Part shown: positions 1 to 6,937 of the stretch, piece after piece | How the letters are laid out: each line of letters begins with the position of its first letter | Numbering within the stretch: position 1 is the first letter of the stretch | The notes under the pieces: generated by a model | Told to the model about the DNA's origin: nothing | The model's database searches: none | The model's input: only the letters and a program-made list of their open reading frames with translations | Translations under genes and position numbers: made by a program | Source of the DNA: a virus | Lineage: Duplodnaviria; Heunggongvirae; Uroviricota; Caudoviricetes | Length of the DNA stretch: 6,937 bases | IMG/VR virus record: IMGVR_UViG_2617270978_000007 | Reading direction: 5' to 3' (one strand)

Positions 1-756
1 GGGGTTTACCCCCTCGTTCAAACGGGCTTTCCAGGCTTTGAAGGCTGCTGATTTTGAATTGCCACCAGCACGTTTGGGATATTCCTGCCAGGCCTGTTCA
101 AATTCCGGTGAATATTCCTGTCGGGCAGAACGCGCTGGCGCAGACGCGTCAGCGGATGCATCAATAGTGTTTTTAGTCTCCGTTGTAATCTCTGTAGTAA
201 TCTCTGTATTTGTATCAACATTCGGCGTATCCCCTGTTCCGTTATGACGTCGGGGGGTGTTCCGTTTTAACGTAATAGCTGTATCGCTGATTGCATTATT
301 GCTGTTACTTTCTGGCGAAACAGAAGAAGGTGTGGTGATGGCCGCAATTGCCTGTGGGTTGATCCCGACAAACAAAATATTGCTGCATTTCACCCCATCG
401 AGCATTTCCACCGTGCGTAAATCCAGAGTAATAAACCCTGCATCGCGCAGACGCTTCAGCGCATCTGCGGTTTCCCTTTTCCCGAAACCAAACTGCTCAG
501 CAAACGCCTGGTAGCTTCTTTGCAGTTTGTCGCCCTGAAAACGCTTGCGATATCCCAGCAACGCTCCGGTGTGCTCATCCCTGACCTCTGTCGGGCGGTA
601 CCAGTAAACGATCTCTGAAAGCAGAGCGATAGCCGTCGCATCCGGACGCCCACTGGGTAGTCGAATATATTTCCACCAGGTCGCAGGTGTAACATTGCCG
701 GAAATATTAATTTGACCAATAGCCATAACTTCCGGTGTGGGGGCGTAACGGCTCAT
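1..756 (-). CDS. Phage replication initiation protein (O-like / replisome-organiser type); 5' 252 codons only, the 3' end lies beyond the window start
   Basis: Hand translation of the - strand from ATG at 756..754 is open through position 1 (MSRYAPTPEVMAIGQINISGNVTPATWWKYIRLPSGRPDATAIALLSEIVYWYRP...QEYSPEFEQAWQEYPKRAGGNSKSAAFKAWKARLNEGVNP). SD GGAGG at 761..765, 4 nt before the ATG. The ATG overlaps the upstream gene's stop by 4 nt. A winged-helix-like N-terminal region, a Thr-rich linker and a C-terminal motif recalled from phage replication proteins support the call, as does its position at the end of the early-right operon. Not in the ORF track because it has no stop inside the window. Confidence 0.68.
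   Translation of the reverse strand, partial: MSRYAPTPEVMAIGQINISGNVTPATWWKYIRLPSGRPDATAIALLSEIVYWYRPTEVRDEHTGALLGYRKRFQGDKLQRSYQAFAEQFGFGKRETADALKRLRDAGFITLDLRTVEMLDGVKCSNILFVGINPQAIAAITTPSSVSPESNSNNAISDTAITLKRNTPRRHNGTGDTPNVDTNTEITTEITTETKNTIDASADASAPARSARQEYSPEFEQAWQEYPKRAGGNSKSAAFKAWKARLNEGVNP
183..206. repeat. Perfect 12-bp tandem duplication (gtaatctctgta x2) inside the replication gene linker, with a degenerate third copy adjacent
   Basis: Directly visible: gtaatctctgta gtaatctctgta at 183..206, encoding TEITTEITTE on the - strand in the Thr-rich interdomain linker. Lambdoid origins lie as iterons inside the O-gene linker, so this is a possible iteron set. Confidence 0.5.
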
Positions 757-1052
757 ACAACCTCCTTCCGCAGCATGAGAATTGTGTAGCCACGCGCAGG
801 TTGTAGTCTGGCTTTTGCATCAATAGTAAGCGTTGCAATTTTTCGGATATGAAGATAACCAGCTCTTTCCAGTGCCAGGGTTTCCCTGAATATCGCTTGC
901 TTAGAACAACAGCAGAAATCAGCAAGCACCTGATGATCAATAACTCTCTCGCCTTCACCGTCTGAAGAACCCGACATCAAAACACGCAACATAATCAGGC
1001 GCTGAATCGGGTTATCGAAAGCACATCCGCACACAAACTGAAAACAGTTCAC
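753..1052 (-). CDS. Hypothetical small protein (99 aa), possibly DNA-binding
   Basis: ORF-track ORF; GTG start at 1052..1050 preceded by GGAGG with 8-nt spacing. Its start overlaps the upstream stop (GTGA) and its stop overlaps the replication gene start (ATGA). No family recognised by eye. Confidence 0.55.
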   Translation of the reverse strand: MNCFQFVCGCAFDNPIQRLIMLRVLMSGSSDGEGERVIDHQVLADFCCCSKQAIFRETLALERAGYLHIRKIATLTIDAKARLQPARGYTILMLRKEVV

Positions 1053-1273
1053 GCCACACCTCCCAGACGCTTAAACATTTTTCCGGAGCAAAAGGCTATA
1101 AGCGGCATACTGATGCGGTAATTACGGCCCAGCGGTTCACAAATCACCTTCTGACATTCACGGTCAACCAGGCTGACACGTAGAACATGCCCTGCAGGCG
1201 TGGTGTACCACTGACCAGGACGAGGACAACGGAAAGTCTGATTGGTAAACCGTTTGAAAATATTCCGGATCAT
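1049..1273 (-). CDS. Hypothetical small protein (74 aa), Cys-containing
   Basis: ORF-track ORF; ATG at 1273..1271 overlaps the Rha ORF stop (ATGA). A purine-rich SD-like stretch lies upstream. Function unknown. Confidence 0.5.
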   Translation of the reverse strand: MIRNIFKRFTNQTFRCPRPGQWYTTPAGHVLRVSLVDRECQKVICEPLGRNYRISMPLIAFCSGKMFKRLGGVA

Positions 1274-2418
1274 TTGCGCCCCCTTACCTCTGAAGGGTTC
1301 AGCGACAAATTTATGAGACTGGCCAGTAGCGCCGCGTCGTTGATGCGGTCATACAGACTTACAGCCAGCGGGGATTCGGCTTTTGCCAACATGGGATAAA
1401 GCTGCTGCAGCCAGACCTGATGAATTGATGAAATGTAGGAATAGAGAACGCTGGCGTTATGTGCAACGTCGCTCAGTACAGAGGGATTTGAAAGCTGTTT
1501 CTCCATCTGGTTAAAGGCATTGATGTATGCCTCTTTGAACTGGGCAGCACGTTTACCCGTGAAACCCATAGCAAGAAACGCAAAGCCGTCGCGGGTTATT
1601 TGATAGCAAGGTAGTTTGCGGCCTGTGCAATCGGTGTAATCACTCACCGAAAAATTGCGGGAAGTGAATGATGCAGAGCATTCAAGCGTGCGGATCTTTT
1701 TCAGTACATCGTCATGACGTTTGGAGAAGAAGTTGGCAACAGCCAGGGATGAAGTAACAGCCTGACCATCAACGATGGCAATTTCAGGTTGAGTGAGGGT
1801 TGGGATCGTAGCCATGATGGCAGCCTCCGTTGACTGTGGAAAACTTCCACCACCGGAGCTGCGAAACTCACTGGTGGCAGACTGAACAGGGTTCGCAGTA
1901 CCGGCGTCAACGGAGACCGGCGAGCCTTTCGGCTCCCCTGCCCAGCCCACCATAATTCTGGCGTGCGTGAGCGCGGACGATAAAAAAGACGCTGGCGCGT
2001 CATATATCGCCGTTGACAATTCCGGGCTGCGACCCCCGGCACCCGCTTTATAAGGTGCCTGAGCAGTGTAACGTCCCGGAATTGCAGAATCAATATGCTG
2101 GTGGTCCTTCACACTCAACAAAATCACGCCTGAATTTCCACAAAGGACTAAAGCACTCATGCGGGTAGTCTTTGCGAAGATAGATAACGCGCTGTGTTTC
2201 TGGCTCCCAACGAATAACATGGACATAAAGCCCTCTTCCGTCACGAAACCAGCGGTTAAGTTCCTGCACAACTCGCCCCCCACAGTCAGGTAAAGTTCTC
2301 TGTGGTTACTTACAGCCAGGTGATTTGGTAATCTGCATTCATGCCGTAACAACAGGTGTTCAGCGACGCTGACCACCAGCTGTTGCGACAAACGGTTATT
2401 TGCCGTTAAACTATTCAT
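1270..2418 (-). CDS. Rha-family phage regulatory protein (382-aa ORF; the Rha domain is the C-terminal 181 aa, with an alternative internal start at 1815)
   Basis: The C-terminal half (MATIPTLTQPEIAIVDGQAVTSSLAVANFFSKRHDDVLKKIRTLE...) carries the F-x-KRH-D-x-VL-x-x-IR signature of Phage_pRha proteins. An internal ATG at 1815..1813 is preceded by GGAGG at 1824..1828. The full ORF starts at an ATG at 2418..2416 that overlaps the upstream stop (ATGA), and its N-terminal ~200 aa are low-complexity (Ala/Gly/Ser-rich) with no recognised domain. Boundaries are uncertain between 1270..1815 and 1270..2418. Confidence 0.55.
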   Translation of the reverse strand: MNSLTANNRLSQQLVVSVAEHLLLRHECRLPNHLAVSNHRELYLTVGGELCRNLTAGFVTEEGFMSMLFVGSQKHSALSIFAKTTRMSALVLCGNSGVILLSVKDHQHIDSAIPGRYTAQAPYKAGAGGRSPELSTAIYDAPASFLSSALTHARIMVGWAGEPKGSPVSVDAGTANPVQSATSEFRSSGGGSFPQSTEAAIMATIPTLTQPEIAIVDGQAVTSSLAVANFFSKRHDDVLKKIRTLECSASFTSRNFSVSDYTDCTGRKLPCYQITRDGFAFLAMGFTGKRAAQFKEAYINAFNQMEKQLSNPSVLSDVAHNASVLYSYISSIHQVWLQQLYPMLAKAESPLAVSLYDRINDAALLASLINLSLNPSEVRGRK

Positions 2419-2972
2419 GCGTTAGTTTCTCCACAACCAGAAGCAATCGACGCCACGACGCCCGGAGCTGCACACTCGCGGGCGTTACTATTTTCTGGAG
2501 CGCAGAAGATTTTGTAGACCAGTGCTGCATGCTCCTGGAGCTTCGAAATTGAGAGGTACAGCTCGTCGTTAATTGCTGTCTTCTCATGCGGTTCCACTAC
2601 ACCGTCTTCGATTGCTGAACGAATCTGTCTGGAATAACTGCCGATCTGTTCAATGACTTCCAGCAGACGCTGGTTAATATCGGCGTTGTCCACATCCTCG
2701 ACGTCAGGAAGAGACACAAAGACGCCATTTGCAGACTGCGCCACAGCGTCAGCAATGAAGTGAGTTCCACCAGCACGTTGTAAAATCATTGCCCATCCCA
2801 GCGGGAAAATCTGATCGCCATCGGCACGAAGGCGATTGAATAAAGCGTTCTCTGTTACATCCAGCCAGTCAGCGGCTTCAGCGTAACCCCCCGGCAACGC
2901 CGCGATAGTTTTTCTGACAGCTTTCACGTACCACTCAGGCTGTTTTTCTATTTTCCAGTGATGCTTACCCAC
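2415..2972 (-). CDS. CII-like / YdaT-family early regulatory protein (putative)
   Basis: ORF in the position of cII, immediately downstream of cro. Preferred start is GTG at 2972..2970 with AAGGAG SD 6 nt upstream; the ORF-track ATG at 3077 would overlap cro and has no SD. Family assignment is from recalled resemblance and gene order only. Confidence 0.6.
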   Translation of the reverse strand: MGKHHWKIEKQPEWYVKAVRKTIAALPGGYAEAADWLDVTENALFNRLRADGDQIFPLGWAMILQRAGGTHFIADAVAQSANGVFVSLPDVEDVDNADINQRLLEVIEQIGSYSRQIRSAIEDGVVEPHEKTAINDELYLSISKLQEHAALVYKIFCAPENSNARECAAPGVVASIASGCGETNA

Positions 2973-2994
2973 GGCTATCTCCTTAAAACTGTGG

Positions 2995-3243
2995 TTACTT
3001 TTCATCTGATGAATCTTTAATCTTTTGAAAAATATCTGGACGTAATTTTTCTTTTGATATGCCAGTGGTCTTTTCAATGAATATCGAAAGCTTTGCAGGG
3101 GGACGCTTTTCTCTGTTCAACCAGTTCCAGACATGTTGTTGCTTTACTAAATGACCGCTGCTGGCTGTGAGCTTCCGAGCCAATTCTGATTGACCACCAG
3201 CCAGAGCGATTGCCTCCGATAAGGCTAATTGCTCAGGTGTCAT
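2995..3243 (-). CDS. Cro-like HTH transcriptional regulator (YdaS-like)
   Basis: 82-aa ORF divergent from the repressor. ATG at 3243..3241 with AAGGAG SD 6 nt upstream. N-terminal HTH-like segment (LSEAIALAGGQSELARKLTASSGHL). Size and position match Cro. Confidence 0.75.
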   Translation of the reverse strand: MTPEQLALSEAIALAGGQSELARKLTASSGHLVKQQHVWNWLNREKRPPAKLSIFIEKTTGISKEKLRPDIFQKIKDSSDEK

Positions 3244-3378
3244 AGCTTTCTCCTTTTTTGGTAGTTAAGTTGTTACGAGCTGCAAGAATACAACATTAAC
3301 AACTTTTACCACAACTTTTAGATGTTGGAAAGCTAAAACATAAAGTTGTAACCTCATCAAAAAAGAGAGGGATATGTT
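3244..3378. promoter_or_regulatory. OR-like divergent operator/promoter region between the cro-like and cI-like genes
   Basis: 135-bp AT-rich intergenic region between divergent repressor and cro starts. It contains repeated ACAACT/AGTTGT motifs in both orientations: AAGTTGTTA 3267..3275 with its reverse complement TAACAACTT 3297..3305, and ACAACTTTTA at 3299..3308 and 3311..3320 as a direct repeat. It shares the 12-mer ACATAAAGTTGT and 9-mer ACCACAACT with the region at 4991..5025. Exact -35/-10 elements were not resolved. Confidence 0.6.
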
Positions 3379-4065
3379 GTGAAAACACTGGCAGAACGAT
3401 TAAAGATAGGTAGAGAGAAAGCTGGCATGAGCCAAGCTCAACTAGCTGAAAAAATTGGACTTTCACAACAATCTGTAGCCAAAATAGAGAATGGCGAAAC
3501 TCTACAACCGCGCAAAATTAAAGAAATTGCAAAAGTTTTAGGTGTATCACAAAAGTGGTTACAACTTGGTATTGAAGACAACGCATCCATACCTGATCTT
3601 GTTGTAAAAGAAGCAGAAAGCACCGCATTAGACCCCGATATTTTCGTAAACATTCCTGTTTTAGATGTCGAGTTATCGGCAGGTAACGGATGTCTGGCTG
3701 AAATAGTTGAATCAGCTATTGACTGGTTTCCGTTAAGAAGAGCAGATTTGAGAAAATCTGGCGTATGTGCATCTAATGCCAAGATCGTACAAATATGGGG
3801 GAACAGTTTATTACCGGTTCTCAATAATGGAGATCTTGTTGCCGTTGATATTTCTCAAACCGTTCCTATTCGTGATGGCGATCTTTATGCCGTACGAGAT
3901 GGTGTATTGCTAAGGGTTAAAATACTTATCAACTTACCTGACGGTGGCTTGATTCTTAGAAGCTTCAACAAAGATGAGTACCCAGATGAAATACTCACCT
4001 TTGAAGATAGACGAGCCAGAATTCATGTTATAGGTAGGGTATTCTGGTCATCGCGAACTTGGTAA
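3379..4065 (+). CDS. CI-like prophage repressor (XRE-type HTH N-terminal domain + LexA/S24 peptidase-like autocleavage domain)
   Basis: 228-aa ORF, GTG start at 3379 with GAGGGA SD-like sequence 7 nt upstream. N-terminal HTH (MSQAQLAEKIGLSQQSVAKIENGE). An Ala-Gly candidate cleavage site (LSAGNG), a GNSLLP segment with the candidate catalytic Ser and a downstream Lys (LLRVKIL) match the Ser/Lys dyad arrangement of LexA and lambda CI. Confidence 0.9.
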   Translation: MKTLAERLKIGREKAGMSQAQLAEKIGLSQQSVAKIENGETLQPRKIKEIAKVLGVSQKWLQLGIEDNASIPDLVVKEAESTALDPDIFVNIPVLDVELSAGNGCLAEIVESAIDWFPLRRADLRKSGVCASNAKIVQIWGNSLLPVLNNGDLVAVDISQTVPIRDGDLYAVRDGVLLRVKILINLPDGGLILRSFNKDEYPDEILTFEDRRARIHVIGRVFWSSRTW

Positions 4066-4938
4066 TGCATCGAAAAGCATTTCTTCAGAAATAATTTTAA
4101 GTTTTGCACCATTATCATCCCTATAAGATATAGCCTTTTCGATCTTCCTTCCGTGACTAGAGAATTTCCAATCACGGGAGGAAAGCGTCCCAATTACTAA
4201 AAAATCCAACTTTTGAGTAATTCCACTACTGATGTTCCCACCAGCATTTTTAATCAAATTTTCAACTACGGCTCTCTTTCCTGCAACAAAAGTGCCTGTA
4301 AGACAATAGGTTTTACCCTCTAACTCTATCGAAGCCCCTACATCAATAGGCAGCCTGGTCGCCAAACCATCCACCACCCCACTTTCCAAGTCACATCCTG
4401 TGAAGTCTACTAATGCCTTATGTAGAGTTAAACTCTCATCTTCAGTAATAACACCATCTTTAAGAATTTCCTTTACAAGTGCATAAAGTTTTTTTCCTGG
4501 GTAGTTGTTCTTCAAAGCTCCATTTTGCTCAAGCCACCAATTAAGATATCTTATTTCTTCTTGAGTTAAGTTCCGATCAGCAATTAATCCTTTACATAGT
4601 CCATTAAGTAAATGGACATCTACATCCTTGGAGTAAAAATCAATTTCAGGGATATCAAGAATTTCCCTCTGTATTTGGAGAAGGCTATTTTTAAGGTCAT
4701 CACGTTCTTCTGATGTGATTATTCCATCCGCAAGAATATCCGACACCCGAGCAGATAGACTTTTTATAACTCCATTATTGATAATCTGCTTTGCTTCAAG
4801 TAACCATGTATCTAAGTAAAGAACCTCCTCTTCACGGACAACTCCATCTGCAATGATTCCATCAATGATGCTAATCAAGTTAGCAAATAACTTGTCCCGG
4901 TTCTGTGTGTAATTAAAAGCGTAAAGCGCGTCTTCCAT
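4048..4938 (-). CDS. TerB-like repeat protein with C-terminal BRCT domain (296 aa); accessory (moron) gene
   Basis: ATG at 4938..4936 with GGAGG at 4943..4947 (MEDALYAFNYTQNRD...); the ORF-track start at 4968 lacks an SD. Four ~35-aa repeats carry the motif (I/L)ADG-x-(I/V)-x-x-EE (IADGVVREEE, LADGIITSEE, IADRNLTQEE, LKDGVITEDE), resembling TerB-type domains. The C-terminal ~85 aa (GKTYCLTGTFVAGKRAVVENLIKNAGGNISSGITQKLDFLVIGTLSS...AKLKIISEEMLFDAL) match the BRCT pattern of NAD-ligase C-termini. The stop at 4048..4050 overlaps the repressor 3' end by 18 bp. Confidence 0.8.
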   Translation of the reverse strand: MEDALYAFNYTQNRDKLFANLISIIDGIIADGVVREEEVLYLDTWLLEAKQIINNGVIKSLSARVSDILADGIITSEERDDLKNSLLQIQREILDIPEIDFYSKDVDVHLLNGLCKGLIADRNLTQEEIRYLNWWLEQNGALKNNYPGKKLYALVKEILKDGVITEDESLTLHKALVDFTGCDLESGVVDGLATRLPIDVGASIELEGKTYCLTGTFVAGKRAVVENLIKNAGGNISSGITQKLDFLVIGTLSSRDWKFSSHGRKIEKAISYRDDNGAKLKIISEEMLFDALPSSR

Positions 4939-4990
4939 ACAACCTCCTTTTTTTGATAATCCTTGCACTCCTTGGCTACTCGTTCAAACC

Positions 4991-5037
4991 ACATAAAGTT
5001 GTTGGCAACATTCAAAACCACAACTAAATTACAACTT
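4991..5037 (+). promoter_or_regulatory. OL-like operator region with predicted rightward early promoter (-35 TTGGCA 5002..5007, 17-bp spacer, -10 TAAATT 5025..5030)
   Basis: Shares ACATAAAGTTGT (4991..5002, identical to 3338..3349) and ACCACAACT (5017..5025, identical to 3308..3316) with the OR region, plus ACAACTT at 5031..5037. A perfect palindrome TGTTG-G-CAACA at 5000..5010 overlaps the candidate -35. The promoter is by eye only. Confidence 0.45.
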
Positions 5038-5121
5038 AAAGGTGTTAAGACAACGAACAGGCAGGACACCCACGAAGTAGCCGCCTGGGGCATATGAAGT
5101 CCAGGATGATTCGTTAGCAAC

Positions 5122-5145
5122 AAAAAAGCGCCCTACAGGACGCTT
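5122..5145 (-). terminator. Rho-independent terminator on the - strand (8-bp stem with one G.U pair, 4-nt loop, U-rich tail)
   Basis: The - strand RNA reads AAGCGUCC-UGUA-GGGCGCUU followed by UUUUGUU (from the + strand A-run 5122..5127). On the + strand the same stem has a C/A mismatch and no U-tract, so termination looks - strand specific. It lies about 240 nt downstream of the 144-aa gene stop and upstream of the OL region. Confidence 0.5.
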
Positions 5146-5146
5146 A

Positions 5147-5159
5147 GCTCTTTAACAAT
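5147..5159 (+). promoter_or_regulatory. boxA-like element (GCTCTTTAACAAT), candidate antitermination (nut-like) site about 120 nt downstream of the predicted early-left promoter
   Basis: GCTCTTTAACAAT at 5147..5159 matches the rrn-type boxA as recalled (GCTCTTTAACAA) and the lambda nut boxA core (CGCTCTT-A). It follows the 5126..5145 hairpin, giving a hairpin-then-boxA order like rrn leaders. Confidence 0.4.
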
Positions 5160-5381
5160 CTGGTCCCCATCAACAAGTAACTGATAACTTGAGGAGGTGT
5201 GAAATGCACAAAACAGAACCCAAAATCGTCGCGCCTAGCTACACAGATGAGTAAATTTATGAGTGGATGACAAAGAAGCTGGCAGCTATAAACCAGCTTC
5301 GTGAAGTGCTGTCTTATCGACAGGAAACAATAGACTCCTTAAAAAAACTGGATCAGGAAATCACGGTTTTATCACAGGATG

Positions 5382-5816
5382 TTACTTTAGATATTGTGCA
5401 GACAAATTAGGATCCCATTCATTTTCGTCAAAATCATCAAAGTGATGAATTTGTGATCTCCAGTCTCGATAATCTAAAAATTTCTGGGCGGTTACGCTTA
5501 TTTTATCAAGTGTGAGTTCATCCTGAATTGAAAGAAGAAGTTCATCAAATTTCATCTCATTAATCTGTTTTGGCATCCAGTGATGCTTCATCAGAATAAG
5601 GTGAACCAGAGCCTTTTTCCCATTCAACTGATTATAGGGAGTGCCGAATTTCTTCCGGTGCTCATGTAAGACAAGATCCAGAAGAGTAAGTAATGTTGCC
5701 CTTGATTCCACTTTGCTTATTTCGACTGATGACACTATCCCACTGATTTCAATGCCCCGATACTTTCCAACATTTTCACAGTGGGATTTGTACAACGTGT
5801 AGATATTACCGGACAT
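5382..5816 (-). CDS. Hypothetical protein (144 aa), orphan accessory gene antisense to the early-left direction
   Basis: ORF-track ORF; ATG at 5816..5814 preceded by AAGGAAA SD-like sequence. Acidic C-terminus (HHFDDFDENEWDPN), no obvious TM segment, no recognised domain. Flanked by direct repeats upstream (5832..5883) and a - strand terminator downstream (5122..5145). Confidence 0.62.
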   Translation of the reverse strand: MSGNIYTLYKSHCENVGKYRGIEISGIVSSVEISKVESRATLLTLLDLVLHEHRKKFGTPYNQLNGKKALVHLILMKHHWMPKQINEMKFDELLLSIQDELTLDKISVTAQKFLDYRDWRSQIHHFDDFDENEWDPNLSAQYLK

Positions 5817-5831
5817 TTCTTTTCCTTTTGC

Positions 5832-5883
5832 GTTGTTGGGGATAACCAGATTAACCGAATCCTTGTTGTTGGGGAATAACCAG
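5832..5883. repeat. Two direct repeats GTTGTTGGGGATAACCAG (5832..5849) and GTTGTTGGGGAATAACCAG (5865..5883) in the upstream region of the 144-aa gene
   Basis: Directly visible 18/19-bp repeat with one inserted A, 33 bp start-to-start, 16 to 67 bp upstream of the 144-aa gene start on the - strand. Shares GTTGTTGG with the OL palindrome region (4998..5005). The - strand reading contains TTATCCCCA, one mismatch from a DnaA box (TTATCCACA). Confidence 0.5.
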
Positions 5884-6104
5884 GTCCACCTCGCCTGATG
5901 TGGCTAAAAGCAGGCACATAACAGCTAAGTATTTTCAACCAGAGAGAATCCTTAGAGTTGTGGTGAATGCGCAGGCTGATGCGCGAAAGACATTGCAGCT
6001 ATTGCGGAAAAGAGCTGTTCGGCGGGGCAATTAAACGCCCGTGAGAGTCTGAAATAACCGCAAGCCGGAGATCAGCACCGGTCACCACAACAGCCACTGC
6101 TTTG

Positions 6105-6150
6105 GCGGTACCAGTTTGTACACTTGCTTCCGGCTGGTACCGCTCTTTTT
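6105..6150 (+). terminator. Hairpin with perfect 10-bp stem (GCGGTACCAG / CTGGTACCGC) followed by TCTTTTT; candidate intrinsic terminator or antitermination element overlapping a boxA-like CGCTCTTTTTACAAAAC
   Basis: Stem arms at 6105..6114 and 6134..6143, 19-nt loop, T-run at 6144..6150. The sequence CGCTCTTTTTACAAAAC at 6141..6157 resembles boxA. Located about 140 nt upstream of the 6288 gene start. Confidence 0.45.
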
Positions 6151-6239
6151 ACAAAACAGAGAAGAGCATCACCGGACGACGGGCTCATAACCCAATCCAT
6201 CCGGGCGGCTGCCACCGCAGGTGTTCTTCTCTGTTTTGT
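6151..6239 (+). repeat. 15-bp perfect inverted repeat (ACAAAACAGAGAAGA at 6151..6165; TCTTCTCTGTTTTGT at 6225..6239) flanking a 59-bp GC-rich spacer, in the leader of the downstream gene
   Basis: Directly visible. Arms are exact reverse complements and would form a long-range RNA stem or a symmetric protein-binding site. It ends about 50 nt upstream of the ATG at 6288. Confidence 0.55.
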
Positions 6240-6287
6240 GGAGAAACCAACCGACCTTGCAGGGTCGATATGATGAGGAGCAGCAAA

Positions 6288-6650
6288 ATGGCTAGCGTAC
6301 GCAGTACTGATGTGCAGGTATTTATCGTAGAACTGGACGGCGGCGTATTTGAAACCAAACTCGGCGCAGTTCTCAGTGAAGTCGCTTCCGGTGTGATGAA
6401 CACGAAAAACAAAGGTAAAGTCTCGGTCAATCTGGACATCGAACCGTTTGATGAGAACCGTGTGAAAATCAAACACAAACTCTCATATGTTCGCCCGACT
6501 AACCGCGGGAAAATTTCCGAAGAAGACACCACCGAAACGCCGATGTATGTCAATCGAGGTGGTCGCCTGACTATTCTGCAGGAAGACCAGGGACAATTAC
6601 TGACTCTTGCCGGTGAACCTGACGGAAAACTCCGCGCAGCAGGTCATTAA
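6288..6650 (+). CDS. Hypothetical early-left prophage protein (120 aa)
   Basis: ATG at 6288 with GAGGAG SD at 6275..6280 (7-nt spacer); MASVRSTDVQVFIVELDGGVFETKLGAVL.... The ORF-track start at 6102 would place the hairpin and inverted repeat inside the coding region and has no SD. Resembles, from memory only, small conserved early proteins of CPS-53-like prophages. Confidence 0.7.
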   Translation: MASVRSTDVQVFIVELDGGVFETKLGAVLSEVASGVMNTKNKGKVSVNLDIEPFDENRVKIKHKLSYVRPTNRGKISEEDTTETPMYVNRGGRLTILQEDQGQLLTLAGEPDGKLRAAGH

Positions 6651-6715
6651 TATCGTTCTTAATTAACTGATTATTTATCTCATCACTGAATATCTTAATA
6701 TAGTGAGGACTTATT

Positions 6716-6937
6716 ATGTCTCAGAACTTAGACGCAACCGCAATTAATCAAATCCATGCCCTTATTTCTGCTCAGGGTGTTAATGAAATTATCAGTAAGA
6801 TTGGTGCCGATGCTGTGGCATTGCCTGAGAATTTCCGCATTCATGATCTGGAAAAATTTAATTTAAATCGCTTCCGTTTCCGTGGTGCGCTTTCCACTGC
6901 CAGCATCGATGACTTTACCCGTTATTCTAAAGATCTT
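6716..6937 (+). CDS. Hypothetical prophage protein, 5' 74 codons only; continues beyond the window end
   Basis: ATG at 6716 with GAGGA SD at 6705..6709 (6-nt spacer); open in frame to the last base of the window ([74 protein letters not shown]). Not in the ORF track because it has no stop. Confidence 0.65.

Follow-up and report, generated by a model that had tools for sequence, protein, structure and literature searches.

The window analysed here is the whole stretch of 6,937 nucleotides of a Caudoviricetes record (IMGVR_UViG_2617270978_000007), and it belongs to an E. coli prophage of the lambdoid type (SfV/mEp460/e14-like). We examined positions 1816-2418, about 200 codons that lie upstream of a Rha-family regulatory gene and in frame with it. 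The genes and elements of this locus, in their order of transcription, are as follows.

2415..3077, minus strand: ymfL, encoding a CII/CP76-like regulator (Pfam PF06892, 51.5 bits; RefSeq 'protein YmfL')
1270..2418, minus strand: long open frame of 382 codons, annotated by PGAP as 'Rha family phage regulatory protein' (WP_001530587.1)
2090..2269, minus strand: intact DUF4222 gene with a GTG start (59 aa; Pfam PF13973), in a frame different from that of the long ORF
2065..2093, minus strand: candidate sigma-70 promoter of isrK (TTGATT-17-TACACT), equivalent of P4 PLE
1982..2058, minus strand: IsrK sRNA gene, 77 nt (Rfam RF01394), equivalent to P4 seqA and to the P1 a1/b1 element
2032-2027, minus strand: decoy site a1 (TCGCAG) in IsrK, by motif position
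2017-2010, minus strand: decoy site b1 (GTCAACGG) in IsrK, by motif position
2001-1982, minus strand: intrinsic terminator of IsrK, called at 2001-1988 plus T6
1870..1957, minus strand: C4/CI-type antisense RNA (Rfam RF01695, clan CL00128)
1915-1906, minus strand: specificity loop b' of C4 (CTCCGTTGAC), by motif position
1898-1892, minus strand: junction a' of C4 (CTGCGAA), by motif position
1859..1865, minus strand: target site a2 (TTCGCAG), complementary to the C4 junction a' over 7 nt
1824..1834, minus strand: target site b2 (GTCAACGGAG, 1834-1825), complementary to the C4 loop b' over 10 nt
1270..1815, minus strand: short nested product starting at ATG 1815, a 181-aa Rha-family regulator and putative antirepressor (PF09669, TIGR02681)

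The 5' end of ymfL is uncertain, the RefSeq annotation of this gene being 558 nt long. For the Rha gene, the initial annotation had proposed an internal in-frame start with its own Shine-Dalgarno sequence, and both were found (ATG 1815-1813, GGAGG 1828-1824). The Rha signature, placed right after this ATG, begins 20 residues downstream of it. PF09669 scored 107.7 bits on the 181-aa form (residues 21-106) and 106 bits on the 382-aa ORF (cut-off 29.9), while TIGR02681 scored 104.4 bits on the short form (residues 12-109) and 102.3 bits on the long ORF (cut-off 45.95). In unrelated phages, Rha homologs lack the extension, and their alignment with the 181-aa form starts within its residues 1-20. 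By analogy, Rha would act as an antirepressor.

The 382-codon ORF (2418..1270, minus strand) is real and its openness is beyond chance expectation. All 603 nt upstream of the Rha ATG are stop-free in Rha's own frame. Across 1816-2418 the long frame contains 0 stops versus 11 and 10 in the other two frames, and only 0.05% (5e-4) of 20,000 dinucleotide-preserving shuffles of this region were stop-free. Its ATG (2418-2416) overlaps the TGA of ymfL (2417-2415), so that the sequence reads ATGA as previously described, and this overlap suggests translational coupling of the long frame to ymfL. From there the frame threads the DUF4222 gene, the candidate promoter, both RNA genes and the Rha coding sequence. 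The log-odds of codon usage, trained on the window's own genes, was barely positive for the long frame over the RNA region (0.05), and we dropped this measure as evidence because the frames were barely separated by it.

The GC content reaches up to 0.60 across about 1800-2100. As had been noticed before, a second ORF in another frame overlaps this GC-rich part (1701..2093, 130 aa). It was rejected as a gene, having no family match, and in relatives the frames other than that of the long ORF are short around C4. The 44-aa plus-strand ORF that was listed at 2158..2292 does exist, at 2159..2293, and was rejected as well, with no supporting evidence.

The middle of the extension, residues 50-109 of the long ORF, is an out-of-frame reading of the DUF4222 gene. 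PF13973 matched this gene with 51.1 bits against a cut-off of 27, which places it in the DUF4222 family. It is unannotated in an identical RefSeq genome and annotated in relatives (as WP_001341559.1 in L002 and L003). Variable sites fall on its first, second and third codon positions in numbers of 19, 14 and 44, a third-position excess that represents a protein-type substitution pattern. When the window was compared with phage Stx1_EH1995 (L008), identity was 86% in the DUF4222 frame versus 46% in the long-ORF frame. The gene is under purifying selection in its own frame and is intact rather than decayed. If the long frame were translated across it, 180 nt would code in two frames, an unusual situation, and in at least one relative (L102) the start of the long frame lies downstream of DUF4222. 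DUF4222 genes sited elsewhere, which could serve as a control for chance openness of the +1 frame, numbered only two among the compared loci.

Downstream of DUF4222 lie two RNA genes. The first belongs to the isrK family, since RF01394 matched it with 58.7 bits (gathering score 50, E 5.7e-11), and its RNA 5' end (2058) was taken from the Rfam model. Another model, RF03163 (c4-a1b1), which overlaps the isrK matches in P4, Gifsy-1 and three relatives, had no match in the window, and isrJ was not found in the window either. In the candidate isrK promoter, the -35 element TTGATT (2093-2088) overlaps the DUF4222 stop and is separated by a 17-nt spacer from the -10 element TACACT (2070-2065). A consensus promoter scan of positions 1750-2500 with a 9-of-12 threshold called no promoter; the isrK element was missed because it agrees with 8 of the 12 consensus positions, and it is therefore proposed from its position and conservation only. 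It is conserved in the class to which the window belongs, and other classes have TTGAC.-N-CTATATT-type elements at the same place.

The second RNA gene was matched by RF01695 over the full length of the model (1-87) with 78.8 bits (gathering score 45, E 9.9e-15). The pair of IsrK and C4 is also present in 17 relatives, in P4 and in the experimentally studied Gifsy-1 locus. An RNAalifold analysis of C4 from 47 non-redundant representatives, including the window, gave 27 pairs, 15 of which show compensatory double changes, and both the long closing stem and the two hairpins have covariation support. For example, the hairpin GAGCC-GAAA-GGCTC of the window is replaced by CCAAC-TTCG-GTTGG in L002. 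RNAs of the C4/CI type are cut from a longer transcript by processing, in P1 and P4 by RNase P. By analogy, the C4 of the window would be processed too; its 3' end reads CCACCA (1877-1872). The 5' stem of C4 contains an AUG (1953-1951) that is in frame with the Rha ATG and 46 codons before it, with no stop between them.

Among the predicted targets of C4, a2 and b2 are each collinear with the annotated a2 and b2 of P1, and b2 overlaps the Shine-Dalgarno sequence of the Rha start. The C4 loops and their targets co-vary across 48 related loci, and a1 and b1 of IsrK co-vary with the C4 loops across clusters as well. The median cognate match was 7 nt for a2 and 9 nt for b2, versus mean non-cognate matches of 4.2 and 4.9 nt (39 distinct loops). 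Cognate matches of at least 7 nt were observed for 85% of b2, 67% of b1, 94% of a2 and 71% of a1 sites, compared with 2-6% of non-cognate pairs (39 loop types). These pairings were assessed by exact-complement motif analysis in place of duplex folding, the output of which was dominated by long spurious pairings (z versus shuffles of -2.2 for C4-leader and -1.5 for C4-IsrK).

The initial annotation saw no recognisable domain in the extension. This view has to be revised: besides DUF4222 in another frame (51 bits) and two Rfam families above their gathering scores, Phage_ASH (PF10554, 'Ash protein family') matches aa 117-212 of the long ORF with 64.5 bits (cut-off 26). Such a match might point to a two-domain protein, in which the first 201 residues, with an 'Ash' domain among them, would form a functional folded domain fused to Rha and the internal start would provide a second isoform. 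The conserved frame and the annotation of the long ORF as a single protein in RefSeq and in phages mEp460, F1055 and Stx1_EH1995 would also fit this explanation, which we nevertheless consider very unlikely. The Ash match coincides with IsrK, C4, a2 and b2; translating nothing but the RNA module reproduces it in eight of nine diverse clusters, and relatives have 'ash family protein' annotated by PGAP over the same module. As what is matched is a translated RNA module, membership of the Ash family is uninformative on protein function. In addition, RNA-type compensatory changes scramble the peptide of the Ash region, residues 50-109 are subject to selection in the DUF4222 frame, and Rha occurs elsewhere without the extension.

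The first 201 codons do not encode a protein domain, because their conserved part consists of two RNA genes with compensatory base-pair changes and because their middle part is the DUF4222 gene in a different frame. The conservation of the Ash segment is explained by RNA structure and antisense pairing, not by a folded domain. The richness in Ala, Gly and Ser previously ascribed to the whole extension applies to aa 121-201, which lie over the RNA genes (46%), and not to aa 1-120 (24%). A comparison of homologs had been suggested to look for a uniform 382-aa protein with a conserved N-terminal region; what we observed is a frame that is conserved and a peptide that is not. The initial annotation had considered a two-domain protein with an internal start and two isoforms, a fusion through stop loss, and a non-coding gap. 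From the first of these, the long frame and the in-frame start with its Shine-Dalgarno sequence are retained and are conserved in other clusters, including eta/kil of P4, whereas the N-terminal domain is not.

Conservation of the frame was examined in the 48 locus clusters. In 27 of these 48 partly non-independent clusters (many have homologous modules in common), the long frame was open and ran in frame into the gene downstream, while the other frames did so in 0 and 1 clusters. Openness was required over at least 150 nt upstream and at least 250 nt downstream. The stop counts were bimodal: between the promoter and the cargo start, the 28 clusters of a long class have 0, 66 and 126 stops in the three frames, and the 19 clusters of a short class have 68, 61 and 56. 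Because the short class carries stops in all frames, the RNA module itself must tolerate them in the long frame. Indels preserve the frame, with an ATGG-to-start distance of 135, 138 or 141. The first ATG of the long frame is always located upstream of the isrK promoter, and in nine clusters (the window and eight others) it overlaps the stop of the upstream gene, an ATGA coupling that recurs with non-homologous upstream genes. A Salmonella phage with 77% DNA identity has the same in-frame arrangement.

These data bear on two further explanations. The first, raised in the initial annotation, is a recent accident, in which the frame results from the loss of a stop codon (e.g. that of an orf45-like leader) or represents the remnant of a decayed upstream gene. 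The orf45 stop of Gifsy-1 overlaps the antirepressor start, and the window is in frame without that stop, as would be expected after such a loss. On the other hand, the in-frame arrangement is common to many divergent clusters and P4, it is found in the Salmonella phage mentioned above, and DUF4222 is intact. Since this open frame is found again next to upstream and downstream sequences that are not homologous, we abandoned both stop loss and gene decay, and an accident of either kind is extremely improbable.

The second explanation is that the RNA module alone is relevant. DUF4222, IsrK and C4 would be as described above, but any translation of the long frame would be without effect. The annotated 382-aa protein would then be an artefact, with ATG 1815 or, as for orf45, AUG 1953 as the sole starting point of Rha synthesis. 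This is consistent with the lack of conservation of the peptide, with the codon-usage score of just 0.05 over the RNA region, and with the functioning of P1 and Gifsy-1 without any long frame. PGAP start sites are also inconsistent among near-identical relatives, where they correspond to 2418, to the ATG equivalent to 2160 or to a separate 'ash family protein'. However, neither the frame-specific absence of stops, their bimodal distribution, the frame-preserving indels nor the repeated ATGA coupling would be expected if the frame were idle, and P4 offers a precedent, in which nonsense mutations in eta are reported to lead to premature termination (PMC10111431). We regard the RNA-only explanation as unlikely.

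It is probable that 1816-2418 is a P4-like control region, whose RNAs silence Rha in the lysogen and whose long frame, when translated, bypasses them. The cII-like ymfL would be followed by DUF4222, the internal promoter, IsrK (as a 77-nt terminated RNA) and C4, the latter being transcribed by read-through from the isrK promoter. In a lysogen, a' and b' of C4 would pair with a2 and b2 within the same transcript. Since b2 covers the Shine-Dalgarno sequence of ATG 1815, no Rha would be translated from promoter-proximal transcripts. The RNA strand has a C-rich, G-poor stretch at 1839-1593, and by analogy the untranslated C-rich RNA would then probably be terminated by Rho. IsrK, because it holds copies of the target sites (a1 and b1), would be able to compete for C4. 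As the frame is open from the ymfL stop into Rha, transcripts from an upstream early promoter could be translated straight through the RNA module. It is most likely, by analogy, that the long frame is translated, and its translation would prevent termination and escape RNA immunity in the way shown for P4 eta.

Three known systems were compared with the window. Nested genes eta and kil of P4, together with seqA, CI and seqC, were reportedly described by Forti et al. in 1999 (J Bacteriol 181:5225), and the same work is said to have found that nonsense mutations in eta give premature termination. According to the summary of this mechanism in PMC10111431, which cites Forti et al., translation of P4 eta prevents termination and escapes RNA immunity. 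The layout of the window is that of these nested genes, and not that of P1 or Gifsy-1. The stretch that is open in frame upstream of the regulated start measures 603 nt for Rha in the window and 456 nt for P4 kil (the eta frame), versus 33 nt for P1 icd and 27 nt for Gifsy-1 anrP. Both in P4 and in the window, a single long frame encloses an IsrK/seqA-type element and a C4/CI RNA. This frame begins on the stop of an upstream gene (P4 ORF88/alpA; ymfL in the window), crosses an internal promoter and has as its last part a shorter nested product, which starts after b2/seqC. Moreover, P4 kil and the Rha gene start in the same context (GGAGGCTGCCATCATGGCTAC) and encode the same first residues (MAT...). 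In these terms, 1270..2418 is an eta-like frame and the 181-aa Rha form is the counterpart of kil.

Several differences from P4 were also observed. The nested product is the 65-aa Kil in P4, whereas it is a 181-aa Rha-family regulator here, and the window belongs to a lambdoid early-right operon (cro-like, cII-like, then replication genes) and not to a P4-type satellite. The spacer between IsrK and C4 is 24 nt in the window and about 107 nt in P4, and only in the window does the long frame overlap a DUF4222 gene in another frame. Immunity bypass in P4 is known from the literature, whereas the window is known from its sequence alone.

The immI operon of P1 and P7, with the c4 antisense RNA, icd and ant1/ant2, is said to have been described by Citron and Schuster in 1990 and by Biere et al. 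in 1992; the a1, b1, a2 and b2 sites of P1 were used here as annotated in NC_005856. P1 resembles the window in the RNA family (RF01695), in the order and similar spacing of a1, b1, C4, a2, b2 and the regulated start, in the position of b2 on the ribosome-binding site and in an antirepressor-type cargo. However, the regulated ORF of P1 is icd, to which ant is translationally coupled, whereas Rha directly follows b2 in the window; no small ORF of the icd type separates C4 from the antirepressor-type gene in the window, which does not have the immI layout. Icd-like cargo is present in other clusters (e.g. L010). P1 also differs in that no long frame runs through c4, the icd frame being open only over the short distance given above, and in that its promoters are under C1-operator control.

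The third system is the isrK-orf45-anrP-isrJ locus of Gifsy-1 in Salmonella, in which IsrK acts in trans as a translational activator of the downstream antirepressor, and the nucleotide sequence of orf45 is conserved whereas its amino-acid sequence is variable (Hershko-Shalev et al., 2016; PMC4825925). As in the window, IsrK is followed by a C4-family RNA (STnc1160, overlapping orf45) and then by an antirepressor-type gene, and orf45 has its first AUG in the 5' stem of C4, at the position occupied in the window by AUG 1953. In contrast to the window, the orf45 stop overlaps the anrP start (AUGA), the frame is closed just upstream of C4 so that there is no long frame, and the locus follows antQ in the late region. 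AnrP and the Rha protein of the window are not homologous (E = 2.3), and the layout of the window is not that of Gifsy-1.

One tentative extension of the P4-like reading is that this DNA serves three purposes, containing two regulatory RNAs, the DUF4222 gene and translated extended isoforms of Rha. Besides the 181-aa form, products of 382 aa (from ATG 2418) and 227 aa (from AUG 1953) might be made that differ in activity or stability, and the Ash peptide, although shaped by the RNAs, might have acquired a separate function in lambdoid prophages. We consider this doubtful.

The locus is a new example of an established arrangement and contains nothing new in principle, all of its parts being already known from P1, P4 and Gifsy-1. 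It does bear on how such regions are annotated: the identical RefSeq genome has a 382-aa 'Rha family' call, omits DUF4222 and annotates neither RNA, and the 'ash family protein' calls of relatives are translations of the RNA immunity module. In many lambdoid prophages, Stx-converting phages among them, a P4-type RNA immunity switch with a bypass frame that is probably translated appears to control Rha-, Ant-, Icd-type and other cargo. The specificity loops of C4 are hypervariable, with 39 loop types among the 48 clusters, and probably determine to which immunity type a prophage belongs and how prophages in the same host cross-talk.

The minus-strand ORF at 2418..1270 begins, as the initial annotation stated, with an ATG that overlaps the upstream stop (ATGA, 2418-2415; the TGA is that of ymfL, a CII/CP76-like gene) and contains an in-frame ATG (1815-1813) with its own GGAGG ahead (1828-1824); the Rha domain begins 20 residues past this internal ATG. 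The window is identical to a prophage in E. coli strain EC2, for which RefSeq annotates the whole ORF. Between 1816 and 2418 the long frame has no stops, versus 11 and 10 in the other two frames, and the segment remained stop-free in only 0.05% of 20,000 dinucleotide-preserving shuffles. The long open frame is real, and these numbers call for an explanation. The upstream codons had been described as Ala/Gly/Ser-rich, which holds for aa 121-201 and not elsewhere, and as having no recognisable domain, which is incorrect: aa 117-212 match Pfam Phage_ASH, and another frame contains a DUF4222 gene.

Features in and around the long open frame of the window
2418..1270, minus: long ORF, 382 codons; in RefSeq one 382-aa 'Rha family phage regulatory protein'
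2269..2090, minus, frame other than that of the long ORF: intact DUF4222 gene (Pfam, 51 bits)
2093-2088 and 2070-2065, minus: candidate promoter directly upstream of isrK (TTGATT, 17-nt spacer, TACACT)
1816-2070, minus: PF10554 / 'ash family protein' over the RNA module
2058..1982, minus: isrK (Rfam RF01394, 58.7 bits)
2032-2027, minus: a1, TCGCAG, IsrK loop, complement of C4 a'
2017-2010, minus: b1, GTCAACGG, IsrK linker, 8 nt common to b2
2001-1982, minus: isrK terminator, GACGC-GCCA-GCGTC then T6 (independent terminator call)
1957..1870, minus: C4 antisense RNA (Rfam RF01695, 78.8 bits)
1915-1906, minus: C4 b', CTCCGTTGAC, hairpin-2 loop, exact complement of b2
1898-1892, minus: C4 a', CTGCGAA, 3' junction, complementary to a2 and a1
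1865-1859, minus: a2, TTCGCAG, complement of C4 a'
1834-1825, minus: b2, GTCAACGGAG, overlapping the Rha Shine-Dalgarno (SD) sequence

The Rfam scan of the window placed isrK and C4 above their gathering scores. The candidate isrK promoter agrees with the consensus at only 8 of 12 positions and the promoter scan made no call there; it is kept within the class of the window, and similar elements occupy the equivalent position in other classes. When viral contigs were scanned with a pattern, about 120 loci were found, from which 127 C4 instances were grouped into 48 clusters (85% identity). RNAalifold on 47 representatives yielded a C4 structure of 27 pairs with compensatory changes in 15, for example GAGCC-GAAA-GGCTC in the window aligned with CCAAC-TTCG-GTTGG in the related locus L002. 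The clusters carry 39 different b' loops and 21 different a' junctions, with target sites that track them: cognate matches of at least 7 nt were found for b2 (85%), b1 (67%), a2 (94%) and a1 (71%), compared with 2-6% for non-cognate combinations. The compensatory changes and the loop-target co-variation are signatures of RNA, and the same changes are radical at the peptide level. In the minimum free energy fold of the leader alone (window 1820-1865, minus), the a2-adjacent GCAGCUCCG is predicted to pair with the b2/SD region CGGAGGCUGC; the ribosome-binding site of Rha may therefore be hidden in cis as well.

Relatives L002 and L003 have an annotated DUF4222 gene; the annotation of the identical RefSeq genome (NZ_CP058571.1, L001) lacks it because the call of the 382-aa ORF extends over this gene. 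In comparisons of homologs, variable sites are distributed 19/14/44 over the codon positions of DUF4222. Against phage Stx1_EH1995 (L008), this segment is 81% identical in DNA and 86% in the DUF4222 reading, whereas the long-ORF reading has only 46% identity to Stx1_EH1995 and its Stx1-type relatives. Thus, what is conserved there is not the long-ORF peptide.

The Phage_ASH match might be taken as a true protein domain. However, PF10554 matched the in-frame translation of the IsrK-C4-a2/b2 module alone in eight of nine diverse clusters, and PGAP 'ash family protein' calls coincide with this module; the loci concerned are window 1816-2070 (minus) and L010, L012, L016, L018, L047, L053, L069 and L113. 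Conservation of the Ash 'protein family' appears to be due to RNA constraints.

All close relatives have an uninterrupted frame across IsrK and C4 that runs on into the downstream gene, even though that gene (Rha, a 278-aa 'ash family' ORF or an Icd-like gene) or the upstream gene may differ. In 27 of the 48 clusters this frame is open for at least 150 nt before and at least 250 nt after the start of C4, versus 0 and 1 for the other frames. Counted over the interval that begins 150 nt upstream of C4 and ends at the start of the cargo (the gene downstream of C4), stop triplets per frame were bimodal, with 0/66/126 in 28 'long' clusters and 68/61/56 in 19 'short' ones, which implies that the RNA module by itself does not bar stops from the long frame. 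Length differences preserve the frame (distances of 135, 138 or 141 nt). In every case the long frame has its first ATG upstream of the IsrK promoter; in nine clusters, that of the window among them, this ATG and the stop of the gene before it overlap. Nested in-frame starts remain from the earlier interpretation, while a protein domain, loss of a stop codon or an empty gap do not. In several long-frame clusters (L016, L020, L047, L069, L080, L031, L052) the SD-proximal start after b2 is displaced by 1 or 2 nt, and the C4-regulated small ORF (64-81 aa) is out of frame with the long ORF. The long ORF itself extends for up to 1248 nt in these clusters, which represent another version of the nested arrangement.

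C4-regulated genes and the length of open frame upstream of them
P4: kil, 456 nt (= eta)
P1: icd, 33 nt
Gifsy-1: anrP, 27 nt
Window: Rha, 603 nt

P4 resembles the window: its isrK/c4-a1b1 and C4 pair (Rfam) lies within an ORF (8812..8168) whose start shares an ATGA with ORF88 and whose 3' part is the 65-aa Kil, with a start context and first residues (…EAAIMAT…) matching the window. This layout is that of the nested eta/kil genes. With reference to Forti et al. 1999, PMC10111431 describes Kil as a truncated form, translation of full-length Eta as arising only from an upstream promoter, and termination as prevented by eta translation. The a1-b1-C4-a2-b2-start order and spacing of the window agree with the sites annotated in P1, but the frame of P1 icd closes 33 nt before its start. 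In Gifsy-1, where IsrK, orf45 and anrP have been studied experimentally according to PMC4825925, orf45 starts at an AUG in the C4 5' stem equivalent to AUG 1953 of the window, but its stop overlaps anrP, the frame is closed just upstream, and AnrP and Rha are unrelated. Based on this comparison, the window is of the P4 type, with Rha replacing Kil, within a lambdoid early operon (cro-like gene at 2995-3243, ymfL, 1816-2418, then downstream genes). The homologous orf37 of SfV (GenBank U82619.2) already carries the label 'immunity region'.

By analogy with P1, P4 and Gifsy-1, we infer that in the lysogen the internal promoter would yield IsrK, and read-through C4; C4 would block the Rha ribosome-binding site at b2, and Rho would terminate transcription of the C-rich, untranslated leader and the beginning of Rha. 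Starting at Rha, the RNA strand is rich in C and poor in G (C/G 1.5-2.0 in 78-nt windows over 1839-1593, minus); such a composition would suit a Rho utilisation site of the kind represented by timm in P4 kil. IsrK, with a1 and b1, could compete for C4 and activate expression. On early-promoter transcripts, translation from ATG 2418, coupled to ymfL, would run through the whole module, escape RNA control and give an extended Rha. Rha homologs of unrelated phages have no such extension, and their alignments to the 181-aa form start at residues 1-20; the extension therefore looks like a translation by-product rather than a domain.

All components come from described families and the layout already has a characterised prototype; the significance is modest, mainly concerning annotation and the spread of the RNA switch among lambdoid and Stx prophages. 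Some prophages have two or three tandem IsrK-C4-cargo modules with different specificity loops (L009 1039-1883; L113 3165-3716; L015, L033, L035 and L122; three copies about 656 nt apart in L060), which suggests stacked immunity switches. In one related viral contig (L018), a DicF RNA (RF00039, 61 bits; 4747-4798) precedes the IsrK-C4 module by ~250 nt. In the window, a 306-aa ORF (4048-4968, minus) with a C-terminal BRCT domain (PF00533, 28.8 bits) is convergent with the CI-like S24 repressor gene (3379-4065), slightly overlapping its 3' end, and is an unusual accessory gene at such a position.

What the first reader, a model, noticed from the sequence alone, without database searches (positions are those of the whole stretch)
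4048..4938. TerB-repeat + BRCT fusion protein in the prophage immunity-region hotspot: candidate undescribed exclusion/defence gene
Seen in sequence: a 296-aa ORF with a strong SD, four tandem ~35-aa repeats each carrying an (I/L)ADG-x-(I/V)-x-x-EE motif, and a C-terminal BRCT-like domain (GKTYCLTGT...DFLVIG...IISEEML). Established knowledge: TerB-type domains occur in stress-response and anti-phage systems (for example Shango), BRCT domains bind DNA ends or phospho-/nucleotide ligands, and the segment next to the repressor in lambdoid prophages carries lysogen-expressed exclusion systems such as rexAB. Inference: this may be a lysogen-expressed defence or superinfection-exclusion factor, or a DNA-damage/induction sensor. 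I do not recall this TerB + BRCT architecture as a described defence system.
Basis: partly seen in the sequence, partly recalled or inferred. Interest (0 to 1): 0.8.

Follow-up and report, generated by a model that had tools for sequence, protein, structure and literature searches.

The report
Repressor-linked BRCT gene in prophage immunity region
A 296-residue protein of unknown function, made of a duplicated acidic helical domain plus a DNA-end-binding-type BRCT domain, is a fixed component of one family of lambdoid prophage immunity regions and appears to have a repressor-dependent promoter, which makes it a good but untested candidate for a lysogen-expressed factor acting on incoming DNA.

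Summary
A 296-aa ORF lies on the minus strand (4048-4938) with a strong SD, four motif-bearing repeats and a C-terminal BRCT domain (Pfam 29 bits against a cut-off of 21.3; fold closest to RFC1 and LigA BRCTs).

The gene lies inside the immunity region, between OL/PL and a cleavable cI, and is convergent with cI. In 92 of 102 two-unit loci the same arrangement recurs with co-diverging cI. In P2/K139-like prophages the homolog (K139 orf2) sits in the repressor-to-integrase lysogenic operon.

A conserved promoter lies upstream: an operator abutting a TTGAnn -35, an invariant 17-nt spacer and AAGGAT. It aligns in register with the phage's PRM, implying lysogenic, repressor-dependent expression.

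Exonuclease-bearing relatives are PADLOC candidate PDC-S48. This protein has only the repeat plus BRCT module.

A defence or exclusion role is plausible but untested. A role as a lysis-lysogeny regulator is the main rival.

The parts
4048..4938 (-). CDS of the 296-aa protein (duplicated helical module plus BRCT); the stop codon lies inside the 3' end of cI
   Evidence: PHROG 3989 full-length match at 429 bits
4651..4911 (-). Helical unit 1 (aa 10-96): two helix-loop-helix hairpins with conserved D31..E38 (E38 invariant, D31 near-invariant) and near-invariant D71..E78
4387..4641 (-). Helical unit 2 (aa 100-184): a duplicate of unit 1, with D121..E128 and D161..E168 (E128 invariant; the other three invariant or near-invariant)
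   Evidence: hhalign of unit 1 against unit 2: probability 99.7%, E 1.7e-26; N-terminal AF2 model pLDDT 87, pTM 0.83
4324..4386 (-). Conserved glycine-rich acidic linker (aa 185-205; G187, G191, T194, LP)
   Evidence: low pLDDT in the models
4069..4323 (-). BRCT domain (aa 206-290), basic (pI 9.4), with conserved T214-G215, R222 and K265
4943..4949 (-). Shine-Dalgarno AAGGAGG
   Evidence: conserved in alignment A6
4959..4987 (-). Candidate promoter of the BRCT gene: -35 TTGAAC (4987-4982), 17-nt spacer, TG-n-AAGGAT -10 (4964-4959); inferred start near 4952
   Evidence: The same layout, with an invariant 17-nt spacer, occurs in 52 distinct upstream sequences; it aligns in register with PRM. Function is inferred, not shown.
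4988..5002 (-). Operator OL3 (ACAACTTTATGTGGT), lying between the two divergent -35 hexamers, about 43 bp upstream of the inferred BRCT-gene start
5002..5045 (+). PL (-35 TTGGCA 5002-5007, TTGACA in relatives; -10 TAAATT 5025-5030) with operators at 5020-5028 and 5031-5045; it points away from the BRCT gene
3379..4065 (+). cI-like repressor (HTH_3 plus Peptidase_S24, 228 aa), convergent with the BRCT gene with an 18-bp 3' overlap; co-inherited with it
3244..3378 (.). OR region with four copies of the ACAACTTW operator core (3266-3273, 3299-3306, 3311-3318, 3342-3349), containing PRM and PR
2995..3243 (-). cro-like regulator (YdaS_toxin family in relatives), the third co-diverging gene of the immunity module

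Best explanation
SHOWN. The gene encodes a soluble, non-enzymatic two-part protein. The N-terminus is a strongly acidic, compact eight-helix domain made of a duplicated ~85-aa unit, with four conserved Asp..Glu loop pairs. The C-terminus is a basic BRCT domain of the RFC1/LigA class whose phosphate-pocket positions (T-G, R, K) are conserved across the family. The gene is a fixed component of one family of lambdoid immunity regions, in the order OL/PL - gene - cI - OR - cro. Its own conserved promoter is back-to-back with PL and shares the operator OL3.

INFERRED.
(1) The promoter is built like the phage's PRM: an operator centred about 43 bp upstream, a weak -10 and the same leader. Repressor bound at OL would therefore shut PL while permitting or activating this gene, so the protein is made in the lysogen.
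(2) The BRCT domain binds 5'-phosphorylated DNA ends, nicks or recessed junctions.
(3) In the lysogen the protein acts on incoming or replicating foreign DNA, for example the cohesive ends or nicks of a superinfecting phage, and blocks its sealing, circularisation or replication. That would make it a superinfection-exclusion or defence factor. The acidic helical domain would serve as the regulatory, ligand- or metal-binding, or partner-binding part.

Steps 1-3 are inference. Step 3 is the weakest.
For: - Architecture.
- Pocket conservation: T214, G215, R222 and K265 are invariant or nearly so in a 42-sequence alignment reaching down to 29% identity. The closest solved sequences are RFC1 p140 BRCT, including its DNA complex 2k7f.
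- Immunity-region membership: 92 of 102 two-unit loci have the homologous S24 cI convergent and overlapping, with BRCT and cI identities co-varying from 57 to 100%. In E. coli the gene occurs in 47 and the cI allele in 48 of 5426 genomes. Flanking replication and PL-side genes differ between hosts.
- Operators: ACAACTTW occurs 6 times against 0.72 expected, only in OR and upstream of this gene.
- Promoter: 52 distinct upstream sequences keep operator-TTGAnn-17 nt-AAGGAT/AAAGAT with a variable spacer sequence, in register with PRM in three genera.
- Independent lysogeny link: in K139/Kappa and other P2-like prophages, which have unrelated repressors, the homolog lies between repressor and integrase. 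In K139 it is in the annotated lysogenic operon next to the exclusion gene glo.
- Defence link: 44 of 67 relatives hit PADLOC candidate PDC-S48, whose full form is DEDDh exonuclease plus repeat plus BRCT. PDCs are defined by recurrent embedding in known defence loci (PMC12881386).
- The cI-N segment is a known site of lysogen-expressed defence genes (rexAB, bstA; PMC8585504).
Against: - No phenotype or expression data exist, and no paper on K139 orf2, PHROG 3989 or PDC-S48 function was found.
- The protein has no effector domain. It matches PDC-S48 only weakly (28 bits) and only over the repeat plus BRCT part.
- One-unit relatives in many phyla sit among ordinary chromosomal genes. The pooled neighbour scan showed no visible enrichment of defence genes, so the family is not exclusively phage- or defence-associated.
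- Tight linkage to cI follows partly from simply lying between OL and OR.
- Whether the repressor activates or represses the promoter is inferred from geometry only.
- Convergent, overlapping transcription with cI and the absence of a good terminator could limit expression.
Confidence: 0.4

Rival explanations
1. Lysis-lysogeny modulator. The protein senses DNA damage (gaps or nicks with 5' phosphates) through its BRCT domain. It tunes prophage induction or lysogen stability, for example by competing with RecFOR/RecA loading at gap junctions, by acting on the cleavable repressor, or through antisense and transcriptional interference with cI from the convergent overlap.
For: - It is strictly co-inherited with a cleavable HTH plus S24 repressor and with cro and the operators.
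- It shares an operator with PL and has PRM-like regulation.
- The 3' overlap with cI is conserved: 18 bp here, 9 bp in Citrobacter and Serratia.
- In P2-like prophages it lies between repressor and integrase.
- A 2026 preprint notes that prophage regulatory modules in Roseobacter encode cI repressors and BRCT-domain proteins, and calls them damage-responsive regulators, without testing this.
Against: - An S24 repressor already senses RecA* directly, so an extra sensor is not needed.
- The protein has no DNA-sequence-specific or repressor-like domain.
- The same family occurs next to unrelated repressor types and, in the short form, outside prophages.
- Exonuclease-fused relatives look like effectors rather than regulators.
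Confidence: 0.25
2. DNA-end protector or anti-defence decoy. This would be an effector-less copy of the targeting module of PDC-S48-type exonucleases. It would occupy 5'-phosphate ends or nicks of phage or prophage DNA and shield them from host or rival exonucleases, by analogy with end-binding phage proteins.
For: The protein matches only the repeat plus BRCT part of PDC-S48 and lacks the DEDDh domain. It has a basic BRCT with a conserved pocket and is phage-borne.
Against: A gene with a PRM-like promoter inside the immunity region would be made in the lysogen, not early in the phage's own infection when its ends are exposed. In K139 it is in the lysogenic operon. No partner exonuclease is encoded nearby.
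Confidence: 0.1
3. Host-type DNA-metabolism accessory with no role in phage conflict. It would be a nick- or gap-binding factor, as the chromosomal short forms may be, carried along by the immunity region as a neutral or mildly beneficial passenger.
For: One-unit homologs are widespread as stand-alone chromosomal genes with heterogeneous, often housekeeping neighbours. The BRCT is nearest to those of LigA and RFC1.
Against: The two-unit form is almost exclusively in prophage lysogeny modules (99 of 102 loci). It stays intact and co-diverges with cI down to 57% identity, with a conserved dedicated promoter. That argues for selection in the phage context.
Confidence: 0.15
4. A genuine TerB-family stress protein, sensing tellurite, metal or membrane stress as in the ter operon or Shango SngA.
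Confidence: 0.05

Closest known systems
Vibrio cholerae phage K139/Kappa Orf2 (NP_536630; PHROG 3989)
   Same: Same full-length architecture: two helical units plus BRCT, 33% identity over 95% of the protein. It is also encoded immediately 3' of the prophage repressor.
   Different: In K139 the gene is on the same strand as an unrelated repressor, inside the cI-orf2-glo-int operon. Here it is convergent with an S24 repressor and has its own promoter. No function is known for either.
PADLOC candidate PDC-S48 (DEDDh exonuclease plus repeat unit plus BRCT)
   Same: It shares the helical repeat unit plus BRCT module. 44 of 67 relatives of the N-terminal module hit the model.
   Different: The window protein lacks the exonuclease and matches only profile positions 239-377 of 411, at 28 bits. 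PDC-S48 is a computational candidate that I could not find tested. This gene sits in a prophage immunity region, not embedded in a defence locus.
Lambda rexAB and Salmonella BTP1 bstA (lysogen-expressed defence genes between cI and N)
   Same: Same genomic niche, between the repressor gene and OL/PL, inside or next to the immunity region. Expression in the lysogen is expected.
   Different: There is no sequence relationship. rexAB and bstA are transcribed with cI from PRM, whereas this gene is on the opposite strand with a separate PRM-like promoter. Its domain content is different.
BRCT domains of RFC1 p140 and NAD-dependent DNA ligase LigA
   Same: These are the best sequence and fold matches. 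The conserved T-G, R and K are at the phosphate-pocket positions, and the surface is basic.
   Different: This BRCT is attached to no clamp-loader or ligase catalytic module. It carries family-specific insertions (SRDW..S.GRKIEKA). Binding to DNA ends is not shown.
TerB (PF05099; PDB 2JXU) and TerB-containing systems such as Shango
   Same: Helix-loop-helix hairpins with a DG-x-h-x3-E loop motif and an acidic character.
   Different: No significant profile or fold relationship was found, and there are no ter or Shango partner genes.

Membership tests
BRCT (Pfam PF00533) | Profile score above the curated cut-off | tested here: met
   29 bits against 21.3, over aa 206-290; 35 of 67 relatives also hit
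BRCT (Pfam PF00533) | Alpha/beta BRCT fold | tested here: met
   AF2 model with strands 210-214, 235-237, 246-249 and 281-284 plus helices; Foldseek top hits are LigA, RFC1 and XRCC1 BRCTs at probability 1.0
BRCT, RFC1/LigA DNA-end-binding class | Conserved phosphate-pocket residues (T-G, R, K) | tested here: met
   G215, R222 and K265 invariant and T214 at 90% or more in 42 sequences. The alignment to RFC1 ITG..ER covers T-G and R. The equivalence of K265 and the pocket role of these residues rest on my knowledge of RFC1.
BRCT, RFC1/LigA DNA-end-binding class | Binding to 5'-phosphorylated DNA ends | not testable with these tools
   Needs EMSA or a structure
TerB (Pfam PF05099) | Profile match of the protein itself | tested here: not met
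   No TerB hit at E<=1. The family profile finds no TerB in PDB sequences at E<=10.
TerB (Pfam PF05099) | Profile-profile relationship to bona fide TerB | tested here: not met
   hhalign probability 0.9-1.8% against 2JXU and a 17-sequence TerB profile. The positive control (unit 1 against unit 2) gave 99.7%. The TerB profile was shallow (77-99% identity).
TerB (Pfam PF05099) | TerB-like fold | tested here: inconclusive
TerB (Pfam PF05099) | Paired DG..E loop motifs | tested here: met
   Four motifs, aligned to the two TerB motifs by hhalign. This is motif-level resemblance only.
PADLOC PDC-S48 | DEDDh 3'-5' exonuclease domain | tested here: not met
   No RNase_T or DEDDh hit in the window protein. 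The domain is present in relatives such as P0173.
PADLOC PDC-S48 | Repeat unit plus BRCT module matching the model | tested here: met
   28 bits, E 2.4e-7, aa 119-251 to profile positions 239-377 of 411. This is partial coverage only.
PADLOC PDC-S48 | Embedding within known defence loci | tested here: not met
   The window gene lies in a prophage immunity region. The pooled neighbour scan of 111 neighbours showed no defence-gene enrichment.
cI-to-PL hotspot accessory/defence genes (rexAB, bstA type) | Located between the repressor gene and OL/PL | tested here: met
cI-to-PL hotspot accessory/defence genes (rexAB, bstA type) | Co-transcribed with cI from PRM | tested here: not met
   The gene is on the opposite strand and convergent with cI, with a separate candidate promoter
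cI-to-PL hotspot accessory/defence genes (rexAB, bstA type) | Protects the lysogen against other phages | not testable with these tools
   Needs plaque assays
Shango (TerB protein plus helicase plus ATPase) | Three-gene system with SngB/SngC partners | tested here: not met
   No such neighbours and no PADLOC Shango hit
PHROG 3989 / K139 Orf2 family | Full-length profile match | tested here: met
   429 bits, aa 2-295 to profile positions 2-295 of 296; K139 orf2 is 33% identical over 95%

The most novel reading that the evidence does not exclude
A repressor-activated, non-enzymatic exclusion factor. It would be a LigA/RFC1-like BRCT protein made only in the lysogen from a PRM-like promoter at OL. 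It would bind the 5'-phosphate cohesive ends or nicks of superinfecting cos phages and prevent their sealing and circularisation. The duplicated acidic helical domain would gate that binding. It would be the effector-less, phage-domesticated form of the PDC-S48 nuclease family, and an immunity region would then have a second positively controlled promoter.
Probability: 0.15. Interest if true: 0.8.

Novelty: new variant of a known kind. Interest (0 to 1): 0.55.

Why it matters
- The segment between cI and PL is a classic site of lysogen-expressed defence genes (rexAB, bstA). This gene is a different, widespread and completely uncharacterised occupant of that site.
- It is not a loosely attached moron. 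It has co-diverged with repressor, cro and operators across Escherichia, Citrobacter, Serratia and other genera, and it recurs in the lysogenic operon of K139/P2-like prophages.
- If the promoter reading is right, this immunity region has a second PRM-like, repressor-dependent promoter at OL. That is directly testable with reporters.
- Function could be tested with one clone and a phage panel.
- A result would also assign a first function to K139 orf2 and PHROG 3989.
- It would clarify the targeting module of the PADLOC candidate PDC-S48.

Tried and rejected
- ECs1072-family gene as a partner. Rejected: it is separated by a strong terminator, has no Pfam family, is absent next to the gene in Citrobacter and Serratia, and lies beyond PL.
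- Full PDC-S48 membership. Rejected for lack of the exonuclease.
- Viral structure library with the N-terminal model: nothing (best E 0.78).
- AFDB50 fold search: not available.
- PL leader (5037-5150) as a structured RNA: fold not better than shuffles (z -0.59), and no Rfam hit there.
- Literature on BRCT with prophage or defence, TerB with BRCT, PDC-S48, and K139 orf2: nothing functional. The two original K139 papers are not held.
- The 306-aa ORF from GTG 4968: rejected in favour of ATG 4938.
Full report
**Observation**

The window is the immunity and early region of an E. coli lambdoid prophage integrated next to mlrA. It is 99.7% identical over its full length to NZ_CP075632.

The ORF is real but lies on the minus strand, 4048-4938, with ATG at 4938 preceded by AAGGAGG. 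RefSeq calls it 'BRCT domain-containing protein' WP_000389078.1.

The four repeats are real, with motifs at aa 28, 68, 118 and 158. R1 is most similar to R3 and R2 to R4. The two halves (aa 10-96 and 100-184) match each other by hhalign at 99.7% probability, E 1.7e-26. The N-terminus is therefore a duplicated two-hairpin unit rather than four equal repeats.

**Domains**

Pfam BRCT scores 29 bits against a cut-off of 21.3. In the full-length AF2 model (pLDDT 72) the C-terminal part has a BRCT fold, with LigA, RFC1 p140 and XRCC1 BRCTs as best Foldseek matches. The closest solved sequences are RFC1 p140 BRCT, including the DNA-bound model 2k7f.

In a 42-sequence alignment reaching 29% identity, G215, R222 and K265 are invariant and T214 nearly so. 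From my knowledge of RFC1 these are the phosphate-pocket positions; the RFC1 alignment covers T-G and R only. The BRCT part is basic (pI 9.4). The N-terminal part is strongly acidic, with net charge -13 here and a family median of -16. There is no hydrophobic segment.

Modelled alone with a more diverse alignment, the N-terminal 198 residues give a confident compact eight-helix domain (pLDDT 87, pTM 0.83).

**Is it TerB?**

- The protein gives no Pfam TerB hit at E<=1.
- A family profile of the N-terminal module finds nothing significant, and no TerB, among PDB sequences.
- I verified a TerB sequence against 2JXU, built a shallow TerB profile and ran hhalign. Probabilities were 0.9-1.8%, although the DG..E motifs were placed in register.
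- Four of 67 distant relatives give marginal Pfam TerB hits.

I conclude that the module shares a loop motif with TerB, but membership is not supported.

**The wider family**

An exhaustive search with aa 1-200 found 1097 cluster representatives at E<=1e-3. Most are about 300 aa or about 200 aa. Among 67 sampled, 35 carry BRCT and 10 carry an N-terminal DEDDh exonuclease.

44 of the 67 hit PADLOC candidate PDC-S48. That model consists of exonuclease plus one repeat unit plus BRCT. An exonuclease form matches it over nearly its full length at 113 bits. The window protein, K139 Orf2 and other prophage forms match only the repeat plus BRCT part at 22-31 bits.

PDC candidates are defined by recurrent embedding in known defence loci (PMC12881386). 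I found no test of PDC-S48.

**Genomic context**

In E. coli complete genomes the gene occurs in 47 of 5426 and its cI allele in 48. In Citrobacter koseri and Serratia marcescens prophages the 76%-identical gene again converges on, and overlaps, the 3' end of a 228-aa HTH_3 plus S24 repressor, while replication and PL-side genes differ. cro, cI and this gene have diverged to similar degrees.

I classified 102 two-unit loci from the genome and IMG/VR collections:
- 92 have this lambdoid arrangement, with BRCT and cI identities co-varying from 57 to 100%.
- 7 are P2-like, in the order repressor -> gene -> integrase.
- 3 are other.

Many of the 92 are near-identical, and they reduce to about 52 distinct upstream sequences.

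In Vibrio phage K139 the homolog orf2 lies in the annotated lysogenic operon cI-orf2-glo-int.

The one-unit forms occur in many phyla. They have heterogeneous, often ordinary neighbours, with no conserved partner and no visible defence enrichment.

The neighbouring ECs1072-family gene is not a partner.

**Regulation**

The region upstream of the gene is conserved about as well as the coding sequence overall, and it contains two nearly invariant blocks. The operator core ACAACTTW occurs six times in the window against 0.72 expected: four times in OR and twice here. This region is therefore OL.

On the plus strand a TTGGCA (TTGACA in relatives)-17-TAAATT promoter points away from the gene. This is PL.

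On the gene's own strand, the operator ACAACTTTATGTGGT (5002-4988) abuts TTGAAC (4987-4982). A 17-nt spacer and TG-n-AAGGAT (4964-4959) follow. In 52 distinct upstream sequences the hexamers and the 17-nt spacing are kept while the spacer sequence varies.

This region aligns in register with the phage's own PRM in three genera: operator, -35, spacer, -10 and an A-rich leader with the SD. I infer a PRM-like promoter dependent on, or at least tolerant of, the repressor. That would mean expression in the lysogen. This is geometry, not measurement.

The gene and cI are convergent with no convincing terminator between them, so mutual interference is possible.

**Interpretation**

What is shown:
- A non-enzymatic protein combining an acidic helical domain with a basic BRCT domain.
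- Fixed membership of an immunity region, with its own conserved operator-linked promoter.
- Recurrence in lysogeny modules of two unrelated phage types.

What is inferred:
- Lysogenic expression.
- Binding of 5'-phosphate DNA ends or nicks.
- Action on incoming DNA, that is, exclusion or defence. My confidence in this is 0.4.

The main rival is a role in lysis-lysogeny control or damage sensing (0.25). Tight linkage to a cleavable repressor supports it, as does a recent untested suggestion for BRCT proteins in Roseobacter prophage regulatory modules. Smaller possibilities are a DNA-end protector or decoy, and a passenger DNA-metabolism factor.

**Novelty**

The family is catalogued (PHROG 3989, K139 orf2, RefSeq name), and its module is part of a PADLOC candidate, but no function is known. 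I rate it a new variant of a known kind: an exonuclease-less, immunity-region-resident form. Interest is moderate to good because the predictions are cheap to test.

Noticed in passing
window 1870-1957 (-) and 1982-2058 (-): Strong Rfam matches to C4 antisense RNA (RF01695, 78.8 bits against 45) and isrK (RF01394, 58.7 bits against 50) lie inside the annotated 382-aa 'Rha family' ORF (1270-2418, minus strand). The N-terminal ~180 codons of that ORF are probably not coding. The real Rha/Ant gene probably starts downstream, in a P1 immI-like c4-ant arrangement.
   Followed up: no
window 2415-2972 (-), YmfL/CII-like (Phage_CP76): The C-terminus of the CII-like protein (..IEDGVVEPHEK..) carries the same helix-loop-helix motif as the repeats. 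The NCBIfam YmfL model and CII-like PHROGs 6499 and 101 match aa 34-93 of the BRCT protein at low scores. Whether this is a shared motif or chance is unresolved.
   Followed up: partly
window 5195-5245 (+) and 5267-5410 (+): Two small unannotated ORFs lie just downstream of PL and antisense to the end of the ECs1072-family gene. One is 16 aa and is preceded by GAGGAGG; the other is 47 aa. They could be the first PL-operon genes or chance ORFs. The 47-aa ORF has no Pfam hit.
   Followed up: partly
window 5040-5110 (+): The PL leader sequence (CGAACAGGCAGGAC.CCCACGAAGTAGCCGCC..GGCATATGAAG..GGATGATTCG) is conserved in Escherichia, Citrobacter, Serratia microhaemolytica and a 'Pseudomonas lundensis' contig. 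It could be a nut-like site. Its predicted fold is not better than shuffles.
   Followed up: partly
window 5126-5145 and 5275-5300 (-); ECs1072-family gene 5382-5816 (-): The ECs1072-family gene is inverted relative to the PL operon and is followed by two terminator-like hairpins on its own strand. It has no Pfam family and is absent at this position in other genera. It looks like a separate inserted moron.
   Followed up: partly
L005 (JAWQUI010000002.1, labelled Pseudomonas lundensis): This contig carries a 77%-identical copy with the enterobacterial-type cI, operators and leader. That is unexpected for Pseudomonas and may reflect contamination or mislabelling of the assembly.
   Followed up: no
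L004 (Sulfurimonas phage SNW-1) 4929-5986: A one-unit homolog, annotated 'DNA polymerase', sits divergent from a cII-like gene, where a repressor would be expected. It is followed by a staphylococcal-nuclease-family gene, a possible two-gene version with a separate nuclease.
   Followed up: partly

Follow-up and report, generated by a model that had tools for sequence, protein, structure and literature searches.

How do two genes end their messages when they converge with interlocked stop codons and no intergenic space? The question is raised by a 6,937-nt stretch of DNA (hereafter the window; IMG/VR record IMGVR_UViG_2617270978_000007) which represents the immunity cassette of a lambdoid prophage of the SfV/mEp460-like kind, in which the cI-type repressor gene meets an accessory gene encoding a BRCT-domain protein tail to tail.

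Gene content of the immunity cassette

The genes and control sites around this junction are the following:

2995..3243, minus strand: cro-like gene, YdaS-family HTH (Pfam YdaS_toxin, 7.8e-15)
3311..3349: OR operators, 15-mers ACAACTTTTAGATGT (3311-3325) and AAAACATAAAGTTGT (3335-3349), centres 24 bp apart
3379..4065, plus strand: cI-type repressor of 228 aa with Pfam domains HTH_3 (1.4e-15) and Peptidase_S24 (1.1e-14)
4048..4065, both strands: convergent overlap of 18 bp, from ORF coordinates
4048..4938, minus strand: BRCT-domain gene of 296 aa, ATG at 4938..4936, SD AGGAGG at 4948..4943
4959..4987, minus strand: predicted candidate promoter of the BRCT gene, -35 TTGAAC (4987..4982), -10 AAGGAT (4964..4959)
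4988..5045, plus strand: OL/PL, with a promoter scan match at 5002..5030 and operators matching those of OR
4988-5002 and 5031-5045: OL operators ACCACATAAAGTTGT and ACAACTTAAAGGTGT, respectively
5002..5030, plus strand: PL, -35 TTGGCA (5002-5007), -10 TAAATT (5025-5030)
5126..5145, minus strand: intrinsic terminator from a terminator scan, stem AAGCGTCCTGTAGGGCGCTT followed by TTTTTGTTGCT

The cI and BRCT ORFs are both genuine genes with domain matches and hundreds of homologues, and the cro-like gene (labelled transcriptional regulator in RefSeq) is the first of the rightward, minus-strand lytic operon. The BRCT protein has four helix-DG-helix repeats and, behind them at the C-terminus, a BRCT domain (PF00533), which at 28.8 bits vs. 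a Pfam cut-off of 21.3 assigns it to the BRCT fold, and PHROG 3989 matches the protein over its full length (1.5e-128). A first-pass annotation of this DNA had named the gene TerB-BRCT, but TerB (PF05099) stays below the Pfam gathering threshold of 24.4 bits in this protein and gives sub-threshold matches only in its remote homologues. We also rejected the PADLOC candidate defence gene PDC-S48 as its identity for lack of a full-length profile match (residues 119-251 align to profile positions 239-377 of 411, E 2.4e-7); a literature search found no paper naming PDC-S48. The window also carries a C4 antisense RNA.

Beyond the two OR operators, which a repeat search recovered as D4, D8, and D18, further AAGTTGT half-sites are found at 3267-3273 and 3299-3305, and this heptamer occurs 7 times vs. 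1.44 expected (0/200 shuffles). The OR block is almost invariant among 15 relatives; PRM and PR had no confident placement from sequence. At the other end, PL reads TTGACA-17-TAAATT in nearly all relatives, and in one of them (L003) a plus-strand gene follows directly after OL/PL. Sequence homologous to phages of other immunity sets in at 5047-5050, and the boundary of the cassette lies directly after OL. The terminator at 5126..5145 is predicted to shield OL/PL and the BRCT gene from transcription of the ECs1072 gene.

For the BRCT gene, a consensus scan gave no promoter above threshold on the minus strand. The candidate listed above agrees with the consensus at 7/12 positions, its 17-nt spacer holds the TG (4967..4966) of an extended -10 element, and both blocks are kept in 14 diverged relatives with variable spacers. 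An operator directly adjoins this candidate, at the location that lambda cI occupies to activate PRM, and by analogy this suggests that the BRCT gene is co-expressed with cI in the lysogen. The inverse coupling of accessory gene and repressor that had been proposed for this locus is thus unsupported, given that the operator position would favor the opposite.

The overlap and the search for terminators

The cI stop codon TAA lies at 4063-4065 on the plus strand and the BRCT stop codon TGA at 4048-4050 on the minus strand, where the plus strand reads TCA. The 3' end of cI (TGG TCA TCG CGA ACT TGG TAA) and that of the BRCT gene (minus strand, TTA CCA AGT TCG CGA TGA) share six codons each, in register, with S224-W228 and the stop of cI facing L292-R296 and the stop of the BRCT gene on the opposite strand and the cI TAA antisense to Leu292 (TTA). 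The RefSeq/PGAP annotation of identical E. coli prophages shows this overlap as well, and the convergent arrangement is kept in relatives. Lysogens of this prophage include E. coli 2018-166, G1/2, and RM7190. The first-pass annotation had thus placed the overlap exactly, and its view that the two mRNAs are antisense to each other holds at least across the 18 shared bases.

The length of the overlap is not above chance expectation. Codons that read as in-register stops on the antisense strand (TTA, CTA, or TCA) make up 17 of the 229 cI codons at a mean spacing of ca. 13 codons, so that a run-on of 5 codons is unremarkable. The overlap is a passive result of two genes abutting without a spacer, with the BRCT frame continuing to the first cI serine codon that is written TCA. 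E. coli K-12 has 75 convergent overlapping pairs (PMC4161906), and since tail-to-tail overlaps are common, the overlap itself is of no importance. As in ordinary convergent pairs, that of cI and the BRCT gene is made by stop codon placement with nothing different in the overlap, whereas the embedded hairpins around it are unusual.

No canonical hairpin-plus-U terminator was found by a consensus scan of the plus strand (3200-5400), and the minus strand near the junction gave one weak match at 4016..3993, which we discarded as the 5' arm of the first hairpin described below in a different, weak pairing. The earlier statement that no hairpin with a U-tract is visible near the junction therefore stands for canonical terminators between or near the stop codons, but not for hairpins as such: Two strong and conserved ones, neither of which the scan called, follow the BRCT stop at a distance of 44 nt and the cI stop at 78 nt. 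They are visible at hairpin scale only, since 271-nt folds of either strand have unremarkable z-scores (-1.1 and -1.9). A further hairpin at 4053..4011 was dropped because synonymous variation there is ordinary.

Two hairpins embedded in the partner's codons

The elements in question are the following:

3969..4003, minus strand (BRCT-sense RNA): hairpin 1, 15-bp stem with 5-nt loop, from fold and conservation
4144..4184, plus strand (cI-sense RNA): hairpin 2, a stable stem-loop, from folds in relatives
4186..4463, plus strand: untranslated part of the cI transcript that is rich in C and poor in G, by composition a candidate Rho-loading (rut) zone

Hairpin 1 is embedded in cI codons 198-208 and folds at -19.0 kcal/mol on the BRCT-sense strand (z -5.2, 0/200 shuffles) but at only about -10 kcal/mol on the plus strand. 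This strength, reached with only 3-4 G-C pairs, is strand-specific due to G.U pairs that become A.C mismatches on the cI strand, and in the relatives 89.2% of the cells at hairpin 1 pair in BRCT sense vs. 71.8% in cI sense. With a gene-wide z of -7.3, it is the strongest outlier across both genes. Synonymous diversity drops to 0.16 vs. a cI gene mean of 0.54 (0/20000 permutations), a dip that is unique within cI, and the stem codons are frozen (e.g., Leu206 is CTC in 15/15), in contrast to the codon of Pro202 in the loop, which is free to vary. The tail, (CUUU)GUUGAAGCUU, qualifies as U-rich only when the tract is taken to include the bottom AAAG/CUUU pairs; behind the full stem it holds few U.

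Hairpin 2 is embedded in BRCT codons 251-266, lacks a U tract, and folds on the plus strand at -18.9 kcal/mol in the window and at -17.3 to -26.2 kcal/mol in 13 relatives. Despite sequence change, its codon-aligned segment of 48 nt keeps -18.3 to -28.8 kcal/mol in 13/13 sequences. The z-score of hairpin 2 is -4.2 for the antisense and -5.0 for the sense strand, and in the window the BRCT-sense RNA folds just as stably here. Synonymous diversity shows no dip at hairpin 2 (0.54-0.64 vs. a mean of 0.55), and its cI-sense RNAalifold consensus is weak (-4.6 kcal/mol, 8 pairs) due to differing registers among the relatives. In the C-rich stretch behind it, the C/G ratio of 2.1-3.3 (78-nt windows) falls into the 95th-99th percentile of the window, with a GC skew of -0.2 to -0.5.

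The proteins could be encoded with far weaker folds at both sites. When synonymous codons were resampled with the proteins kept, folds came to ca. -4.5 to -7 kcal/mol vs. -13 to -29 kcal/mol observed in all 13 sequences (p<=0.007 for hairpin 1 and p<=0.013 for hairpin 2, each in 13/13), which share ancestry and are not independent of each other. A natural control, from a single lineage, is provided by the relative L056, in which cI and the BRCT gene are separated by 35 bp that contain a canonical terminator (AAACCCGGTGAATTAAGCCGGGTTT followed by TTTTATT) and the cI protein shares the operator-binding domain but has a different C-terminal domain. There, no embedded hairpin 1 is present, and the equivalent of hairpin 2 reaches only -11 kcal/mol although the BRCT protein motif SSRDWCFSSHGRK is kept.

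These results bear directly on the view that overlap and hairpins are mere by-products of the proteins and of shared ancestry, with diffuse 3' ends made by Rho on untranslated antisense RNA. Neutral compaction of this kind would fit the chance-level length of the overlap, which drifts between 9, 15, and 18 bp, the missing synonymous dip and little covariation at hairpin 2, the position of both hairpins within conserved protein motifs, and the single ancestor of all relatives. However, it would leave unexplained why resampled codons fold so much more weakly in every sequence, why hairpin 1 coincides with the only synonymous dip of cI, and why the same BRCT motif folds poorly in L056, and we thus consider it unlikely.

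How the two messages may end

Each gene's codons probably hide a conserved hairpin that ends or protects the message of its partner. As no space is left between the genes, the signal for each 3' end would come to lie inside the codons of the other gene. In detail, the BRCT mRNA would run 44 nt past its stop codon into the strand-specific 15-bp hairpin at 4003..3969 and then a weakly U-rich tail. Hairpin 1 may act as a terminator or as a 3'-protective hairpin, and it would block transcription from the BRCT promoter that otherwise passes antisense through cI and then sense into cro. The cI mRNA made from PRM would run 78 nt past its stop codon into hairpin 2 at 4144-4184 and then directly into the C-rich stretch, together the anatomy of Rho-dependent 3' ends. 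Facing hairpins of this kind would insulate the two genes, with no free read-through into each other, and from their positions the complementary stretch would probably span ca. 216 nt (3969-4184). That these reciprocal embedded hairpins define both mRNA 3' ends and leave complementary 3' regions of this length is the reading that we favor, with slightly better than even confidence.

Alternatively, there may be no termination near the junction at all, so that polymerase collisions and long antisense RNA would make repressor and BRCT expression inverse to each other. The scans, with no canonical terminator on the plus strand and just the weak match on the minus strand, agree with this idea, as does the convergence of the genes from promoters ca. 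1.6 kb apart, and collision-driven termination has been documented for convergent E. coli genes (10.1101/2022.10.23.513370). We nevertheless regard it as improbable: Each transcript runs into a strong, conserved, codon-selected hairpin 44-78 nt past its stop, and the sister lineage L056 has a canonical terminator between the genes. In addition, minus-strand read-through would produce sense cro RNA, which a stable lysogen could presumably not afford, and the operator at the candidate BRCT promoter would speak for activation by cI.

A regulatory role of the complementarity appears slightly less probable again. With 3' ends at the hairpins, the mRNAs would overlap across 3969-4184, and these ca. 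216-nt regions could pair and be cut by RNase III to set the cI:BRCT ratio or the repressor level; phage immunity regions often rely on antisense control, and the window itself has the C4 RNA. Yet a cis-antisense regulatory pair of the oop/cII kind would have a dedicated promoter and a discrete small RNA, and neither was found: The promoter scan gave no sites above chance inside the 3' end of either gene, and Rfam (E<=1) matched no family in 3200-5200 and, across the whole window, only C4 and isrK at 1870-2058, away from the overlap. Hairpins aside, the overlap is free of sequence constraint (cI codons 211-228 vary ordinarily at synonymous sites), and L056 manages without most of the complementarity. 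Just as doubtful is a broader RNA-level circuit in which a cI-activated promoter at OL is gated from cro by hairpin 1 and the ca. 216-nt duplex sets the cI:BRCT ratio via RNase III. If true, weakened termination at hairpin 1 would yield anti-cI RNA and cro mRNA together, and expression of the BRCT accessory protein (phospho-protein or DNA-end binding) would be tied to prophage induction.

Origin of the BRCT gene

Relatives were drawn from viral contigs and exact-protein look-ups; the scan of genome contigs yielded one locus. The module with overlaps of 9, 15, or 18 bp is found at ca. 50 loci in E. coli, Salmonella, Plesiomonas, and others, and across Enterobacterales the BRCT gene lies between cI and the conserved OL/PL, inside the immunity cassette. 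In every relative of the overlapping type, cI is 228 aa long with an unchanged stop position, and in 72 E. coli genomes the BRCT gene, whether whole or reduced to a remnant, shows strict linkage to this type of cI. Judging from this distribution, it is an ancestral part of the cassette and no recent insert. It had been suggested that comparison with relatives lacking an "insert" might reveal a displaced repressor terminator; the relatives that seemed to lack the gene instead carry a remnant with an internal deletion of 714 bp. An insertion that displaced the terminator is ruled out by these remnants and the unchanged cI stop. The deletion remnant as well as nonsense and frameshift alleles show that the BRCT gene is dispensable.

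Comparison with known systems

In phage lambda, the accessory genes rexA-rexB lie between cI and OL/PL in the immunity region. The BRCT gene occupies the same slot, between repressor and OL/PL and within a cassette that is exchanged as one unit, and in a distant high-GC relative (L050) its homologue even follows the repressor in the same direction, as rex does. Unlike rexAB, the BRCT gene in the window is inverted and converges on cI, so it is not co-transcribed with cI from PRM, and its predicted own promoter stands back-to-back with PL. The protein family (TerB-like repeats plus BRCT) is also unrelated to Rex and has no known exclusion phenotype.

In lambda, the cII gene is likewise faced by antisense RNA, in this case oop, a dedicated short non-coding RNA that has a promoter and a terminator of its own. 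Both cases share an antisense overlap of 3' ends in a phage regulatory region, but here it is two full mRNAs that would overlap.

Dar & Sorek 2018 (PMC6061677) described Rho-dependent 3' ends at which a stem-loop lacking a U tract precedes a rut site. On the cI strand, the stem-loop at 4144-4184 without a U tract and the C-rich stretch at 4186-4463 show the same sequence features, and the cI message may thus have a Rho end of this type, with the difference that its stem-loop sits in the codons of a convergent gene. Bidirectional collision-type terminators of convergent E. coli genes (Ju et al. 2019, cited in Wang et al. 2022; 10.1101/2022.10.23.513370) likewise concern pairs without a canonical terminator where a stem-loop in the nascent RNA positions the 3' ends. 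The known cases have one intergenic element, whereas here two hairpins ca. 140 nt apart each lie inside the partner's ORF and one is clearly strand-specific.

Implications

The cassette shows how an accessory gene can be packed next to a repressor without intergenic space, and mutual 3'-end signals encoded in codons may matter for such arrangements, with one embedded signal working on one strand only through G.U pairs. The hairpins are a clean case of synonymous-site selection in a phage repressor gene, and hairpin 1 is a likely safeguard against read-through into cro. The family that combines TerB-like repeats with a BRCT domain is widespread and uncharacterised, with thousands of representatives, and sits in the position of rex, which makes it a candidate for an exclusion or defence function that is expressed in the lysogen and controlled by the repressor.

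Layout of the immunity region

The window, 6937 bases long, is the control centre of an SfV / mEp460 / CPS-53-type lambdoid prophage. Several E. coli chromosomes carry prophages that match the stretch searched (3379-5400) at 100% identity. In one E. coli strain (NZ_CP180607.1), an IS3-family element is inserted inside the matching stretch.

Features of the window
1270..2418, - strand: Rha-family regulator, lytic operon
2415..3077, - strand: cII-like YmfL, lytic operon
2995..3243, - strand: cro-like YdaS-family gene, lytic operon
between the cro-like gene and cI: operator region OR
3379..4065, + strand: repressor gene cI (HTH_3 + Peptidase_S24)
4003..3969, - strand: hairpin 1, 15-bp stem and 5-nt loop, 44 nt beyond the BRCT stop
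4048..4938, - strand: BRCT-domain gene
4144-4184, + strand: hairpin 2, stem-loop of -18.9 kcal/mol here, 78 nt beyond the cI stop
between the BRCT and ECs1072-family genes: second operator/promoter region
5382..5816, - strand: ECs1072-family gene
+ strand: yfdP operon

Within the 382-aa Rha-family ORF, Rfam matches to C4 antisense RNA (1870..1957, -; 78.8 bits, gathering score 45) and isrK (1982..2058, -; 58.7 bits, gathering score 50) lie beneath its Pfam Phage_ASH match (aa 117-212). The stretch at 1870-2058 resembles a c4/antirepressor immunity layer of the P1 type, and the 5' end of the ORF is probably over-called.

The N-terminal 200 residues of the BRCT protein form four helix-DG-helix repeats; TerB gave no match in this protein, its remote homologues staying below threshold. 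Enterobacterales contain 354 close clusters of this family, which has 2857 representatives at E <= 0.001, corresponds to PHROG 3989 (function label unknown) and partially matches a PADLOC candidate. A literature search found no paper on it.

The overlap is real but ordinary

ORF reading and the NCBI pipeline annotation agree on the 18-bp overlap reported by the first-pass annotation, with the cI stop TAA at 4063-4065 (+) and the BRCT stop TGA at 4048-4050 (-). The overlapping codons are in exact register (cI TCA TCG CGA ACT TGG TAA; BRCT TTA CCA AGT TCG CGA TGA), so that BRCT Leu292 is encoded opposite the cI stop and cI Ser224 opposite the BRCT stop. In-register antisense stops arise wherever cI uses TTA, CTA or TCA, i.e., at 17 of 229 codons or about 1 in 13, and a five-codon run-on of the BRCT gene therefore needs no explanation. 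In E. coli K-12, 75 convergent gene pairs overlap (PMC4161906).

Half of the interpretation attached to this overlap fails. The claim that no hairpin plus U tract lies nearby holds for canonical terminators, since a consensus scan found none on the + strand in 3200-5400 and only a weak hit on the - strand (4016..3993), but not for hairpins as such, because RNA folding revealed two stable ones near the stops.

Both hairpins are maintained by codon choice

Each hairpin is maintained by codon choice on the strand that forms the partner gene's 3' untranslated region. Hairpin 1 occupies cI codons 198-208 (NKDEYPDEILTF) and folds in the BRCT-sense RNA with -19.0 kcal/mol (z = -5.2; none of 200 shuffles was as stable). 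Three to four of its G.U pairs are A.C mismatches in the cI-sense RNA, which therefore folds to about -10 only. Among 15 non-redundant cI genes, the mean pairwise synonymous difference is 0.54 and drops to 0.16 at codons 199-210, a value reached in 0 of 20000 column permutations, with the next lowest independent window at 0.45. Stem codons are frozen (Leu206 CTC and Glu204 GAA in 15/15, Lys198 AAA in 14/15), and all four synonyms are in use for Pro202 in the loop. Helix pairing is kept in 89.2% of cells BRCT-sense versus 71.8% cI-sense (slid controls, 36-58%). With synonymous codons resampled and the protein fixed, the expectation was -4.1 to -4.9 +/- 2.4 kcal/mol, whereas the actual folds reach -13.3 to -19.0 (p <= 0.007 in 13/13 sequences), and hairpin 1 was the top outlier in a scan of both genes (z = -7.3). 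As long as the bottom pairs stay closed, its tail, (CUUU)GUUGAAGCUU, is a poor U tract.

Hairpin 2 covers BRCT codons 251-266. Of all 45-nt folds in the window, on both strands, it is one of the most stable, and in this sequence it is equally strong in both senses. All 13 relatives carry it cI-sense at -17 to -29 kcal/mol with altered pairs, and the BRCT-sense fold decays to -12 to -15 in several of them. Codon resampling gave an expectation of -6.0 to -7.1 +/- 3.4, with p <= 0.013 cI-sense in 13/13 and p up to 0.09 BRCT-sense. Synonymous diversity of the BRCT gene does not drop in this region (0.54-0.64, mean 0.55), and the RNAalifold consensus there is weak. No U tract follows; the 280 nt 3' of the hairpin are C-rich and G-poor (C/G 2.1-3.3, 95th-99th percentile of the window). 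Dar and Sorek mapped arrangements of this kind, a stable stem-loop that lacks a U tract and has a rut site right behind it, at Rho-dependent 3' ends in E. coli (PMC6061677).

The third-ranked antisense fold signal of the codon-resampling scan lies at 4615-4668 (+), antisense of BRCT codons 91-108 (-11.7 kcal/mol, z -3.5, window sequence).

The pair is old and its overlap varies

Of 5426 complete E. coli genomes, 72 contain the cI DNA. In 47 of these the identity is at least 99% and the BRCT gene is present; in 24 others the cI DNA is 83% identical and no BRCT gene is annotated. The first-pass annotation had raised the question of whether an insert displaced a repressor terminator. However, the two such genomes that we read (L003 and L005, 3170-3330 in each) keep 144 bp from the end and 33 bp from the start of the BRCT gene, i.e., an internal deletion of window 4192-4905 that ends a few bases past hairpin 2 and spares promoter, Shine-Dalgarno sequence, start codon and both hairpins, which argues that the BRCT gene is not an insert. 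Premature stops or frameshifts in some copies indicate that it is dispensable.

A 73%-identical cI again has an intact BRCT partner, overlapping by 9 bp, and all intact pairs with this cI C-terminal domain among viral contigs and exact-protein look-ups overlap, by 18, 15 or 9 bp, in hosts including Salmonella and Plesiomonas. There, cI is always 228 aa long with a constant stop, and the BRCT stop alone shifts, to whichever cI serine codon is TCA. The two genes abut tail to tail within a conserved cassette, and their overlap is of chance length. A contig labelled Pseudomonas lundensis I31 (L006) carries a module of enterobacterial type, in which cI and the BRCT gene are 77% and 71% identical and overlap by 9 bp; its species label or host range looks doubtful.

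A repressor recombinant, L056, offers a natural control: residues 1-63 (the HTH domain that binds the operators) are nearly identical to those of the window's cI, but the S24 C-terminal domain differs (47% identity overall). Its genes do not overlap, and their 35-bp spacer (3395-3429) carries a classic terminator that would serve the BRCT message (AAACCCGGTGAATTAAGCCGGGTTT then TTTTATT). No embedded hairpin follows the BRCT gene in this cI, and the equivalent of hairpin 2 reaches only -11 kcal/mol with the protein motif SSRDWCFSSHGRK kept. L056, a single lineage, thus fits the expectation that embedded hairpins take the place of a terminator between the genes.

The BRCT gene lies inside the immunity cassette

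Two blocks upstream of the BRCT start are conserved in 14 diverged relatives. They contain a good + strand promoter, which reads TTGGCA-17-TAAATT here (5002-5030, scan hit) and, in nearly every relative, TTGACA-17-TAAATT. It is flanked by the 15-mers ACCACATAAAGTTGT (4988-5002) and ACAACTTAAAGGTGT (5031-5045), which match the cI-cro operators at 3311-3325 and 3335-3349. Of the 7 copies of the half-site AAGTTGT in the window (1.44 expected), 6 fall within the two operator regions. The elements at 4988-5045 are OL and the left promoter PL; in one relative, a + strand gene follows directly. Homology to phages of other immunity starts at 5047-5050, just beyond the second operator, which together with the position of OL/PL places the BRCT gene inside the immunity cassette. 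This slot is that of lambda rexAB, but with the gene in reversed orientation. In L050, a high-GC phage contig (820-3894), a 47%-identical homologue of 323 aa is instead co-directional with, and two genes downstream of, a cI-like repressor, resembling lambda rex.

Back-to-back with PL, a conserved -35 TTGAAC (4987..4982) and extended -10 TGcAAGGAT (4967..4959) face the BRCT gene, too weak for the promoter scan to call. With a start site some 7 nt beyond the -10, the operator at 4988-5002 would span -36 to -50, where lambda cI bound to OR2 activates the cI promoter PRM. The BRCT gene would thus be active in the lysogen and controlled by cI.

The first small gene after PL is PHROG 1744 (5204-5410, +; 68 aa, ATG at 5204, strong Shine-Dalgarno GAGGAGG), interrupted here by an in-frame TAA at 5252-5254 with a restart ATG at 5267 and intact in phage vB_EcoM-689R6 (L059, 1958..2164). 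Two - strand terminators follow the ECs1072-family gene (5126-5145 and 5275-5300). One G.U pair in the terminator at 5145..5126 turns into an A.C mismatch on the + strand. This terminator should therefore block - strand transcripts and pass those from PL, the same strand-specific device as hairpin 1.

Embedded hairpins as proposed 3' ends

We somewhat favor a model in which these hairpins define both 3' ends. The BRCT mRNA would end at, or be trimmed to, hairpin 1, and the cI mRNA would undergo Rho termination in the C-rich stretch followed by trimming to hairpin 2, leaving the two complementary over about 216 nt (3969-4184). The BRCT gene and cro point the same way, so a transcript from the BRCT promoter that failed to terminate would traverse cI antisense and go on into cro sense; preventing this may be the purpose of hairpin 1. 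Collision-assisted termination positioned by stem-loops (10.1101/2022.10.23.513370) would be a compatible addition.

Free mutual read-through with inverse coupling, as first proposed, fits the lack of canonical terminators but sits poorly with the hairpins, and we consider it unlikely. The same low probability goes to a neutral by-product, a reading that suits the chance length of the overlap but not the codon resampling. Antisense regulation of the RNase III type, for which the complementary ends would provide a duplex, seems slightly less probable still, and could operate alongside the favored model.

The support for reciprocal, codon-embedded 3' hairpins in a repressor/accessory pair, and for a rex-slot gene with a candidate PRM-like promoter at OL, is comparative and thermodynamic; the combination is a modestly novel variant of known themes.

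Follow-up and report, generated by a model that had tools for sequence, protein, structure and literature searches.

In phage lambda, three operators (OL1-3) overlap the early-left promoter pL, with nutL downstream and rexAB between cI and OL, and adjacent operators are spaced 24 bp apart. The operators of phage 434 have outer bases that read ACAA...TTGT and are contacted by two glutamines. Phage 434 carries both an OR and an OL, each made up of three 14-bp sites with conserved outer 4+4 bases (PMC1636474). We compared these systems with a stretch of 6,937 bases (hereafter the window) from a lambdoid prophage of E. coli. The prophage is of the SfV/e14/CPS-53 type, and the window is its early control region. 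Our analysis centers on positions 4985-5045, a segment that a preliminary description of this DNA had read as the OL/pL equivalent. The comparison supports this reading, and we put at about 0.82 the probability that the segment is the left operator and early-left promoter of the prophage immunity module. Every sequence-level prediction of the reading that could be tested was borne out, except for that of three adjacent operators.

Gene names were taken from the annotation of a RefSeq genome that is 99.7% identical to the window. It lists a Rha-family regulator, ymfL, a small transcriptional regulator in the cro position, an XRE-family regulator, a BRCT domain-containing protein, an ECs1072-family gene, yfdP, and yfdQ. 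The immunity module spans approximately 2990-5046 in the order cro, OR, cI, BRCT gene, and OL (Table 1). The cro-position gene is divergent from cI in all related loci, and the BRCT gene does lie, as described, between cI and the segment on the opposite strand. For comparison, we used six homologous modules: two E. coli alleles with 87% and 75% nucleotide identity, and four loci labelled Pseudomonas lundensis, Providencia rustigianii, Proteus terrae, and Serratia microhaemolytica, whose repressors are 57-71% identical.

Table 1 Coordinates of the predicted and annotated features in the window
Feature	Position	Strand	Basis or remark
cro-position YdaS-type HTH protein	2995-3243	-	Pfam PF15943
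Extra half-site AAGTTGT	3267-3273		around cro promoter -10/start
Predicted cro promoter, TTGTGA-18-TATAAT	-10 at 3285-3290	-	seen in L004 and L008
Extra half-site ACAACAT	3290-3296		around cro promoter -10/start
Extra half-site ACAACTT	3299-3305		around cro promoter -10/start
ORa, ACAACTTTTAGATGT	3311-3325		overlaps -35 of leftward cro promoter
Candidate cI maintenance promoter, TTGGAA-18-TAACCT			ORb within spacer; TGGAAA-18-TAAAAT in L009
ORb, AAAACATAAAGTTGT	3335-3349		24 bp from ORa; holds 12-mer ACATAAAGTTGT
cI-type repressor, 228 aa, WP_000853320.1	3379-4065	+	Pfam HTH_3 and Peptidase_S24
BRCT-domain protein gene, 296 aa	4048-4938	-	Pfam BRCT (C-terminal); convergent with cI, 18 nt overlap
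Candidate BRCT-gene promoter	4987-4959	-	-35 TTGAAC (4987..4982), 17-nt spacer, TG-n-AAGGAT (4967..4959)
OLa, ACCACATAAAGTTGT	4988-5002		distal operator-like site; 19.6 bits with OR matrix of other loci
Predicted pL -35 hexamer, TTGGCA	5002-5007	+	consensus scan, alignments
OLb, lone half-site ACAACT	5020-5025	+	adjoins -10 hexamer, one base in common
Predicted pL -10 hexamer, TAAATT	5025-5030	+	17 bp from -35; TAGATT or TAATAT in relatives
OLc, ACAACTTAAAGGTGT	5031-5045		proximal operator-like site; top match in the window, 21.8 bits
Conserved structured leader element, ~62-74 nt	5048-5121	+	starts ~11 nt after predicted pL start
Hairpin	5126-5145		reads as intrinsic terminator on the - strand
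boxA-like sequence, GCTCTTTAACAA	5147-5158	+	identical to rrn-type boxA core
ECs1072-family gene	5382-5816	-	RefSeq annotation
yfdP and yfdQ		+	RefSeq annotation

The segment and the cro/cI intergenic region share several short motifs. The 12-mer ACATAAAGTTGT, noted earlier as common to both, occurs exactly at 3338-3349 and 4991-5002 and at no other position in the window, and it forms the right-hand 12 bases of both ORb and OLa. The 9-mer ACCACAACT is present at 3308-3316 and 5017-5025 as described, but a third copy lies on the - strand at 5956-5964, and conservation of the 9-mer across alleles is limited to ACAACT. We treat this third copy, a lone half-site in shared DNA, as chance. The reported recurrence of ACAACT/AGTTGT units also holds, as 7 of the 12 copies in the 6,937 bases fall within the two short intergenic blocks, as do 6 of the 7 copies of the longer ACAACTT.

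Sharing of this kind could be a chance by-product of base composition. Both intergenic regions are 67% A+T, compared with 55% for the window, and a lone 12-mer repeat would be weak evidence. The preliminary description had itself cautioned that a single 12-mer match is near chance expectation, which proves too cautious, since the shared motifs lie well beyond chance. The segment has 12 8-mers in common with the cro/cI intergenic region, whereas the mean over the other 1,286 tiles of 61 nt is 0.39 and the maximum is 4, also among AT-rich tiles. We then scored the sites with a 15-bp weight matrix trained only on the cro/cI (OR) sites of the six other loci, which avoids circularity. ORa, ORb, OLa, and OLc are exactly the top matches of this matrix in 7/7 loci. 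The four sites of the window reach 19.6-21.8 bits, while the best score in 200 dinucleotide shuffles has a mean of 11.1 (sd 2.1) and a largest value of 19.2. In addition, the sites are conserved while neighboring bases vary, down to 57% repressor identity. An origin by chance, which we regard as having practically no probability, is thus already refuted by the alignment, the shuffle control, and the tile comparison. The segment carries the same predicted operator motif as the OR region.

The motif comparison of both regions and homologous prophages that had been proposed returns two full 15-bp sites per region. In the window, these are four quasi-palindromes that follow the pattern ACAACTT-N-AAGTTGT, the cro/cI region and the segment having two each. 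All 28 sites in the seven loci fit a 15-bp frame, ACAAC-N5-GTTGT (equal to ACAA-N7-TTGT). Their 56 halves give the consensus half-site ACAACTT (A56 C49 A49 A42 C56 T39 T48), with positions 1 and 5 invariant. On the OR side, ORa adjoins the -35 (TTGGAA, 3325-3330) of the candidate cI maintenance promoter, and the half-site map of the region is kept across loci and in the alignment. Two further candidates in this part of the window were rejected. A full 15-bp site at 3259-3273, the cro promoter start, is matched in its right half only, and a 15-mer inside cI (3531-3545, 16.2 bits) is absent from the top 8 matches in every other locus and was treated as chance.

On the OL side, the alignment of seven alleles shows invariant operators and promoter hexamers with a spacer that is free to vary, and 16 distinct alleles were also compared. 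OLa is near-invariant in the seven aligned alleles and in all 16 distinct ones. The spacing between OLa and OLc is 43 bp in 7/7 loci, and the lone half-site OLb sits at a constant offset (+31/+32 from the OLa start) in all seven, while the remaining promoter spacer is variable. In three loci (L005, L008, and L011), the better half-site of OLc is on the other side of the dyad (ACACCTTAAAGTTGT) and the dyad is retained, as is expected of a symmetric site. We ruled out a middle operator between OLa and OLc because the spacer is not conserved. Each region thus has only two full operators, those at OL being 43 bp apart with one lone half-site, and the classic set of three adjacent operators for pairwise cooperative binding is not found in the segment.

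The promoter proposed for this segment, TTGGCA-17-TAAATT, was recovered by a consensus scan, which reports 5002-5030 on the + strand. From the hexamers, pL is predicted to start near 5037 and to point away from cI toward yfdP/yfdQ. OLa and OLc bracket it: the last base of OLa is the first base of the -35 hexamer, its center lies at about -42 from the predicted start, and OLc is centered on that start. We ran promoter consensus scans in the window, L004, L008, and L009. In L004 and L008, the scan finds TTGACA-17-TAGATT or TAAATT at 10/12 matches, and in L004 only three promoter-like matches occur within 1.4 kb, namely pL and two that overlap each other and represent the cro promoter. Across alleles, the form TTGAC(A)-17-TA(A/G)ATT is kept while the spacer is free to vary.

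The window itself departs from this form at one base. Its -35 carries G5005, a rare A-to-G change at a position that is A in 15 of the 16 distinct alleles (which read TTGAC, followed by A or T), including the 99.7% identical genome (TTGACA). With TTGGCA in place of TTGACA, the pL of this copy is probably weaker. The same base accounts for the perfect palindrome TGTTG-G-CAACA (TGTTGGCAACA) that had been described as overlapping the promoter. It is indeed present at 5000-5010, but it is not conserved and depends on G5005, other alleles reading TGTTGACA... at this place. Because a single base creates the palindrome, we ruled it out as an operator and do not regard it as a functional element.

We next asked how the repressor relates to that of phage 434. 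The best PDB match of its N-terminal domain is the 434 repressor (1PER, E 3.5e-14, phmmer against PDB sequences), and about half of the 65 aligned residues are identical in the printed alignment. The recognition helix SQQSVAKIENG aligns with TQQSIEQLENG of 434 (PDB 1PER, 2OR1, 1RPE), so that both begin (S/T)-Q-Q-S and end E-N-G. Residues Q30, Q31, K35, I36, and E37 are invariant in seven alleles that are otherwise 58-93% identical, in keeping with the conserved half-site. This comparison identifies the DNA-binding domain as a homologue of the 434 repressor. As in 434, the half-sites begin with ACAA, and both an OR and an OL are present. Several features differ, however. The sites are 15 bp (ACAAC-N5-GTTGT), one bp longer than the 14-bp ACAA-N6-TTGT of 434; Lys35 is aligned with 434 Gln33, and position 5 of the half-site is always C; each region has two full sites as opposed to three; and the Cro is YdaS-type, not a homologue of 434 Cro. 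As judged from these comparisons, the system would work like that of 434 but does not share its 14-bp operators. The segment is almost certainly the left operator-promoter of a 434-like repressor type with operators not described before.

The C-terminal S24 domain (PF00717) has an invariant G141-N142-S143 and an invariant K181, which we take, by analogy with LexA, to supply the Ser/Lys dyad. It also has an Ala-Gly, the candidate cleavage site, in ELSAGNG; the relative L011 is without the A-G. Our search found no characterized phage with this repressor, the best match in the phage collection being 44.5% identical.

The four sites might instead be bound by another protein, such as the YdaS-type Cro alone, a YmfL/CII-like activator, or a replication or partition protein that recognizes iterons. 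Indeed, the lone half-sites in direct orientation (3290, 3299, 3311; 5020, 5031) look iteron-like. The four strongest sites, however, are dyad-symmetric 15-mers set on promoter elements, and their outer ACA...TGT fits what a 434-type Q-Q-S recognition helix reads. Moreover, the sites accompany the cro-cI cassette rather than the replication genes, the latter being common to other immunity types. We therefore consider such a protein a very improbable ligand in place of the repressor. On sequence alone, either cI or Cro may occupy the four sites.

The position of the segment within the prophage was examined by its distribution among genomes. The OL block and the repressor/OR module are each found in 72/5,426 E. 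coli genomes, so this immunity type is present in ~1.3% of complete E. coli genomes, and it also occurs in several other genera. In four other genera, the OL block is retained in relatives whose repressors are as little as 57% identical. Immunity-specific DNA ends on the right at ~5046, and sequence common to 1,413 E. coli genomes with many immunity types starts at 5047-5053. On the left, phage matches to the flank stop near 2990. Among 83 distinct upstream sequences from viral contigs, the shared leader that begins here is typically preceded by a TTGAC-type promoter with immunity-specific inverted repeats, one set of which almost matches lambda OL2 together with the pL -35 (TATCTCTGGCGGTGTTGAC). 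In many immunity types, the repeats adjoining the leader recur 0.7-2.9 kb upstream, at the expected cro/cI position. Inspection by eye of SfV and of L002, another E. coli immunity type, showed repeats at the pL spot that match their own OR. Since other immunity types have their own OR-matching repeats at the same spot, this position appears to be the pL/OL slot of the phage group, with operators that would be exchanged together with the repressor.

The comparison with SfV, SfII, SfIV, ST64B, and mEp460-type phages illustrates this exchange. They have the backbone genes ymfL, yfdP, and yfdQ in common with the window, and the same leader follows directly after a TTGACA-type promoter that is flanked by repeats matching their own cro/cI region. 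In contrast, their repressors and operators are unlike those described here (SfV: TGTACC...GGTACA), and in SfV the promoter comes directly after cI and a terminator, with no BRCT gene. The SfV record annotates the cro/cI operator region only and no left operator.

The likeness to lambda is one of layout. As in lambda OL/pL, a second operator set with a motif shared with OR is separated from cro by cI, overlaps a sigma-70 promoter, predicted to be strong, that points away from cI, and sits at the edge of immunity-specific DNA. Both have an accessory gene between cI and OL and a boxA in the leader, and the 24 bp between ORa and ORb equal the lambda spacing. The operators are nevertheless 15 bp here and 17 bp in lambda, with unrelated sequences, and two full sites and one half-site bracket the promoter where lambda has three contiguous operators. 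The accessory gene and cI are on opposite strands, and the gene is unrelated to rexAB. Thus, the comparison with rexAB made in the preliminary description holds for the position between cI and OL, and the resemblance is positional only. Finally, no N-like protein was found here, and the structured leader element is absent from lambda.

The leader element consists of an outer stem and an inner hairpin, with compensatory changes at 7 of its 15 predicted pairs, among them CCTGG/CCAGG, CCCGA/TCGGG, CCGGT/ACCGG, and CCAGC/GCTGG. A covariance model finds one copy per locus; a second, putR-like copy was considered and rejected, as the model places none downstream of cro, and in lambda no match reaches significance. 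Folding of the single sequence 5037-5210 is unremarkable on both strands (z-scores -0.5 and +0.4). No Rfam family matches the leader or the operator region, the element is annotated in no phage record that we examined, and the searchable literature returned nothing relevant on the operator and leader sequences. The boxA is present in 43 of 126 leader-bearing stretches. Further downstream, a terminator hairpin (~6105-6150, + strand) precedes yfdP. The boxA and this terminator would fit an early operon that needs antitermination; no N-like gene or lambda-kind boxB was identified.

The BRCT gene is the other neighbor of the segment. It had been called a TerB-BRCT gene; Pfam supports the BRCT domain but does not recover TerB even at E values up to 10. 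The protein has a full-length match to phrog_3989, and the gene adjoins this repressor family in all four other genera. Orf2 of vibriophage K139, which belongs to the cI-orf2-glo-int lysogenic operon, shows 33% identity with the protein, and phage PG1 has a shorter relative downstream of its repressor. PADLOC gave just a weak partial match to the candidate PDC-S48, and among the titles and abstracts on BRCT with prophage or defence that we surveyed, no paper could be connected to the gene.

Could the segment then be mainly a control region for the BRCT gene, that is, a repressor-regulated accessory promoter, with the + strand promoter match being incidental? The start of the gene is 50 nt left of OLa, and a promoter is required, as the - strand terminator at 5145-5126 insulates the gene from transcription upstream. 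A weak candidate promoter adjoins OLa, with a -35 that is TTGATT in most relatives. Its motifs, ATCCTT(G/A)CA and AATCAAAC, are kept only in alleles with an intact BRCT gene, and the BRCT homologues of K139 and PG1 likewise lie in or next to repressor operons. This candidate, found through the alignments, does not pass the consensus scan of the window; its place beside OLa and the conservation of its motifs hint at repressor-activated expression in lysogens. The informative allele is L004, which represents 25 E. coli records of 80-90% identity with no BRCT gene annotated. Its BRCT gene is internally deleted, with remnants of both ends visible, and the operators and + strand hexamers are intact, whereas the sequence to their left, including the candidate - strand -10, has decayed. 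Furthermore, the strongest promoter is on the + strand and does not point toward the BRCT gene, the leader follows this + strand promoter, and other immunity types have the leader after equivalent blocks with no BRCT gene between these and cI. These results together make it improbable that BRCT control is the main function of the segment; such a role is possible alongside pL but not in place of it.

With the segment read as OL/pL, the following course can be proposed. In a lysogen, repressor dimers would occupy OLc on the predicted start, aided by the half-site at the -10, as well as OLa at the edge of the -35. With OLa and OLc 43 bp apart (~four helical turns), the dimers may bind cooperatively, and rightward transcription would be shut off. 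Upon DNA damage, self-cleavage through the S24 domain would allow pL to fire, and its transcript would run through the structured leader and the boxA into the small ORF at 5204-5410, yfdP, and yfdQ. Following the pattern of lambda and 434, the Cro-position protein probably binds these operators too. Some features count against the OL reading: each region has two full operators where lambda and 434 have three contiguous ones; a center near -42, as seen for OLa, is typical of activation rather than repression; and the copy in the window has a mutated -35, a broken first ORF, and an interrupted rightward operon.

This geometry leads to a more elaborate proposal, which we offer tentatively and hold to be unlikely in its full form, that OLa serves a double duty. 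Transcription from the candidate BRCT promoter is predicted to start near 4952, which places the center of OLa at about -43, so the site would lie ~42-43 bp upstream of two back-to-back predicted starts, those of pL on the right and of the weak TG-extended BRCT promoter on the left. In a lysogen, the repressor dimer at OLa would activate the BRCT gene, with a geometry like that of lambda cI at OR2 relative to pRM, and jointly with OLc it would keep pL silent. On this view, the BRCT protein would be a lysogeny factor switched on by the repressor and carried along with the repressor family across Enterobacterales. In place of an N protein, the structured leader RNA and the rrn-type boxA would carry pL transcripts past terminators.

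An OL/pL pair is to be expected in a lambdoid prophage, as an ordinary part of the lysis-lysogeny switch. Here, the operator code (ACAACTT half-sites in 15-bp dyads) and both control regions were defined by comparison alone, for an immunity type that has no sequenced phage representative in the collection searched, and immunity groups can now be predicted for these prophages. A 434-like recognition helix on sites one bp longer amounts to a small natural experiment in operator spacing. Two further leads are testable, namely the BRCT gene that stays with the repressor family and the widespread, unannotated structured RNA at the start of the early-left transcript.

The copy in the window has some peculiarities of its own. 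An exact match to it over 4975-5050 is found in 1 of 72 E. coli genomes. The opposite-strand gene at 5382-5816, which has its own terminators, breaks up the rightward operon. The first ORF downstream of pL, which encodes a 68-aa acidic protein (phrog_1744), is broken by an in-frame TAA at 5252. Given this stop codon and the mutated -35, the copy in this window may be partly defunct.

Downstream of pL, we found a conserved structured element in which an inner hairpin sits within an outer stem, with compensatory changes in 7 of the 15 predicted pairs. Its exact core pattern occurs in at least 120 viral contigs, and 1,413 E. coli genomes match conserved DNA that starts at 5047-5053 and includes the element. 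It is carried, at one copy per locus, by the named phages SfV, SfII, SfIV, ST64B, mEp460, mEp237 and ZF40, among others, and is absent from lambda. The element has no Rfam match and is annotated nowhere; it may represent a leader or antitermination RNA.

Features of the early control region, in window coordinates
Feature	Position	Strand	Remarks
Rha-family protein ORF, 382 aa	1270-2418	-	RefSeq annotation
C4 antisense RNA	1870-1957	-	Rfam, 78.8 bits, above gathering score
isrK	1982-2058	-	Rfam, 58.7 bits, above gathering score
Half-site-like unit, ATGTTGT or AAGTTGT	3374-3380		overlaps the cI GTG start codon
BRCT-domain gene	4048-4938	-	convergent with cI, 18-nt overlap
Conserved structured leader element	5048-5121	+	start of predicted early-left transcript
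Hairpin, strong intrinsic terminator as read on - strand	5145..5126	-	followed by boxA on the + strand
First ORF after pL, 68-aa protein, phrog_1744	5204-5410	+	interrupted by a stop codon
Long GC-rich hairpin, GCGGTACCAG...CTGGTACCGC, then TCTTTTT	6105-6150	+	upstream of yfdP

Following the leader element and the first hairpin, the + strand reads GCTCTTTAACAA (5147-5158), which is identical to the rrn-type boxA core. A boxA occurs in 43 of the 126 stretches bearing the leader element. No N-like gene was found near the hairpin and boxA of the window (5126-5158). Farther along, the long hairpin upstream of yfdP folds with -22.4 kcal/mol (z-score -2.6), and a similar hairpin is found in another of the compared loci, L005. 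The hairpin upstream of yfdP is a likely + strand terminator inside the early-left operon.

The pL promoter itself carries a variant. Position 5005, an A in 15 of the 16 distinct alleles, is G in the window, giving a -35 element of TTGGCA instead of TTGACA. Identity over 4975-5050 is shared by only one of the 72 module-bearing E. coli genomes, that of strain RM7190. The first ORF after pL is unbroken in most relatives; in the window and in a 99.7% identical genome, GAA is replaced by an in-frame TAA at 5252-5254. The prophage copy in the window is probably decaying.

On the other side of the switch, the C4 antisense RNA and isrK both lie within the 5' part of the Rha-family ORF, translation of which may in fact begin at the ATG at 1814. 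If this start is correct, the region would constitute an antirepressor module of the P1/P7 type, controlled by c4 and adjoining the cI/cro switch.

Overlap of the half-site-like unit with the cI start codon is seen in six of seven alleles (the window and six homologous immunity modules). The unit could reflect chance, start-codon context, or autoregulation.

The BRCT-domain gene remains convergent with the cI-type repressor family in four other genera (among loci L008, L009, L010 and L011). An internal deletion of the gene is found in L004 (3600-3720), an E. coli allele that stands for 25 E. coli records of 80-90% identity without an annotated BRCT gene. Relatives of the BRCT protein are encoded in or beside the repressor operons of vibriophage K139 (orf2) and phage PG1. 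By eye, the N-terminal part of the protein contains four repeats of the DG-x4-E type.

Follow-up and report, generated by a model that had tools for sequence, protein, structure and literature searches.

In rRNA operons a boxB hairpin precedes boxA, whereas in the nut sites of phage lambda boxA comes before boxB. A long-range processing stem of rRNA operons has its 5′ strand after boxA, and the Nus complex serves there as an RNA chaperone; the lambda N leader likewise carries an RNase III stem. Nus complexes of the rrn type, and N-independent ones generally, counter Rho, and strong intrinsic terminators are not efficiently suppressed by them. For gamma-proteobacteria, the boxA consensus GYTCTTTAANA was derived by Baniulyte et al. 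(PMC5725501), and Nus factors acting at boxA block Rho without N on long untranslated RNAs, both in reporter constructs and in CRISPR arrays (PMC5725501, PMC7665894). The closest functional analogue of the element described here is the boxA of CRISPR-array leaders in Salmonella and others (Stringer et al. 2020, PMC7665894), where it protects from Rho without a phage N. There, as in the 6,937-nt stretch of phage DNA that we analyzed (hereafter the window), a lone boxA lies near the start of a long non-coding transcript; in the window this transcript is a predicted one, and it differs in that what goes untranslated is the strand antisense to a protein-coding passenger gene.

The window comprises the immunity and early region of a temperate phage resembling SfV, SfIV and e14. 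The cro-like gene is followed on the minus strand by a CII(CP76)-like gene and then by an Ash/Rha antirepressor gene. Since these three genes are on the minus strand and cI is on the plus strand, the early-left direction corresponds to the plus strand. A gene for a 306-aa BRCT-domain protein lies antisense between cI and the predicted PL. The features considered below are, in order along the window:

3243-2995, minus strand: cro-like gene.
3379-4065, plus strand: cI-type repressor gene, from its domain content (HTH_3 and Peptidase_S24).
4987-5046, plus strand: predicted PL-like promoter inside operator-like inverted repeats (promoter scan, inverted repeat and octamer).
5048-5120, plus strand: conserved structured leader RNA at the 5′ end of the predicted PL transcript (distant BLAST, alignment and covariance model R1).
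5116-5145, minus strand: predicted intrinsic terminator for the antisense cargo (terminator scan, folds, loop and strand asymmetries, antisense ORF context).
5147-5163, plus strand: boxA GCTCTTTAACAAT with its CTGG extension (consensus match, T7 17-mer, rrn relatives, invariance).
5157-5177, no strand assigned: left arm of the bracketing inverted repeat, AATCTGGTCCCCATCAACAAG, overlapping the last 3 nt of boxA.
5204-5410, plus strand: small sense ORF of the cargo, phrog_1744, 68 aa in SfIV (SfIV comparison, PHROGs).
5382-5816, minus strand: antisense cargo gene, 144 aa, ECs1072 family, phrog_5286 (Pfam, PHROGs, cluster names).
5833-5875, no strand assigned: right arms of the bracketing inverted repeat, TTGTTGGGGATAACCAGATT at 5833-5852 and CTTGTTGTTGGGGA at 5862-5875.
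6104-6150, plus strand: strong intrinsic-terminator-like hairpin on the PL strand (fold, inverted repeat I14).

The promoter scan placed the hexamers of the predicted PL at 5002-5007 (TTGGCA) and 5025-5030 (TAAATT), separated by a 17 nt spacer and enclosed by inverted repeat I6, whose arms are at 4987-5002 and 5031-5046. The octamer AAAGTTGT is found four times in the window, where 0.45 copies would be expected; three copies are in the cI-cro intergenic region, and the fourth, at 4995-5002, ends on the first base of the -35 hexamer. The excess and placement of this octamer support the prediction that PL is a repressor-controlled promoter, with a putative start near 5037. At the equivalent position after cI, SfV, SfIV and e14 carry TTGACA-17-CATAAT. 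The predicted PL is on the same strand as boxA and ~110 nt upstream of it.

The original prediction described a hairpin at 5126-5145 and an rrn-type boxA at 5147-5159, downstream of an early-left promoter. Both sets of coordinates proved exact, with boxA directly 3′ of the hairpin, and GCTCTTTAACA at 5147-5157 matches the gamma-proteobacterial consensus exactly; the promoter is a predicted one. We found one exact match to the boxA 13-mer in the window, against ~2x6937/4^13 = 2e-4 expected by chance on both strands. When up to three mismatches were allowed, 2 boxA-like matches were found and 2.98 were expected, and since this is the chance level, only the exact copy is meaningful. In E. coli, direct inspection of the sequences showed that the rrn leader boxA reads TGCTCTTTAACAATTTATCAG and has a hairpin before it; the boxA of the 16S-23S spacer, present in seven copies per genome between tRNA-Ala and 23S, reads TGCTCTTTAAAAATCTGGATCAAG. 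The window's GCTCTTTAACAATCTGG joins the core of the rrn leader, GCUCUUUAACAAU, which is identical, to the CTGG extension of the rrn spacer, where the match covers AAUCUGG(AU). Furthermore, positions 5147-5163 are identical over 17 nt to nt 813-829 of T7, 62 nt past promoter A3. The T7 early leader sequence CGCTCTTTAACAATCTGG (nt 812-829, after A1-A3) has the same position relative to early host-RNAP promoters as the window's boxA, but the T7 genes downstream of it are in the sense direction and translated. The T7 record carries this 17-mer without annotation, and we found no functional study of it. These matches establish the identity of the sequence, and by them the element is a genuine rrn-type boxA in the predicted early-left leader.

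The hairpin itself, AAGCGCCC-TACA-GGACGCTT, has a different strand preference. A terminator scan was positive on the minus strand only, for a stem at 5145 to 5126 with the tail TTTTGTTGCT. Read on that strand, the stem-loop consists of AAGCGUCC UGUA GGGCGCUU, an 8-bp stem with a tetraloop, followed by a U-rich tail at 5125 to 5116 (UUUUGUUGCU); a run of six U starts within the stem at 5127, as its last two bases. The plus-strand fold was weak (-7.5 kcal/mol for the MFE and -3.9 kcal/mol for the centroid, the stem containing a C.A mismatch) and the minus-strand fold better (-11.5 kcal/mol, 8 bp with a G.U pair, then UUUUUUGUUG), with fold energies that on either strand were not distinct from those of shuffled sequence. 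Nearly all stem variants kept this asymmetry, with G.U in the minus-strand reading where the plus-strand reading has C.A. Among the hairpins preceding boxA we distinguished 14 loop variants, and four of these (UUCG, UACG, UGCG and GAGA on the minus strand) are UNCG or GNRA loops closed by C-G, while none of the 14 is of either type on the plus strand. An antisense ORF was found upstream of the hairpin, in the minus-strand reading, in 46 of 48 distinct contexts. A stem-loop, a U-tract and a position 3′ of a gene on the same strand were all found on the minus strand, and by these signatures, whose strand specificity is established here, the hairpin is a predicted intrinsic terminator for that strand. 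This bears out the dual function that had been suggested for the 34 bp, with the terminator scan, folds, loops and antisense context pointing to a minus-strand terminator and boxA lying on the plus strand. When IMG/VR was searched for the hairpin alone (AAAGCGCCC-N4-GGACGCTT), 90 distinct contexts were obtained, 53 of them without a following boxA, which suggests that the hairpin is a widely reused terminator cassette. Conversely, boxA and antisense cargo were found without the terminator hairpin in four loci (L228, L249, L281 and L070), indicating that terminator and boxA are separable signals.

We had also to consider the hairpin as an rrn-like boxB preceding boxA, as originally proposed. 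This part of the prediction did not hold up: the G.U versus C.A asymmetry, the UNCG/GNRA loops, the U-tract and the place after an antisense gene are all minus-strand signatures, which argues against a boxB analogue selected on the plus strand, and boxA is also found without the hairpin. The leader is likewise unlike the boxB-boxA-boxC arrangement of rrn operons in what follows boxA, as CTGGTCCCCATCAACAAG is C-rich and not G/U-rich as a boxC would be. With the E. coli rrn complex (NusB/E/A/G, SuhB and S4) the window has in common that there is no N, that a hairpin lies upstream of boxA and that a long untranslated RNA follows; it differs from rrn in lacking boxC, in having a hairpin selected on the opposite strand as a terminator and in belonging to a phage early operon.

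The comparison with lambdoid nut sites, which had been proposed as a check, gave little support to such an assignment. No conserved hairpin that could serve as boxB was found 3′ of boxA, where the sequence diverges between cargos 4-20 nt downstream; a weak 5-bp stem at 5172-5189 was considered as a candidate and rejected, being specific to the window's cargo and not conserved. Although the window takes in 3.2 kb of the PR operon, searching it for a second boxA gave only a chance-level match with three mismatches at 4455. No ORF in the window encodes an N-like protein with an arginine-rich motif, and no N-like Pfam match was obtained among the SfIV genes of a fetched 9.2-kb stretch running from the early PR genes through the PL operon to xis and int, in a search that could miss short, divergent N proteins. 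As these searches gave no boxB, no N-type gene and no nutL/nutR pair, the element is not a lambdoid nut site. It resembles the nut sites of lambda, P22 and phage 21 in that boxA belongs to a PL leader and the phage is a temperate one carrying cI, cro and cII-type genes, and differs from them in the absence of a boxB after boxA, an N-like gene and a nutR counterpart. The lambda boxA is a weaker sequence, CGCUCUUA, and the window's boxA has the full rrn consensus. Alternatively, the element could be a nut site in reversed order, in which the hairpin would be a boxB bound by an N-like phage protein that has escaped recognition. The site does lie in the PL leader of a lambdoid-type immunity region, and the order of hairpin and boxA is that of the rrn leader. 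We nevertheless give this possibility hardly any credence, as the loops vary freely (14 variants) and form stable tetraloops only on the other strand, the plus-strand stem contains the C.A mismatch, boxA occurs without the hairpin, and neither a second site in the 3.2 kb of PR operon nor an N-like protein was found. The Nus-dependent mEpimmI phages were considered as a model and set aside, as they are a different group with the N-like Gp17 and three nut sites (PMC11893012). By analogy, the element looks like an N-independent anti-Rho signal of the rrn/CRISPR type.

The stretch of leader, hairpin and boxA was found, unannotated, in 1065 of 5426 complete E. coli genomes. In 36 of 37 distinct contexts, which were defined by the hairpin pattern among fetched loci, some of them fetched with boxA-containing patterns, the core GCTCTTTAA[C/A]AATC was unchanged. 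Around this invariant core the preceding base (A, C, T or none), the hairpin loop, the type of upstream leader and the downstream cargo all varied; Klebsiella phage Kp4882-1 and the window, for example, have only the 42-nt hairpin-boxA unit in common, and boxA is thus conserved beyond its flanks among relatives. These data establish that the hairpin-boxA element is conserved far beyond chance in both related and unrelated prophages, although many boxA loci are related to one another and the counts do not represent independent events. Consensus promoters of unrelated phage contigs and of Stx2 phage PA2 are followed by the same boxA 18-mer, which in one of the unrelated contigs stands immediately before an array of 8 tRNA genes, whose transcript is untranslated.

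We analyzed what lies downstream of boxA, taking into consideration the orientation of the genes. Within 700 nt downstream of boxA, 46 of 48 distinct contexts had their largest ORF on the minus strand, and the stop codon of the antisense gene was often 9-28 nt from boxA. In PhiR29_1 and Klebsiella phage Kp4882-1 the antisense cargo is a phrog_1244 gene. Pfam, PHROGs, PADLOC and cluster names returned only the ECs1072 family, phrog_5286 and phrog_1244 for the cargo proteins, with no function assigned, and the promoter scan of the minus strand over 5817-6000 detected no sigma-70 promoter from which the antisense gene could be transcribed. After boxA, the window has no intact sense ORF until the gene at 6288; the only candidate is the broken 68-aa frame of phrog_1744, which is interrupted by a TAA at 5252-5254 and leaves a 47-aa remnant at 5267-5410. 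The predicted PL transcript would cross ~0.9-1.1 kb of this untranslated antisense stretch. When relatives having the leader but not boxA were considered (n=10), eight were found to start a sense gene directly after the leader (SfV, e14, ZF40, YeP1, mEp237, SPN3UB, AH07 and mEp460_4F5); the other two were SfII and ST64B. The element is conserved in related and unrelated prophages, but SfV, SfII and K-12 e14, the nearest relatives to begin with a sense-oriented gene, do not have it. Association of boxA with antisense cargo is established by these distributions, which suggest that the element is tied to the antisense cargo slot and not to PL as such. In SfV and e14, an antisense gene (ymfI) does occur further downstream, yet both lack boxA.

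The reading that we prefer, and to which we would give about an even chance, is that the 34 bp hold two signals, one per strand, at the left edge of a slot for antisense cargo in the early-left operon: a minus-strand terminator and an N-independent plus-strand boxA. On the minus strand, the hairpin and its U-tract would act as a Rho-independent terminator ending transcription of the 144-aa ECs1072-family gene, before the passenger transcript could run into PL and cI. On the plus strand, GCUCUUUAACAAUCUGG, ~110 nt into the PL transcript, would, we infer, bind NusB-NusE(S10); NusA, NusG and SuhB would then join to form an N-independent elongation complex of the rrn/CRISPR-leader type. Such a complex would resist Rho while RNA polymerase crosses the stretch of ~0.9-1.1 kb, which is untranslatable because it is antisense to the cargo. 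Binding of Nus factors and the anti-Rho effect are the inferred parts of this scheme. Some observations may count against an anti-Rho role. The conserved leader RNA upstream could already supply processivity, and the Nus/boxA complex can, depending on context, repress instead of protecting (PMC5725501). On the plus strand downstream of boxA we found no marked C-rich, G-poor stretch of the kind expected for a rut-like region, only mild skews.

Antitermination of the early-left transcript had been predicted to serve for read-through of both the antisense gene and the hairpin at 6105-6150. The first fits an N-independent anti-Rho signal, as set out above; the second is left unexplained. The 6104-6150 hairpin reads GGCGGUACCAG...CUGGUACCGC followed by UCUUUUU, folds with -22.4 kcal/mol (z -3.6), and is also conserved in SfV, a phage without boxA. 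Because Nus/boxA complexes counter Rho and not intrinsic terminators, boxA does not account for read-through at 6105-6150 and is not expected to carry polymerase through this terminator.

By its position, we conjecture that the leader RNA at 5048-5120 may be a candidate for an element that handles intrinsic terminators. It is 73 nt long, with a closing stem, an invariant core (AGGCAGGACNCCCACGAAGUAGCCG) and a covarying hairpin. Distant BLAST showed that it is kept in phages of Escherichia, Shigella, Salmonella, Klebsiella, Citrobacter, Yersinia, Pectobacterium and Pantoea, in every match without annotation. In an alignment of 22 sequences, 94% of cells pair and 10 pairs change on both sides; none of 500 shuffles matched the real pairing, and slid controls paired at 20-46%. 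Covariance model R1, built on this leader, scored 93.5 bits on the window. A search of the whole window against Rfam at a permissive threshold returned only C4 and isrK, both elsewhere, and nothing at the leader, at boxA or at 5900-6290. The put RNAs of HK022 resemble the window leader, and not boxA, in being cis-acting RNAs with which PL transcription begins in a lambdoid phage without N. Their fold is different, with two tandem stems (PMC9378689) in place of a closing stem that encloses an invariant core and a hairpin. R1 found nothing in the PL/PR region of HK022, and with filters off it gave only scattered matches across the rest of that genome (<=8.5 bits, E > 4); a relationship to put was therefore rejected as far as detectable homology goes. 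The leader is also present in K-12 e14, between ymfK and ymfJ, where neither the hairpin nor boxA is found and ymfJ comes next in the sense direction. Since e14 lacks boxA, public datasets from K-12 are uninformative on it.

The sequence just downstream of boxA raises the question of a repressive role. The boxA of the suhB 5′ UTR (Baniulyte et al. 2017, PMC5725501) has the same consensus and is N-independent, but it represses translation of the adjacent ORF and thereby promotes Rho termination, whereas most contexts of the window type have no adjacent sense ORF. In the window, a Shine-Dalgarno sequence, GAGGAGG, lies 32 nt after boxA, and this strong Shine-Dalgarno and an ATG occupy 5191-5206. 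Nus factors bound at boxA could in principle block translation of the phrog_1744 ORF, as in repression of the suhB or lambda N type, and the suhB boxA is known to repress an ORF across a spacer of <=100 nt, with a ParE-like toxin gene as a further case (PMC5725501). We consider this very unlikely for the window, in which the ORF is broken by the TAA at 5252-5254 while boxA is intact; most of the other cargos have no sense ORF after boxA, the antisense gene ending within 9-28 nt.

Alternatively, the conserved sequence may act on the minus strand or as DNA, and its likeness to boxA would then be secondary. In the first case the antisense mRNA could include it in its 3′ UTR, forming a 5′-3′ panhandle or giving rise to a 3′-UTR-derived RNA complementary to boxA; in the second it could be a terminal inverted repeat or a boundary for cassette exchange. 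Such roles would be in keeping with the location of the site between the stop codon of the antisense gene and its terminator, often 9-28 nt from the stop, with its overlap with the inverted repeat that brackets the variable cargo, and with the presence of at least two unrelated cargo families (phrog_5286 and phrog_1244) in the same slot. They are harder to reconcile with the fact that the inverted repeat, whose right arm reads GGTTAATCTGG, does not take in the most invariant part, GCTCTTTAA. In addition, the 17-18-mer stands in sense orientation immediately behind promoters in T7 and many unrelated phage leaders, as well as ahead of the tRNA array, and a 13/13 match to the rrn boxA would be an unlikely by-product. 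We regard a minus-strand or DNA-level role as improbable, and continue to favor the two-signal reading.

The inverted repeat itself encloses the whole cargo in the window. It was found in nearly all distinct loci, typically as AATCTGGATATCCCCAACA / TGTTGGGGATATCCAGATT with arms 0.4-0.8 kb apart, and the arms co-vary between lineages: TCAGTTTGGTGAATCA/TGAATCACCAAATTGA in L061, GGATGACT/AGTCATCC in L067, L113 and L199, and GGATACCCC/GGGGTATCC in L096, the co-variation being weak in L126 and L147. The predicted RNA duplex between the arms had a mean of -28 kcal/mol, compared with -11 for control windows, and was stronger than every control in 38 of 39 loci. Duplexes were more stable for the plus-strand RNA than for the minus-strand RNA in 30 loci and less stable in 9 (Wilcoxon p = 0.003), and G.U-compatible arm mismatches numbered 34 on the plus strand versus 8 on the minus strand; 48 of 90 arm mismatches were incompatible with pairing on either strand. 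These data may indicate that boxA works as in rRNA operons, with the Nus complex as an RNA chaperone and boxA as the anchor of a long-range helix in which the ~20 nt after boxA pair with the inverted copy 0.4-0.8 kb downstream. The 5′ arm, tethered by NusB/E, would stay at the polymerase until the 3′ arm emerges, and the looped-out antisense stretch would perhaps be cut by RNase III, as in the 16S/23S precursor stems and the lambda N leader. In favor of this, the repeat lies directly against boxA, both in the window and in almost every distinct locus, the arms co-vary, their duplex beats the controls, and the plus-strand bias is apparent in both measures; a "looping" model of Nus complexes has also been described (PMC5725501). 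However, the 48 mismatches do not pair on either strand, mutation bias and shared ancestry could produce the strand bias, boxA is followed by the AATCTGGAT extension in T7 and the rrn spacer as well, and the repeat could equally be a DNA-level feature. We consider the chaperone model unlikely, if less so than the alternatives above; helix and anti-Rho role could coexist. The repeat might just as well mark, at the level of DNA, the edge of an exchangeable cassette.

It is an unlikely extension of the same idea that these prophages carry a device resembling that of rRNA operons, with boxA as the 5′ anchor and a long-range helix by which the whole antisense-cargo part of the PL transcript is looped out and perhaps opened to excision by RNase III. 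If this were true, the helix and the back-to-back terminator would form a slot, insulated in both directions, for interchangeable antisense passengers expressed in lysogeny, and the early operon would avoid damage from polarity and double-stranded RNA. The bracketing inverted repeat and the leader RNA, which is absent from Rfam, are worth study in their own right. If the preferred reading of a terminator in one direction and an N-independent boxA in the other is correct, Nus/boxA antitermination without N would extend beyond rRNA, CRISPR arrays and suhB to temperate and lytic phages, as a routine matter, with unannotated occurrences in roughly one complete E. coli genome in five, in the early leader of T7 and ahead of a phage tRNA array. 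The two signals would then explain how antisense passengers expressed in lysogeny can be carried without polarity in the operon.

We found that the transcript from PL, the predicted repressor-controlled early-left promoter (5002-5030, +), begins with a structured RNA, and that further elements of note lie around boxA (5147-5159, +) and the antisense cargo, a 144-aa ECs1072-family gene (5382-5816, -):

5048-5120, +, structured leader RNA that opens the PL transcript; its core, AGGCAGGACNCCCACGAAGUAGCCG, is invariant and its two stems covary
5157-5177 versus 5833-5852 and 5862-5875, inverted repeat bracketing the antisense cargo and adjoining boxA
5204-5254 and 5267-5410, +, remains of the phrog_1744 68-aa ORF, from comparison with phage SfIV

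The leader RNA is conserved: many enterobacterial phages have it, as do over 1300 E. coli genomes and the K-12 prophage e14. Rfam contains no family for it, and no relationship to the put antitermination RNAs of HK022 was detectable. The boxA 18-mer was also found in other phages. In the IMG/VR phage contig L239 (6343-7581) it stands between a promoter-like sequence and an array of eight tRNA genes, with the array starting directly after it. Two other loci (L259 and L272) have TCGAACGGCGCGACTTTAAACCATGCGTCGG, which resembles stem I of HK022 putL, directly upstream of the 18-mer. A related arrangement occurs in L230 and L335 (Stx2 phage PA2, record positions 17863-17880), where the approximately 600 nt after the site have no annotated gene and contain only unannotated short ORFs of at most 90 aa.

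The terminator hairpin (5126-5145), which is predicted to serve the antisense cargo on the - strand, has the form AAAGCGCCC-N4-GGACGCTT. Identical copies recur across many unrelated phage contexts, and one IMG/VR contig (L177) has five, spaced about 1.5 kb apart; this recurrence suggests a widely shared terminator cassette. The inverted repeat around the cargo was present in nearly all related loci, with arms that co-vary between lineages; it could form a helix over a long range in the RNA, or else mark the boundary of a cassette. The small cargo ORF is intact in SfIV, whereas in the window it is broken by an in-frame TAA (5252-5254; GAA in SfIV), and its 3′ end overlaps that of the convergent 144-aa gene. 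Its ribosome-binding region (5183-5206) resembles that of the yfdP-like gene (6267-6290, +), with GATAnnTGAGGAG...AAATG and 71% identity over 24 nt.

An extremely stable fold (6100-6245, +; -72.4 kcal/mol, z -7.5) precedes the yfdP-like gene and comprises two hairpins:

6104-6144, +, terminator-like hairpin
6151-6175 and 6215-6239, +, arms of a hairpin of about 100 nt, 3′ of the terminator-like hairpin

The base of the longer hairpin is predicted by folding to pair with the U-tract of the terminator-like one. The surrounding segment, at about 5950-6300, also occurs in Stx2, mEp460 and cdtI phages at 96-99.7% identity.

Between cI and PL lies a further antisense gene, absent at this position from SfV, SfIV and e14:

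4048-4968, -, BRCT-domain protein of 306 aa (phrog_3989; weak PADLOC match to PDC-S48)

This may be a defence or moron gene expressed during lysogeny. Rfam matches to C4 antisense RNA (78.8 bits, 1870-1957, -) and isrK (58.7 bits, 1982-2058, -) both fall within the Ash/Rha antirepressor ORF (1270-2418, -), whose 382-aa extent is a mechanical listing. Because these matches lie inside the ORF, ahead of the part that encodes the Ash and Rha domains, its true start is probably further downstream. As predicted from sequence, the PR operon thereby contains an anti-immunity module of the P1/Gifsy type, made up of C4, isrK and the Ash/Rha ORF.

Follow-up and report, generated by a model that had tools for sequence, protein, structure and literature searches.

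The 6,937-nt stretch of viral DNA analysed here (the window) belongs to a lambdoid prophage at mlrA, and its minus strand carries a 144-aa ORF at 5382..5816 with an ATG start. A 100% identical prophage in RefSeq has this ORF annotated at exactly these positions, in agreement with the original prediction, which regarded it as an orphan. Sensitive homology searches contradicted the latter view: the protein scores 157.8 bits against the curated NCBIfam family NF033230 ("ECs1072 family", cut-off 70), with residues 4-144 aligned to profile positions 2-142, and matches PHROG 5286 (phrog_5286) over residues 1-144 at an E-value of 4.3e-90. The gene is carried at 95% identity or more by 420 of 5426 complete E. 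coli genomes, and the family comprises about 76 clusters at 50% identity, with homologues in Escherichia, Shigella, Salmonella, Klebsiella phages and Serratia. Relatives are 143-157 aa in length, apart from one member of 175 aa, and lie in prophage contexts. A contig-wide pattern scan recovered 3 loci only, the family being too divergent for this type of search, and genomic contexts were collected instead via contigs encoding family members. Conservation extends down to about 22% identity with retention of invariant residues, and substitutions among the E. coli copies are mostly synonymous, with pN well below pS. Sequence comparison thus indicates that the 144-aa gene is real, and that ECs1072 is a widespread but uncharacterised prophage family.

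Predicted fold and profile searches

The single-domain ECs1072 protein is predicted to be all-alpha and cytoplasmic. Its AF2 model, a soluble helical bundle, has a pLDDT of 93.6, and the structure prediction proposed for this protein therefore yielded a confident fold, but one with no match among solved or viral structures. A profile search against PDB sequences returned nothing at E ≤ 10, the model showed no recognisable DNA- or RNA-binding fold, and the sequence contains no long hydrophobic stretch. Pfam gave no match for the 144-aa protein at E ≤ 0.01 and no consistent match for 57 of its relatives at E ≤ 0.1, and the families retrieved for ECs1072 by Pfam, NCBIfam, PHROGs and PADLOC searches were all of 'unknown function'. 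Neither ECs1072 nor the partner gene described below matched a PADLOC-DB 2.0 defence model at E ≤ 0.1. Since PADLOC, Pfam and structure searches gave no match, a defence role can be argued only from position and analogy.

A convergent, overlapping YdfC-like partner gene

The interval of about 240 nt described earlier between the stop codon and a downstream terminator measures 237 nt, but it is occupied by a plus-strand gene at 5204-5410, preceded by a strong Shine-Dalgarno sequence (GAGGAGG, 5191-5197). The gene matches phrog_1744 (E 6e-35), and its product shares 40% identity with proteins of the YdfC family (E 2e-9). It converges on ECs1072, the two genes sharing 29 nt at their 3' ends (5382..5410). 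Intact partners in relatives encode 68 aa, while alignment with strain D2 and SfIV revealed a nonsense codon in the window (E17 to TAA, 5252-5254) that splits the partner into fragments of 16 and 47 aa. The same alignment identified a G-to-T change, ruling out a frameshift. With this premature stop, the partner, proposed below to be the antidote half of a pair, is probably inactive in the window, where ECs1072 is intact.

Of 9 distinct contexts, 8 contain the pair, and in each of the 13 phage records that have an ECs1072-like gene, this gene is overlapped convergently by the partner. The overlap spans 35-269 nt in relatives, and this geometry is kept in distant ones. The small convergent partners, which were also found at loci L007 and L015, align with one another and have the motif EPxIxAxGxTxEExxxW in common; they match phrog_1744 or phrog_3501, and one protein matches both. 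The antisense placement and the pairing are conserved to about 25-38% identity across PL, PR and late operons. The convergent, overlapping YdfC-like gene is thus a conserved companion of ECs1072 that was overlooked in the original prediction.

ECs1072 also occurs at locus L008, where the partner is apparently absent; together with the broken partner of the window, this indicates that ECs1072 is tolerated without it. Conversely, 22 of 36 partner-bearing phage records lack ECs1072, and because members of the partner family are frequently found alone, the pairing could reflect insertion-site preference instead of function. These observations are consistent with ECs1072 being a generic lysogenic-conversion moron that acts on host physiology, its pairing only a footprint of insertion or exchange beside ydfC-like genes with no functional link, as is the range of unrelated cargos at the locus described below. 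Against this, pairing and 3' overlap persist although both proteins have diverged to 18-39% identity in three operon contexts, making single-insertion ancestry hard to invoke, and both genes are kept throughout the 13 phage records mentioned above. We consider this explanation unlikely.

Two small genes that always go together, one being found alone far more often than the other, could also suggest a toxin-antitoxin or addiction module stabilising the prophage. However, the genes are convergent and not co-transcribed, so that the co-directional bicistronic operon of type II systems is lacking, and neither gene matched a toxin-antitoxin family in Pfam, NCBIfam or PADLOC. The putative toxin is, moreover, intact where its partner has a nonsense codon, and such a module is very improbable.

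Signals on either side of the gene pair

The predicted minus-strand intrinsic terminator proved to be strong. It lies at 5118..5145 and consists of an 8-bp stem followed by a T6 tract: the stem sequence, read from 5145 to 5126, is AAGCGTCCTGTAGGGCGCTT, with 8 pairs (5 G-C), followed by TTTTTTGTTGC, and the local fold has an energy of -17 kcal/mol (z = -1.95). The terminator is a backbone element; it is present in the window, D2, str190 and A3019, and missing in PV15-279, which has no minus-strand cargo. Alignment showed that it is common to all minus-strand cargos. A proximal terminator-like hairpin of 9 pairs with a weak T tract lies at 5300-5275 on the minus strand, 82 nt past the ECs1072 stop codon, and had been overlooked earlier.

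On the upstream side, ECs1072 has its own Shine-Dalgarno sequence, as claimed (AAGGA at 5827-5823, minus strand, 6 nt before the ATG), which is part of the swapped cassette. Beyond it lie the two 18/19-nt direct repeats noted previously within 5832..5883, GTTGTTGGGGATAACCAG (5832-5849) and GTTGTTGGGGAATAACCAG (5865-5883), which differ solely by one inserted A. They exceed chance by far: an exact 11-mer and an exact 7-mer are repeated within 50 nt, for which about 1e-5 occurrences are expected per window by our estimate, and 0.03 chance copies of the repeat unit are expected. The repeats belong to the backbone and are conserved upstream of unrelated cargo genes. A role as cI operators was rejected, since prophages with different repressors also retain them.

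The repeats bracket the sole promoter-like site upstream of ECs1072, a weak candidate for driving the cargo at 5848..5876 on the minus strand (-35 TTCCCC at 5876-5871, -10 TAATCT at 5853-5848). Consensus and PWM scans of the upstream region gave a best PWM score of 5.55, which is at chance level, as 174 sites in the window score at least 5. In distant relatives, extended -10 sites resembling TGnTATCCT were observed 27-38 nt before the ATG.

A better-scoring candidate promoter, TTGACG-16-TAATTT, is predicted inside the gene on the minus strand (5404..5431), with a PWM score of 9.86; scores of at least 9 are reached by only 6 sites in the window. Transcripts starting there would be about 270 nt long, cover the entire partner gene in antisense and stop at the 5126-5145 terminator. 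The combination of this promoter (5431 to 5404) with a terminator, spanning the partner, could mean that the ORF is non-functional and that the antisense RNA alone matters. We regard this as scarcely credible, given the protein family's conservation to low identity with invariant residues, the very confident predicted fold, the predominance of synonymous substitutions and the existence of a curated HMM.

Position within the early-left operon

The OL-like region and rightward promoter proposed earlier were both supported. The OL/PL-like region spans 4988..5045 on the plus strand, with operator-like sites at 4988-5002 and 5031-5045 flanking the early-left promoter TTGGCA-17-TAAATT (-35 at 5002-5007, -10 at 5025-5030). 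The promoter has a PWM score of 12.61, the highest of any sigma-70-like site on either strand of the window, and the motifs ACATAAAGTTGT and ACAACTTnnAGnTGT are common to the OL-like region and the cro/cI intergenic region. As predicted, ECs1072 lies antisense within the early-left (PL) unit, and promoter scans detected no competing plus-strand promoter between it and yfdP.

The promoter is followed by a conserved PL leader (5047..5179, plus strand) common to prophages of at least four immunity types. A search with 4048-5816 matched 1423 genomes, and the weaker matches listed mostly cover only 5047..5179. Directly after the terminator hairpin, the leader contains an rrn-type boxA-like sequence, AGCTCTTTAACAA, with 1 mismatch (5146-5158, plus strand). 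An Rfam search of 4900-6300 returned nothing. Neither the repeat region nor the PL leader (5037-5160) folded better than shuffled sequence (z -0.9 to +1.3), and a put-like structured antitermination RNA in the leader was dropped as a candidate for this reason.

An exchangeable cassette in an antisense cargo slot

Alignment with prophages carrying unrelated minus-strand cargos revealed that homology ends at about 5180 and resumes at 5832, defining an exchangeable cassette of about 5180-5831 that contains the partner and ECs1072. Prophages with the same flanks have a phrog_1244, phrog_6315 or phrog_3983 gene at this position, or no minus-strand gene, giving at least 4 unrelated cargo families in the slot. 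All of these cargos run antisense to the operon, and no recognised defence gene is among the four families. The cargo is AT-rich (GC 0.36-0.41, versus 0.48-0.54 downstream), and outside the slot the prophage is collinear with its relatives.

Since related prophages hold other genes or nothing at the slot, the ECs1072 locus is moron-like. The moron of the original prediction is supported in that the slot is variable among collinear relatives and a terminator is present, but its autonomy is not supported: the repeats and terminator are backbone shared with unrelated cargo genes, and the best promoter-like site upstream in the window scores at chance level. Lambdoid morons (Juhala/Hendrix) and P2-like hotspots (Rousset et al. 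2022, PMC9122126) resemble the window in having a variable slot with conserved flanks, AT-rich cargo and a terminator; here, in contrast, the promoter- and terminator-side signals belong to the backbone and not to the cargo. The alignments are best explained by a cassette occupying a conserved 'antisense slot' that directly follows PL in an SfIV/e14-like lambdoid prophage.

Family members near the start of lytic operons

The same layout was observed in SfIV, whose deposited record is a complete phage genome and not a prophage remnant. ECs1072 members lie antisense in the PL operon in the window, D2, SfIV and loci L009 and L010, antisense in the PR operon at L011 and L015, and in the late operon, between a Q-like gene and the holin, in ST64B and at L013. 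In every case the gene thus runs against a lytic operon, whether PL, PR or late, and lies close to its start.

The ST64B genes STMMW_20121/STMMW_20131 (Sb50) provide a known example, in which a member of the same protein family overlaps a homologous partner convergently at the 3' end. The ST64B member aligned by tblastn with about 32% identity over 64% of the query; the ST64B ORF scores 167.5 bits on NF033230, and its geometry is identical to that of STMMW_20121. Like ECs1072, STMMW_20121 is antisense to lytic genes, with the difference that these belong to the late operon, as opposed to the PL operon of the window. STMMW_20121 is strongly transcribed in lysogens from its own reported TSS; its TPM was about 60-270 in all but one of 17 conditions, compared with 0.35-33 for the adjacent holin (PMC7067206). 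Lysogens also express the ST64B partner at a high level (TPM 23-258, PMC7067206), so that its production is not strictly confined to lytic growth. In uninduced Sakai cultures, ECs1072 itself gave a signal on arrays (PMC2241611). Owen et al. left the role of STMMW_20121 as 'accessory or regulatory', and the ECs1072 family and its pairing are not described in that study (PMC7067206).

The phrase leaves room for ECs1072 to be a regulator of the prophage's own switch, that is, a brake in the lysogen whose transcription would meet that of the PL, PR or late operon head-on and whose protein would antagonise the YdfC/Sb50-like early protein and damp leaky lytic expression, with no action on other phages or the host. 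Such a function would fit the location of members within the first few genes of whichever lytic operon they occupy, and the promoter-proximal position of the partner. However, the cassette is dispensable, since in collinear prophages the slot is empty or filled with unrelated genes; in many phages the partner family functions in the absence of ECs1072; and the model lacks a recognisable DNA- or RNA-binding fold. We therefore judge a purely regulatory role to be rather unlikely.

Relationship to the neighbouring BRCT gene

A functional link between ECs1072 and the BRCT gene on the same strand had been suggested. The distance of 443 bp between them is correct (the BRCT gene has its ATG at 4938), and the OL/PL region and terminator lie in between. 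The proposed co-occurrence check spoke against a link: the BRCT gene was found in 47 genomes and ECs1072 in 420, with the two adjacent in only 12, and a two-gene system of ECs1072 and BRCT was rejected on these counts. The 'TerB' part assigned to the BRCT gene was not detected by Pfam at E ≤ 0.01. BRCT moves together with the cI module, and ECs1072 moves together with the early-left one. ECs1072 is most likely a lysogen-expressed accessory module, possibly anti-phage, that is unrelated to the BRCT gene.

Discussion

By analogy with known prophage systems, we propose tentatively that ECs1072 is a lysogen-expressed effector and its early-expressed partner an antidote, forming a two-gene cassette in the PL antisense slot. 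The partner is the first PL gene, on the lytic (plus) strand, and ECs1072 occupies the lysogenic (minus) strand. In the lysogen, cI would shut PL, and the repeat region would provide a promoter for ECs1072 that is either weak or dependent on a factor. The ECs1072 transcript would run antisense across the partner coding sequence and ribosome-binding site to end at the 5126-5145 terminator. Upon induction or superinfection, strong PL transcription would collide and pair with the ECs1072 transcript, and would yield the partner protein. The effector might interfere with incoming phages or modulate the host, and the antidote might avert self-harm during the prophage's own lytic growth; we hold both of these roles with low certainty.

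A broader version of the effector-antidote proposal is that ECs1072 and the YdfC/Sb50-like protein constitute an unrecognised two-gene immunity module, with ECs1072 as a lysogen-expressed anti-phage effector and the partner, transcribed from the lytic promoter, as a protein and antisense-RNA antidote that averts auto-immunity upon induction. The post-PL slot would then be a general hotspot of single-gene antisense defence cargos in SfIV/e14-like prophages, and YdfC of dicBF an orphan anti-defence gene. We consider this version doubtful.

Several known systems offer parallels. The sieB gene of lambda, P22 and Rac is expressed in lysogens and lies near the immunity region, oriented backwards within the PL operon; its product, SieB, is a membrane protein. 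As would be expected of the ECs1072 cassette, sieB/esc/sas ties self-protection to early transcription. The two systems differ in that there is no homology between them and no Pfam SieB match, in that ECs1072 has no hydrophobic segments, and in that Esc is an internal product of sieB and not, like the partner, a separate convergent gene. The relation of sas to sieB is mentioned in PMC7067206.

In Tha/Ith of S. aureus prophages, a gene expressed in lysogeny is accompanied by a small overlapping antisense gene, and the Ith product and transcription switch Tha off on induction (Rostol et al. 2024, PMC11087260). ECs1072 is likewise paired with a small overlapping antisense gene, a resemblance in logic that involves no homology. 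In contrast, Tha is a HEPN RNase, and neither HEPN nor any other domain was detected in ECs1072; Tha also lies in the cI operon with an antisense inhibitor, whereas in the window the large gene, ECs1072, is the antisense one.

The dicBF operon of the Qin prophage in E. coli K-12 encodes YdfC, of the protein family to which the partner is about 40% identical, and its small gene is likewise promoter-proximal in a repressor-controlled operon of the early-left type, but Qin-type operons have no ECs1072 gene. The function of YdfC is not known (PMC5069750), and our proposal provides a first functional hypothesis for the YdfC-like proteins of dicBF-type operons.

Prophage genes expressed in lysogeny are a main source of phage resistance and host modification, and most of them are annotated as 'hypothetical'. 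Here an apparent orphan becomes a defined target, with a family carried by about 8% of the complete E. coli genomes and by prophages of Salmonella, Klebsiella, Shigella and Serratia, a confidently predicted fold without solved relatives, an overlapping partner and a fixed antisense position. The post-PL antisense slot, with its unrelated cargo families, could be mined in the same way as P2/P4 hotspots. If the effector-antidote proposal is true, the pair would represent a Gram-negative equivalent of the Tha/Ith answer to prophage auto-immunity.

ECs1072 lies in a prophage immunity region and belongs to a catalogued family

The window covers the immunity region of a lambdoid prophage of E. coli, and is 100% identical to the strain 2018-166 prophage adjoining mlrA. 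From the left, the Rha/Ash gene, a YmfL/CII-like gene and a Cro-like YdaS-family gene (2995-3243), each on the - strand, are followed by an operator region, a cI-like HTH-S24 repressor gene (3379-4065, +), a BRCT-domain gene (4048-4938, -), the OL/PL-like region, the ECs1072 locus, yfdP (6288-6650, +), yfdQ and further early-left genes, which in the complete prophage continue as far as xis and int. In the part of the Rha/Ash ORF (1270-2418, annotated as 382 aa) that encodes the N-terminal half, strong Rfam matches to C4 antisense RNA (1870-1957, -; 78.8 bits, gathering score 45) and isrK (1982-2058, -; 58.7 bits, gathering score 50) coincide with the Pfam Phage_ASH match (residues 117-212, ~nt 2070-1783). 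Either the ORF has been assigned too early a start, or annotations of protein and RNA overlap here; the region resembles a P1/P7 immI-like (c4-ant) module within the PR operon.

Every sequence element listed in the original prediction was found in its place, while the interpretation was upheld only in part. The 144-aa - strand ORF occupies 5382-5816, with AAGGA 6 nt 5' of the ATG. It had been described as an orphan gene, and homology search and structure prediction had been proposed as checks. The search instead placed the protein in NCBIfam NF033230 ('ECs1072 family phage-associated protein'; 157.8 bits, cut-off 70) and PHROG 5286 (E 4.3e-90), with widespread homologues. The gene is present in 420 of 5426 complete E. 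coli genomes, every copy at ≥95% identity with few, mostly synonymous differences, and the gene also occurs in phages SfIV, Kati and others. An exhaustive HMMER search yielded 76 clusters at 50% identity, mostly of single-domain proteins of ~143-175 aa, and AlphaFold2, given a 57-sequence alignment, returned a confident all-helical model (pLDDT 93.6, pTM 0.88). Since its family is already catalogued, ECs1072 is in kind an ordinary prophage accessory gene.

A conserved partner gene converges on ECs1072

The 237 nt between the ECs1072 stop codon and the downstream terminator are not empty. They accommodate most of a + strand ORF (5204-5410) missed by the original prediction, preceded by the SD sequence GAGGAGG (5191-5197, +) and sharing its last 29 nt with the 3' end of ECs1072. 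In strain D2 and SfIV this partner is a 68-aa protein (phrog_1744, E 6e-35), with ~40% identity to the YdfC family (E 2e-9), whose members, in Qin-like prophages, are small proteins encoded close to the promoter of the dicBF-type early operon. It is the first gene of the PL operon, and is intact in D2, SfIV and most other carriers. In the window a G-to-T change turns codon 17 from GAA into TAA (E17*, 5252-5254), and the partner is therefore probably inactive. Five listed genomes with 100% identity across 5100-5900 also have no gene annotated at this place.

Comparison of nine distinct genomic contexts of the family, down to ~25-38% identity, revealed, in eight, a small opposite-strand gene that converges with the ECs1072-like gene so that their 3' ends overlap. 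The partner proteins are alignable across contexts, with a common N-terminal motif EPxIxAxGxTxEExxxW, and belong to phrog_1744 or phrog_3501, one protein matching both. Each of the 13 phage-collection records that carry an ECs1072-like gene also has the partner in convergent overlap, and none has the gene without it; ECs1072 is absent from 22 of the 36 partner-bearing records. One rival explanation is that ECs1072 is a host-directed moron and its neighbour incidental; another is that the two genes form a TA module. The pattern of partner-alone common and ECs1072-alone absent fits an effector-antidote relation.

ECs1072-like genes lie antisense within lytic operons

In every context the ECs1072-like gene is antisense to a lytic operon and among its first few genes. 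This is the PL operon in the window, D2, SfIV (a complete phage genome as deposited, with the same layout) and two further loci, L009 and L010; the PR operon, between cro and the replication genes, in L011 and L015; and the late operon, between a Q-like gene and the holin gene, in the Salmonella prophage ST64B and locus L013. One rival reading of this placement is that ECs1072 is a self-regulatory brake on lytic operons.

The predicted rightward early-left promoter opposing ECs1072 is credible. TTGGCA-17-TAAATT (5002-5030, +) is the top sigma-70-like site of the whole window on both strands (PWM 12.61, next 10.99), and 4985-5050 contains operator-like motifs ACATAAAGTTGT and ACAACTTnnAGnTGT in common with the cro/cI intergenic region. 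A second + strand site, TTGGCT-16-TAAAGT (4972-4999, score 9.97), 30 nt upstream, suggests tandem early-left promoters. The PWM scan found no comparable + strand promoter between the ECs1072 ORF and yfdP, so the early-left genes most probably depend on transcription crossing the ORF in antisense. In the 1423 E. coli genomes matching a 4048-5816 query, which between them have at least four repressor types, the leader directly past the PL start (5047-5179, +) is conserved; it is not significantly structured (z ~-0.8). Within this leader, AGCTCTTTAACAA (5146-5158) differs at a single position from the rrn-type boxA TGCTCTTTAACAA and adjoins the 3' side of the hairpin acting as - strand terminator. 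This site could serve Nus-factor antitermination; no N-like gene is evident.

The locus is an exchangeable antisense slot

Prophages with the same flanks hold unrelated - strand genes in the position of ECs1072, encoding proteins of phrog_1244 (171-173 aa), phrog_6315 (159-164 aa, with long hydrophobic stretches) and phrog_3983 (167 aa). At least three such genes (159-173 aa) thus occur besides ECs1072, and some prophages have no - strand gene there. In the slot equivalent to 5180-5831, such genes lie at 3638-4153 in L017, 2528-3007 in L022, 2466-2960 in L023 and 2471-2974 in L024. Judged from these alignments, the slot downstream of PL is a hotspot of antisense cargo. Homology to the window ends at ~5180 and restarts exactly at 5832, which identifies the partner plus ECs1072, including its SD, as the exchanged unit; the terminator, PL leader, two direct repeats and sequence to ~5975 are backbone.

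The predicted - strand intrinsic terminator is present (stem 5145-5126, 8 pairs, then T6). It is absent from the one aligned sequence without - strand cargo, which fits a role as the stop signal of the slot. The predicted direct repeats, GTTGTTGGGGA(A)TAACCAG, are likewise at 5832-5849 and 5865-5883. They were rejected as cI operators because they persist unaltered where the prophage has another repressor. Between them lies the sole promoter-like site upstream of the cargo, a candidate cargo promoter (-35 5876-5871, -10 5853-5848); no promoter scored above chance upstream of ECs1072 in the window (best PWM score 5.55). Distant relatives have extended -10-like TGnTATCCT sites 27-38 nt 5' of their start codons.

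Further right, ~5975-6100 is replaced relative to D2, SfIV, str190 and A3019. In SfIV the yfdP frame runs upstream to give a 226-aa ORF, and many genomes annotate the region as a frameshifted gene. A 25-nt inverted repeat (6151-6175/6215-6239, 84% complementary) just 5' of yfdP is kept in all aligned relatives.

The BRCT gene is associated with a different module

ECs1072 had been proposed to act with a 'TerB-BRCT' gene. Pfam detects only the BRCT domain, and the co-occurrence check did not bear out the pairing: the BRCT gene is in 47 genomes and ECs1072 in 420, adjacent in only 12. By this distribution the two are not one system. The BRCT gene accompanies the cI module and ECs1072 the early-left module, with a mosaic junction at ~5047-5052, just past the PL start. 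In all 47 genomes the BRCT gene is found with this cI allele, and its protein gives a weak hit to PDC-S48, a candidate defence model in PADLOC (E 2.4e-7). Two candidates for a leftward promoter occur within the OL/PL region (5053 to 5026 and 4987 to 4959), so transcription of the BRCT gene may be tied to cI occupancy in the manner of PRM.

Expression of relatives and proposed mechanism

ST64B contains an unannotated 144-aa ORF (L004 3281-3715; 167.5 bits on NF033230) with the geometry of STMMW_20121/STMMW_20131 in S. Typhimurium D23580: in both, a 435-nt ORF has a 71-nt overlap with a 360-nt gene and is separated from the holin gene by 161 nt. STMMW_20121, a listed candidate accessory or regulatory gene, has its own promoter and is transcribed in nearly all conditions, antisense to lytic genes (Owen et al., PMC7067206). 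Its TPM is ~60-270 in 16 of 17 conditions versus 0.35-33 for holin, and the partner gene STMMW_20131 is also expressed (TPM 23-258) (PMC7067206 table). ECs1072 itself is present in a Sakai growth-phase array study (PMC2241611), and was therefore detected in uninduced cultures.

The architecture as described is very probably correct. From it, its conservation and the transcription of a relative in lysogens, all demonstrated, we infer the remaining mechanism. In the lysogen, ECs1072 would be transcribed leftwards, its transcript spanning the partner coding region and ribosome-binding site and stopping at the backbone terminator. On induction, PL transcription would oppose this transcript and yield the partner. 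A good promoter-like site near the ECs1072 3' end, TTGACG-16-TAATTT (5431 to 5404, -; PWM 9.86), could add a ~270-nt antisense RNA over the partner and its RBS, comparable to OOP or sas; a rival explanation, an RNA-only function of the locus, would centre on such transcripts.

The sieB/esc/sas genes of P22 and lambda occupy an equivalent antisense position in the PL operon. Tha/Ith follows the logic proposed here: a prophage defence protein made during lysogeny is inhibited by a small gene that overlaps its own in antisense (PMC11087260). Given these parallels and the asymmetry between partner and ECs1072, we favour a model in which ECs1072 is an effector made in lysogens, perhaps against other phages, and the partner its antidote from the lytic strand; the defence role itself is proposed tentatively. 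New findings are the conservation of the convergent partner, the constant antisense position at the start of PL, PR and late operons, and an exchangeable antisense slot whose signals belong to the backbone; they make the ECs1072 locus a reasonable experimental target.

Follow-up and report, generated by a model that had tools for sequence, protein, structure and literature searches.

The question raised by this locus is what a perfect inverted repeat of 15 bp is doing in the leader of an early gene of a lambdoid phage. The window, the whole stretch of 6,937 nucleotides that was analysed (IMG/VR record IMGVR_UViG_2617270978_000007), comes from a lambdoid prophage and is its immunity region. A cI-like repressor of the S24/HTH type is encoded on the plus strand (3379-4065), and a cro-like gene (2995-3243), a CII/CP76-like gene (2415-3077) and an ORF of the Rha/Ash type (1270-2418) lie on the minus strand. 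The last of these overlaps a C4 RNA (RF01695; 1870-1957, minus strand), matched by the Rfam model at 78.8 bits, and an isrK RNA (RF01394), matched at 58.7 bits. The first early-left gene is yfdP (6288-6650, plus strand), recognized as YfdP in RefSeq and phage records, and yfdQ starts downstream of it at 6718 on the same strand. A promoter scan found a PL-like promoter, TTGGCA-17-TAAATT, at 5002-5030 of the plus strand within operator-like repeats (4995-5045); the ACAACTT/AAGTTGT repeats around it recur in the cI/cro intergenic region (3262-3345). The promoter at 4995-5045 is probably the start of the early-left transcript that carries the inverted repeat. It is not adjacent to the repeat, and the PL transcript must run antisense through an ORF at 5382-5816 (minus strand) before it reaches the yfdP leader. 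With the repressor, the promoter and its operators, and yfdP/yfdQ downstream, the placement of the repeat in an early-left leader, first proposed by a sequence-only reading of this DNA, proved right.

A second feature of this transcript lies close to the promoter. The PL-proximal leader block at 5056-5115 (plus strand), conserved after PL in SfV and ST64B, matched the block behind PL of these two phages at 29 of 30 positions, and it aligned with HK022 putL and putR at the invariant CGAAC...GGATGA positions. Phages of the SfV/ST64B/mEp460 type have no N homologue (PMC12315714). Given the lack of N and the put-like similarity, the block is a candidate put-like antiterminator RNA, which, if it works as one, would carry RNA polymerase past the terminator that precedes the repeat.

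The two arms of the repeat, ACAAAACAGAGAAGA at 6151-6165 and TCTTCTCTGTTTTGT at 6225-6239, are exact reverse complements of each other, as had been described, and form the longest perfect inverted repeat in the window (loop up to 100 nt). The expectation that such a repeat would hardly arise by chance was confirmed, as the longest repeat in 60 dinucleotide-preserving shuffles was 12 bp, and the number of 15-bp repeats expected analytically per window is about 6e-4. The 59-nt core between the arms (6166-6224) was also found to be GC-rich as reported (66% G+C by hand count), and the 3' arm stops 48 nt before the yfdP ATG at 6288, close to the distance given earlier. As RNA, the plus strand of 6140-6250 folds at -51.2 kcal/mol (z = -6.8), with none of 200 shuffles equally stable, whereas the minus strand folds less well (z = -4.8).

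In the folded RNA the repeat is part of a longer closing helix, P1, with its 5' arm at 6151-6170 and its 3' arm at 6220-6239 of the plus strand, both assigned from the fold and from covariation. Inward extension of the repeat gives 20 bp with two G·U pairs (G6166·U6224 and U6169·G6221). Outward, the U-tract 6144-6150 pairs with GGAGAAA at 6240-6246, and the helix reaches 25-27 bp with one mismatch. P1 closes two hairpins, P2 and P3, in a three-way junction with two linkers, A6171 between P1 and P2 and A6219 after P3. The P2 hairpin (6172-6204, plus strand), supported by the fold, covariation and conservation of its CAU, has a loop of 19 nt on a 7-bp stem (6172-6178/6198-6204) that contains one C·A mismatch. 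P3 (6205-6218, plus strand), assigned from the fold and by comparison with relatives, is small and variable, GCGG-CUGCCA-CCGC in the window; among relatives its length varies between 10 and about 50 nt, and a hairpin is always formed. The earlier description of the core as a structured GC-rich loop was therefore correct as to structure, and what it missed was a conserved three-way junction with a mimic of the initiator-tRNA anticodon arm.

The region is common to mEp460, cdtI, SfV, SfII, SfIV, Stx2a and Stx2c phages, ST64B, phiNP, LLS and Klebsiella phages, and loci found via YfdP in the genome collection added about 10 further genera. For the analysis of covariation, 31 homologues in the early-left context of the window were aligned, from E. 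coli, Shigella, Salmonella, Enterobacter, Leclercia, Kosakonia, Phytobacter, Mangrovibacter, Atlantibacter, Superficieibacter, Scandinavium and Pseudocitrobacter. Over P1 and P2, 93.5% of the cells of this alignment were paired, where shuffles gave 89.5 ± 0.4% and slid registers 35-53%, and none of 500 shuffles matched the real pairing. Compensatory change was found at 6 of 19 stem pairs, so that the arms covary in homologous prophages, the check that the sequence-only reading had asked for, and double changes occurred at nine pairs; G-C was replaced by C-G at columns 41/141 in 10 sequences, and A-U by G-C at 44/138. A second alignment, of the core in 27 sequences from all three genomic contexts described below, showed compensatory pairs at 6 of 7 positions in P1 and 4 of 7 in P2, with a covariation score of 0.459 against 0.189 in shuffles, a value that none of 500 shuffles reached. 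Wobble pairs were conserved too, U·G in 22 and G·U in 11 of the 31 homologues, which on the opposite strand become A·C mismatches. Since the wobble pairs are conserved on one strand, the fold is that of plus-strand RNA and not a DNA palindrome. In most other genera P1 is interrupted at its centre by one mismatch, C·U or C·C; the E. coli lineage of the window, whose P1 is without it, is atypical. Separately, recombination was seen at the borders of the element, with chimeric arms in one locus (L210) and a natural deletion in another (L009).

The most conserved part of the element is the P2 loop and not the stem; the loop is nearly invariant, and P3 and the flanks vary freely. Comparison with tRNA was made because the Klebsiella phage matches adjoined annotated tRNAs. 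Inside the 19-nt loop, ACGGGCUCAUAACCCAAUC, GGG can pair with CCC to leave a 7-nt loop CUCAUAA, giving GGG-CUCAUAA-CCC at 6181-6193 with CAU at 6186-6188. Bases 6180-6193 (CGGGCUCAUAACCC) are identical at 14 of 14 positions to the anticodon stem-loop of E. coli initiator tRNA-fMet, in the same stem and loop register, and the identity is limited to these 14 nt. The reference tRNA sequence was confirmed in all 5426 E. coli genomes, and the chance of such a 14/14 match to any E. coli tRNA was estimated at about 1e-4. The arm thus carries what distinguishes an initiator anticodon, namely a 7-nt loop with U33, three consecutive G-C pairs and CAU. An exact-pattern scan of IMG/VR found CAU in at least 120 viral contigs, while searching the same frame for other triplets revealed single changes at position 34 or 35 in only 8 family members and none at position 36. 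Positions 37-38 of the loop are altered in some lineages (CUCAUUC in L007, L011 and L018, CUCAUUA in ST64B), and one lineage, L030, is without CAU altogether.

Immediately upstream of P1 lies an intrinsic terminator, recognized from the sequence at 6104-6150 of the plus strand, with a stem of GGCGGTACCAG and CTGGTACCGC(T) and the U-tract TCTTTTT at 6144-6150. As RNA it reads GGCGGUACCAG...CUGGUACCGC(U), then UCUUUUU, and it directly abuts the 5' arm of P1. Among distinct homologous upstream contexts, 61 of 67 had a GC-rich hairpin and T4-T8 ending exactly at P1, with terminator stem sequences that differ among lineages. Given this adjacency in the face of differing stems, the terminator was taken to be part of the module. 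The repeat itself was also considered as an intrinsic terminator and rejected, as the base of its stem is A/U-rich and followed by GGAGAAAC, and the terminator scan made no call there.

On the 3' side, a conserved motif GUGGAGAAAC(C/U)AAC at 6238-6251 of the plus strand (GUGGAGAAACCAAC in the window) was recognized by comparison. Its GGAGAAA is the sequence that pairs with the terminator U-tract to extend P1, and the motif marks the boundary where downstream genes get exchanged. As a side observation, a near-identical 16-mer (15/16) stands ahead of the ATG of the ORF at 1270-2418 (minus strand). Between the element and the ribosome-binding site (RBS) comes a small hairpin, CGACC-UUGCAG-GGUCG (6252-6267, plus strand), which is swapped for other hairpins in relatives, followed by the Shine-Dalgarno sequence GAGGAG (6275-6280, plus strand) that precedes the yfdP ATG. 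The leader is fully structured from terminator to RBS, with an SD-like GGAG sequestered in the P1 extension. The CAU loop can pair with only 5 nt of the yfdP start region, and this pairing is not conserved in other genera. The proposal of an RNA structure in the early-left leader was thus borne out, although the terminator abutting the stem had been overlooked, as had the fact that the structure has no tie to yfdP.

This last point became clear from the distribution of the family, which occurs in three contexts. In type A, the form of the window, a terminator is followed by a P1 of 13-27 bp in an early-left leader, before yfdP, rdgC or other genes. In type B, found in Klebsiella lambdoid phages, the element lies downstream of Q, separated by a few bases from a preceding tRNA-Asn, tRNA-Arg or tRNA-Met, and all 11 distinct sequences have the closing stem GGCCUG/CAGGCC followed by RCCA. 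In type C it begins 8 nt past a tR'-like terminator or an isrJ-like region, between Q (PF03589) and holin, with the closing stem GGGCUC/GAGCCC followed by GCCA; the full RCCA is present at the 3' end in two of four and GCCU in one more, and the first tRNA of phage GZ7 is spaced alike (UUUUUCAUAUUCA|GGG). The closing stems of the short-stem relatives were assigned by explicit parsing, and in the late-operon relatives they measure 6-7 bp before RCCA. One contig (L218) carries two copies, type A in the early-left leader and type C in the late operon. In Phytobacter prophages a tRNA gene lies just upstream of the terminator and a type A element. The genes downstream of the element vary (yfdP, rdgC, holin and others), and yfdP homologues without the element occur in three loci (L005, L009 and L017). 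Because the downstream genes vary and one phage has both an early and a late copy, the module appears to be portable and not a gene-specific regulator.

The late relatives thus resemble tRNA genes in their slot, their acceptor-like stem and their RCCA. Lambdoid late operons with tRNA genes at their 5' end are documented (PMC8022706). The slots of the relatives are shared with phage tRNAs of the PR' moron/tRNA position, such as those of phage L, Sf6 and 933W (ileZ-argN-argO). The likeness extends to the acceptor-like stem and RCCA of the relatives and to an anticodon-like 7-nt loop with U33-CAU. Unlike those tRNAs, members of the family have neither D arm nor T-loop and go undetected by tRNA finders, and the window copy differs further in lying in an early-left leader with a closing helix of 20-27 bp. 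A canonical tRNA was accordingly rejected for the window; ARAGORN called 0 genes there, its relaxed and mitochondrial modes gave only noise, and the Rfam tRNA model RF00005 had no match in the window at E up to 10. The version in the window is without CCA, D arm and T-loop, and where a tRNA would have an acceptor stem and CCA, it has the P1 of 20-27 bp followed by GGAGAAAC.

A covariance model (R1) found one copy per early-left locus and no copy in phi80 or HK022. Of 5426 complete E. coli genomes, 2488 (about 46%) carry the hairpin at an identity of at least 95%, in up to 5 copies, and the E. coli copies in the genome records examined are annotated as nothing or as 'hypothetical protein'. Carriers include O157:H7, Stx2 phages, Shigella serotype-converting phages, Salmonella ST64B and Klebsiella phages. 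Rfam 15 has no family at the element, either in the window (E up to 10) or in the relatives (E up to 1), and no description of the element was found in the literature on yfdP, ST64B sRNAs, lambdoid tRNA-like elements or initiator-tRNA mimics. Two known RNAs were considered and set aside. The M3 RNA of phi80, a historic RNase P substrate, is an annotated oop homologue, and phi80, which has N and nutL, is without the element; the AgvB/AsxR anti-sRNAs of EHEC prophages lie at another locus, the PR' moron site. The element is one member of a widespread family of lambdoid phage modules that resemble tRNAs and are apparently undescribed.

The reading that we favor, at a probability of about 0.5, is that the inverted repeat is the P1 helix of a conserved plus-strand tRNA-like leader RNA which is made on terminator read-through, excised, and released with its CAU loop. 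Because the element begins at the last U of the terminator, the RNA would be made only when polymerase reads through. Read-through would occur during lytic development, probably after modification of the polymerase by the put-like RNA near PL. The module would then be cut from the leader and accumulate as a small stable tRNA-like RNA. For the long-stem version, excision by RNase III acting on P1 is likely; RNase III sites are helices of at least 20 bp that are mostly Watson-Crick, and P1, at 20 bp (two of them G·U) and 25-27 bp with its extension, is of this kind, so that processing of this long, near-perfect double-stranded stem is plausible. For the versions ending in RCCA, RNase P and the tRNA 3'-end processing enzymes are the likely agents. 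Excision would create a new 5' end for the downstream early mRNA and free the sequestered GGAG, and the released RNA would display its anticodon-like CAU loop to a factor that ordinarily recognizes initiator tRNA.

Candidates for this partner are speculative and include the 30S P site with IF3, MetRS, and an anticodon nuclease such as VapC. VapC cleaves tRNA-fMet in enteric hosts. The more specific proposal, in which the element is a minimal D-arm-less mimic of initiator tRNA, released from early and late operon leaders only in the lytic cycle and serving either as a decoy that protects host tRNA-fMet against anticodon nucleases such as VapC/MvpT or, by binding the 30S P site, IF3 or MetRS, as a factor that retunes translation initiation in the infected cell, is tentative and rather unlikely to hold as it stands. 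A decoy role would require a high copy number, and a literature search for a VapC decoy of this kind found none. A leader hairpin which reproduces the anticodon stem-loop of a specific tRNA is also found in the E. coli thrS operator. However, thrS autoregulation works through an operator that overlaps its own RBS and to which the cognate synthetase binds, whereas the mimic studied here is about 100 nt from the start codon, and, unlike in thrS, the genes downstream of it are unrelated to methionine or initiation.

The main rival to excision and release of a tRNA-like RNA is that the element works only in cis, as a leader hairpin in which cleavage of P1 by RNase III, or its unfolding, sets the stability and translation of the first early-left gene, the likeness to tRNA-fMet being incidental or merely structural. 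This is possible, though on the unlikely side. A near-perfect helix of 20-27 bp stands 48 nt ahead of the ATG, its extension sequesters the SD-like GGAG, and the whole leader between terminator and RBS is structured, all of which would suit such a role. The lambda N leader bears an RNase III hairpin, and this hairpin of the PL-N leader and the R sites of the T7 early region are, like the element, long and mostly Watson-Crick leader hairpins; the lambda hairpin also shares with it the position between an antitermination signal and the RBS of the first gene in an early operon. The extra conservation of the 5' arm of P1, whose sequence is conserved beyond what pairing alone needs, could likewise reflect a cis function of the element. 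However, unlike the lambda and T7 hairpins, the stem of the element closes a three-way junction and is abutted by a terminator, and cleavage is here a prediction. The short-stem relatives, again in contrast to the lambda and T7 hairpins, cannot be RNase III substrates; the same core recurs in the tRNA slots of late operons with a stem of 6-7 bp, too short for RNase III, and RCCA. A purely local function also sits poorly with conservation that peaks in the P2 loop rather than in the stem, with downstream genes that vary and a yfdP that also occurs without the element, and with a 14/14 in-register match to tRNA-fMet for which the expectation is about 1e-4.

An antisense RNA of the C4/CI type, processed from the leader, is a less probable explanation, and we consider it improbable. 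The C4 RNAs of P1 and P7 and the CI RNA of P4 are long-stem, two-hairpin, CCA-bearing RNAs cut from operon leaders by RNase P. Here the conserved loop, whose complement GGAUUGGGUUAUGAGCC contains AUG, would repress a phage or host mRNA at its ribosome-binding region. The fold of the element does have a C4-like architecture, with a long terminal stem and two hairpins, and like the C4/CI RNAs (RF01695, CL00128) it is a small phage RNA in an operon leader whose terminal stem closes two hairpins, one of them with a large conserved loop. The 3' CCA of the C4/CI RNAs has its counterpart in the RCCA of the late relatives, which fits RNase P processing, and a genuine C4 RNA is present elsewhere in the window. 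Against this, the hairpin order of the element is reversed, and the Rfam models of the C4 clan (CL00128) had no match at 6140-6250 even at E up to 10. Where the C4/CI RNAs have an antisense box, the conserved loop of the element copies a tRNA anticodon arm, and the window's element differs from them in its much longer stem and in being without CCA. Complementary targets were not found in mEp460 or the window. A duplex scan with the P2 loop over both strands of the whole mEp460 genome gave a best non-self value of -24 kcal/mol, within the range of shuffled loops (-23 to -28 kcal/mol), and a pattern search for a loop-complementary site in the window returned only the element's own complement.

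That the element is a decaying tRNA pseudogene or a recombination scar without present function, with the long repeat as a by-product of module exchange, is hard to credit. The element does sit in slots of phage tRNA genes, and the chimeric arms and the natural deletion mentioned above point to recombination at its borders. A relic, however, would not be expected to have compensatory changes in both stems across many genera, a nearly invariant loop beside a variable P3 and variable flanks, or copies at least 95% identical in 46% of E. coli genomes.

Antitermination, one of the roles suggested when the repeat was first noticed, found no support. As a put- or nut-like element, the RNA would act on RNA polymerase, and in favor of this are the missing N homologue of these phages (PMC12315714) and the occurrence of the element in antitermination-dependent operons; it shares with the HK022 put RNAs that it is structured and located in the early leaders of lambdoid phages without N. 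But the put RNAs, each of two stem-loops, lie between the early promoter and the first terminators, whereas the element lies directly downstream of the terminator that it should suppress. The late-operon copies likewise follow Q-dependent terminators. Comparison of the element with HK022 putL and putR showed no similarity of sequence or structure, and the put-like block near PL is a far better candidate, so that this role is very improbable. The last alternative, a symmetric DNA site (the binding site of a dimeric regulator put forward earlier, or a cruciform or MITE terminal repeats), has only the perfect 15-bp palindromic pair to recommend it and can practically be dismissed, as the arms are 59 bp apart, only one strand tolerates the wobble pairs, each phage has a single copy, target-site duplications are absent, and the repressor operators at PL and PR have a different motif (ACAACTT) at other positions.

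The family combines strong covariation, an in-register copy of the initiator-tRNA anticodon arm, and a position right after antitermination-controlled terminators, and it is widespread in E. coli (about 46% of complete genomes) yet absent from Rfam 15. If the element is a processed trans-acting RNA, as the favored reading has it, it would represent a new class of phage tRNA mimic and would bear on the conflict between phage and host over tRNAs and on translation initiation. If its action is confined to cis, the missing leader architecture of the large N-less SfV/ST64B/mEp460 group of lambdoid phages would still be defined, in the order PL, put-like RNA, terminator, processing hairpin and first gene. 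As a minor observation, the 5' arm of many homologues contains CACAACA, the consensus of GcvB targets, which is buried in P1.

Two natural variants bear on the exchange of the element, the three-way-junction RNA on the + strand of the early-left leader. In a Buttiauxella locus (L009, 1400-1500), exactly the terminator and the hairpin are missing, with GUGGAGAACUAAC and yfdP kept. The stem P1 of another homologous locus, L210, was found to be chimeric, its 5' arm being of the E. coli type and its 3' arm of a different lineage, with pairing retained. These variants indicate recombination both at the borders of the element and inside it. In most homologues from outside E. coli (e.g. loci L013, L015 and L026), the 5' arm is ACACAACACACAAG, which includes CACAACA, the consensus of GcvB targets, and the 3' arm is similar to the G/U-rich seed of GcvB; both sequences are buried in P1.

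Further upstream, the leader segment 5951-6092 (+) forms a mosaic module of its own, and part of it (5969-5984) is the hairpin GCGCAGGCTGATGCGC. The segment is also present in mEp460 and is found alone on some E. coli plasmids, and the adjoining piece 5886-5971 matches the ymfH region of e14.

The probable early-left promoter, TTGGCA-17-TAAATT (5002-5030), is flanked by ACAACTT/AAGTTGT repeats (4995-5045), and the same repeats fill the cI/cro intergenic region (3262-3345); the two repeat regions are likely the OL/PL and OR operators. Directly 3' of PL lies a block (5056-5115, +) conserved in the window prophage, SfV and ST64B, which is a candidate for a put-like antiterminator RNA of N-less phages because it has the invariant CGAAC...GGATGA positions in common with putL and putR of HK022. 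Just 3' of the hairpin that follows this block is GCTCTTTAACAA (5149-5160, +), which matches the core of rrn-type boxA (UGCUCUUUAACAA) exactly.

PL is flanked by two ORFs on the other strand. One, 4048-4968(-), lies between cI and PL and encodes a C-terminal BRCT domain; the other, 5382-5816(-), encodes 144 amino acids and gave no match in Pfam. Since the latter sits between PL and the yfdP leader, the PL transcript must cross it in antisense. Terminator-like hairpins of the - strand at 5300-5275 and 5145-5126 flank these ORFs.

The 16-mer TTGTGGAGAAAC(T/C)AAC found 3' of the hairpin (6236-6251, +) is repeated with 15/16 identity at 2436-2421 (-), directly 5' of the ATG of the long ORF 1270-2418(-), and may be a common ribosome-binding site or a module-junction sequence. 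This ORF, whose product has Ash and Rha domains, encloses both a C4 antisense RNA (1870-1957, -; RF01695, 78.8 bits, which exceeds the gathering threshold) and isrK (1982-2058, -; RF01394, 58.7 bits). The arrangement resembles an immI antirepressor control module of the phage P1 type within a lambdoid prophage, and the 382-amino-acid call is probably too long, running over the RNA genes.

On the strand complementary to the element, the annotations of mEp460 (gp36; L239, 30855-30998) and of many E. coli genomes in RefSeq place short 'hypothetical protein' ORFs, which are probably false gene calls caused by a structured RNA gene being read as coding. In the early-left leader of two Phytobacter loci (L018 and L021), ARAGORN called a tRNA with the anticodon AAT (1222-1300) just upstream of the terminator and the element; thus, PL leaders also house tRNA genes.
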